From Chlorokybus atmophyticus (lineage: Eukaryota > Plantae > Mesostigma and Chlorokybus algae): 64,000 nucleotides of DNA. Made by a program: the position numbers and the translations under genes. Where the stretch lies: positions 1,162,705-1,226,704 of the forward strand of contig RHPI01000797.1 of NCBI GenBank assembly GCA_009103225.1, given 5' to 3'. This document shows, piece after piece, positions 1-64,000 of this stretch (the first letter of the stretch is position 1; every line of letters begins with the position of its first letter). The notes beneath the pieces are model-generated. The model was given only the letters and a program-made list of their open reading frames with translations, was not told where the DNA came from and did no database searches.

Positions 1-10747: not shown

Positions 10748-12773
10748 TGTCCTCCTTCAGAGGCAACAACCTCTGGCTGCCAAACTTCCTGCACGTGTTA
10801 TGGATCAGAACATAGAGGTGCAAGTGCAGTGAAAGGAAGCCTATTTGACACACGGCTCGGGCTCCGTGCATGCAAATGGTCAGCGTGGCTGCTGCTGCTA
10901 TATGTTGCTGGGTGCAAAAGGCAAGGCAAACGTGATAGCGCTGTGCGGCCTGCCTGCCCCGTGACAAGACTGCACAAATACTCTGCCATGCCAGCGACAG
11001 CGACTCACCTCTGGAGCTGACCTTGCACGCCTCACCCGTCCCCTCGTCCTCTTCCTCGCCTTCCTCCCCGTCCGCCTCAGCCTCTGGCGGAGGAGGCGCC
11101 TCTGCCCCCGCCACACCTACAGCTCCCTCCCCCAGCCTCCCGTTAGTTCAGTCGGCTGACGCTCCAGCTGGCTCCTCCACTGCAACTCTGCTTGCAAGGC
11201 TGGCTGCAAAGCAATGACTGCGTCAATGCATGCCACATCGTGATGTTACTCACAGACGTAACTCGCAGCACTCGCAGTCAAAACCTTCAGCTGCCAAGCA
11301 CACGTGAGTCTTGCCAGCGCTTAGCTTGGACCGGCCTGGCCTGGCCTGGTCTTGCCTGGCTTGGTGCCAGGCCGGGCATGCACTGCGTCACTGCAAGGTT
11401 GAGTGCCAGTCAGCTGTCTTATTCTCACCGCAAGGTGGAGGAGCGCATGGATAAAGTCGCCGGCGCCTGCGCTGAGAGTGATGGCGTCGCTGCTCCTAGC
11501 CCTGCTTATACAGCTCAAACCACCAACCCACCAACCCACCCCCCACGCACCCAGCCAGCCACCCACTCGCCGCCGCTGCCGCCGCCCGTCACACCAGCAG
11601 CGGCAGCAGCAGCGACAGTGTGGACTACGTCACTGAAGAGGAGTGCTGCGCGGGAGGCTCTCCCTGCGACAATTGCCATTTGTTATGACACTTCATTCTG
11701 CATGCCTGGGGCAAGTGTTATGCAGCGGCTTGTCGGCTAGCCGGGGCAAAATAACGTTTTCATAGGGCGGACAAAATGTCCAAAAACCAACATAGAGCGC
11801 GAAGTTCGAGAAAAACCAAGATATTTCCAGAGGTTTGCGCCCGTCCATGCGCCGACATTCGAGTTTTTACAGCATGGCGGCCCTATGTATACCCAGTGAA
11901 CTAGGCTGTTGCGGTGAAGTAAACTCGCTTGTAAGTATGCAAAATATATGCAGTAAAGTCCAAATAACGGGGGCGCATAGCCCGATCTCTCCATCCACAA
12001 TGCGGTTAATTACCGCTGGTTACAAGTTGGTTACGTGTGTTAGAGTCTTGACGGGACGTGAAACGATAACGATAAACTAAGAGGTTTCTAACTCGGACCT
12101 TAATACCTTAATACCTTTTCATGTATATATGCAGTAATAACAGTTTTTAATTATACTCAAGCTCCCCAATCCGCATACCACATACCTGATGTGATCATAT
12201 GTACGTTACGTACAACGATAACACTAGCGAATATGCAGGTGATAGCTTGCAATACATGATCCACATCATAAATATGCAGGCATATATTGGCATAAATACC
12301 GCATATTTGTACCCGATACATATAAAAACATGACTTGATAAGCCTTATCGTACATTTTTTTACACACACGTACACTGGTGTGCGTATGTGCCGCATTGTA
12401 TGTGTTGATGTCCCATCACTTCAACTACATGTTCATTTTATATAAATATATTCAATATGTGCGGAAACTGTACAACACGGCATTATAGGAGGTATGATAT
12501 ATATTATGATAGCGCTTTTCAAGCCTAGACTTGCCGGTCACCATGCTGTAACAAGTACAGCTGTGAATGTTACATAATGCGCTACAATACGTGTAAACCT
12601 TCAATTACAACACACCTTCATAGGAGAGCATCCAAAGAAGGAGCTACAGATGACCACGCGCTCAATCACCTCCAGCTGATCAAAGGCCCTCTTTGAATTT
12701 GTTGCTCTGATATATAATTTTTTGAATTTGCTAAGCACTTTTTACCTGGCAGGTAAGAGCCTTTTGCTTAGAA

Positions 12774-12797
12774 GGGGGGGGGGGGGGGGGGGGGGGN
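12774..12797. other. Poly-G run ending at an N; probable sequencing or assembly artefact
   Basis: 23 consecutive G followed by N. Confidence 0.8.
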
Positions 12798-13084
12798 CTC
12801 GGCTATACTAGGGGGTATAGCTCCATAAATACATTTGCATGCATGCAACCATTACATGGCATGTTATGCACGTTATAATGTAAGCTTATACCTTGCTACC
12901 GACACTAGCCAAACCAAAAAAGTCGGTTGTGTTATGCCACGCAAGAGGACCTGTTATACAAGCACGCATGTGTCAGTGAGAGATGTGTGCGTATGTCCGC
13001 GCGCGTGTGCATGCGAGAGAGGGTGAGACTGACAATGTGCGAGTGCGTGCGTGCTCATGTGTGTGTGCGTGCGTGCGTGCGTGC

Positions 13085-13803
<719 letters not shown>

Positions 13804-14029
13804 TGCTATTATTGATGTTGTGGTGATGGTGATTGTGCGCGTGTGGTGTGTATGAGTTGTGTGGAAAAGACAATGAGATGGAGACGAAGTGCTTGTGCGT
13901 GCGTCAGCGTTGTTCTTGCTGTTACATGAGCACGCGCGTGCGCGCATGAGAGTGTGTCTGGCATTGTGTGTCCGTGTATGTGCACATGCGTTGTGATGGC
14001 AACTGGTTGGTGAAAGTAATATACGAGTT

Positions 14030-15360
14030 CACAACTTATCGACACCAAGTTGGTCCGTCCCAGCAATGCCGCTTACACCATCGCGTGTGCAATTGAACAC
14101 AACATTGCCGACGACACATGGCACAATCGCGAGATGATGTGCGAAGAACTTGTTCCAATCGCGAGCATCTGGCTCGCAAATGCGGCCAGCACCACCCCAT
14201 GTCACATTGACAAAGCCAGGTTGGCAAAGTGCCAATAGCATGTCCTGATTGTTGCAATTGCATCACAGCATTAGTATCATATTGAGAAGTGCGCTCCGAA
14301 TGGGAGTGTTGGCTTACCGTTGATATATAGCGCGCAAAGTTGTGTCGTGAGGCGTCGTAATCCGATTCAAACCAATACGAGTCGCACAAAAATTGTGTAA
14401 TAACCGCAATGATATCCACTGTAGAGCAGCCATGCGCGTCTGTACACTCGTACTCTCTAATAAACGCGTAACAAGTTAGACGCTGTATTCCAAGAGGCAA
14501 TTACACAAGAAATTGGATGAGCAGCTCACCCAATTATGTGCTTATGCTAGGGTGAATCTGCTCCATGCAAAGACTGTGATAGCTCACAACGCGTAATGCA
14601 GAATGCATTGCGCCTGCAGCGTAGTCGCAGCGTTATAAGAGTGCAATTGCAGTTTTGGTGATGCGAAGGCATTAGCCACTTACATGTTCAATTCCCGAGC
14701 AACCAATTCGCATATCTCTGAGATGTTGCGCTTTCTGTTGCCGCCGAACAATATTTGCGAGTTCAACAGAGGTGCTAAAGGAAGCCCAGCACATTTTGCC
14801 CATTGCTGACAAGCGAGAGGTTGAGTGAAAAAGTACACAACTGACAAAATCCACATGTCCTGCTGCAACTATATAAAAGACTACCGTCAATGCACAACAA
14901 TCACACATACGTATGTGTAAGGTTAAAGGTAAACACACTTACTTGCATATCTGGACCGCAATCACATATCCCGGTTGCCTTCAACCATAATGGATACATT
15001 AGCAAACTATCCCATCGGTTAAGATGTACGTGTGGGTGGGCGTGCACATGCCAGTATGCCTGATTGATTGCCGTACTACAGTCCAGGACAACTAGCTTTC
15101 CACCACGCTTGTGACCCTTGAACTGCAAAACCAAACTCATGCGGCTTTGTCCGGCACCTGACAATAGTGCAAAGGTAAGAAACAATTGATACTGTGAGCA
15201 AGACTTGTAATATAGAGTGTACTTGTAAGAGTGACACAAAAATTTTAAGCCATGTAGCGCCGTCGCTATGGCCACAGAGGGTGGGCAAGCCACTCTCTAC
15301 TGAAACCAAGCCGTCTACAAGTGGCTCACACTGTGCACGCAAAACAAATGCAAGATGCAA
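14030..15360 (-). mobile_element. Highly degraded transposase-like remnant, possibly KDZ/CxC-type
   Basis: Fragmentary motifs ICDCGPDMQ|...LLCIDGSL and *HGVVLAAF, with many stops and frameshifts. It shares a DNA segment (15254-15360) with 37232-37440. Confidence 0.35.
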
Positions 15361-16640
15361 TCAACGCGTACAAGTGTATCATATCTCATGAACGGGTACA
15401 AGCCAACCGCAAGCAAATAACATATAGGTTGGTCACTATATTGCGCTATGTAATTGAGGGAGTACTTGACACCGAACACGGTGGCGCGGCAATGTCTTGA
15501 AACCAGTCAACACACGCAGCAGTAGCCAAATAGAAAATGTCACCCCATCTCCTGCAAAGGCACATGTGCTTAGCTAAGAAATCTATAGTAGTTTAACCAC
15601 CTTGTGCTCTACAGAATGGTAACACATCATGTACCTTGCGAATGTTCTAAAATGAGACATAAATTCTTGGCGCGCTTGTGGAAACCTAACACCCTCGAAC
15701 CTTCACGCTTGATGACGCCTCGGATATCGTAATGGCGGTTTTTATCGTTCAGCGATCTAACTAATTTCTCATTCGGCTGCTTGCGGGCAGTGCGATATGC
15801 ACGATGCAGATACGTGTGTGTGAGGTGAACTGCGAGTGGATCTTGCGCTGCATGGCGCATACTTCCTGAGCTTCGGGCATTTAAACAATTACACATTGTC
15901 AATAACACATCATACAAGGCAATTCTCATGCAATCTGTAGTCAGTGGGTTTGTGTGTGTGCGCATTCATATGCACAACATGCAAAGAGCACAATTGAAAG
16001 CACTAGCGCGCGAGAGTACACCGCACACGCAACAACACCTTTGTTTGAAACTTTTCGGTTGCCCCCGACGTCCAACACCACCAGATATGCATTGTTTGGA
16101 ACACCTGCGCGCAAGCGTGTGAGCGTATGCGCAAGCGCGTGCGAGGGAGACAGAGAGAGAGAGGCAGAGAGAGAGAGGGAGAGAGAGAGGAAGAGGGCTC
16201 ACTAGATGCCGACAAGGACTGCGCGCAAGCACCTACTACGCCACACTCTATCGAGCGCGCACTCTTGTATGACGGCAAGGGCGCATCAGCAAGGCGCGCA
16301 AGGGCACATATGGCAATTCGCATGTGAGTACAATCGCATTGAACTTGATGCTTAGATATGTGTGCGTGCTTGAGCGTTAACGTGCTTGCGAACATGTATG
16401 CATGCATTGGTATGTGTGCACGATGGTGTGCATGCATATGTGTCAGATCGCTAGCCTGTGTGCGCTCGTATGGGTGCGCATCCGTGTGCATGTGACGAAA
16501 CGCCAATGCGCATGACAAACCACACATGTATACACCTATATGGTGTAGGAAGCCAGCACTATGAGAGGTTGACTGTGACTGAATTGATGTCTACCTACTG
16601 GGGCAGGCCACCAACGACCATAACAAGATTGGTGCGGCCG

Positions 16641-16723
16641 GCCATCTTCAATTCAACCTCTGTATGCACGCCTGCTCAATACGCCATCTTCACTTCAACC
16701 TCCATATGCACGCCTGCTCAATA
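16641..16723 (+). repeat. 42-bp tandem duplication
   Basis: GCCATCTTCA(A/C)TTCAACCTC(TG/CA)TATGCACGCCTGCTCAATA occurs twice. Confidence 0.85.
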
Positions 16724-16819
16724 GGACACAGTTAACATACAACGAGAGAAGAACTAACTGCATGACCGACACAGTGCGTGGTGGAGTGTTTGAAGATGAG
16801 TAAGTGTGTGTTCATGCTT

Positions 16820-17610
16820 GTGCGTGTGCGTGCGTGTGTAGTTGTTGTTCTTGTTGTGTGTGCGCGCGTGTGTGTACGTATGTGCGTAGAAAGGAGCTTG
16901 ACTGGCTGAGTGCGTGTGTGCGTGTGTTGTGGTGGTGGTGGTGGTGGTGGTGTGTGTGCATGGAACAGATCAGGACTGACTGAGTGCGAGTGCGAGTGCC
17001 AGTGCCAGTGCCAGTGCGCGTGTGTGTGTGCGCGTGTGTGTGCGTGTGTACGTGTTGTGGTTGTTGTTGTTGTTGTTACTGGTGCTGGTGTTGCTTTGTG
17101 TGCGTGTGTGTGAGTGACAAACACTGTGTTTGTACATTATGGTACAGATTCCGTGTGTGTGAATGCTCCTGTGCTACTCCTTCACGACCACTTACCTGTG
17201 CACAAATGCGGGAGAAGAGAGGAGAGCCAGGAACAAGGCAGCAGTGCTGTGCTGGATCGTAGGCAGTGCCAGTGCGGTAGTGCTGGCTGGAGCAGGGTGG
17301 GCGAAGAGGGGAGGAGGTGTAGGACAATGCCTACAGAAAAAAGCACATGATTAACAACAATTGGTTGTTGTTAATCATGTGCTTTTTTCTTATTCTTGTT
17401 GTGTGTGCGCGCGTGTGTGTACATGTGTGCGTAGACAAGAGCTTGACTGGCTGTGCGTGTTGTGGTGGTGGTGGTGGTGGTGGTGGTGTGTGTGCATGAA
17501 ACAGAACGGGACTGACTTAGTGCGAGTGCGAGTGCGCGTGCGTGCGTGTGTACGTGTGTACGTTTTGTTGTTGTTGTGGTGGTGGTGGTTGTTATGGTTG
17601 TGGTTGTGGA
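16820..17610. repeat. Compound GT/GGT/GTT simple-repeat region containing a diverged direct duplication (about 16855-17000 vs 17399-17540)
   Basis: Both copies carry GAGCTTGACTGGCTG...(GGT)n...GTGTGCATG(G/A)AACAGA...GGACTGACT...GTGCGAGTGCGAGTG. Confidence 0.8.
17335..17390. repeat. Perfect 26-bp inverted repeat with a 4-nt spacer
   Basis: AGAAAAAAGCACATGATTAACAACAA-ttgg-TTGTTGTTAATCATGTGCTTTTTTCT. Confidence 0.95.
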
Positions 17611-18076
17611 AAAAAGCCATTGCCGCCCACAGCGCCGCCACGACGCCAACGCCGCTGTGGCCAGAGGTGTCACTGTCTGCACTGTGCAGTCACACAAGCC
17701 ATCATCCGCAGTCAATGTGTGTGTGTCCGTGTGCGTCAACTGCACATTCCCACAACCACACAACCAGCTCACCCCTCACCCCTGACCTCGTCGCCATCGC
17801 CCCGCCACCGCTGAGTCAGCAGATGCACGCCTAAAGAGTCTTTTATTAAGATGAATGGCTGTCAAGTAAACACAACATCGAAAGCTTTATGGAAAGCGAT
17901 TATGGACAGGAGATAGTATGATGTTATGCTTGAAAGGATTTTCTTGAAGACTCTGATCGACGGCGTCAATCTGACTGGGCATGTGCCAGCAGAAGCGGAC
18001 GCAAAGCTTTGTGTGCAATCTTTGTTTACTTATTTTCAAGGGTATTCACTATCTGAGCACCCCACGCTAAAAACAA

Positions 18077-18134
18077 TTGTCTGTGATGCGGGGCCCCCGA
18101 TGCAGGGTTTTCGGGGGCCCCGCATCACAGACAA
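18077..18134. repeat. Perfect 24-bp GC-rich inverted repeat with a 10-nt loop, extending imperfectly to about 18055-18165
   Basis: TTGTCTGTGATGCGGGGCCCCCGA / TCGGGGGCCCCGCATCACAGACAA. Confidence 0.95.
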
Positions 18135-18193
18135 ATGTTAAGTTTTCAGCGTGGTCGGGTGCTGCGGGCCCCCGAACGTGCTTTTCGCTCACG

Positions 18194-18435
<242 letters not shown>

Positions 18436-19145
18436 GGGCACACAGCGCTGGGTGCGCGCTGCCGTGCGGAACATTGGCGGCAAGGCAACGCCGGGGTGAG
18501 CGGCAAAAGCAAACCGACAGCTAGGCGCAGCATCGACGCCGGCCGCCAATTAATGTCAGGGCCCGCGCCTTGTCGGGCGTCGACACGCCGTTGTCGACCT
18601 TGGTGCCAAGACGATCTTGGCAAGATCCTCCTTGCAGCTCCGGGACCAGTCGCGACTTGCAGGTACCGTATCTAGCGCATACCGTACTAAGGTACGGTTT
18701 AGCATGGCAGGCCGCCAGTGTCAATGCTGTCATTGGCCGCCACGAATGTCTCTGATAACATTTTGCGGTGGACACCGCCGGTGAAAAGTACCGCCGGTTG
18801 ATAATGTCACATGACATGATTGGGGCTTGCCGAAGCATGAGATCGCGGATGTAACGCCGCCGCCGTTTCGCCGTCGCATGACAGATATGCCCGCTGCCTC
18901 TGCAGACGGCCGCCCGGCGCGGCTGGCAAAAAGCATCTTCATGCATGCGGCTCAGCGGCCGCGCGAACCTGTTTGTATAGCGGGGAACCATCTCAGCAGC
19001 AGCAGCAGCAGGTAGTCTCTGCGTGTCGTTGTAGGCGTTGCACTTGTGTCTGGCGTCGCTGCCCGTCTTCACAATTCAGTGCCTGGGCTGGTTGTGAGGG
19101 CAGCGTGGCGGGAGCAGAGCGAGTGCCCAGCAGGGCTTCCCCGGC

Positions 19146-22100
19146 ATGGCTTCCCCGGCATGGCCACAACTCTGCTTGTGTGCAGTGCTGCTGGCTACAG
19201 ACGCACTCACAGGTAACCGTATGCACGCAACGCAACGCACACATACTCGCTTTGAACTTATGCAGCACGCAATGCGCAGGCGCGTTCGCGGCTGCGTGCG
19301 CCAGTGCTACCTCCGTGAGCGTTCCGAGCTGGCCTTCAGTACCGGTGGATGCCGGAGTTGGCGTAGCAGTGACAAGATGCTGCGTCAACGACATTGGCAA
19401 CAGCTTCGTGGCTGCTTTCACCATGCAAATAGCGGGTCAGTACTGGACTGATGGCGTCCCGAACCCGGCCTGGACGACGCACGGCAACTACTTTATCAAC
19501 AGCCTGGAAGCCGTCTGCAGTGACCACACCGCTCCCGAGCCCCTCACACCAAATGCAGGCAGTTCTTCGTGCCCCACAACACCTGCGCCGAGCAACCTGC
19601 TGCCCTTCTTCTGGCCCGCATTCCATGTTCAGTCGCCAGCCTACGGCTGGAGCTCTTTCACCATGAGGTTCGTGCATAGCACTTCTTAGCATCTTGGTGC
19701 GCACGCATGCAAGCATGTTTATGTACAAACAGGCACACACACGCGAATATACGATTATATGGATACGCGAAATCCACCCCCCAACACAACTGTACACCCA
19801 CAGCCACCCACATGTACATACACACATGTATATGAATGTATGTGCATGTACTCATGTGTGTATACATGTGTGCGCAGATGGACACACGTGGGTTATCTTG
19901 TGTATGTGCGTGCTTGCATGCATGCGCGTGTGCGTGTATATGTATATACGCGCGTATGTGTGTGCTTTCACGCACGCGCGCGTGTGTGTTTGTTTAATGT
20001 TATGTACATATACACATATAAATGTATGCCCACGTGCCTGACGTTGTGTGCTTGCCATTGCTGCAGCACGAATGGTACCTGGGCTGTGGACTTGCTCGGT
20101 CAGTCTGCAAATTGGGAAAATCCCCGCCTGACGAGTGCGCAAGTCACATACTCATGCCCAGCGGGTCAACGCGTGGTTGGGTTTAAAGCAGTTCCTGGTT
20201 GTCGAAGTTTGGAAAACCTGCAGGTCTGAGAATTTTCGTTGTATACCACTGATATGTGCAGATTGGTATGCAATAGTAGTAGTGGCTAGCACAAATGCAT
20301 GCTGCAGCAACTGTCATGACCGTGTTGGTTATGATCTTTTAGTCATGGTGTGCAAGCACTCTTGAGCTGTACCCGAGCTTGTTTACATAAGTCTTGCAGC
20401 TCTGCGGGCTGTAACGTAGACGTCTGACTTGTTATGGTGATGGCGCTGCAGATGATTTGCGATTATGTTACTCCTCCACCAAGCCAGTCTCTACCTACTC
20501 AGTCAGGCAAGTTCTTACAACAGCATGTGCTGTCTTCGTTTTCAAGTGCTGTTGCCTCCCTAGCCGCAAGCATGCTGTGATCAGTCTTGTAGTAAAGCAT
20601 GCGTTCACACATGTGTGTGTTAGATGGTTCGTGACACCCGCGTGCTCCCTTGCAGACCCTCCAGCAGGGGCCGTTGGCGAGAACTGCGGCGTTTCTGTGC
20701 CTCTTTACTCAGCCATCGACTATACGGCAATGAAGGATGCAGCTCTTTTTCCGCCAAAAGCTTCATGCTGCCCCCCCGGCGTTTTCGTGGAGTTCCTATC
20801 GTGGACAGTCACACGGGTGCAATGCAATGACCCAAATGGCTGCAATGGCATCGCTGTTGATGGCTATGCAGGCACGGCAGCCAGTCCTGTCCCGCAGTAC
20901 ACGGTCGGGCTGATATCCGGCCAGTGCTTGGATGGCACCGTGCTCAGAACCGTGTCCCGCTACAATGTGCTGAATGGCGACGGCCCTGTGCCAACCACCT
21001 GCCCCGTGCAGTACGACGCCATTGATTCGGACGTGCGCTCGTACGCCTCCTCTCCTGTGCAGTACTTTGTCGCCTCAGCTACGTGCGTACTTTTACTTGC
21101 ACCAGCATCACTCTGCCACTCAGTTTATGACTTGATACAAGTACTTACTCAATGGCACTCGCTGTTTTTTGCAGCTCGTCACATGTTGTAACGAGCATGT
21201 TCTCTGCTAACGATACCGACTATCCCTGCCCTGACGGCTTTGCACTCTCTGGCTTCCAGGCTGCATCCGCATGCACTGGTATCACTCTTCTTGAGGTGTT
21301 TTGCTCCCCACTTGCGCCACCGCCTCTTCCTCCGCCTTCGCCCCCGCCTGCTGTCTACAATGGTAAGCTAAAACAATGCTTCTAACGGTTCAGATGAAGG
21401 ATTACTTGCAGACCTCTCGAACCCATTGTTGTATACTGCAAGTTAAACACTTTCGTTCCTTTAGCAAAGTATTTGGTCCGCTGCTGTTGCATGCAGGGGT
21501 TTGCAGTCCGCTGCTGCAGGCTGTTCCAGACCGGAGTTATACTGAAGTTTCACGCTCATGCTGTCCGGAGGGTTCCTTCATCTCGCAGCTTGAATTTGCC
21601 GTGAATCCAGGGTCAGACTCTTACCAACCTCCAGCCTATGAGGGCGTCGCTGCCTTCCTCTCAGGAATTCAAGGCACGTGCAGTGATGGCACACTGCTGC
21701 AGTCCATAGGTCAGATGCAAGCCAATGGCTGCGTTAATCGGTACGACTACAACTACACCGACTACGAATACGACATCATCTCCGGCACATTAGAGTACTA
21801 CAGCCTGGAGTCAACCACAGGCTGGAACAGCTTTGAGGTCAAGTAAGTCCCTTTCGCCTTTGCCTCGCTTCATGAGCGTTCATATTGCCGGTACTATAGA
21901 AGCAGGTGGCTAGCCTGACATGAGACGCTCTCATATAGCAATGTGTGGTGTACAGCGATTTGGAGACCACTATCGGAGCATTTGGCTTTGGTGACACGAG
22001 ATACCATTCCGACGAAACGAACTTTTCATGCTCTCAGTATGGCGCAATCTTTGTTGGTTATGGCGGTTATACTTTTGGCTGTGGAGTGTCTGCAGTCCAG

Positions 22101-22901
22101 GTGCTGCAAGCACATATGTAACGATTGTAAACTGTGTGGGGTTATCAATAGTAAGGCTGTTGACAGCAGCACTAACACAAAGATACGTGTGTGGCTGTGC
22201 AGATGCTTTGCGGGAATCCCAATCCGCCCTCTCCTCCACCTACCATGCATCCTCCCCCGCCTGCGCCGCCCCAACCTCCATTACCGCGCCCAAGCCCACC
22301 ACCTTCTCCACGTCCCTCGCACCCTCCCCCCAAGGCTCCGACAGCTTCGTCACCACCGACGCCACCACCCCACCCTCCACCAAGACAAACAGCTCCTGCC
22401 CCGCGCAGTGCCCCATCTCCTCCACCCCTGCACCCTTCTCCTGCTTCGCATCCTCCTCCCCCAAAGCCGTCGTTGCCACCGCCAATGCAGACACCACACC
22501 CACCACGCAGTCCACCGTCACAGCTATCGCCACCCCCGCGCAGAGTCCTCTCTCCTCCGCCCCTGCACCCTCCTTCCCAATTGCCACCGCCAGTGCAGAC
22601 ACCACACCCGCCACGCAGTCCACCGATACAGCTATCACCTCCCCCGCGCGGAGCTCTCTCTCCTCCGCCCCTGCACCCTCCTCCCCATTTGCCACCGCCA
22701 GTGCAGACACCCCACCCGCCACGCAGTCCACCGACACAGCTATCGCCGCCCCCGCGCAGAGTTCTCACTCCTCCGCCCCTGCACCCTCCTCCCCAAAAGA
22801 CGCTGTCACCACCGGCGGTGCAGACGCCACCCCACCCTCCACCGCGCCGTCCACCTCCCCCGCGGAGAAGTTTGTCTCCTCCGCCCCTGCCGCGTCGTTG
22901 A
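19146..22901 (+). CDS. Secreted chimeric glycoprotein: signal peptide, three Cys-rich beta-rich repeat domains (beta-prism/jacalin/VMO-I-like by pattern) and a Pro-rich extensin-like tail
   Basis: Phase-consistent 8-exon model starting MASPAWPQLCLCAVLLATDALT. Each domain has (R/S)CC...SF(V/I), a central (G/A)xCxD, and C(P/S)x(G/Y)..GF/GY..(L/V)(Q/E)xxC. The tail has SPPP motifs. Confidence 0.85.
22485..22815 (+). repeat. 108-bp (36-aa) tandem repeat, about 3 copies, in the Pro-rich tail
   Basis: GCAGACACC(A/C)CACCC recurs with 108-nt spacing; the unit reads TPHPPRSPPxQLSPPPRxxLSPPPLHPPxxLPPPVQ. Confidence 0.85.
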
Positions 22902-23911
22902 TAGTAGCTTTAACATCAAGTAGCTTGATGCCTGTGGTTGTATACACAATACCTAGGTTGTGTATTGGCTGTATTTACAACCAGGTAAACTGGCCGTTGG
23001 AGCAAAGCTAGTTGTTATACTGTTGTATGTGATTTCATGGTGAATTTCTTCTTGGGATGAGATAATTAATTGTTGATTGTTGACATTCTGCGTTTGCATC
23101 TCACCCACAATTGTTATAGCTTGAATTGTGTACCATGACACATACATTACACGACTGAGCATGCTTTCACAGCTTCCTTCTACCTCGACCATCTGCTTCA
23201 CTTCAAGCAGCAAACAAATCTTGGTACACTACACACGCTTATAAGTTTATCTCCAGCAACCGCCTTGGCAGTATACTCCAATATGGAAATAGTAATTATT
23301 TGTATATCCACTTGTTAAAGTCTGGTAGCGTGCATATTGCAAACATTTTGTGCATTGCAATACTGTCCAACACCCTTTTGCAACAGTATAAGAATCATTT
23401 ACACTCGCATCGCTATTATCTTGGTCATGCACTACACAATCAAACTACACTAACCTCGCGTTATATGGTAATGATCTTGTGTAATACAGTATTAGCATTG
23501 AACATTGTCAAGTTCTTCCCCTATTGGCTACAACTACGCTGCCCACTATGTCCACGCCCACGCCCACGCCCACGCTCACGCACCCGCCCCCGCCCACGTC
23601 CCTCGCTGCAAACATTGATGTCTTTCAATTTGTTTATGTTTTGCATTGCATATCGACGGTATACATAAACCGTAGATCTGAATGTGACCTTAAACTGAAC
23701 GGAACAATCGGTTGGCAAGCTGTGTGTTCATGCCTTGTCTTTAGAGGCCTTTTTACCGTCGGGCTCGGCTATACTAAATCAAGCTGCAATTGGCTAGGCT
23801 GGCAGCACCTTTATTGCATGCAGAGCGAGGGCTTCTGTAAAGTTGTACTAGACTAAACGAGGGTACATTGGACTGGGCTGATCTGCAATATTTGGAAAAA
23901 GATTTGCTGGT

Positions 23912-24020
23912 CTGCACTGCACTGCACTGCACTGCACTGCACTGCACTGCACTGCACTGCACTGCACTGGACTGAACTGGACTGGGCTGGACTGGGCTGG
24001 GCTGGGCTGCACTGGGCTGC
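23912..24020. repeat. Pentamer microsatellite (CTGCA)n grading into (CTGGA/CTGGG)n
   Basis: Direct reading. Confidence 0.9.
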
Positions 24021-24099
24021 ATCGCATACAGCTAATTCTGCAGTCAAAGGTAGGAAAGTAGGAAGGTAGGAAGGTTATCTAACTATCGACGGGGAGCAG

Positions 24100-24891
24100 A
24101 GCCCGCGGTAATCTATTGATCACCATGGGATCAAATGTACGTGTGTGGTGTTAGGGCCCAAAAAGAGTGGTAAATCCACGTTGCTCACCCAGTTTAAGAA
24201 GTTGGTGGTTGAGCAGGCCAAAGCCTAAAAGGTGTCACGAAATGTCTACTACCTCACCATGAGCTAGGGAGATCGTCTCTCTGGAGCAAATCTATATGCG
24301 AAGTCTAGAAAAATAGCCACGGTGTGGCTAATGCTGCAAACTGCGCATATCTGTTTGGGAAGGAGACAATCTTGTTCTTGAATGCTCGCGTTGCTGATAA
24401 GCATGGCAACCTTGACAACATAAACATGGCGTTTTATAGTGCCTGACGTCATCGAGCTTGAGTATCACCTTGGCTGCAAATGTCGAACGCAGCAACACCA
24501 TCCAAGTGAAGAGTTGAATTAAATGTTATGCTGAGTCAACTTGGCGCGAAGCTAAAGCGCTCGAGCGAGCCTTATTTGGTGTTGATCTTGGACACGGCAA
24601 ACTTGTTCATGAATCAGATCGGTGAAAGTCAGTCTACGTCGTTGCATGCGCTTGAAGTTTCTTGAGGAAGTAACACGGGCAAGCACTAATGAGCTTTTAC
24701 GCGCACACATAGTTTTAGTATTGTCGGATTCTTTTTCGCGTGAATGGCTCCAACAATGTGTACATGCAAAATATATGCCGTGTTGCAAGAGTGGCGATGA
24801 TGTCTTTGATACAATAGTATATGCAAAGCTGGCTTTCAACTATGGGTTGATCCTAGCCTGTAATCTATTGAAACAAAAAGATCACGACTAG
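24100..24891 (+). pseudogene. Decayed P-loop ATPase, resembling the archaeal-ATPase/STAND-like group (ATPase_2-type)
   Basis: Walker A VVLGPKKSGKSTLL (24145-24186), Walker-B-like YLVLILDTANL (24573-24605) and downstream AHIVLVLSDSF. These lie in different frames with several stops. Confidence 0.65.
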
Positions 24892-25059
24892 TTCTCAAAC
24901 CACATCCCTGCATAATACCAGCGGGTCGGGATATCTGCTGTAATTATAAAGGTATATATCATGGTTGCAACCATGTAATGTAACGATTGCTTCATCAACT
25001 TTCTCTTGATGTTTTAACTATAGGACGATTGGGGAGGTGCTTAACTGCAATGCATGTGT

Positions 25060-25827
25060 GTCAACTTGAGCGAGCTCGACCAGCAAAGGTATGGCTCCAG
25101 CCTTACGGATAAAACGCCTGCTCTTTGTATCGCTGGCTGCAACAGTGCCCAGTGCACGTGCAGCCTAGGCGTTGCCATCGTCAGTGTCAGATTGTAATAG
25201 CGCAACCAGCGAGGGTAATACTCTGGCCTCTCGGATCAAGCACCTGCTCTCTGCATCACTACATACGATATTGCTCAGTGCGCGTGCATCTCGGGCCTTG
25301 CCGTTGTCCGTGCCGGATTGCAACAACGCACCAAGCAGCGGTATGGCTCGAGACTCTCGGATCGAAATGCTTGTTCTCAATATCACTGTATGCGGTATTG
25401 CCGCAGTGCATGTGCAGCTTGGGCCTTGCCATTGTCCGTACCGAATGGCAACAGCGCAACCAGTAGGGTTTGGCTCTAGCCTCACGAATCAAGTTCTTTA
25501 TCCTCATACGCGAGATGGGCCAGTGCAAATGCAGCTTGGGTCTTGCCGTCGCCCATACCGAAGTGCAACAGCGCAACCAGTGCAGGCCAACCTCCAATCT
25601 TTTGCATCAACCTCCTGACCTCCACACCCTCCTTACCTGCTCCACTGGCCTCAAAAAGGCATGGTAGTTCTCGTGCCGCACCCGCTTTGCTGCTGAGGGT
25701 GCCGCAGTGGAGTGTCTCAACCAATTGGTTGCTGATATTGCCAGGTGGAGCGTCGACGAGTTGCTCTCCTGAACTGCTCTCAAGGCGTTGCAATATGAAA
25801 GGTGCAATCTTACTGGGGCGCTGTGCA
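25060..25827 (-). pseudogene. Degenerate paralog of the ARM gene (linker end plus about 4-5 decayed ARM units)
   Basis: Clear DNA similarity to 9150-9520, e.g. GTGCCGCAGTGGAGTGT(G/C)TCAACCAATTG and CTGCTCTCAAGGCG; frameshifts and stops throughout. Confidence 0.85.
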
Positions 25828-26621
25828 TTAGGGGGGTTGCACTATCAGGCGAAACAATTCGTGGACAACACTGTTGTATTAAAATGCGTGAATCAAATTT
25901 CAAACAATATTCAAAAAAAGGATGAGTATGCTGGGAAAGCTTGCCTTAATGAGGATGGTCGCGATTTTAAAATCCTTGAAATTTACATATTTTGCCCAAC
26001 TGTTTTTTTTTTTGTAGTAAATGTTTTCCAATCGATCTGACATGTTGGTTGCAAACATGGCCATATAGGCTCATTTACAAGTGTACCGGCATAGCACTTC
26101 TTATGTCATAAGATATTTATCTTGTTTTAGATCAATTTGATCAGGTACAACGTATCGCTTTGGCATGCGCACTGTATGATACAATTTCGGCTTTTTCAAC
26201 ACATTTGGTACATGCTTTAAATCTTTGGTACGTATGATGATTATTGCACAGTTATGATTATACATTAAATCGATATGTGCCACAACGTTTCACATAACTT
26301 AAGCGGCTATCGTTTCATGTACATGGCCTGTTGCTGAGCTTATTGTCACAACTTATGCATACATGTTACATATAATCTCGCTTCAACACATCACTTGGTT
26401 ATATAGCACGATGTGTGTCGTACACCAATGTAGTATTCATGCTCACCGCAAGTCGCCAGCTCGTTTATCGACGCTCCAGATCGCTTCTCGCGATGCGCAA
26501 GTCGTCGATCGGACGGCGCGTCGTGACTTGTGATATTAACGCGCGATATTGATAGCGTGACAGTGACGCATGATGACAGTGACTGTCGTGATAGTGACGC
26601 GTTGTGATAGTGCGTCCCGAA

Positions 26622-27230
26622 TGAATAGATGTCCGCGTGATGAAAAGTCGCTGCAAAATTAAGGCACCCTCCCACCCCTCGCCCATATATCTCGCGGGCG
26701 ATAATGTGCCACGCCATTGATTCGACGGTAGCCGTCGATGGTCATTAAGTTGTTAGGCGTCTTTAGTCAATAGATATCCGCGTGACATAAGTCGCTTAAA
26801 AACAAAGGCACTTTCCCACACCTCGCCCATACATCTCGTTGTCCATATTATGCCACGCCTTACTAAAGACTCGACGATAGCCGTCGATGGTAGTTAAGAT
26901 GTTAGACGTCCTACACAATAGGTTTGCGCATGATTAAAAGACGCTGTAAAAATAAGACACCTTCCCACGCCTCGCCCATAAATCTCGCAGTGGATATTGT
27001 GCCATGCCTTGCCGCATATATGATGGCCGTCGGTAGCAGTTAAGATGTTAGGCGTTTTTGATCAATAAGTTCGCGCGTGATTAAAAGTTGCTGCAACATT
27101 AAGGCACCTTCCATGCCTCGCCCATACATATCATGGTGAATATTGTGCCACACCTTGTCATATATTCTTTGATAGCCGTCGAGGGTGGTAAGGATGTGAG
27201 GCCTGTATAATCAATAGATTTGCGCGGATG
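26622..27230. repeat. Diverged tandem repeat, period 146-149 bp, about 4 units
   Basis: GCCGTCG(A/G) at 26731, 26880, 27026 and 27175. Each unit also has CCTCGCCCATA and TAAG(T/A)TGTTAG-like motifs. Confidence 0.85.
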
Positions 27231-27853
27231 TTGGAGAGAGTGCAGTGGCGCGGGCGGCGGCGGCGGCGGCGGCCTGGGGCCGTGGAGATGAACGGGGGGC
27301 GATAGGCGAGGGTTGAGGGCTCTCCTCCAGAATGGCGGCGACAGCAGGCTTGGCCTGACCAGCCTCCGGTTGCAGGCAATGGTGGTTGCCGGATTTCGGG
27401 CTGCGGACGCCGTTAGATGCGGTCACTACGGCCAGATATGACGGTCTGCGTCTGTAGCAGTAGACTACTAGCCGTTGTGCAGGGCGGTGGCGGCCAGCAA
27501 CGGTGGCGGCGACACTCTAGCTCTTGTGGAGCCGGCGACAGGATGTGGGAGGGGTTGGTTTTCTATAGATGAGCACCATACACTAGCTGAGCGCCTATCT
27601 TGGGCATGCGCGGTGAGGCTGCGTGTGTGTGGTTGTAAGTCTTGGCAGTTGCTTTCTCCTCCGCCTTGAGAATTGAGCTATTGGGGAGCATCATGCATTA
27701 GCTGAGCGCGCCTGTCTTGGGCAAGCGCTGTGAGGCTGCGTGTGATTTCAATCCTTAGCTCAGTTGCTGGTGGTCTTTTTGAAGGTGAGAGTGGGATTTT
27801 TCTGTGTCAATGGTCTAATTCGAACCTTTACCATGTTATAGCGCTGCCAGGGG

Positions 27854-28951
27854 TTGGATAACTTGTCAACGATGGCGGCGACGACTTCCTTGCACATGGG
27901 GCATGGCCCGGCGAAAGGGGTTGCCCTTATGGACACCTCTGAGGGCTTGCCCGCTACAGCTGCTCAGGCTGATTTCAAGCAACCCGTGCAGAAGGCCTGG
28001 ACGCCCAACGATGCAGGACACCCACGTGCCAGGGCGTCCACATCGGCGTTAACCATGGCCAAACCAGGGGTTTCCACAGGAAACCTCCCTCACACAGCTA
28101 AGTTCATTGCTGATATCTCTAAGCATCCTAATGCTCTGACCTCTGCGGTGTTGGAAGACTATCACCTGCGCACATCTATCACCCTCACACAATATGATGC
28201 GTGGGCGCACAAGCTGCGTGCACGTGCTTTGATCTTTTGATTTGCCTTCGCCCCATCAGTGTCATCTGCGAATGCTGTGCGCATAGCATGGCTGGGCTTA
28301 GTGTGCACGGACGGGGATGGGGGTAGCTTGTTGTCGTCTAGCTATTAATTGCCCGGAGGGGAATTTCATTGTGTTTCCTCTTCGGAGGCAGGAGCTGCGC
28401 AAATTCTGTCTTTGTCTAAGGGGGGAAGGCTTCCCACATGTAGCGGTCTGCCTGTTCGTGTGCTTCGCTGGGAGTTGCCGACCGTGAACAAGTTCTGGAT
28501 CTCCTTCCTTGATGCCACGCCCGATCTTGTCCCATTTCTCCACGCAGCTTTGCGCCCATACAGTCAGCTGGGGGAAGCGTTGATGCAGAGCCGCAGCGCA
28601 CCCTGCTTCGACACATAAAATACACGCTTTCGGTTCACTCCTTACGCGGGCAAGAAGCTGCCAGCCAAGATCTCCATCACGGTGCTGGAGGCTAGTGTGC
28701 CCACGACGCGGACAGTGGAGGTGTTCACTCCGCTGTCCCCTCCGACATGTTATCAGTGCCATCAGCCAGGCCACACTCGGAGCACCTGTCCAACTCGCGC
28801 TCCACTTGCTGGACATGCTGCCTTTCGCGAAGGCCCTTTGCGTGCTGCGCGCCCCCCTCCAAGCGCCGCTGTCCTTCCTTCGCCTGCCGCAGCACAGCCT
28901 CGCTCCCCCCCTCTCCTTACGTTCACCTTGCGCCACCGCGGAGGTGGGTGA
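27854..28951 (+). mobile_element. Decayed ORF1/gag-like gene of a non-LTR (LINE-type) or DIRS-like retroelement, followed by P/S/A-rich sequence to about 30400; no RT seen
   Basis: ORFs 27854-28240, 28349-28618 and 28682-28951 are in one frame separated by stops. Zinc knuckle CYQCHQPGHTRSTC at 28748-28789. Confidence 0.65.
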
Positions 28952-31060
28952 GCGCTTGCCCGTAAGCAGCAATTCACAGCCCGCTACCCTCTTATCCCCT
29001 TCGCGGCGAGGCACACGCCTCTCGGAGGCGTCTCGCTCGTCTCCTGCCAACTCCTCTCGCCATACGCCTTCCAGGCAAGCGGAGGCCACACCTGTGAAGG
29101 TAGTAGTGCGCACCCCGTTGAAGCTGAAGTCCCTATCTCGCAAGCTGCACATCTCACGCCCGGCGGGCACTTTCAAGCAAACCTCCAAGCGCACCCAGGC
29201 AAGCAAAACTCAGGCTTCGCTGGCAACGCAAGCACTTCTCAATGGTTGGCTGCAATCTCAGGCTAGAGGGGGCGATGCTGCACCGCTTACGCAACAGCAC
29301 CCTGCACATGTCCCAATGACAGCTTCCCCACCTTCCGGACCTGCTAAGACAGCGGCAATACCCATGTCTCCTGCGTCGCTTTTTGTTTCAGCACCCTCAC
29401 CGTCGGCTCGAGGAACGGCTGCACCTCACACCTCTCCTCTCCAGCTCTCGTCACCCTCTCGGCCCTGGTTTGAGATAATGGAAGTGGAGGAAGCAGGCTG
29501 TACGCTGCATGAGCTGCAGCCTATGCATGCGCCGTCCCCTCGACAACCTCCACCCCCCTCTGCTTTCGCTCAACAAGATTTTGCATCGGTGGTGAGTCAG
29601 CTCTGCCCAGCGCCAGACGACCTTTTCTCTCGTCGGTGCACCGTCTTCATGTCGTGCCCATTATCATGCATGGAGCCTCACGCAATCCAGCACAACACTC
29701 GCTCTTGATGACGGATGTGAGACTATTGTCTGGCCTGCGCGTGGGGCAGGTGGACGCTACTTTGCTGCGCACACGCTCCCCAGAAACAGCGCTGCGGGCT
29801 TGCGCTCGGTGCTTAAAGACTTGTGCTAGCCCCTTGACACGACCACGGAGGAGCTAGAGATGGACTTCGCTCTCTCCAACATGGTTAGTGTGCGTAGCAA
29901 GGGCTCGCGCAAAGCATCGGTGTACTTGTTGTGCAATATGCGGCTAGGAGGTGGTGCTTATGCCCCCTCGCAGCAGCACCAGAAATGGAGCAGCGCGCAA
30001 CATTCGGGGCGTCATGTGTTGGCGTGGCGGGCTTCCTCCAGCTCCCTGGCGCTTCAACTCTGGCGGCTGTTAGAGTTGTGGTGCGCGCAGAGGTTCGTGG
30101 ACACCTCCCGTCGCTGTCTCCATTCTCTCCACTTTCTTCGGCGCAAACGACGGCCTCCACGCCCAGCAATATGGGGAAGCGCCTCTTCTCTGCAGACCCG
30201 AATGCCATGATGGACTCTCCACCTGCCTGCCAGCCCCCTCCCGCTCGTTTGCGAGCCGACCCTTTGAGTAGGTCCAGCTCCGATGCATCCTCCGCTCCCT
30301 CGTCGCTGGTCCTGCGTTGTGCAGCCAGCAGGTGATGATTGGGTGTGGGCAGAATTTCTCCCTCCTCGAACAGCCCCTTCAGCCTTCCTTCCTCATGGTC
30401 GTTGTGGGAAGATGATGGGGAGCCGGATTGGCACTACGCCGCACGCAGTCTTGGAGTGCCCGCACCCTCTTAATGGCATGCATGGGAGGAAGCCACTAGC
30501 ATGCTGTCTGCAGCGCGTCCAGGTGCTGGCAGCGTTTGGGTGTGGTTGGTGCAGTTCCCTCCGACCCAGACACGTCTGAAATTAACACTGGGCTGCACCC
30601 GAATGCTGTCTGACTGGACTTGAGGCTACTGCCGCAGGTGGAGGACGACCCTGCCAGCTTGCTAGATCCCGCCTCTCTTGCAACGTGACAAGCTTTTCGC
30701 CAGCATGCCCGACAGCTGGTCTCTCTGCCGGTGCAGACGCATCGCTGCTGGACGCCCTCCACCACACTAGTGACGGCGGATAGTCAGCGTCGCTGCTGGC
30801 TGTGCTGGGCCTCCCGTAGCAATAGCATGTCTGCAATTCACCCCCTGCGCATTGTTGACATACACACGTTGACAAGCACATGCACATGGGCGACATGCTA
30901 CATCACAACACTACAGCTTGTATTAAGGCAACAAGTTTGCGGGTCTTATACCCGCCAGATTCGTTTTTTTATAAAGGGACACAAATCAAGGGGTGTGTAT
31001 TAAAAACGAGTGGCAGAGTTGCAGCCGTGTACCACCGTGGTTCGTAGGCCGCGATCAGCC

Positions 31061-31197
31061 CTGGTCCGGTCTATCGGACCAGGCCGTCCGGCTCCGGGGC
31101 GGGACCACCGGTGGTCCGGTCACACCGGACCAGTCGCGGCACTGGTACGCCACAGCGTACCAGATGTGGTCTGCGGACCGCGTACAACTGGTACGCG
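31061..31197. repeat. Chain of abutting short hairpins rich in GGWCC/GTAC
   Basis: Stems: CTGGTCCG/CGGACCAG; GGACCACCGGTGGTCC; TGGTCCGGT/ACCGGACCA; CTGGTACGC/GCGTACCAG; CGCGTAC/GTACGCG. Confidence 0.9.
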
Positions 31198-31207
31198 CGT
31201 AAAAACC

Positions 31208-31209
<2 letters not shown>

Positions 31210-31298
<89 letters not shown>
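31210..31298. repeat. (GT)n microsatellite
   Basis: Direct reading. Confidence 0.95.
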
Positions 31299-31299
<1 letters not shown>

Positions 31300-31631
31300 G
31301 CATGTTGGCCGCATGTGTGCGCACATTGCGCGCCTGTGCATTCTGGTGGTTAGCGGTTCTTGAGAAGGCTTTTACGCCTTGCACATTTGTTGCTCCCATA
31401 TCACATGCTGCTGCAGTTGCCAAAGTGCTGACATCGATATTCTGAGATGAAGCGAGCACTGCATACGTGTTACAATGATCCATATTGCCAACAGACTAGT
31501 ATATGTTGTGGACATTGTACACAACATATACTAATATGCATGTTGTGGCCATTGTCGACAACATGCATCAACCCAAATGACTTGTGTACAGACAACGCCA
31601 TGCCACATCAACTGAGCAGCATGTGTATAAC

Positions 31632-34402
31632 TTAAGAAGTTACCTCTTCGTTGTCATTAAAAAGTTGCTCATCCGGGGCCACTGAGTCAGCATTGTCATT
31701 GGTGTCTTGTAATGGTCCTCCAACGAGTTCCGGCGGCAAAAACGCGGCCCCAAGCATCTCACAGTGGTTCATCGACGTTGGCCGATAATTGGGAAAGGGG
31801 TTGACCCAGCCGCGGTCCTCGTGCCGTTTGTATAACAAATGCACATCTTGTACCAGCTACGTATCGTATGTACCGTACTTGATATCATCACCATTACATA
31901 CGCCGCTAGCAACATTATGACGATCCATATAATTGCACACCAAAATCTCAGCAAGCTCAGGAGTTGAGTTGGAGCCTTGCAACATGCGTCGCAACAGGCG
32001 ATGAAACCCTTCCAATGCATTTGTTCCGCGTGCACTTACAAAGCGCGGTGCTGCTCCGGATTTTGCAACATTCCAATAAAGCTCAATTGACAATAAATCT
32101 GCGAAACAGTTGTCATCACGACGGGTACTGCAGGTATGGGATGCATTTGCACACACGAATCACTTACCGCTTAATTTACCATCGCGGACCAGCTGCATTT
32201 GTCTTTCATGCAAATCTTCCAGCTCGGATGTCCAAAATTGCGTTTGAGTGGTTGAGTCAGGCACTGCTGTAAACTTATGAATGGCTGCTAGAATGCGTTG
32301 TTCAAGTAACACCTTTTCGGGTATGCAATGTGGAATGCGCCGTCGCCAGTATTGCTCCGCTAACCCATCCACATGTGGATGTACATAAGCGGCGGACTTT
32401 TTTGCAACCTTAATCAAGTGACGACGGAGAAGGCTTTGCTTATCATAACCTCTCAGAAACATGGCATGCTTTAGCTTAGTTAAGAATTTACCTACACACA
32501 CGACAAATGAATAATTTGTAGATGATATCGCTACTGCTCGTACATGATCTTACCATTGGTTCACGAGTTTAGGCTTACCCTTTAAGGGGTGCGCATCCGG
32601 AATCAATCGTTAATAGCGATCCATAAAATGCCAAGGATTTTCAAGAATACAATCTGTGGAAACATAAAATGCGCGCTGTTGTAACAATTGTTGAGCCGCG
32701 GTATCGCAGTATATCGCTTGCAAACCCTGCACACAATATATTGCTTGTAAATCCTGCACACAGTATGCACGGTTTGCCATATAGCTTGTGTATTAGCACC
32801 TTATATACGCACTTAACTGTCTACAGTTGGCAATGGTCGTTGCGCCACCTTTCGCAGCTCACCAAGTACATCCTCCAATGACGCACTAGGTACAAAATAT
32901 CAAGCCACTACTTGTTTCTTCTCATTGTAAGGAGTCAACAATGCTTCAGCTACTTCCTTCCTACCTTACGTACAAATTTTGTCAACTTAAAGCTATAGTC
33001 GATTGCCAAAATTCTTGCCACAAGCGCCGTCATGCGCGCTTTCCACCAATACAAGCGATTGCGTCCTATGCTTTTATACAACCGCAACAGGTAGTCAACG
33101 CTTTGAACAGATCTGGCCCACATCATTGGGTCGTTGCATGCAGGAAAAGGCGGAGGAGGGCGCATTGCGTGTTGAAAAGGATTGGTCGCTGCAGCATACA
33201 TCAACTCCCACATGTGTGCGTAAACTGTTTCAACAAGTCATTTGTCAGATTGGTTTTGCCGCGGATGTACAATGTTGCACTCGATGATTGCGTAATAGCC
33301 TGAATACTTGCGTGACAAAGTGCGAGTGTGTTTGTCATGGTGAAACTCCTTCAGCATTTGCAAGAAATCGTGAAAACTTGTTCCATGCAGCACGTTGCGC
33401 TGGAGTAACAGTACAACGATCGTTCCATGGCTCCGCGTTCAGTCAAAATAATGTTAAAAGTGTCTACAACACACTTGGTTAGTAGCCTCATGATACGGTC
33501 GTCATGCGACGGTATGGTAAAGCCTCTCTCTCTCTGGCTTGCACCTTCTTATAAGCTGAAAGAGGAGATACATGTTATTGTGTGTTCTCAACCCACCATA
33601 CACATAACATGTCGGGAAAGCAACCATTACCTGAACAACTGGCGCATCTGTAATTGTATGAGTACAACCAAGAAGTTCGTCTTAAACCATAAACTTTGCA
33701 AATGGTAGGTCGCCAACCATCTTGTCCTAGCCATTTCTCGCACTGATAGGTCACACCGTCTTTGACAACCTCGTTGAGACACTTCAGTTTTCTCACCCAT
33801 TTATTGAAGAAAACATGCGGAGCCCAAAACATCACATGTGCATAAATGTCAATATACATACCACAGCAAGACAGCAACCATGTACCCACCTTCACATTTA
33901 ACAAACAGTCCTGAGCGAAAACGGCGCGACGTTGAGCAACGATGAAGACACTTGGCGCGTAACAATAGGGCGCAATTGGCCATTTATCAATGTCCACAGG
34001 TTCTGATAGTTCAAAGTTACTAGCATTTGACTTTTTGCATAAAGGCAAGTGCACATTGCAACCAGCTTGTTTATCGTCCTCCGTAATGGTGTCTTTATTC
34101 TTCACCTGTCCTTTGGCTCACTGACATGTCCAACCCAACTTATGCGCTTTCTCATCCACCTCATCATCGTCAAAATCTGTGCATAGGAGAAAGTCAACAT
34201 GATGTGCACGTATGCATATAGGTTGATGACTGCGTGCTACACATGCATTATGATGTCTGCACGCGTGACCGTTCGTTCGTGCATGCGTTTGCATGTGTGC
34301 GTGCGACTACATGCGTGTGCTAGAGTGCATTGTTCCTAAAACGAAACATACCTGACACATGTGGGGGCGGCGGTGGTGGAGGCGGCGAAGGCGGTGATGG
34401 AG
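31632..34402 (-). mobile_element. Degraded multi-exon DDE-type transposase gene (resembles, from memory, the DUF6729-associated family)
   Basis: Motifs ILAIDYSFKLTK, ILENPWHFMDR, WRRRIPHCIP...QMQLVRDGKLSG and ARGTNALEGFHRLLR; N-terminal Cys-rich YSYNYRCASC; stops and frameshifts present. Confidence 0.7.
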
Positions 34403-34740
34403 CACACGGATTGACGTTCGGGGACCATGCATGGTCCTTCCACGGACCCCGCGGGCCATACATGGTCCGTCCCCGCGGACCATGTATGGCCCGCGGGGTC
34501 CGTACGAGTGTCTGGTCCGCGAGGGACGGACCGTCCATGGTCCTTTTGGGGCTCTAACACCTGGCGCGCAGTCGCGCACAATATATGGTCCGTGCCGCAC
34601 CTTGTATGGTGCGGCACGGACCAGTACTCTACGCTGGTTCCTGATTGCGGACCAGGAGTGGGCCCGCGGCTCAGCGGCCCGGCCGCCGCGCACCGTACAT
34701 GGTCCGTGCCGCACCATGTATGGGGCGGCATGGACCAGCA
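34403..34740 (-). promoter_or_regulatory. GGWCC-dense palindromic region directly upstream of the transposase first exon
   Basis: About 14 GGACC/GGTCC sites; perfect palindrome GGACCATGCATGGTCC (34422-34437); 15-bp-stem hairpin at 34587-34622. Confidence 0.7.
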
Positions 34741-34885
34741 ATGTTGCTGGTTGGCGGCCCTGCAGGGCGCGCTACACGTGTACCATGACTGAAGTATCGT
34801 TATTGCATGTACGAGTACATAGGTACACTGTGTGTATCATCATATTGAAGATGACAGGCCGCACCGACTGTCGCCGCTTACCATA

Positions 34886-34990
34886 AAGTGGACAGTCGCA
34901 AATGGTCGGCGGCTGTCAATGTATATTGACAGCCGGCTGTCCATGTACATTTTAACTTGACAGCCGCCGACCAATTGCGGCTGTCCACTT
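34886..34990. repeat. 34-bp inverted repeat (2 mismatches) with nested smaller palindromes
   Basis: 34886-34919 pairs with 34957-34990; internal GGCTGTCAAT/ATTGACAGCC and GACAGCCGGCTGTC. Confidence 0.9.
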
Positions 34991-35814
34991 GTGGCCTATA
35001 TATGTATAGATGGATATGTGTATACATATAAATATATGTATATATATACACACATATATATATATATACATGCATATGTATATATATGTTGATAGATATA
35101 TGTGTGTGTGTGTGCATGTAGGAGTAGGTTTAAGGTATACAAGCAAAAATTATTGACGTATTGCGGCCGCAATTTGCAGCCGTGCAATTACTTCATATCT
35201 ATTATTTCATGTACATACATTGTTGTAAGTATATTGATGCGCGTACACATGTGCATTAGACCTTTCATATGCAAAATTATATACATCTTAAATAATGTAT
35301 AAGAATATGATTGTACAAAGTGTTATGATTATTGTACAATTATATAGTCTAAAATCATAATTATATCAAATGTACATCCATGCGTTGCGCGTGTTAATTA
35401 CATTATACATAGATCGTTGGTTATTACATTATCATAATGTTCACAACCGTTAACATCATACCATGAATACATATGTTGATGCTGTTCGCATGTTGCATTG
35501 ATAGGCGTAGTTTATGGTATGTTTGGTTTTGATGATTTGTACGAAACGAAAGCGCAAGCAATGTCAGATGTTATGACTTGTAGCCTTACTTGTATAACCT
35601 CATAAATGGCCTATAAAAGCCTCATGCGACCACAAAATCATCGACAGCCCGATAAGGTACACTGGCTGCATTGACAGTCGCAATTTGGCTACTATCGCTA
35701 AGCATTGTCACAATGACAGCCCCTAACAAGTCTACAAATTGTACTGGCGTATTGACAACCGCCGAGTTCGCGGCTACCGGTATGTAGTTTGCCACCGTCC
35801 ATGTAACTGGTACA

Positions 35815-36477
35815 GCCTATGAATGCTACAGTTGCATGGGCTCAGCCTATGGGCCTATCAAAGTGACAAACTCCGACTGTCCATCGGCAATTACTGCCGC
35901 CGGCCGACAGTCGGCAAGCGGCGCATGCAATACACTATATGACATAGGTTGCCATGCAACCCTACCGGTACGTGCACTTGTAGCTTAGTGGTTAGGGCGT
36001 CGTCTTTGATATGCTAAAGGTACTGGGTTCGAATCCGGCCGATGCGTGTGTTCTTGACTAATCATTCCACTAACGCCGCGGCTGGCCGCGGCCTCGTGCA
36101 GGTTGGGCGTAGCCGGTGCCGCCGGCAAAGATGTCTCAACTTTTACTGCATTTGCACTCATATATACATTGTTCCATAATACAATTCGGTCCATGGTCCG
36201 CTAGCCGGACCAGTTATGATTGAAATATTGTAATGATATAATTTTGTCCCTGGTCTGATGGCCGGACCATACCTGGTTCTGACGCAACAGTAATCGGCCG
36301 GACCTTCAATGGTCCGTACCAGGGGACAATGGTACCATCCACGTGAAATTCGGACCATGCATGGTCCGACTGTCCATGAAAGCCGGACCATACATGGTCC
36401 GTCAATTTCACTTAGCAGGGGAAAATCCCGGTCCTGCGTCACGGACCATTCACGGTCCTTGAACGTCAATCCGTGTG
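35815..36477 (+). mobile_element. Repeated module (tRNA-like plus GGWCC palindromes), homologous to 61019-61625 on the minus strand
   Basis: Collinear shared blocks TTGCATGGGCTCA(A)GCCTATGGGC, CCCTACCGGTACGTGCACTTGTAGCTTAGTGGTTAGGG, GGACCATGCATGGTCC, TTAGCAGG..AAATCCCGGTCC and ACGTCAATC(C/G)GTGTG. Confidence 0.85.
35974..36046 (+). ncRNA. tRNA-derived pseudogene (A and B boxes) inside a repeated module
   Basis: TAGCTTAGTGGTTAG (A box) and GGTTCGAATCC (B box) at tRNA spacing; the anticodon and acceptor stems are broken. Confidence 0.7.
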
Positions 36478-36559
36478 GAGGAGGAGGAGGAGGAGGAGGA
36501 GGAGGNAGGAGGGGGAGGAGGGGGAGGGCGGGGGGTGCAAGGTATCAATAGGACTGAAG

Positions 36560-38130
36560 ACCTTGAACAATAACGCAATATCCATGAATTTAACAAGACA
36601 TTGAGGCCAATAAGCACAGCGTGCCAACTCAGTCCGGCAAGTGTTGTTGAACAGAAAGTGTAGCGCTTCGGATACACATAACCAATCAAGGACGCACTTT
36701 TTGTATACACCATTAACGTTTGTACGATATCTGTTTGCGCAACAAGTTGGTATGTTACGCATTTAATCTTGATGAGTACTTGTATAAGTGTATGTATGTT
36801 TCACGCGACACTGCAACAACATACCTGGAGATACGCGTTCTCCATAAGGTGCTGTTGAAGTAAATACCTCCATGGGTTGTTGTATGGCTGCAACACAAAT
36901 GTAGTTGAGCATGCCGGATTCATGCACGTAACATTATCTCAATTCGCACCATGAGAGGCGGACATGTCACATCTAAGCAATCGACTTCGCATTTCATTGT
37001 ACTTAAATGGGCGCGAGTGCCACCACTAATTGTCGTAAGCTGCGTCGCATGTAACCGTTACAAATCACAAAAATGCAAATGGTACACAGCATGCATCATA
37101 TGAATATATCACATACGTGTATCACTCTTGGGAGTGAATTGATAAGATTCTGCGTTGAGTTGCACAATGTTTCTATGTCGTTAATGATGAATGCATACTG
37201 GTAGAGTACATACACACAATACACCCAGTGTAATAGCCCCGTAGCGCCGTCGCTATGGCCACAGAGAGTGGGCAAGCCACTCTTCACTGTGACCAAGCCG
37301 TCTACAAGTGGCTCATACAATGCAATAGCCCCGTAGCGCCGCCGCTATAGTCACAGAGGGTGGGCAAGCCACTCTCTACTGTGACTAAGCTGTCTACAGA
37401 TGGCTCACACGGTGCACGCACAACAAATGTAAGATGCACACTACATATACTACAAATGTCATACCTGCTTTCCACCTTGTCAATGCATTCGCAATCAGCG
37501 GCAATATGCGCGCGAGAAGGATGATCGAGCCCAGCAACATAATATATTATCAACAACTTGCGGTAAAATATCCATGCTTACAATGAAATGCATGCATCTT
37601 GCATATGAGAGCATACCTCCAGTGTAACCACACTCGCAACGAGCATGACGATCATCATCATCATTGCGACAACTTTCAGCAATAGACTGCATGTTTTTCG
37701 CAACATCACAATGTCCTACACGCTTTCTCGCAGGTTTTGTCTTGTTTTGTGCAAGTCCTGTGCAACGCATGCAATAAAATTTAACTTATAAAGTATAATG
37801 ACTGGTAAGCAGAAGTAAGTAGTAGTTGTGACATGATGGTGTAATTGCACACATAGTTTAAACAACCAACCAACCAGCACCTGGCGTGCACAATTGTGCT
37901 ATATATTGAATCATGTGATGCCAACTTGGACACATAAGTAGCCCCAAAAATTGATTTACTGACAACCAATATTTGCTTTTTGCCCACAGCCCGACCTCAG
38001 CTGCCACCTCTAATCCGCAGCCGCCGCCACCGCCGCAGAAGTCTGAGTGACGGCCGCCAGCAAAGCCTTATCTCCCACCTTCCGCCGCCCCCGCCCCCGC
38101 CCCCGCCGCCATAAATACCGAGATGACCGC
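36560..38130 (-). mobile_element. Degraded Cys-rich transposase-like remnant, same family as 14030-15360; includes a 92-bp tandem duplication (37232-37410)
   Basis: Fragments RHARCECGYTGG and IPTCCANRY...LHFLFNNT; a GC-rich 5' exon/promoter region near 37990-38130; a DNA block shared with 15254-15360. Confidence 0.4.
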
Positions 38131-38686
38131 CGCTGTCCGGACATCCTGACCGAAAATGGCAGCGTCACGTGACAGGTTACGTGTAACCTTCGTAACGTTC
38201 AGTACGGAACCGTTTGTCCATCGGAAGTGAAGGCTTTGTTCCACTGAACAATATGCCGGGCAACGGAGTGCATTGAATCTTGCAGTGTTAGAGCGGAGCT
38301 CCTTTCTTGACTGGCGTTAATTTTCTATACATTACAATTCTAATTTGAGTCAGTCATACAAGCACGCACTGGCCTGAGCCTGGTTTTGGCCCGGCCCAGG
38401 CTGGTCTGGTCTGGTCTGGTCTGGTTTAGGGATGCGGTGGTACTGGTCTGGTCTGGTGTAGGGATGCGGAGGTTGAGTCCAGCTTAGCTTGGTGGTGAGT
38501 GGTTGTGTTTGGCCTGACTGTTGGTCCTGATCTGGCCTGATCTCACTTTGATCTGGCCTGGTCCGGTTGTCTTAAGTCAGTGACTTGCAGAAACCAACAT
38601 GCCGGATGAAAGTGTAGCCCAAGAACAGCAGATGAGGTGGTAGGTATTACGCAAGGTGAGGCATAGACACACAATACACAGCAGCG

Positions 38687-40043
38687 ATGGGAGCGATGAC
38701 GCAAGCCAGGAGGAGAGCGTGGGCCAGGCCGATGGGCATGGATCGCACCAACGCGGACTTCCCGGTAAAGCACTTTGGTCTCTTTGTAGCGAGTCATGTG
38801 TGCTGCCATAAAGAAGTTGGTACAGAGCTAGTTAACAAACGTTCTTTGATGAATGCAGGTGCTGAACCGCTTAACCGAGTTCAAGCGGTTAGAGCTCGTA
38901 CGGGTATGCAGTGAATGTTATCATATTTTCTTGTGACAACAATGCTGTGCAAGTTAAGAGAGCGCACATATTCCCAGACCTTGACCTTACCGTTGTGATG
39001 CATACTCAGCATGCGCACGAGACATTGGTGATGAGGGCCCGCAAGGCGGGGACATCCCCGCCCTCGCGTCCGCCTCACCCGGCCCTGGACCTCACAGCTC
39101 CCGTTCGTTCCGCCCCCGCCCACTCCGCCCGGCCCCGCCACCTGATAAAAGGTGCGTGCCTGTACGTGCGTGGGTGAGATTGTGTGTTTGTGCATGTGCA
39201 TCGTTGTATGTCAATGTTGATACAACGGTGACGCCAATCACAAACAACTGCAGAGAGGTGTGCTGCAATTGATCGCGAGAATGCCATGCTGTTGACCAAG
39301 CTGGAGGAGATCGCCGTGCGCGCATCTACAGGTCGTAGTACCATGCAATTCAGGTGTGATGCAGTTCCCACACAGCATACAGACACTTGCGCCGACAACA
39401 ATGACAACAACTTCTCCCGTTCGCCTTCCAGTCCCGGACTTAGGTTGGACGCGCATCAGAGGCCGGTGATCGACAACGTGGCGCCGCTGCGGGTGCACAC
39501 GGGAGCCGGCAGCAATAACGCTATCCTGAGGAGAGAGGAGCTGGAGCGCATCAACTGCGAGAACGTTACGTTGCTCAGACGCATCAAGCACGCGCACAAC
39601 CACGACGCTATACCCACCGCGGCCGACACCATCCAACAGGTGCAGTGGTAGAGGTTGTAGAGGTACCAGATATATTTCCCATCCTTGAGTGGCATTGAGA
39701 TACAGCAGTCAAATGTAACGAAGCCCGTGCATCTGCACAGGAGGCTTATCTAGCGAACATCTCACGCAACAACCGGTTGCTGCACGCCCTGAAGTTCGGA
39801 GCGGGCACTGCCAGGCAAGCCGATGCTGTGCATCCCAGCGTGTTGTCTCTTGAACATTTCAAGCAAGGCATCAATGGGTTTTTCTTGCATTCATTTTCTA
39901 TTTGGCTTTCCAGTGCACCAGGCACGCCACGGCGGTCTCTGTCGGTAGAGGGCGGGGGAGGGAGTCCGCGGGTCATGCTGCACACGTCGAGGGCAAGGCT
40001 GCAGTCCTCCCCACGCGCGCAGACGGTCAGCGCCACAACATAG
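38687..40043 (+). CDS. CFAP97/KIAA1430 (hemingway)-like cilia-associated protein; first and last exons uncertain
   Basis: Spliced reading HAHETLVMRARK...PALDLTAP...HLIK|ERCAAIDRENAMLLTKLEEIA, then NAILRREELERINCENVTLLRRIKHA and |EAYLANISRN. Confidence 0.65.
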
Positions 40044-40683
40044 GCTTCTTGTCCTTGCACTCTGTGCCTGTTATTGCGCCATACTGCGTTGCTGCTCATA
40101 TCAAGCTGCGTCTCTGTCATACTTACACACGAGGTGTATCGTGTGCTGACAGGAGTCACCAAGGTTGGAAGCCAGGAAGCCTGGCAGGGAACCCAGTCCC
40201 GAAGGGGCGCTGCCTGCCATTACCTGAGGCTGTGTTGGGGCTGAAAGCGAGTAATGGAAATCCTTCCTTGCAAGCATGTGCTTGTGTAGTTATAGGCGAG
40301 CTTGTTGTACAAAATGTGCCGCAGCAACAGGCACAGTACGCACTCCACCGGACGCTCCAGGGTGTCAATTGTACCAGCTTGGTGTCACTTCCGGCAGAGC
40401 ACTGTGTTGCGATAGTTAACACAGGCCTACTATACAGCTATACCCGTGTTCAAGTACGCAATAGAACCTGCTGTAGTTCCACTCACCTCTTAAGGGCATT
40501 CGTAACCATCAGTTGCTGGTTACGACTACTACTTCATGCACCTGTTGCAGCCCTACAGACTGTGTGGCACATCACAAATGCTTATGAAGCACTGAGTAAA
40601 GGTCAACCCAATCTCCAACTGTGCAACATGGCGGTGCGCATCAAAGGCAACTAGTTCCACACGCATTTTAAAAACACAAAGCA

Positions 40684-41850
40684 CTAGTAATTGAACTGCA
40701 GTTTTTGCCAAGTTTTCTCCAGATAAGATGGGAGTGGAGCAACAACTGTCAACAGCTTGCCTCGTCTGCTGGGTATTGGCAGTGCCAACTCTGCCACTAG
40801 CTGCGGTGCCAGTGTCACAGATCTGCAGTGCAAATGCAGCTGCTGCGCCGTGACACGCGGAGCACCCCCAGTTGCTTCGTACCCATACTTGAAGTCGCCA
40901 ACAATGGGAGATGACAAGGCAGCTGCACAGTGCAACCGCAGCTGGTGCTTGCGGCCGGTGATTGGTGCCAGTTCCAGCCAGGTCAGGCCATTGGCAGCTG
41001 TACCCATGACTCGGTACTCCGTAATGGCTGACAGCGCATCAGGATGGCCCACTTCGCAGAGCGTCATTCTCTCGAAGTTGCCTCGCGTGCGAGCTGGACG
41101 CACCAGATTCACAATCCTCCCTGCAGACCGAGGCGGCAGCTGTGTGGTCAATGCCCAATACCGTTTGGTGATGTTGGCAAAGTTTTGGCTGTCCTTCAGT
41201 GCCGACGATACGACCTTGGCAGCTTGCTTTGTTCTTGCTAGAAGTAAACAACCCGTCACTTCGCGATCGAGCCGATGCACAAGTCTGGGCGGTTCGTCAC
41301 TGTCGAAGCAGAGCGCTGGATTCATCAGCCGATCCAACGACTGCTGCACGCCTGTTCCCCCTTGCACGGCAAGTCCAGCAGGCTTGTTGATGACAAGGAG
41401 ATCCTCAGACTTGAACAGCACCAACTCTTGCAACCATGTTGCTGGAGGCAGTGTCTGCGACGCTTCGCTTTTGCGCACCTGTTGTTGCTGCACCAGTTCC
41501 AGCGTGGCTCTTGGAATGCATAGACAGGTGTTGGCAGACAGAACTTCGTCTGCAGACACGCGCCTTGTGGTGGTTCCATCGAGCACACTCACTTGGCGGC
41601 GTCTGAACAGCCTTTGCAAAGTGCCAAAAGACAACAATGGACAAGCTGACTTCAACAACCGGAACGCGGTCTGGTCTGCCTGCACATGCTCATGCTCGCC
41701 TTCTACACGAAGAGGTACATACCACGAAGTCAGAGCTTCTGACTCAGTTCCTAACAACGTTGATGCTTGAGAGCCAAAGCATGCAGCCAAGGTGTTGACT
41801 CTGCTCGAGCACGCCACTTGACGAACAGCTTGCAAGGCTGCACGCCTCAT
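40684..41850 (-). CDS. RluA-family RNA pseudouridine synthase, intronless, with an organellar-targeting-like N-terminus
   Basis: Motifs LLVINKPAGLAVQGG, LVHRLDREVTGCLL (catalytic HRLD), ITKRYWAL, PITGRKHQLRLH, PIVGDFKYG, LHLHC. First ATG at 41850 (MRRAALQAVRQVACSSR). Confidence 0.95.
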   Translation of the reverse strand: MRRAALQAVRQVACSSRVNTLAACFGSQASTLLGTESEALTSWYVPLRVEGEHEHVQADQTAFRLLKSACPLLSFGTLQRLFRRRQVSVLDGTTTRRVSADEVLSANTCLCIPRATLELVQQQQVRKSEASQTLPPATWLQELVLFKSEDLLVINKPAGLAVQGGTGVQQSLDRLMNPALCFDSDEPPRLVHRLDREVTGCLLLARTKQAAKVVSSALKDSQNFANITKRYWALTTQLPPRSAGRIVNLVRPARTRGNFERMTLCEVGHPDALSAITEYRVMGTAANGLTWLELAPITGRKHQLRLHCAAALSSPIVGDFKYGYEATGGAPRVTAQQLHLHCRSVTLAPQLVAELALPIPSRRGKLLTVVAPLPSYLEKTWQKLQFNY

Positions 41851-41858
41851 GACTGTGG

Positions 41859-42876
41859 TCACAACTTCTTGGCCACGACCACATTCAGGGCGAGGTCGTC
41901 ACCAAAGCCTGGCACGGTGAAGGGTATTGGGTAACTGCCTGTCTTTGCTATCGGCTCTGATATGTTGAGCAGCCGTGCATCCAACTTAACAAGTAGTTGT
42001 TGTTGAACCTGCACAGGCAGCAAACACCTCTTGTTCTTGCATACTGCGACAATGCTGCAATGCAGATGTTCTCATACACTGCACGATGACATACCGCTGT
42101 GACAATGTCGTCAGCACTGATAGGCTTGCGCAACTCCAAACTTCCTTCCTCAGCTGCTTTTGAGCAGAACCGCCTCAGTTTCTGCAAAGGATGCACAAAC
42201 TCAGCTGCTTCTCATGAGGCAAGTGTACAAGTACTCGGATCATCTGAGAGCAGGCTATACCACGCTGCCAGTCGTCAAACGCAAAACAACTGCAGCAAGC
42301 TCGCGCTTTGCTTTCTGTTGCGCCTCATGTGCAAGCTGTGCTACTGTCTTCGCTACAGGCTGAGAAGTCTGCAGCCACAACCAGCGAAACGTTAATTGAC
42401 TGCCTTAGCTAGCAAGCGTGTTCATAAGATATTGCCACAGCGCCGAACCTTCAAGGCTGCTGCAGCTTGAAGGTTCTTCTCGGTACCCAAATTGACCACC
42501 CTACGTGGATACAAAAAGTTGCGTGCAAATCCAGGCGCGACCTTCACCACCTCACCCTTCTCACCCAGCTTCTTGAAGTCCTGCAATGAGCCAAGGTACT
42601 GCAGGTTAGCAGGCCGCACCAGGACAACTTCAATACGAGCTAGTCGTATACCTGCGTCAGTACGACCTTCAGCTGGGGATTTTCTCCAAAGCAGCGCACG
42701 TTGACTGCTGCTATACCTGGTATGAAGGTCGTAACGCCCTGCTCAACAACAACGTGGGCGTCAGTAAGTGCTGTGACACAATGCGCATGTATGTGCTTGA
42801 GCGCCTGCGTGGACGCGCTTACAATCACATCGTCTACATAATCAGTCTCCGCATCAACCAGAACGCAGCTTGGCAT
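41859..42876 (-). CDS. MRPL9: Ribosomal protein L9 (bL9, probably mitochondrial), multi-exon; true start uncertain and possibly further upstream
   Basis: LKVVLTQ|DFKKLGEKGEVVKVAPGFARNFLYP (L9 N-domain); GSLELRKPISADDIVTA|VQQQLLVKLDARLLNISEPIAKTGSYPIPF...NVVVAKKL* (C-domain, last exon 42008-41859). Confidence 0.85.
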
Positions 42877-43857
42877 GGCTGAGAAGTAGTGTGTACAAGC
42901 CAGAGCTACAGCCAGAACTACAATGCTTCAGTAAATCACAGCCAGGTTGTTAGGCGCCTGGCTGTCAGTTAGCAGTCACCACCATACCGTCTCGTATGGT
43001 CAGTCCTTTGCACGCTGTGTGACCTGCACCGAACATCATGTGCGCACGGGCTACCTTAATACTGCTGCAAGTACGTTGCATGGTGCTCAATATCAGGATG
43101 CGAGCGGGTAAACTGACCACATGCAACGGGCTTACAGCCGCTGGCAGTTACCATGCATCGCTACATATACACGCACGAAAGCACACATAACGCAACTACA
43201 TTGAATCTCAACGTTGGTGAAGCTGTTCAGCATGCTCTTCAGCAGTTTACCGAACAAAATACACTCCAAGCAGGCGCCGGCAGCAGTACCTGACGTCCCT
43301 TCCCGCCGAAGCCTTGCGCGACCTGCCGCCACATGTAGAGAGCTGCGTCTGTACAGGGTAAAGCACCTGTTGCGTTGTGCCTGCAGCGAGCCCCACAACG
43401 ATGCCACCGCCAACGACACCGCCAGCACCGTCTCCGCCGCCACCAGCGGTTCAACGCAATTGTCAGGCAGCGCCATCATAGACTAGCTGGCGTCGCGCAG
43501 TGCGGTGTCCTAGCAGAACTGCACTGGCGGGCATCGCACTGCGTCCATATTGCTGCTTCCCACCCAGCTGCTAAGTTTCAGCCAGCCTGACGCTTAGGCC
43601 AGGCCAGGCAGGCGGCGGCGTGAGCGGCTGCGGCAGGGCCGAGAGGCTGCCTGCGCTGAGGCATTGATCCACGTAGGAGTCTGTTCGGAAGCTTGCTGAA
43701 AACAGCGCGAAGGAGCTAGAACAGGAGGGCGTGATGATGTTGCTGCCTGCTTGAGAGGGCTGCAGTGCGTTGCGTCCTGCGTGAATGTCGTCCGTCTTGG
43801 GTGAGCTGCGAGGTTGCACAAGACGTGTGTCTCTGAGAAGCACTGCTTTGGGCGACA

Positions 43858-46800
43858 ATGGGTCAAAACGAAGCATCCGGCGCAGCTGCTTTCACCCCTA
43901 ACGACATTGGTCCCATCTTCAATCTGCTGCAGCAAGCGCTCAACCAGGATCAGCGAGTGCGCCAGCCTGCTTCAGAAGCCCTTGCATCATGCGAGGATCG
44001 TGCCGGCTTCTGCTCCTGCTTGCTGGTAGGTCGCAGTCTCGTTGATTCGCCTTTGTTTCACTGACATGCGCTATCTGGACGCATCCATAACAGCTGCGTT
44101 CCGGCATTAGTTGCGTTCGTGCCTCATGCATCCAAAAAGGGTTGGAATCGGTCTGTCACACCTCACATTGTGATCTGTTGACATGCATGTTGTCTGTGCT
44201 ACCTGGCTGAAGCTTGAGAATGATATAGAGTGACCTTACGTGCTGCGTCCCAGGAAATTGTGAGCCATGCGTCCACATCAAGCGACGAAAGCGCAAGGTG
44301 GCTGGCAGCCGTGCACTTGAAGAACTGCGTGATACGGCATTGGCGAATGCGCAGGGATGGCAGGTGTGTACAACTCAGCAGCTGGTTTGCGTGTAGGCAA
44401 GTGAGGCTGACTGCTTGTGTGTCGTCTTTCGATTCCTTTGCCTGCCCGTGTCAGTGGAATTGGCGAAGGTGAGAAAGCTCATCTTCGTTCCAAGTTGCTT
44501 GATGTGTTGGGAGATCGCAACAGCCAGGTAGTAAACATAATGCTTACCATTGTCTAGTCATGTAGTCGTATGCATTGTTGTGCTTTGGTCACGCAATTGT
44601 TGTCGATCCATGCGCTATAACGCGACTCGCCTTGCAGATTGCAGTGCAACTAGCAATAGTGGCCGCAAAGATTGCTCGATTTGACTTCCCACGTGATTGG
44701 TATGTAGCTCTACTCTGTTTTTCTATTGGTAGCCCCTGGCGTGACGTTGCAGGTTGTGCATCTTGCAAGAGGCCATGTGTGGTTGGTGGTTGAGTGCAAC
44801 ATTATGACACATGCGGACATATCATTTTGCTGTGCGTATATGCCAGGCCACAGCTGTTTCCAACACTCCTCAGCAAGCTGCAATCACCAGATGTGTTGCT
44901 CACAACTCGCATATACCTGGCACTGCACCATATCCTCAAGGAGCTGGCGTCAAAGAGATTGATGGCTGATCAACGACACTTTGCCCAGGTGAGGTTCCAC
45001 AAACTGCTGGCTTTGGTGTGAATATGCTGTAGTCGCAGGTAACTCACACAGGAAGTTGCAGATTGCTTTACAGCTTTTTGACTTGGTTTGGTCACACTGG
45101 TGTGCGGATACACAACGAGTTGTATCTGCACTGCCGGCCATATCACAAGCCTCCATGGAAAGCATTCCAAACGATGAGGCAGCTGCACTGTTGTTGGCAT
45201 GTGAGCGATGGTTGCTGGCGCTAAAAGCTCTGCGGCGACTGTTGCTTTTTGGATATGGTCAAGCGGATGGGCAAGCAGTGCAGGTACGTGCATGCCGCTA
45301 GGCTTGCACTAACATGTGCGTGCAACGCCCAGCATTGTTGACTTGATTCTGTCACAGTTGATGGGGCGTTTGTCAGCAATGGCAGCAGCATCCATCCCAC
45401 AGGATGTACCACAAGTGGCAGTCACCGTTCCGGTCTTGCTGCAAGCACTACAGTCTCTGCTGCCATATTGTGAGTTAAGACTGCTGCTTGAAGAAGATAT
45501 GACATTGTCTGTTGACCACGTGACCTACATGGACAGTCTGGCACGCACTTCAAAAACATGAGCATATGTGAGACAGCCTGCACTGGGCAGCCACTGACTT
45601 GCAATGCTTGACAGGGCGTTCCATGCAGCAGAGCCAGCATGCTCTGCGATGGGTTACAGAGCGTGGCAGCTTGAAGGTTATGAAGACTATGATTGACATA
45701 CAGTTAACCCATCCCAGCTCATTTCGACATCAAGCCGTGATGCTGCCCGTGCTGGACTTCTGCTACAATCAGATGTGCAGTGCTGAAGACATTGGTGGAC
45801 CTGCCGTATTTGAACGACTCCTGATACAGTGCATGGTGTTTATCCAAAACGTTGTAAAGTGCCCAATTTATCGGCCAGGCACAGAAGGTCCTGGTTTGTA
45901 TGGAGATGTTGGGCCAGCAGGGCGAACCCCTGAGATGGAACAGCAGAAGCGACTGATTGCATCTGACGGGAAGTCAACCGTGGACGCCTTTCTCAACCAG
46001 GACCGCCTCATATCGCTATGCATCATCCTGGTAGAAAGGTGCGAAGCGTGTTGCACATGCATTCGTACTGGTGATTCGTCGGTGTTTCATCTAGCAATCA
46101 ATGCGGTGATTGCGGTTTGTGAAATGTGAAAACAACTTAGGTACTTTACGCTCTCTGTTGCTGATCTAGAAGAGTGGGCTCAGCACCCAGAAGGGTTTCA
46201 CCAAGAGCAAGACATCACGCACTGGAAGGACAGGCTTCGGCCATGTGCTGAAGCTTGTTTCTTGGTGTTGATGGAGAAGCACCGCGAGGTAATTGCCTGC
46301 ATCTGCGTTCGTGTGTCCCTGTTCCTGTCCATGTAACCCATGGGTATGCTGCGCAGGTTCTTGCTCCCGTCACCACCTCGCACTTGCAGCAAGCTGTTGC
46401 AGCCTGCCCACCCTCTCAAAGTGATGATGCACACACATCTGGCCACATCTCTGCCGAGATGTTGCGGAAGGAAGCTTGGTACAATGCAGCGGGGATTGCC
46501 TCATCTGATCTCGCTGATGTCATTGACTTTGAAGCCTGGTACAAGAGTAGCCTTGCACTCGAGCTAGCCAACAGGCAACCCAACGGAAGGATATTGAGGA
46601 GGCGGGTAGCTTGGCTCCTGGGTTGCTGGGTCAGCAAGATCACGGAAAGTATACGGCAGTCGGTGTACGCGTCCCTGGTTAACCTCATTGCAGAAGATGA
46701 TGCCGTCGTGCAGCTCGCAGCCGTCGCGTCATTGCGTGCTGTAATAGACGATTGGCACTTTTACGAGCAGTCGTTTTTACCATATGTTGAAACCTGCCTC

Positions 46801-48477
46801 GCCTACCTGTTTCGCATGCTGCACACTACCACCGAGTTTGACTCGCAGCTGCAAGTCTTCAACCTTGTCTCCCTGATTGTGGAGCGGCTTGCCGACAAGA
46901 TAAGTCCCTACGCAGAAAAGATATTGGCGGCGATACCTGACGTTTGGCGTGAGTCGGAGGGACAAAGCCTGCTGCGCATTCAAGTCATCACCGCACTGCA
47001 GCGAGTGGTGTCTTCACTGGGCACTCAGTCACCCATGGCGTATCCCGTCTTGATGCCCATCCTGCAGCACAGCACCGATGTCAACCAGCCTGATGAGCTC
47101 AACCTGTTGGAGGACGGCATGCAGCTTTGGCAGGTCACGCTACGACAAGCATCCTCGTTGACAGCAGACTTGATGGCTCTGTTTCCGCATCTTCCAGCAG
47201 CGATCGAGCGCAGTTTTGAGCACCTGCAAGTTGCCATGCGCATCCTGGAAAGCTACATCCTGCTTGGTCGCTCAGAATTTCTTAACCAGCACGCACATGG
47301 AGTTGTTAACATTCTGGTGCATGTGGTGGGCAACGTCAAAGACAAAGGCATGGTTCTGACTTTGCCCATTATAGACACGCTCGTACAGTGCTTTCCTCAA
47401 CAGGTCAGTCTGTAGCGCTATGTAAGCTGTCGCACTTGTCAAGGTATGACTAGCTCCTGTAAAAACCTTTTCAAGGTTATTCTTGAGCACTGGCCCAATG
47501 ATCTGTTCATGGCAGTCACCACCGCTGCTGGAGCCAGTGCTTCACAAGCTGCTCAAGATGGTGTTGGATGGCTCACAATCTGAAGTCGTAGCTGCCGCGA
47601 TCTGCTCAGTTTTGGCCAGAGTGTTGCTTCAGAACGCTGGTTTCTTCATGCAATTCATCCAATCCCATGCAGCAAGTGTCACGACGCAAGATGGCAAACT
47701 CTTGACTGCACAAACACTGCTGTTCCAGTTTCTCAGTACCTCTCTTGAGAAGGTAAGTCATAGCTCGCAACTTAGTCTGGCAATATTTACATTCTTCACT
47801 ACATTCAGATGGACTCCATGACCACCACGGCTAAGAGAAAACTCTGCGCCCTCGCCCTTTGTGTGTTGCTTCCCACACCTGATGCACAAATATTGGAGTA
47901 CCTGGACCTGCTGCTCAGGTATGTTAGGCGGCTTGCGGTGTTCATGCGGGCGGCTTAGGGTTGCACGCTTTATAGAATCAGGGCCATTATTCTCCTGCTG
48001 TCAAATGCAGTGCGTGTACGAGCGTGTTGTGCGAGGTGGAGGGTGACAGACCAAACATGCAGAACGGGTAAGCCAGGATGTGCTTTTGTGGCTGTCAACC
48101 AGCAAGTGCTGCTTTTACTTACAACCGCCCTTTTCAGGTATGATTATTGGGTGACCCGAGTTGATACGGATGAGACAGACGCAAACCCTGCAGAAAGTGA
48201 GGTTGCACGCAGGCGTCAGGTGCGTTCAGCTCTATGTGTGCACTGTGCTGTGTATTCGTTGTTTTTGTTGCTGCTTGTGGCTGCGAAGCTCACTGCACCG
48301 CTGCAATCTCTCTCGCAGTTATTCAACTCGGACCCGATCAACAACCTTCGCCTTGGTGCCGTTCTGAAGGAGAAGCTGAGTGCCTGCGCATCCGTGCATG
48401 GTGAAGCCTTTCAAGCAGCCATGTCCAGGGTGGATCCGGCCATACTTGGTCAGTTGCAGCAGTTCGTTGGGTCATGA
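43858..48477 (+). CDS. IPO11: Importin-11 (importin-beta family), multi-exon
   Basis: IBN_N start (RQPASEALASCE, RWLAAVHLKNCVIRHWR), AKIARFDFPRDW, DLEEWAQHPE, KEAWYNAAG, LRRRVAWLLGCWV, QPDELNLLEDGMQLW; C-terminus DPINNLRLGAVLKEKL...QLQQFVGS*. Confidence 0.9.
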
Positions 48478-48869
48478 GCACAGCATGGTGGGTGTTGTTT
48501 AGCGCGCATTAGGGTTAGATTATCTGCGATTGCTGATAGCGTGTGTGCATCGCCGCCTGACAGATTTGTGTTTGTAGCCGTGCACAATTGTGTGCCTGTA
48601 CTATGTGGGAATTAGCACAGTTGAGCAAGGGTGTGACTGTGGAACATGTCACTACTTGTTCTGAGCAGCATTTCAGTGAACATTGTGTTTCTTGGTGTAG
48701 TTGGCCGGGTGTGATGCAACAAGACATCACTCAACTAGTTGTTTGGGATCTGCTGCTATACTTATATCGTCTGGCTTGTCTAAGCACATGCATGGCAACT
48801 CCGCAATCACAACACGCACATAATACCATTTGACCCAGGCGGGCACACACAACGCCGATGAACGCCCTG

Positions 48870-49823
48870 TCATTTGACTAGCCCATCTATGCTGAGCTCA
48901 GGCAGCACAGGCAGATGATTACATATGTCGGTTTGCCAGGTGCGACAACTTTGAGGAACTGCTGCCAGGTGTTTGGTAACAAAAAAGAAATTGATCCGCA
49001 AGGGCATGCCTGCAAGCTGCGAGAAATGTGCCACCACCACCTTGCCCGCAAACCTTCCAGGCATCAGCATACCTGCTCACCTCGCACAACTCTACAGCTG
49101 CGCTGCTATGCTCCTCCCACCCGTGACGTGCGGCCACCTCGCACAGCCCACGCCACGCGCAGTCACTGAAGTCACCCCTTGACACGGCGTTGATGTCCCC
49201 GCACAACACAACATTACGCATTGGCATGTTGGAAGAAGAGCACAGCTGCGCGAACACCGCACGTAGCTGCTCAACGCGTAGAGCCTCCGCCCTGTTGTCC
49301 AGATGTACCGCGCAGATATTGAGCGGCTCCTCAGCGTGCATGCAACAACACAACATCATGCGCAGTTCGTGCCCTTCACGTGTCGGCAGTGGGTGCGATC
49401 GCATGTTGTCTATTGGGTAGCGGCTGAGCACCGCCATGCCGTGGTCCTCATTCCCAGGTGCAAACACTACCTGCACATAGCCAGACCAGCAATAGCTTAA
49501 CCTGTCGCATGCAAGAAGTGGACTCACTCGCATCGGCTGCATGGATGTGAAGTGTGTTGATGTTGTCATTATACGGTGGTATCGGTGTAGTCAACACTGT
49601 GGCGCTGCCAGACTACACATAGCAGCGAGCAGTGTGCGTGCGTGTGCGCGCGGCTCTGACTCACCTGCCAGTTGAGCTGTTCTGCCACGCTGCGTGCAAG
49701 CTCTTCGGGCGTCATCTGCAGTGCAACAACATCGGTGCCAGCTTGCGCCAGAACCTCTGCCACGCCGCCACTCGTGCAAGCTTCGCTCTCCGCTCCGCAG
49801 AGGTTCCACGTCATCAACCTCAT
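48870..49823 (-). pseudogene. Endonuclease/exonuclease/phosphatase (EEP)-family gene with a frameshift and altered catalytic residues
   Basis: MRLMTWNL, DVVALQM (usually LQE), GMAVLSRYP, AVHLD, VVLCGDIN. After a frameshift near 49025 come LRINFFFV (usually RIDY) and CNHLPV (usually SDH). Confidence 0.8.
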
Positions 49824-49894
49824 AGCTACCTACCATGCACATTAACGCCAAGTCGAGGGCCGGAGCAGAATAGACGCACCAATCAGCTGCGGGT

Positions 49895-49944
<50 letters not shown>

Positions 49945-50021
49945 NTTTCCCGCCGGTCGGGCCCGCGGGGGCCACGCGGGCCGTCTCTGCGGCCTCCTGG
50001 CGACGGTGCGGGCTTCCGACT

Positions 50022-50236
50022 CCGTATCTTTCGGCACACGTTCGGCGCTATATATGTATGTATATAAAAATTACGTTACCCTAAGCAAACCCTAAATGCA
50101 AGTGTTGTAAGTTGTAAGTTGTTGCAATTTGCCGCCCATTCTTGGCAGCGGCGGCGGCGGCGGCGGCGGCGACGGCACGGTGCATTTTGGGAGAAGATTG
50201 TGACGGTTATAGGGCGTGGGGCGTGGGGCGTGGGTG
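50022..50236 (+). mobile_element. Transposon terminus, near-identical to 61858-62067; bounded by N gaps
   Basis: About 210 bp shared: CCGTATCTTTCGGCACACG, TA-rich stretch, AAACCCTAAA, (GGC)n, (GGGCGTG)n. Confidence 0.8.
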
Positions 50237-51999
50237 NATAATCTTGTGGCATAGAATAAATAAAAGCCATAATCAGTAGCGACGTTCTCGCTGCTGGCTT
50301 GGCTTCCTGTCGCGCTGCCTCAGTTCACTCGATATTCACTGAATAGTGACTTCGAAGTGAATAGCGAGTGACTTCCCCTATGCACTCGTGTCGATATTCA
50401 CATGTATTTACTCGCAGAGTGAGTATGGAGCGGTGGCTGCAGCCCCGAGTGGGCCCGTAGTGTCGTATTAATTGCAATACCGTAGCGCTTGGAATATTAC
50501 GACTATCCAATAACTCTAAAAACTGTTTATTAAGAAGTTTTTACTGGGGTTCAGCAGCAATTGTCCGAATGTTGGGCAATTGTCGCAAAGGCCGTACTGT
50601 TCTGCTATGGGCGGTGGAGGCCTTTTCTAGGGTGTTTATGATCGTTATGTGACCGTTAAAATGAAAGTCTGCAGCGCCTTCGGCGCAAATGTCGAAACAA
50701 AAACGAACTCAACAAATTCAAAGCCAATTGGAGTTTTGCTTGCGCTACGGTATTCGCTCTCTATTCCAGGTTAAAACCGGGATGAACCGAGATTAAACCG
50801 CGTTGTCCGGTCAGGATCACCTCGCAGCCATCAGTTGCATTACGTGAACCATTAATGACATTTGAATTGCTTTAAGAACTTTAACGCGCGATATGTACTA
50901 ATCTCTGTTGCATTATGATGGCTGGTCTAATAGCAACGTGACAGTAATAGTAATAATCGCTGTTTTTTCAGCTGGTTGATTTGGAAGCGCATGTTTGCCA
51001 AGATATAGATATACATCGGGCTTTGAAGGCCGACATGGATACCAACAAACATGGCACAGGCACGACTGAGGAGGAGCCTACTGCTAAAGGGTGGTGGATG
51101 CAAGAAGAATATGTGCATGAACAATCAGTTCTGTTGCAAAAAAGCTGCCAATGCATATGGGGTTGCATGCATATGCATGAAATGCGAGAACCAATAAGTG
51201 ACACACACTTTACTAGCCAATCAAACGACTTGCAGCCTGCCGTTGCCATCACGCCATTGCAAGGTGAGCACAACACAATAGTCGCCACACAATAGCACGA
51301 CGTGTGTTTCCCTCCGTAAACTTTGAAGTGATTTATCAACATCGACAAAGCGCAGCTGCGAGAAGGGCGATGTGGCTGTAGAAGCTAATTCGTTCACCAG
51401 CCTTCCGCGGCCCTTCTGCAATGTACATTTGCGCATATGTGCGCTTGTGCGTGCGCTTGTGTACGTGTACAACATGCCTGTCAAATGGGATGGCATCCCC
51501 ACCATGCACACGCGCACGCACGCAAGGGCCCGGCACACGCACATGCACACAAGCAGGCTGTTGAAGTTTGAGACGTGGCCTTAGCCGTCTCTAGACTCCA
51601 GTCAGCTTGGTTTAGGCTAATATTCGTTTTGAGCCGCCTCTGGTTCCGACAGTTTCGTCAGGCTAGCCAGTTCTGACAGGTTCTGACACTTAGGGCCGTT
51701 TTTTTGGTCTGATATCGACCAGACCCGCCTTGTGTCTTAGCTTGAGCTTGCATAGTGAGTTCTTGGTAGTTGTTACAGTTGTTTGCGTATAAGGGGACGC
51801 CCACACACGTTTAACATGGTTCACTTTGGTTGTGCTTGAGTTTGGTGGCGGCAGGCCTTGTGGTTTAGGCGTGGGTCTGGCCTGGTCTGGTTTGGTGTTT
51901 CTTGCTAGCAAAGACTGTTTGAGTGTATTGGGTTGTGTGTTCAAGTCTAGAAGAGCAGGCTGCAATCTCAGACCAGGCTGCAATCTCCTCACTCTACAC

Positions 52000-52490
52000 G
52001 TGTGAGTACGCGTTGCTTTGAGCTGGTGCACACCAATGTGTGCGGTTTAATGCCGGTGGCATCTTTTAGTGGGAGCTTCAAGTACTTTGTGACCTTCTTA
52101 AATAACTTCAGCAAGATGTCCGTGGTCGTGCCTTTGATGTTGCAATCTGATGTTGCCGAGGCTGTAGCTGAGATTTTCCAGCTCTTAGAGACCCAAGTTG
52201 GTCTGAAGGTGGCTGCAGTCCGCTCAGACCGTGGTGGAGAGTTTGTCAATACCAAGCAAAGGACTATAATTATGCCAAGAGAGGGATTCCGCATGAGAAG
52301 ACGGCACCCTACACTTCAGAACAGAACGGGAAGGCAGAGAGGCTGAACCTTACCTTACTAGAGAAGGTTCGGGCCATGCTTACTGATGCCAACATGGAGG
52401 ACAACATGTGGAAGGACGCGTTGTTGGCTGCAAACTTTGTTGGCAACCGTTCTCCTGTGAGTTCTCAAGCCAAGAATCCGTGGGGCTGTT
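52000..52490 (+). mobile_element. Ty1/copia integrase core remnant
   Basis: ELVHTNVCGLMP, KYFVTFLNNFSK, VRSDRGGEF, (frameshift) HEKTAPYTSEQNGKAERLNLTLLEKVRAML; catalytic Asp codons are mutated to Asn. Confidence 0.9.
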
Positions 52491-55051
52491 TGTTGGCATT
52501 TAAGCTTATAGCTATCTTTAGCCTAGTGCAGTTACCTTGGTTGTTTATGTGATAGACATGTTGTAATTGTACACTTGTAGTGTGACATGTCATGAGTTAT
52601 ATGCATTCGGCATATGCATATAGGCAGTTCTGCTATGTATAGCAGAGATATCAAGCAATTATGAGTCGTACTGCAGATATCGGATAGTTAGCTATTGTTA
52701 GCTAGGATATCGGGCTGAGTTGCGCCATATATGGCGGTCAACACACAGTAACGATGGCGTTCATTTGCATACGCTTGTTGCGCTTGGTGTGGCTGTGTGT
52801 GTGTGCTTGCTCTTGCTAGCCTAGCTTATGCAAGCACTACACTAGTTCAACAGGTTATGGGCCCACACTACGTAGTGTGATTAGCTCGTCCGTGGGAGCA
52901 GTGGACATATGGAGACGTTAATACGATGGACGTCACTGCCGACTGGAAGAGCTGGGAGGGCTACACCTACCCAACGTCTGAACGAGGAGGAAGCCTAAGG
53001 AGCAGCTGGTCGCTGCTGGAGATGCTCCAGGGTGGCACACGTGACCCCGCCGCAGCACCTGTCGTACTGGCAAGCTGCACGGCTGCTATTGTACCAGGCT
53101 GGGCCGGCTCAGGCCAGCGGCGGTACAAGCAGCAGGCGGCGTGGAAGGAGCATCTGGAGGGCGGCCTTGGGCCTCCTGTGCTCCTTGCTAAAGGACAGTA
53201 TGTGGGTGGTGTGCTTCTAGTCCCTAAAGAGCTGCCACGTGGCTGCAGCAGCAGGCGGCGACTGCAACGGCAGTCTGGTCGGCGGGAAAACAGGCGTGAC
53301 GCAGACAGGCGTGATGCAGGGCGTGACGCAGAGCAAGGCGTGATGCTCGAAGCGCGATGCTGGCTGCAGGACATCCGGTGGAGAGGATGAGGAAATGAGG
53401 AGAACAAGGAAGGTTCCAATAGCTAGCATGTGAATATTGCTAGTTGATTTGACCTTTGTAGCTAGCATGATAGCTAGTTGACATGACATTTGTAGCTAGC
53501 ATGATTGCTAGTTGACATGACACTTGTAGCTAGCATGGTTTGTTAGTTGATGTGACATGGGACATGTGTATGTGGGTATAGCATACATGTTGCTATGTGT
53601 ACTAGTTGATGACATGTACGTTTGTCATGGTTGAGTATATGTAGTGGTTGCTAAGTACGGTGGAGTGCTTGATGGGAGCGTGGTCTAGCGCTTGGTTGCG
53701 TGGATTGTGTACGCGGGGCTAGGTGCAGCTAGCACACCTAGATGGAAGACATGGCATAGTGTCTTAGGTCCAAGTACGGTGGTGATACTTAGATGGGAGT
53801 ATGGTTGACTACTCGGAGAGGAGGCATCCTTCACAACGCAGGGGAGCTGGGAGAAGATCCGCAAGCTCAGGACCAGCACGGTGGAGCTGCCACAACGGTG
53901 CATGGTGGAAGCGTGGTGTAGCGCTTGGTGATGGCAAGTTCGGTCATGTACTTGGTGCGCAACGGTTTCAGGTGTTGAGCACTGGAAGGAGAGCACGGCA
54001 TGTGCTCGGGAGCATGTGGAGAGCGCGAAGGCTACACGGACGCGTAGGGTTGCACGCGGGACATGCGGATGTGAGGACGAAGGGAGCACGGTTGAGTGCT
54101 TGGTTGGAGGCTGGTCTGGATTGCAAGTCTAAAGATTTACGACTGGTTTGCAAGTCCGGAGTTCCGAAGGTTTGTGACTGGTGTGCAAGTCTTGGAGGCT
54201 GGTGTGGAAGTCTACGAGGCTGGTCTTGCAGGTCTAAAGACTAGTCTGCGGGTTTAAAAATTAGCCTGAAGGTCTAAACTGCTGATCTGAGTGTGAGCTG
54301 GAGGTTTGAAGACTGGTCAGAGGCCGGAGCTGCTGGTCTGAAGGTCTGGGCTGGAGGTTTGAGATCTTAAAGACAGTATTCGAGGTGTCTGAGATCTGAA
54401 AGGCAGGTCTGAGAGGATTAAGGTCCGGAGGCAGGTCTGGTAGTCTGGAGGCAGACTTGCAGGTTTGGGTTGAGCTGCTTTAAGTTGGTCTGGAGCATAA
54501 GCAGGTCTGGATGACTGACGGCAATTTGGGTGGGCTGGGCCAAGCCGGTTTGAGCTAGTCTGGAGGTTTAAAGCTAGTCTGGAGGATTGAAAACAGGTGT
54601 AGACGCTGTTTTAAAGACTTGAAGAGCGTGGGAGCCTCCCGAAAGCGTGGGAGCTGGACGCGGAAGGTGAAGGACACGGCGAGCACGAGGCGGAGGCAGA
54701 AATCAATCAAGGCGCCTGCGTGGGAGTGTTGGCATTGAGGCTTATAGTTATCTATAGCCTAGTGCAGTTACTTTATTTGTTTATGTGATAGACATGTTGT
54801 GATTGTACACTTGTAGTGTGACATGTCAGGAGTTATATGCATTCGGCATATGCATATAGGCAGTTCTGCTATGTATAGCAGAGATATCAAGCAGTTATGA
54901 GTCGTATTGCAGATATCGGATGGTTAGCTAATGTTAGCTAGGATATCGGGCTGAGTTGCGCCATATATGGCGGTCAACACACTATGGTGTTCAATGGTGT
55001 TCACGTGCATACGCTTGTTGCACTTGGTGTGGCGGTGTGTGTGTGCTTGCT
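52491..55051 (+). mobile_element. Non-autonomous copia-type LTR element: 5' LTR 52491-52852, PBS 52853-52865, PPT about 54716-54726, truncated 3' LTR 54727-55051
   Basis: Two highly similar LTRs starting TGTTGG, the first ending TTCAACA. PBS is GGTTATGGGCCCA and PPT-like GCGTGGGAG precedes LTR2. No intact gag-pol; 34-bp tandem repeats at about 53458-53560. Confidence 0.9.
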
Positions 55052-55606
55052 TGTCACGCCCATAGGGCTGGCGAAAGTTACTCTCTGTTACTTACTGTGA
55101 TGGTAAGAATGTGGATGTGTGCTACTCATGTAAACTATGTGGTTCATGTGGACTTATCGCTTATCAAGATGTGTAGTGCTTGATAGGTTGAACCACACGG
55201 ACACGTCCTTGCCTCCTTAGGACGCTCGGACATTGCACTACACAAGGCATTGATATGTGCTAGCACAGAGCTGATCAATGTCTACAACGGCCATACGAGC
55301 CTTATGTTACAATGTGGTGACAATAGTTGCCATCTAAGGTAACCACGGAGCAGCTGTGACCTGCTACAGGCAGTTAACGTCAATTTGATGCTGTCTGCCA
55401 TTATGTGTCTACTACAGGTTGCAGTAAGCTGTTAATGGCATACTATGTTGTCCTGTGTTGGACACTCCAAATGATGCTAGGTTGATATCCTGTGATGGGA
55501 TAAGTCCTGTGTTTGACTCGTTAGCCTTGGAAATGCATCTTGAGCCTATGTTGAAGTTTCCAAGGTAAACAAGAGAGTCTTTATATAGGGCACATGTCAT
55601 GTGACA
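55052..55606. mobile_element. Possible second LTR or solo-LTR fragment that interrupts the copia 3' LTR
   Basis: Bounded by TGTCAC...GTGACA, starting exactly where LTR2 similarity stops; minus-strand CCCTATATAAAG; no target-site duplication found. Confidence 0.4.
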
Positions 55607-56339
55607 GGTCAGCACACAGTAACAAGGCCTTATTGGTTTTGGACATTGAATTGTCAGGTCGGGAGGGCAACAAGTGAGTATGTAAGCTTGTGTAAGCTTG
55701 GAGTGGGCATCATGGTATGCACTACTGGAGAGCCACTTGTGTGTGGGGTGCCTAGCTTAGAGCTGTTCAAGGGGCCCTCCCCCTTACCATCCTTCTAGGG
55801 TGGCTATGTGAGCGTGTGTGCGTGTGAGTACTTGGCAAGGAGAAGGTGTTCCAGAGGTGGGCGTCCTCTTCCTCCTTGGTTGAGGATATGCGCGCCCGTC
55901 CACGCAGCCATCCCAAAACACCTGGTCGTACGTGCAGTCACCCACAATTGCATAGACATGCTCAACTATTTCCTCCACGCCACAGGCAGCCACAGACGCT
56001 ATGACGACCTCCGCCCACACTTGCGCCGCTACTAGACCGCCAACGCCGCCGCCACGACTACTTCAGTTCAAACTACGACGATCTTCATTTGCCGATCGCT
56101 GGTGTTTTGAACTCAATTTACAACTTGGCAAATGACTTTAGGCGCGACCGCCGCATTGTGACAGTGCCGCACTGCAACGCGGGGGCACTACGGTGCACCG
56201 ACTGATTGGGCCACATCGCGCGCGTTATGCGCCATGCTAACGTTAGGCTAAGACGTTCGCACGCGGCCCAGGGCGGTTGCTTTGGCGCCAAGTTGGTGAC
56301 GGTGTCTCCTTGGGCAGCGACGCCTTGGCGTTGCTGCAA

Positions 56340-59300
56340 TGGAACAGCCAATGTTTACACTTGCTCGCAAGGCCAACCGACGTCTTAAGCTAAAGGCACA
56401 ACGCTTGCAAGCTGAGAGAGAGGCCGCCCGCATGCTGGCCAACCAGGCGACCAGATTGCATGCACTGCATGTGGACGTTTCGGTGGACAGTCACTTGCAA
56501 GCTGAAGACCACATGAAAGTGGATGCGAGTGCTTGTGGAGTCGAACAGCGCAATGATGACCAGGCTGCTGATAACACACAAGTGCTATTCGACAGATGTC
56601 CATGTGACCTATGCAAGCACGTCACGCAGATTTGTTGTCTTCACACACTGCCATGTTTTGATGCATGTGGGTGGCATGGTCATCATCATGCTTGTCTACA
56701 GTTGCGCCCATTACCGTTCCTCGCTCGGCACATGCGCCACCAGCGCCTGGCCCATGATGTTGTGTGGGGAGAGGCATCGAGTGTGAATGTCGATGCGGGG
56801 TGTCGACAAGAAATAGGCATAAATCAGACAGCACAACGGTGAGGATGCCCTGCTCAAGCTATACACGTACAAGCTACTGGATTTCATTCGCATCACCGAC
56901 GATCGTGGCCTTACGCAAGCTGCTATGAACGAAATGCTGTCGTATATGTTTGTTGGGGACAACGCGCTTGTCAACATGGCCTGCAAGGAAGGATGGAAGA
57001 ACAGCTTTGGAGGGCTGCAGGTATGGAGGTGCACCTCTGCACCTCTGGATTGTGCATGTTCGTTACTTGCCAGCGCCGCAACTATTGTCACACACTACGC
57101 TGCTCTTGGTACCCAGGTGCCGACGACCTTCTACCAGCTGAACCAACTGCTGCTGTCTATGGGAATGCCAGTGCCGATGCGGTACAACGCCTGCATCGAT
57201 AAGCAACACTGGACCTTGTACAATCCTTGGCCGCTTGAGATACCAATTGAAGAAGGCATTGCTCCACAAGGAACTCACTGCGACTCGCGCGCAGCCTCCA
57301 AGCAGAGTGTACTAACAGAGAAGTGCTCACATGCTGATTGCAACCTCACACGAGAGCAATCAATCACCTTTTTCTACCTTCCTCTGAAGGCTCGCATTAA
57401 GCTGCTGATGTCATGCCCTTCCATCTGCGAGCAACTATTATGCCAGTGGCGCGACCGCCGTTCATGGTTCAACAGATTACTTGAAGAGGCAACGACGGTG
57501 CCGGCTAGGGCGATCTGGCACGGCAGCAAGTGGCGGGAGGATAGCTGGTTCTGGGTCAGCAGCAAGAAGTTCCGTTTACAAGTCATGTGCCAAAACTGCC
57601 TAACTCGACATATTCCTGGTGTGGATCTGCGTGAAGGCCATGAGGTGGGCAGTAACTGGCATTTCAAGTATTATTCCTGCGGTGCAAGAAATGATTGCTT
57701 CATGCGGTTGACCCGAGGGGATCATGCAACATCGCACTTTCACACTATTGCGCACTGGGATGGGTTGCGGATTGCAACCACAACACTACGCAGCACATTG
57801 GGGGTCACCTTGCAGATATTGATTGGCGGTACGTAAAATGACAACGGTGCATGTTGTTTGCAGCATGCTACACTGACAACCCATTGCCGAGACTTGCGCC
57901 TACAGTTCCTGTGTTGCACTGGCAGTCGACTTCAATGATAACCACTGTATGCACTGTGTAGTACAGTGACGGTCCATGTTGGCACACAATGTCGCTCTTG
58001 ACATTCAAGCCGGCTCGCATGTAGAAAAAGCAACCACGTGCTGCAACGACTCTTTATTGCCAGTCATGTTCTAAAGATGATGTGCCTAAGGGTCAAGAAA
58101 ACATGGACCATTTTCTTGAGCCTCTGATCTGCGAGCTAGAGAATCTATTTCAGGAAGGCGTAGCTGTTGACTATGCGGGGCCCCTTTTGGAGGGCAAAGC
58201 GCGGGAGTTGTACATTCGCGCCATGCTGATGCTGTGGACGGGAGATCACCCGGCGCAGTGTCACATTGGGCGCTTCAATGGTGCGCAGGCACGCATGCCC
58301 TGTCGGCGCGACCTGCTAAAAGGTGAGAAGGTCCCCAAGACAATCCTCCGCAACCGACGCGTCCAGCATCAAGATAACACCTTTGTCAATGTTAAGACAG
58401 CTGTGAAGTCTTCGACCTACATGTACGGTAAAAACTGCAGGCTCAACCGCCACCCCCCTGAAACGCGCACGGCTGAATCCGCCAGGCGTAGTGCGGAGTT
58501 GCATGATCCAGATGCTGATGGACTGCCGCCCACCCAAATGGCGCCCACCCAAGAGGCGGTAGGCGTCACACAACAGTGGTGTCAGTGGTTACAGCATGCT
58601 TTGGCGACTGTACGACCTGTACGGGTTCGACCCGGTTCGTGATCTTATCTTCGACGTGATGCACGTGCTGTCCGAAAACATGACCAAGAGAGTTCTATGC
58701 CTCCGCCTCATCGGTGTCGATACAGTGAAGCAGAACGCATTAGCACTGTCGGCCAAGCTCGGCGCGAGGTGAATGCGCGCCTGTCCACATTTAAGCACTT
58801 GACACAAGAGATTAGGGACAGCAGGCATCCTCAGTACATCACTGACCGGTGCGTGCTGCTGTTTTTCATTACTAACCCAAATGCCTACGGATGGTCGGAT
58901 ATCGGTTAGCATTTGGCACTCAATGTCGTGGGCCCTACATTGTCTGCCGTTGGTGCGGTCGTACTGCAATGTGCCTTGCGTTTGATGGCAGCTTGCAAAT
59001 GTACAGTGGTAGTGATGGGGTGTCTGTCTGTGTCTTAGATTGGATAGCTGGAAGGCCGAGGAGCATTAGAAGTTTGTGCAGCTCGTGATGCCTTCCTCAC
59101 TGACCTGTTGATGCCGAAAAAGCGGGATTTGTGCATGATTGTCCATACCATCTTTCGCATCATCTACAACATCTCCCGAACTCAAGGATGGAGCAAGTCA
59201 CTGATGGAGGTTGCGGATGCATTACTCAGGCACTGGCGTGTGCTGTCCGAGGAGTACCTTGGTGTCAGAAGCCGTTTGAGCATGCGGCGGGAGCTGGACA

Positions 59301-60549
59301 TCTGCTGGAGGACATCAGGCGGTTTTGTTCTCACGATACATACTGATGTTACGTGTACGAGCGCGTAATGCACAACCACCTGGACACGCCCAGCAACACG
59401 AAGGACTACGAGTATGCATTCATCCACAAACACGTGCGTATGTGGTTTACTGACGTGGGCAAGATCAACCGCGACACGACTGCTGGCAATTTGGAGAGCC
59501 GCCGTGCGGTGGACTTTATCATGGAGTACTACTAGCCAAGCGACCGGGAGCGCAACGAGGGTGTCAACCGACGAGAGGGTTGGTTCACTATTACGTCCAT
59601 AGAGGCTGCCCGCAGTATGTGGAAGGTGATTGAGGCAGACCCGCATTCACCGGCAGCATCAGCTGCTCACAGGGGTGTAGTGGTTGGAGTGAGCAAAGTA
59701 CGCGAGTTGGGAGAGACATGCTACGCTGGAGTCAAGGATATCCTGTTGGCTGATGGCCTGGATCCCGAGCACGCACGCTGAGTTGCGTCCTTCAATCATG
59801 CTGTGATGCATGTGGATTACTTTACAGGTATGCAGTGTGGTGCGTTGTGGCATGCATTGGGTGCACATGGCTGATTATCTGTGTGTGACTGCAGGGAGGG
59901 CGAATGTGTGGTGTTGTCATTGACTGGTGGAAGAGACCACTTGCAGTTCGGACGCTTGAAAGCCATATTCGTCCACCAGCACGACCGAGCCAGGTGCATG
60001 GTTGAGGTGGACACGTTTTCTCAACTCGTAGGCGTTCGCAACACACGACATGTGGATGCGAACTCGCCGTATGTCAGTGTGCGTGCTCCTGTGACCCAGA
60101 TAACCAGGCTGAGTAGCATTCAGCGAAAATTCATGCTGTTGCCCCCTACCAACATTGTGCACGGTGACTCCAACATTCGCCTCGCATATGACCTGGACCG
60201 CATGGCACTTTGTTTGCGGCCAGAACACATAGACGGTCCGGTCTGGCCACATATCATAGACTTCGTCACAGTACGAGCAGGCGAGGAGACCATGTGGGAT
60301 ATGACTGCGCCGTCTACCAACAGTCTGGCTGTTGTCCGCCAAGTGAATGCGCGCATTATGAAGGTCGTTGTTGACATGTTGAGGACTGTGGAGGTACAGG
60401 TAATCCTAAATGAGGAGGACTCTACCCGTAAGGGCACGCGAATGCCCTACTACCAGTTGCGGCGTGTGGTGCAATGCGTCAAGGTGCAACGAGGCGGTCG
60501 AACACTGTACGAAGTGCAGCGCACTGTGCCCGTTGTGAGGCAGTCCTAA
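56340..60549 (+). mobile_element. Degraded multi-exon CACTA/EnSpm-like (Transposase_21-type) transposase gene
   Basis: FFYLPLKARIKLL, AIWHGSKW, HWDG, MDHFLEPLICELENLFQEGV, LMLWTGDHPAQ, DPVRDLIFDVMH, (Y)ERVMHNHL, FGRLKAIFVH; frameshifts and stops. Confidence 0.8.
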
Positions 60550-60862
60550 AACAAGCTTGCCATGTATACGACTGGCGCCGCGCCTGCTGCCTCAGTAGCA
60601 GTTGCGGCGACACTGTAGTTAGCCTAAAATGTATACTACTACTGCAGCAACATGATGTGCCAGTTGTGTGATAATGTAGTCCCCCACAAGGCACCAACCG
60701 ACAGTTAGATTTAGTGTATACATGTGAATGAAATGCGCTGGTGATTACAATGAGTGTCAATACGCGCATGCATTCGTGTGACTCGTAGAGGCACATGTCA
60801 CCTGACAGACATGGCATTACAACAGTAACTCCTAGGCATGGTACTTTGGCAATACTTCAACC

Positions 60863-61012
60863 CTAATCTTCGCCAGAAAACTCGCTGTTGTGAGCCGCCC
60901 GCTTCTCAAAGTCCTCTTCCAGCTTGTCAAAAAGCTCGCGGGTACGGTCCATCAGTCCAGCCACCATCTTCTTGTACTTCTTCTTGCGTGCGTGCACCTC
61001 CACTTTCTGCAT
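60863..61012 (-). CDS. Candidate 49-aa highly charged ORF, antisense and downstream of the CACTA-like transposase
   Basis: MQKVEVHARKKKYKKMVAGLMDRTRELFDKLEEDFEKRAAHNSEFSGED*; begins 6 nt after the shared motif at 61019-61035. Confidence 0.3.
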   Translation of the reverse strand: MQKVEVHARKKKYKKMVAGLMDRTRELFDKLEEDFEKRAAHNSEFSGED

Positions 61013-61018
61013 CACATT

Positions 61019-61625
61019 CACACCGATTGACGTCTAAAGATCATGAATGATTCGTACCTCTGGACCGGGATTTCCTCCTGCTAAATGAATTCGGACCATA
61101 TATGGTCGGATTGTCATTGACAGTCGGACCATGCATGGTCCAAACCTCACGTGAATGGTCCCATGTTTTTTTGGGGTTGCACCATGTATGGCCCCGTCAG
61201 TTTCGATCGCGTGAGGACCAGGTAACGTCCGAGCAGCGGACCAGGGACCAAATCATACAATTGTGGAAATTCAATCATGTGTGGTCCGGCCAGCGGACCA
61301 TGAACCTAACATTGATACATTATAAAGAGAATTGAGAGTGAATGCACCACAAGTGGCTTGATCTTCAGCCGACGGAACCGGCCACACCCGCTTGGCGCAC
61401 GAGGCCGCGGTGTTTTCAATATGATTAGCCAAGAACACATGCGCCCAATGAGAATCGAACCCAGTACCTTTTGTTAGCAAACACGACACCCTAACCACTA
61501 AGCTACAAGTGCACGTACCGGTAGGGATAGCGACATAGTTGCATCATATAGCATGCAATGTGCCGACGGCCGCTTGGCGATTGTCGATTGATCTGCCCAT
61601 AGGCTTGAGCCCATGCAATGCATGC
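61019..61625 (-). mobile_element. Second copy of the tRNA-like/GGWCC module
   Basis: Reverse-complement homology to 35815-36477. Confidence 0.85.
61440..61512 (-). ncRNA. tRNA-derived pseudogene (second copy)
   Basis: Minus strand GCACTTGTAGCTTAGTGGTTAGGGTGTCGTGTTTGCTAACAAAAGGTACTGGGTTCGATTCTC; A and B boxes present, stems imperfect. Confidence 0.65.
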
Positions 61626-61857
61626 TATAAGCTCTATAGGTTTTTATTTAGTATTTCGGGCCCAATTTCGAGTAAATACAGCGTCGGAGGAATTTAACAA
61701 CTTTTGCACACCTTCCTCGTAATCTTGCAGTGCTCTTCGGGCTGCCGATGTCGAGTTTATCGGCTAATTGTTGGCCGCATTCGTTGCTGCCGTCATTCGT
61801 TAATACGGTACCTAAGACATTGTATGTATGAGGTACCGTACCTTGGTAGCACCGGTA

Positions 61858-62067
61858 CCGTATCTTTCGGCACACGTTCGGCGCTATATATGTATATCAA
61901 AATTACGTTACCCTAAGCAAACCCTAAATGCAAGTGTTGTAAGTTGTAAGTTGTTGCAATTTGCCGCCCATTCTTGGCAGCGGCAGCGGCGGCGGCGGCG
62001 GCGGCGGCGACGGCACGGTGCATTTTGGGAGAAGATTGTGACGGTTATAGGGCGTGGGGCGTGGGTG
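61858..62067 (+). mobile_element. Left terminus of a probable Tc1/mariner (pogo/Tc2-like) non-autonomous element
   Basis: TA|CCGTATCTTTCGG start; duplicated at 50022; followed by (CT)n (62106-62269) and CA-rich repeats. Confidence 0.55.
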
Positions 62068-62103
62068 TGGAATCCTGTCGCGGGTAAGAGGGGGCAAGGG
62101 TAG

Positions 62104-62269
<166 letters not shown>

Positions 62270-62586
62270 NGCATGCACATGCACGCACAGTGCATGAGCG
62301 ACCGCTGTTTGCAGCTGCACACACACACACGCGCACGCACGCACGCACGCACGCACGCACACGCATGCATGTGTGCACGCCACATCACATTGATCACATT
62401 GGCAGGTATTGCGGACAAGCACGCACTTACTTAAACACACACATCAGGACTGCAGCCCTCCCCTCTCACGCACACGCACCATGCGCGCACGAACGCATGC
62501 ACATGTACCTATGCACACGTGGTGCACGCACGCTGCATGAGCAACCACTGCGCACAGCTGCGTCCACACACACACACGCACACAAA

Positions 62587-62628
<42 letters not shown>

Positions 62629-62800
62629 CACACNGCACGCACTTACTTAAACACACACGTCAGGACTGCAGCCCTCCCCTCTCAAGCACACGCACGCATG
62701 CGCGCACGAACGCATGCACATGTACGTATGCACACGTGGGTGCACGCACACTGCATGAGCAACCACTGCACACAGCTGCGTCCACACACACACACGCACA

Positions 62801-62837
<37 letters not shown>

Positions 62838-63132
62838 CCACCCACACACCCACACACACGTGCAAGCACGCACGCACGCACGCATACATGCACACGCACG
62901 CATGTGTGCACGCCACATTACATCAATAACATGGGCATGTATTGCGGACGCAAGCACTGAAACACACGCGTCAGAACTGCAGCCCTCCCCTCTCAGGCAC
63001 ACGCACGCACGCAGGCTCCACACACACGCGCACACACATAGTGTATGCGCATCAGATGCAAGTGACACAAGCACGCATACACACGTGCACGCGCTCGGCC
63101 ATTGTGTTACTTATCTTTATGGTTTCATGCAG

Positions 63133-63573
63133 ACAACGGGAAAGAAGCGCACCAGCACATCCACCAAGTCAAGCATGGCCAAAACGTCCAAGACTAAGTA
63201 CGGCGGTGGACACAAGAAGACACCCAAGGGGAAGCGTCCTAGCAGCGCTGGTCAGGGTGTTGTTCCACGTCGCGAGGCGCGCAAAGAACGTCGGGTACGT
63301 CAAACCTTGGTGTATGTGTTGCAAGCATATATTAATCATTTTTCTTGTCAGAAACACTTTGCTGTGAAGCTTACCAAAGATCGCAACGGCACGCCACTAA
63401 CGCCGAAGCGGCGTCAATGCTTACGCAAGCGCTGCGACTCCTGCGGAAAGCACACATCATACTATTGCACTGGGTGTTTGCACAAAAACTTAGCAGGCGA
63501 GGAGACGGGGCGACACATGTGGTTCTGTCGCGATAAGTGCTTTACCACATACCATGGCCTACCTGGTTATTAA
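63133..63573 (+). CDS. Basic region plus piggyBac-type C-terminal cysteine-rich domain, no catalytic domain visible; CRD part repeated at 63707-63867
   Basis: ...RREARKERR|KHFAVKLTKDRNG...RKRCDSCGKHTSYYCTGCLHK...WFCRDKCFTTYH*; intron GTACGT...TCAG at about 63295-63352. Confidence 0.65.
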   Translation, partial: TTGKKRTSTSTKSSMAKTSKTKYGGGHKKTPKGKRPSSAGQGVVPRREARKERRVRQTLVYVLQAYINHFSCQKHFAVKLTKDRNGTPLTPKRRQCLRKRCDSCGKHTSYYCTGCLHKNLAGEETGRHMWFCRDKCFTTYHGLPGY

Positions 63574-64000
63574 TGTAGGTTACATGATGGTAGCATGCAC
63601 ATTGTGATCTGCAACAATCTTGTAGAAAGATAGCGCAGGTTGTATTATATTCATACATCTGAATGTTTGTATGTCAGTGATGTATTGTGCTTCAGTGATG
63701 TATCNTGTCAATGCTTACGCAAGCGCTGCAACTCCTGCGGAAAGCACACATCATACTATTGCACTGGGTGTTTGCACAAAAACTTAGCAGGCGAGGAGAC
63801 GGGGCGACACATGTGGTTTTGTCGCGATAAGTGCTTTACCACATACCATGGCCTACCTGGTTACTGATGTAGGTTATATGATGGTAGCATGCACATTGTG
63901 ATCTGCGACAATCTTGTAGAAAGATAGCGCAGGTTGTATTATATTCATACTCCTGAATGTTTGTATGTCAGTGATGTATTGTGCTTCAGTGATGTGATAT

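What the first reader, a model, noticed from the sequence alone, without database searches (positions are those of the whole stretch)
40684..42876. Candidate eukaryotic bicistronic locus: ribosomal L9 stop codon is 8 nt from the ATG of an intronless pseudouridine synthase
Seen: the last L9 exon (42008-41859, VQQQLL...NVVVAKKL*) ends in TGA at 41861-41859, followed by CCACAGTC and then ATG at 41850-41848, which opens the complete RluA-family ORF. There is no room for a 3' UTR, poly(A) signal and promoter. The downstream ORF has no introns, unlike nearly every other host gene here. Known: polycistronic mRNAs have been reported in chlorophyte algae, and L9 and RluA-type synthases both act on the organellar large ribosomal subunit or its rRNA. 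Inference: one mRNA co-expresses two functionally linked organellar-translation proteins, by leaky scanning or re-initiation, possibly in a streptophyte lineage.
Basis: partly seen in the sequence, partly recalled or inferred. Interest (0 to 1): 0.82.

Follow-up and report, generated by a model that had tools for sequence, protein, structure and literature searches.

The report
Two-gene mitoribosome mRNA in Chlorokybus
In the early-branching streptophyte alga Chlorokybus, a spliced gene for mitochondrial ribosomal protein L9 and an intronless gene for a mitochondrial rRNA pseudouridine synthase lie 8 bases apart and assemble as one RNA in three data sets; this is a new example of the two-proteins-from-one-mRNA layout known from green algae, and the published gene model wrongly fuses the two.

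Summary
On the minus strand, the L9 stop (TGA 41861-41859) is followed by CCACAGTC and then by the ATG (41850-41848) of an intact, intronless 388-codon RluA-family ORF. The real first exon is at about 43414-43290, with its ATG at 43334.

Spliced contigs, which must therefore come from RNA, carry all six L9 exons and run without a break into the synthase ORF. They come from three runs in two studies, and one run is from a lineage about 93% identical. No internal splice, loose end or poly(A)-like tail is seen at the junction.

L9 is the mitochondrial type (bL9m). ORF2 is the vertically inherited orthologue of land-plant mitochondrial PUS4, with human RPUSD4 and trypanosomatid mt-LAF3 among its nearest solved relatives. 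Both proteins therefore act on the mitochondrial large ribosomal subunit.

The sequence fits leaky scanning. The ORF1 AUG has U at -3 and +4. Only three AUGs follow, all out of frame and in weak context. The ORF2 AUG has G at -3.

The published model Chrsp33S05103 is an artefactual fusion. Single-molecule and translation proof are missing. This scan has already followed up similar loci elsewhere in this genome. Verdict: a new member of a known kind.

The parts
43290..43414 (-). Exon 1 of the transcription unit. It holds at least 80 nt of AUG-free 5' leader and the first 15 codons of bL9m (ATG 43334-43332, context cucuacAUGu).
   Evidence: The joint 43290/42738 is seen in X1, X2 and X3. The contigs reach 43367 (X1) and 43414 (X3).
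42739..43289 (-). Intron 1 (551 nt, GT..AG).
   Evidence: It is skipped in contigs of X1, X2 and X3 (table 5). It has no Rfam match.
42652..42738 (-). Exon 2 of bL9m: the end of the presequence and the start of the L9 N-domain.
42449..42580 (-). Exon 3 of bL9m, the L9 N-terminal domain.
   Evidence: PF01281 at E 1.3e-13.
42261..42368 (-). Exon 4 of bL9m, the linker helix.
42095..42181 (-). Exon 5 of bL9m.
40567..42008 (-). Terminal exon. It carries the last 49 codons of bL9m, the 8-nt spacer, the whole of ORF2 and at least 117 nt of 3' UTR.
   Evidence: Contigs are colinear with the genome over 42006-40681 (X1), 42006-40567 (X3) and 42006-41575 (X2). No joint or loose end lies inside.
41859..41861 (-). 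bL9m stop codon, TGA.
41851..41858 (-). Inter-ORF spacer CCACAGTC (8 nt).
40684..41850 (-). ORF2: an intronless 388-codon RluA-family pseudouridine synthase, the orthologue of land-plant mitochondrial PUS4. Its AUG context is acaGucAUGa. It has an Arg-rich N-terminus free of acidic residues, and the HRLD catalytic motif.
41680..41882 (-). The 203-nt GT..AG 'intron' used by the published fusion model Chrsp33S05103. It is not spliced in any RNA contig seen.
   Evidence: The P0001 sequence compared. No such joint appears, table 5.

Best explanation
This is a nuclear bicistronic gene of Chlorokybus. One promoter, upstream of about 43414, drives one pre-mRNA. Its five introns all lie in the upstream cistron and are removed. 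The mature mRNA carries ORF1 (mitochondrial ribosomal protein bL9m, 202 aa), an 8-nt spacer and ORF2 (a 388-codon mitochondrial RluA-family rRNA pseudouridine synthase, PUS4/RPUSD4-like), then a 3' UTR. Each product has its own N-terminal presequence-like segment, so each must be started at its own AUG. The most likely route to ORF2 is leaky scanning. 40S subunits often pass the very weak ORF1 AUG (U at -3, U at +4) and the three weak, out-of-frame AUGs that follow, and they start at the better-placed ORF2 AUG (G at -3). The layout couples the supply of a large-subunit protein to that of an enzyme that modifies, or helps assemble, the same subunit's rRNA. Because ORF2 has no introns, no exon junction lies downstream of the ORF1 stop, which should spare the mRNA from junction-dependent nonsense-mediated decay. 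Shown: the sequence layout, the splicing, both ORFs on the same assembled RNA in three runs and two lineages, and the identity of the two proteins. Inferred: a single molecule, translation of ORF2 from it, leaky scanning, the NMD argument and mitochondrial import.
For: RNA layout. X1 record 3 (1821 nt) and X3 record 10 (1976 nt) each hold all L9 exon joints and run unbroken through the spacer and ORF2. X2 record 8 joins the L9 exons to the first 275 nt of ORF2. No joint, loose end or tail lies between 42006 and 40681. X5 (DNA) keeps the introns. In X2, three separate contigs over the L9 end, the middle of ORF2 and the 3' part of ORF2 have near-equal depth (11.9, 10.2, 12.8). That is what one transcript would give (with the tool's caveat on depth).

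Protein identity. L9 reaches the TIGR00158 cut-off (65.1 against 58.6). Its best solved relatives are plant mitoribosome bL9m chains 9evs, 9gyt and 6xyw, at E 4e-17 to 6e-15. ORF2 hits PF00849 at 1e-27. Its closest named relatives are land-plant mitochondrial PUS4. In the tree it is sister to the land-plant clade and is separated from bacteria with 100/100 support. Its nearest solved chains are mt-LAF3 (6yxx, 7aoi) and RPUSD4 (5uba), and the HRLD motif aligns.

ORF2 is kept as a coding sequence. Of 28 differences from the diverged lineage in its last 443 nt, 14 fall at third codon positions and 13 are synonymous. The 3' UTR differs about twice as often.

Leaky-scanning signature. The known 5' leader has no AUG. 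The ORF1 context is cucuacAUGu. The three intervening AUGs all have a pyrimidine at -3 and no G at +4. ORF2 has G at -3. AUG observed/expected is 0.31 in ORF1 and 0.78 in ORF2. L9 has no internal Met. Experimentally validated chlorophyte bicistrons show the same pattern (PMC11892635; PMC7896298).

Both N-termini are Arg/Lys-rich, with the first acidic residue at position 34 (L9) and 36 (ORF2).
Against: All RNA evidence is short-read contigs, and an assembler would merge two overlapping transcripts; the tool says so itself. There is no TSS, poly(A), long-read, ribosome-profiling or peptide evidence.

AUG depletion is weak statistically. It gives P = 0.11 against dinucleotide shuffles. Against permuted ORF1 codons there is no depletion at all (P = 0.64), so it is largely explained by the amino-acid and codon make-up.

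The AUG at 41884 opens a 46-codon ORF that overlaps the ORF2 start.

The pair is not linked in Selaginella. Land-plant PUS4 transcripts look monocistronic. Conservation is therefore shown only within Chlorokybus.

The spacer in the diverged lineage could not be read, because the difference tables were truncated.
Confidence: 0.7

Rival explanations
1. There are two overlapping monocistronic transcripts. The L9 mRNA would end at a poly(A) site inside ORF2, and an ORF2 mRNA would start from a promoter inside the L9 gene. The assemblers would then have merged them into one contig.
For: Contigs cannot show starts, ends or single molecules. An 8-nt gap forces any separate transcripts to overlap, so they would be merged. 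Gallaher et al. also report loci that are expressed both ways.
Against: No loose end, tail or branch appears between 42006 and 40681 in any of three RNA runs. Depth is near-equal over separate X2 contigs that cover the L9 end and the ORF2 body. The ORF1 AUG is weak and later AUGs are scarce, which separate transcripts would not need. The same unbroken contig is seen in a lineage about 93% identical.
Confidence: 0.15
2. The mRNA is bicistronic, but ORF2 is reached by termination-reinitiation. Ribosomes that finish L9 would stay on the mRNA and restart 8 nt downstream, instead of 40S subunits scanning past ORF1.
For: The stop and the start lie only 8 nt apart, within the short range over which post-termination ribosomes can move (reviewed in PMC11892635). 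The two routes do not exclude each other.
Against: ORF1 has 202 codons, and re-initiation efficiency falls steeply with upstream ORF length (PMC11892635). No UGGGA (TURBS-like) motif lies in the last 120 nt of ORF1. A weak ORF1 context would lower ORF2 output under this model, whereas it favours it under leaky scanning. In chlorophytes, in vivo tests favoured leaky scanning.
Confidence: 0.2
3. The locus encodes a single L9-pseudouridine synthase fusion protein, as in the published model Chrsp33S05103. It would be made by splicing out 41882-41680, which removes the L9 stop and the first 57 codons of ORF2.
For: A 570-aa fusion model exists in the public annotation (P0001). The 203-nt segment has GT..AG ends and keeps the frame.
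Against: No contig in X1, X2 or X3 shows this joint, while all five real introns are removed in the same contigs. The model's 5' end (start at 43476) is not covered by the RNA contigs either. No other protein of 313-997 aa with an L9-like region was found (low sensitivity). The skipped part encodes a presequence-like N-terminus.
Confidence: 0.03
4. ORF2 is a passenger. It would be a retrocopy sitting in the L9 3' UTR that is transcribed but not translated, or no longer needed.
For: ORF2 is intronless, while the Selaginella orthologue has introns (a 1979-nt gene for 474 aa). It sits exactly where a 3' UTR would be.
Against: The 388-codon frame is intact and the catalytic HRLD motif is present. 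Differences from the diverged lineage are biased to third positions, with an excess of synonymous changes relative to the share of synonymous sites. The fusion model of this locus was the only Chlorokybus entry among the 120 hits listed. The AUG context is good.
Confidence: 0.05

Closest known systems
Exclusively polycistronic nuclear mRNAs of chlorophyte algae (Gallaher et al. 2021, PMC7896298; leaky-scanning study 2025, PMC11892635), e.g. the TOM22-like/SDHAF3-like mitochondrial bicistron
   Same: Two conserved, separately framed ORFs sit on one spliced mRNA. ORF1 is about 600 nt, which is the Chlamydomonas median. The ORF1 Kozak context is weak, few AUGs precede ORF2 and the leader is short. 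As in the TOM22/SDHAF3 pair, both products are mitochondrial.
   Different: The lineage differs: Streptophyta, class Chlorokybophyceae, not Chlorophyta. This gene pair is not mentioned in the main text of either paper. The spacer is 8 nt against medians of 212-260 nt. The evidence here is short-read contigs only, without Iso-Seq, H3K4me3, poly(A) or peptide data.
CDC26-TTM3 bicistron of land plants and green algae (as cited in PMC11892635)
   Same: It is a bicistronic nuclear mRNA in the streptophyte line, and its stability is tied to NMD and to translation of the downstream ORF.
   Different: The genes are unrelated, its ORF1 is very short and it is deeply conserved. The L9-PUS4 linkage is absent in Selaginella.
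Other candidate bicistrons of this same genome noted by this scan (TatB-NTH1 s1-194310; ABC transporter s1-177162; prefoldin-ankyrin s1-078875)
   Same: Same organism and same kind of evidence. TatB-NTH1 has the same architecture: a spliced upstream mitochondrial gene, about 10 nt, then an intronless downstream ORF.
   Different: The gene pairs differ, and those notes were not re-tested here.
Human RPUSD4 and trypanosomatid mt-LAF3 (mitochondrial large-subunit rRNA pseudouridine synthase / assembly factor); land-plant PUS4
   Same: ORF2 shares the RluA-type catalytic domain and the HRLD motif, at E 1e-25 to 2e-25. It groups with land-plant mitochondrial PUS4.
   Different: None of these is known to share an mRNA with a ribosomal protein. 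The substrate of the Chlorokybus enzyme is untested.

Membership tests
Green-algal-type bicistronic nuclear mRNA | Two non-overlapping ORFs for distinct conserved proteins lie on the same strand, are closely spaced and are not joined by read-through. | tested here: met
   bL9m and the PUS ORF are 8 nt apart, and ORF2 is in the +2 frame.
Green-algal-type bicistronic nuclear mRNA | One mature transcript molecule spans both ORFs. | tested here: inconclusive
   Spliced contigs span both ORFs in X1 and X3 and bridge the junction in X2. Contigs cannot prove single molecules, and no long reads were available.
Green-algal-type bicistronic nuclear mRNA | Transcription starts only upstream of ORF1, and the poly(A) site lies only downstream of ORF2. 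| not testable with these tools
   Only contigs were available. There are no internal loose ends or tails, which is weak support.
Green-algal-type bicistronic nuclear mRNA | Both ORFs are translated into separate polypeptides. | not testable with these tools
   The support is indirect: purifying selection on ORF2, and each ORF has its own presequence-like N-terminus.
Green-algal-type bicistronic nuclear mRNA | Weak ORF1 Kozak-like context, few and weak AUGs upstream of ORF2, and a better ORF2 context. | tested here: met
   ORF1 has U at -3 and +4. The three internal AUGs all have a pyrimidine at -3. ORF2 has G at -3. AUG observed/expected is 0.31 against 0.78. The depletion alone is not significant (P = 0.11).
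Ribosomal protein bL9, mitochondrial form (bL9m) | L9 N- and C-domains; scores as L9; closest to mitoribosomal L9 and not to plastid L9. | tested here: met
   PF01281 at 1e-16. PF03948 scores 21.6 bits, just under its 23.2 cut-off. TIGR00158 scores 65.1 against a cut-off of 58.6. The best PDB hits are plant bL9m at 4e-17 to 6e-15, against chloroplast L9 at 2e-9 or worse.
RluA-family pseudouridine synthase (PUS4 / RPUSD4-like, mitochondrial) | PseudoU_synth_2 catalytic domain with the HRLD catalytic Asp motif. | tested here: met
   PF00849 scores 97.6 bits against 26.8. HRLDREVTG aligns to HNLDRETSG of 7aoi.
RluA-family pseudouridine synthase (PUS4 / RPUSD4-like, mitochondrial) | Orthology to land-plant mitochondrial PUS4, not a bacterial transfer. 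| tested here: met
   In the tree, bacteria are separated with 100/100 support and Chlorokybus is sister to Selaginella plus the angiosperms. The long-branch caveat applies.
RluA-family pseudouridine synthase (PUS4 / RPUSD4-like, mitochondrial) | Reaches the bacterial NCBIfam subfamily or equivalog cut-offs (rluA_subfam, RluC); has an N-terminal S4 domain. | tested here: not met
   TIGR00005 scores 118.9 against 192.7, and RluC scores 68.8 against 378. There is no PF01479 hit at E up to 0.1. It is therefore a diverged eukaryotic member and not a bacterial-type RluC equivalog.
L9-pseudouridine synthase fusion protein (published model Chrsp33S05103) | A splice removes the L9 stop and joins the two frames. 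| tested here: not met
   No 41882/41680 joint is seen in X1, X2 or X3, although all five true introns are spliced in the same contigs.

The most novel reading that the evidence does not exclude
The locus would be one of a family of bicistronic nuclear genes in the earliest-diverging streptophyte lineage. They would share a rule: an intron-bearing upstream cistron, about 10 nt or less of spacer, and an intronless downstream cistron. That would mean leaky-scanning bicistrons predate the chlorophyte-streptophyte split, or arise repeatedly when retrocopies land in 3' UTRs. It would also mean intron-free downstream ORFs are selected to avoid nonsense-mediated decay. In this case the layout would fix the ratio of a mitoribosomal protein to the enzyme that modifies the same subunit's rRNA.
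Probability: 0.3. Interest if true: 0.65.

Novelty: new member of a known kind. Interest (0 to 1): 0.45.

Why it matters
Bicistronic nuclear mRNAs are well documented in chlorophytes. In the streptophyte line, which leads to land plants, I know of only isolated cases such as CDC26-TTM3. A well-supported case in Chlorokybus, alongside the other loci this scan has followed up in the same genome, suggests the mechanism is older or more widespread than the published surveys show. The pair is also unusually coherent in function: a mitochondrial large-subunit protein with a mitochondrial large-subunit rRNA pseudouridine synthase. Most algal bicistrons show no evident functional link. On the practical side, the public gene model is a chimeric 570-aa fusion. 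It would mislead orthology, domain-architecture and targeting analyses, and it should be split into two proteins of 202 and 388 aa.

Tried and rejected
- Exact-sequence look-up of ORF2 in public assemblies found no record.
- The word search with the L9 region among 313-997-aa proteins returned only the Chlorokybus fusion model. The search with L9 alone returned only six bacterial L9s. Its sensitivity for this diverged protein is too low to say anything about other algae.
- Context of ORF2 homologues. P0072 and P0045 are bacterial and sit next to an isochorismatase gene with no rplI, so this is not an inherited operon.
- L001 and L005 are monocistronic plant-type transcripts without L9.
- Selaginella PUS4 has a 194-aa gene upstream on the same strand. 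That gene is not L9 and carries PUS-like fragments.
- A bacterial (HGT) origin of the intronless ORF2 is rejected by the tree.
- The last 120 nt of ORF1 hold no TURBS-like UGGGA motif. TGTAA and AATAAA are absent from the whole mRNA model, so nothing can be said about poly(A) signals.
- Rfam finds nothing in 40400-43700, including the 551-nt intron. That intron holds only two short inverted repeats.
- The antisense 337-aa ORF (40757-41770, + strand) has no Pfam hit and is taken as a shadow ORF.
- The supplementary tables of Gallaher 2021 are not held, so their locus lists could not be checked for this pair.
- Synteny in other algae therefore remains untested.
Full report
**What is in the sequence**

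On the minus strand, the last L9 exon ends ...AAG AAG TTG TGA, with the TGA at 41861-41859. Eight bases follow (CCACAGTC, 41858-41851), then ATG at 41850-41848. That ATG opens a 388-codon ORF that ends at TAG 40686-40684. The ORF matches Pfam PseudoU_synth_2 at E 1.1e-27. The exon at 42580-42449 matches Ribosomal_L9_N at E 1.3e-13. ORF2 lies in the +2 frame relative to ORF1, so read-through of the TGA cannot join them. The core observation is therefore exact.

**RNA evidence**

One search found runs that hold this stretch, and I laid four of them on 39500-44500.

- X5 keeps the introns at low depth, so it is genomic DNA.
- X1, X2 and X3 lack the introns at exact GT..AG borders, so they come from RNA, although the tool only guesses their kind.
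- X1 record 3 (1821 nt, depth 323) runs from 43367 through five splice joints into the terminal exon. It continues colinearly from 42006 to 40681, three bases past the ORF2 stop.
- X3 record 10 (1976 nt) has the same structure from 43414 to 40567. It differs at about 7% of positions, so it is a diverged lineage filed under the same organism name and in the same study as X1.
- X2 comes from another study. Its record 8 joins the L9 exons to the first 275 nt of ORF2, and two further contigs cover the rest.
- No joint, loose end or tail lies between 42006 and 40681 in any run.
- In X2 the three contigs have similar depth: 11.9 over L9 and the start of ORF2, 10.2 over the middle of ORF2, and 12.8 over its 3' part. 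One transcript would give this. A ribosomal-protein mRNA overlapping a separate enzyme mRNA would not obviously do so. I treat this as a hint only, given the tool's warning about depth.

All three RNA runs splice 43290 to 42738 and so remove 551 nt. Exon 1 carries ATG 43334-43332, and the spliced ORF encodes a 202-aa L9. The known 5' leader is 33-80 nt (contig ends at 43367 and 43414) and holds no AUG. A divergently transcribed spliced gene begins near 43595 on the plus strand.

**Organism and existing annotation**

The best database relative of ORF2 is P0001, 'jgi/Chlat1/5085/Chrsp33S05103'. It is a 570-aa protein with both PF01281 and PF00849, so the window is Chlorokybus, a streptophyte of the class Chlorokybophyceae.

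That model is a fusion. It jumps from ...DDLALN to ADQTAF..., which treats 41882-41680 (203 nt, GT..AG) as an intron and drops the L9 stop and the first 57 codons of ORF2. Its start at 43476 and an odd frame change in exon 1 are not backed by the contigs either. None of the RNA contigs shows that joint, while they do splice all five true introns. I conclude the fusion is a gene-prediction artefact. A rare isoform cannot be excluded, because contigs drop rare variants.

**What the two proteins are**

- L9 reaches the NCBIfam L9 equivalog cut-off (65.1 against 58.6).
- Its best solved relatives are the bL9m chains of plant mitoribosomes (9evs, 9gyt, 6xyw, at E 4e-17 to 6e-15). These rank ahead of bacterial L9 and well ahead of chloroplast L9.
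- The closest named relatives of ORF2 are land-plant 'RNA pseudouridine synthase 4, mitochondrial' at 32-36% identity. Alphaproteobacterial RluC-like enzymes score about the same.
- A maximum-likelihood tree separates the bacteria with 100/100 support. It places Chlorokybus as sister to Selaginella plus the angiosperms, which is the species-tree order. ORF2 is thus the vertically inherited orthologue and not a recent bacterial transfer, with a long-branch caveat.
- Its nearest solved chains are the trypanosomatid mitoribosome assembly factor mt-LAF3 (6yxx, 7aoi) and human RPUSD4 (5uba). The catalytic HRLD motif is conserved.
- ORF2 does not reach the bacterial NCBIfam cut-offs, and no S4 domain is detected by Pfam.
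- Both N-termini are rich in Arg/Lys and free of acidic residues for 33-35 residues. That looks like a mitochondrial presequence; this reading is an inference.
- Both products thus appear to serve the mitochondrial large ribosomal subunit.

**Is ORF2 a living gene?**

The listed differences of the diverged lineage cover the last 443 nt of ORF2. Of 28 differences, 14 are at third codon positions and 13 are synonymous. The adjoining 3' UTR differs about twice as often. This is the pattern of a protein under purifying selection.

**How ORF2 is probably translated**

- The ORF1 AUG has about the worst possible context, cucuacAUGu, with U at -3 and U at +4.
- Only three AUGs lie in the 614 nt between the two start codons. 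All are out of frame, all have a pyrimidine at -3 and none has G at +4.
- The ORF2 AUG has G at -3.
- By the composition-based measure of the 2025 PNAS study, AUG observed/expected is 0.31 for ORF1 and 0.78 for ORF2. That study reports medians of 0.71 and 0 for ORF1 in its two algae, and about 1 for ORF2.
- L9 has no internal methionine.
- The depletion is not significant by itself. It gives P = 0.11 against dinucleotide shuffles, and nothing beyond composition when ORF1 codons are permuted.
- The AUG at 41884 opens a 46-codon ORF that overlaps the ORF2 start.
- Re-initiation after a 202-codon ORF is expected to be inefficient, and no TURBS-like motif is present. The 8-nt gap keeps it possible as a minor route.

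I therefore favour leaky scanning, as shown in vivo for chlorophyte bicistrons.

**Why ORF2 may be intronless (inference)**

With no intron downstream of the ORF1 stop, no exon junction complex can mark that stop as premature. The NMD link of the plant CDC26-TTM3 bicistron is discussed in PMC11892635. The Selaginella orthologue does have introns: its gene spans 1979 nt for 474 aa. The Chlorokybus state could come from retroposition into the L9 3' UTR, from intron loss, or from an ancestral condition.

**Conservation**

- The layout is shared by two Chlorokybus lineages.
- It is not shared by Selaginella. There the gene upstream of PUS4 is not L9.
- Plant-type PUS4 transcripts are monocistronic.
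- Bacterial homologues are not next to rplI.
- Other algae could not be tested.

**Relation to what is known**

Exclusively polycistronic nuclear mRNAs are established in chlorophytes (PMC7896298, PMC11892635). Neither paper's main text mentions this pair or any streptophyte alga. A full-text search listed no paper that combines Chlorokybus with poly- or bicistronic among its best hits. This scan has already followed up several similar loci in the same genome. One of them, TatB-NTH1, has the same architecture. I did not re-test those notes.

**Verdict**

This is a new member of a known kind: it extends the phenomenon to an early streptophyte, the pair is functionally coherent, and the published gene model needs correcting. 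Proof that a single molecule spans both ORFs, and that ORF2 is translated from it, is still missing.

Noticed in passing
window 41680-41882 and 43290-43479 (minus strand): The public Chlat1 gene model Chrsp33S05103 (P0001, 570 aa) fuses L9 and the pseudouridine synthase through a 203-nt GT..AG 'intron'. It also starts at an ATG (43476) beyond the ends of the RNA contigs. Neither feature is supported by the contigs.
   Followed up: yes
window 42739-43289 (minus strand): The first intron of the L9 gene is 551 nt, while the other four are 71-86 nt. It has no Rfam match and only two short inverted repeats (43064-43138, 42932-42971).
   Followed up: partly
window about 43291 (run X2): One low-depth X2 contig matches the window from 43291 upward. 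On its other side it carries 255 letters that occur nowhere in the 64-kb window. It could be exon 1 joined to something distant, or a chimeric contig.
   Followed up: partly
window 43595-44500 (+ strand): A spliced gene is transcribed divergently from the L9 gene (joints 44024/44253 and 44360/44452, seen in X1 and X3). It leaves only about 180-230 nt for a shared bidirectional promoter. Its first two exons gave no Pfam hit.
   Followed up: partly
window 39500-40400 (+ strand): Low-depth contigs with a GT..AG joint (39635/39737) suggest a weakly expressed plus-strand gene that converges on the 3' end of the bicistron.
   Followed up: no
L004 6419-7403 (Selaginella GL377635.1): The annotated 194-aa gene just upstream of Selaginella PUS4 carries fragments that resemble PUS4 itself (e.g. 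...VVNKPPGLPVQ...). This suggests a partial tandem duplicate and not an independent gene.
   Followed up: partly
window 40757-41770 (+ strand): A 337-codon ORF lies antisense to ORF2 and has no Pfam hit. It is most likely a shadow ORF of the moderately G+C-rich coding strand.
   Followed up: partly
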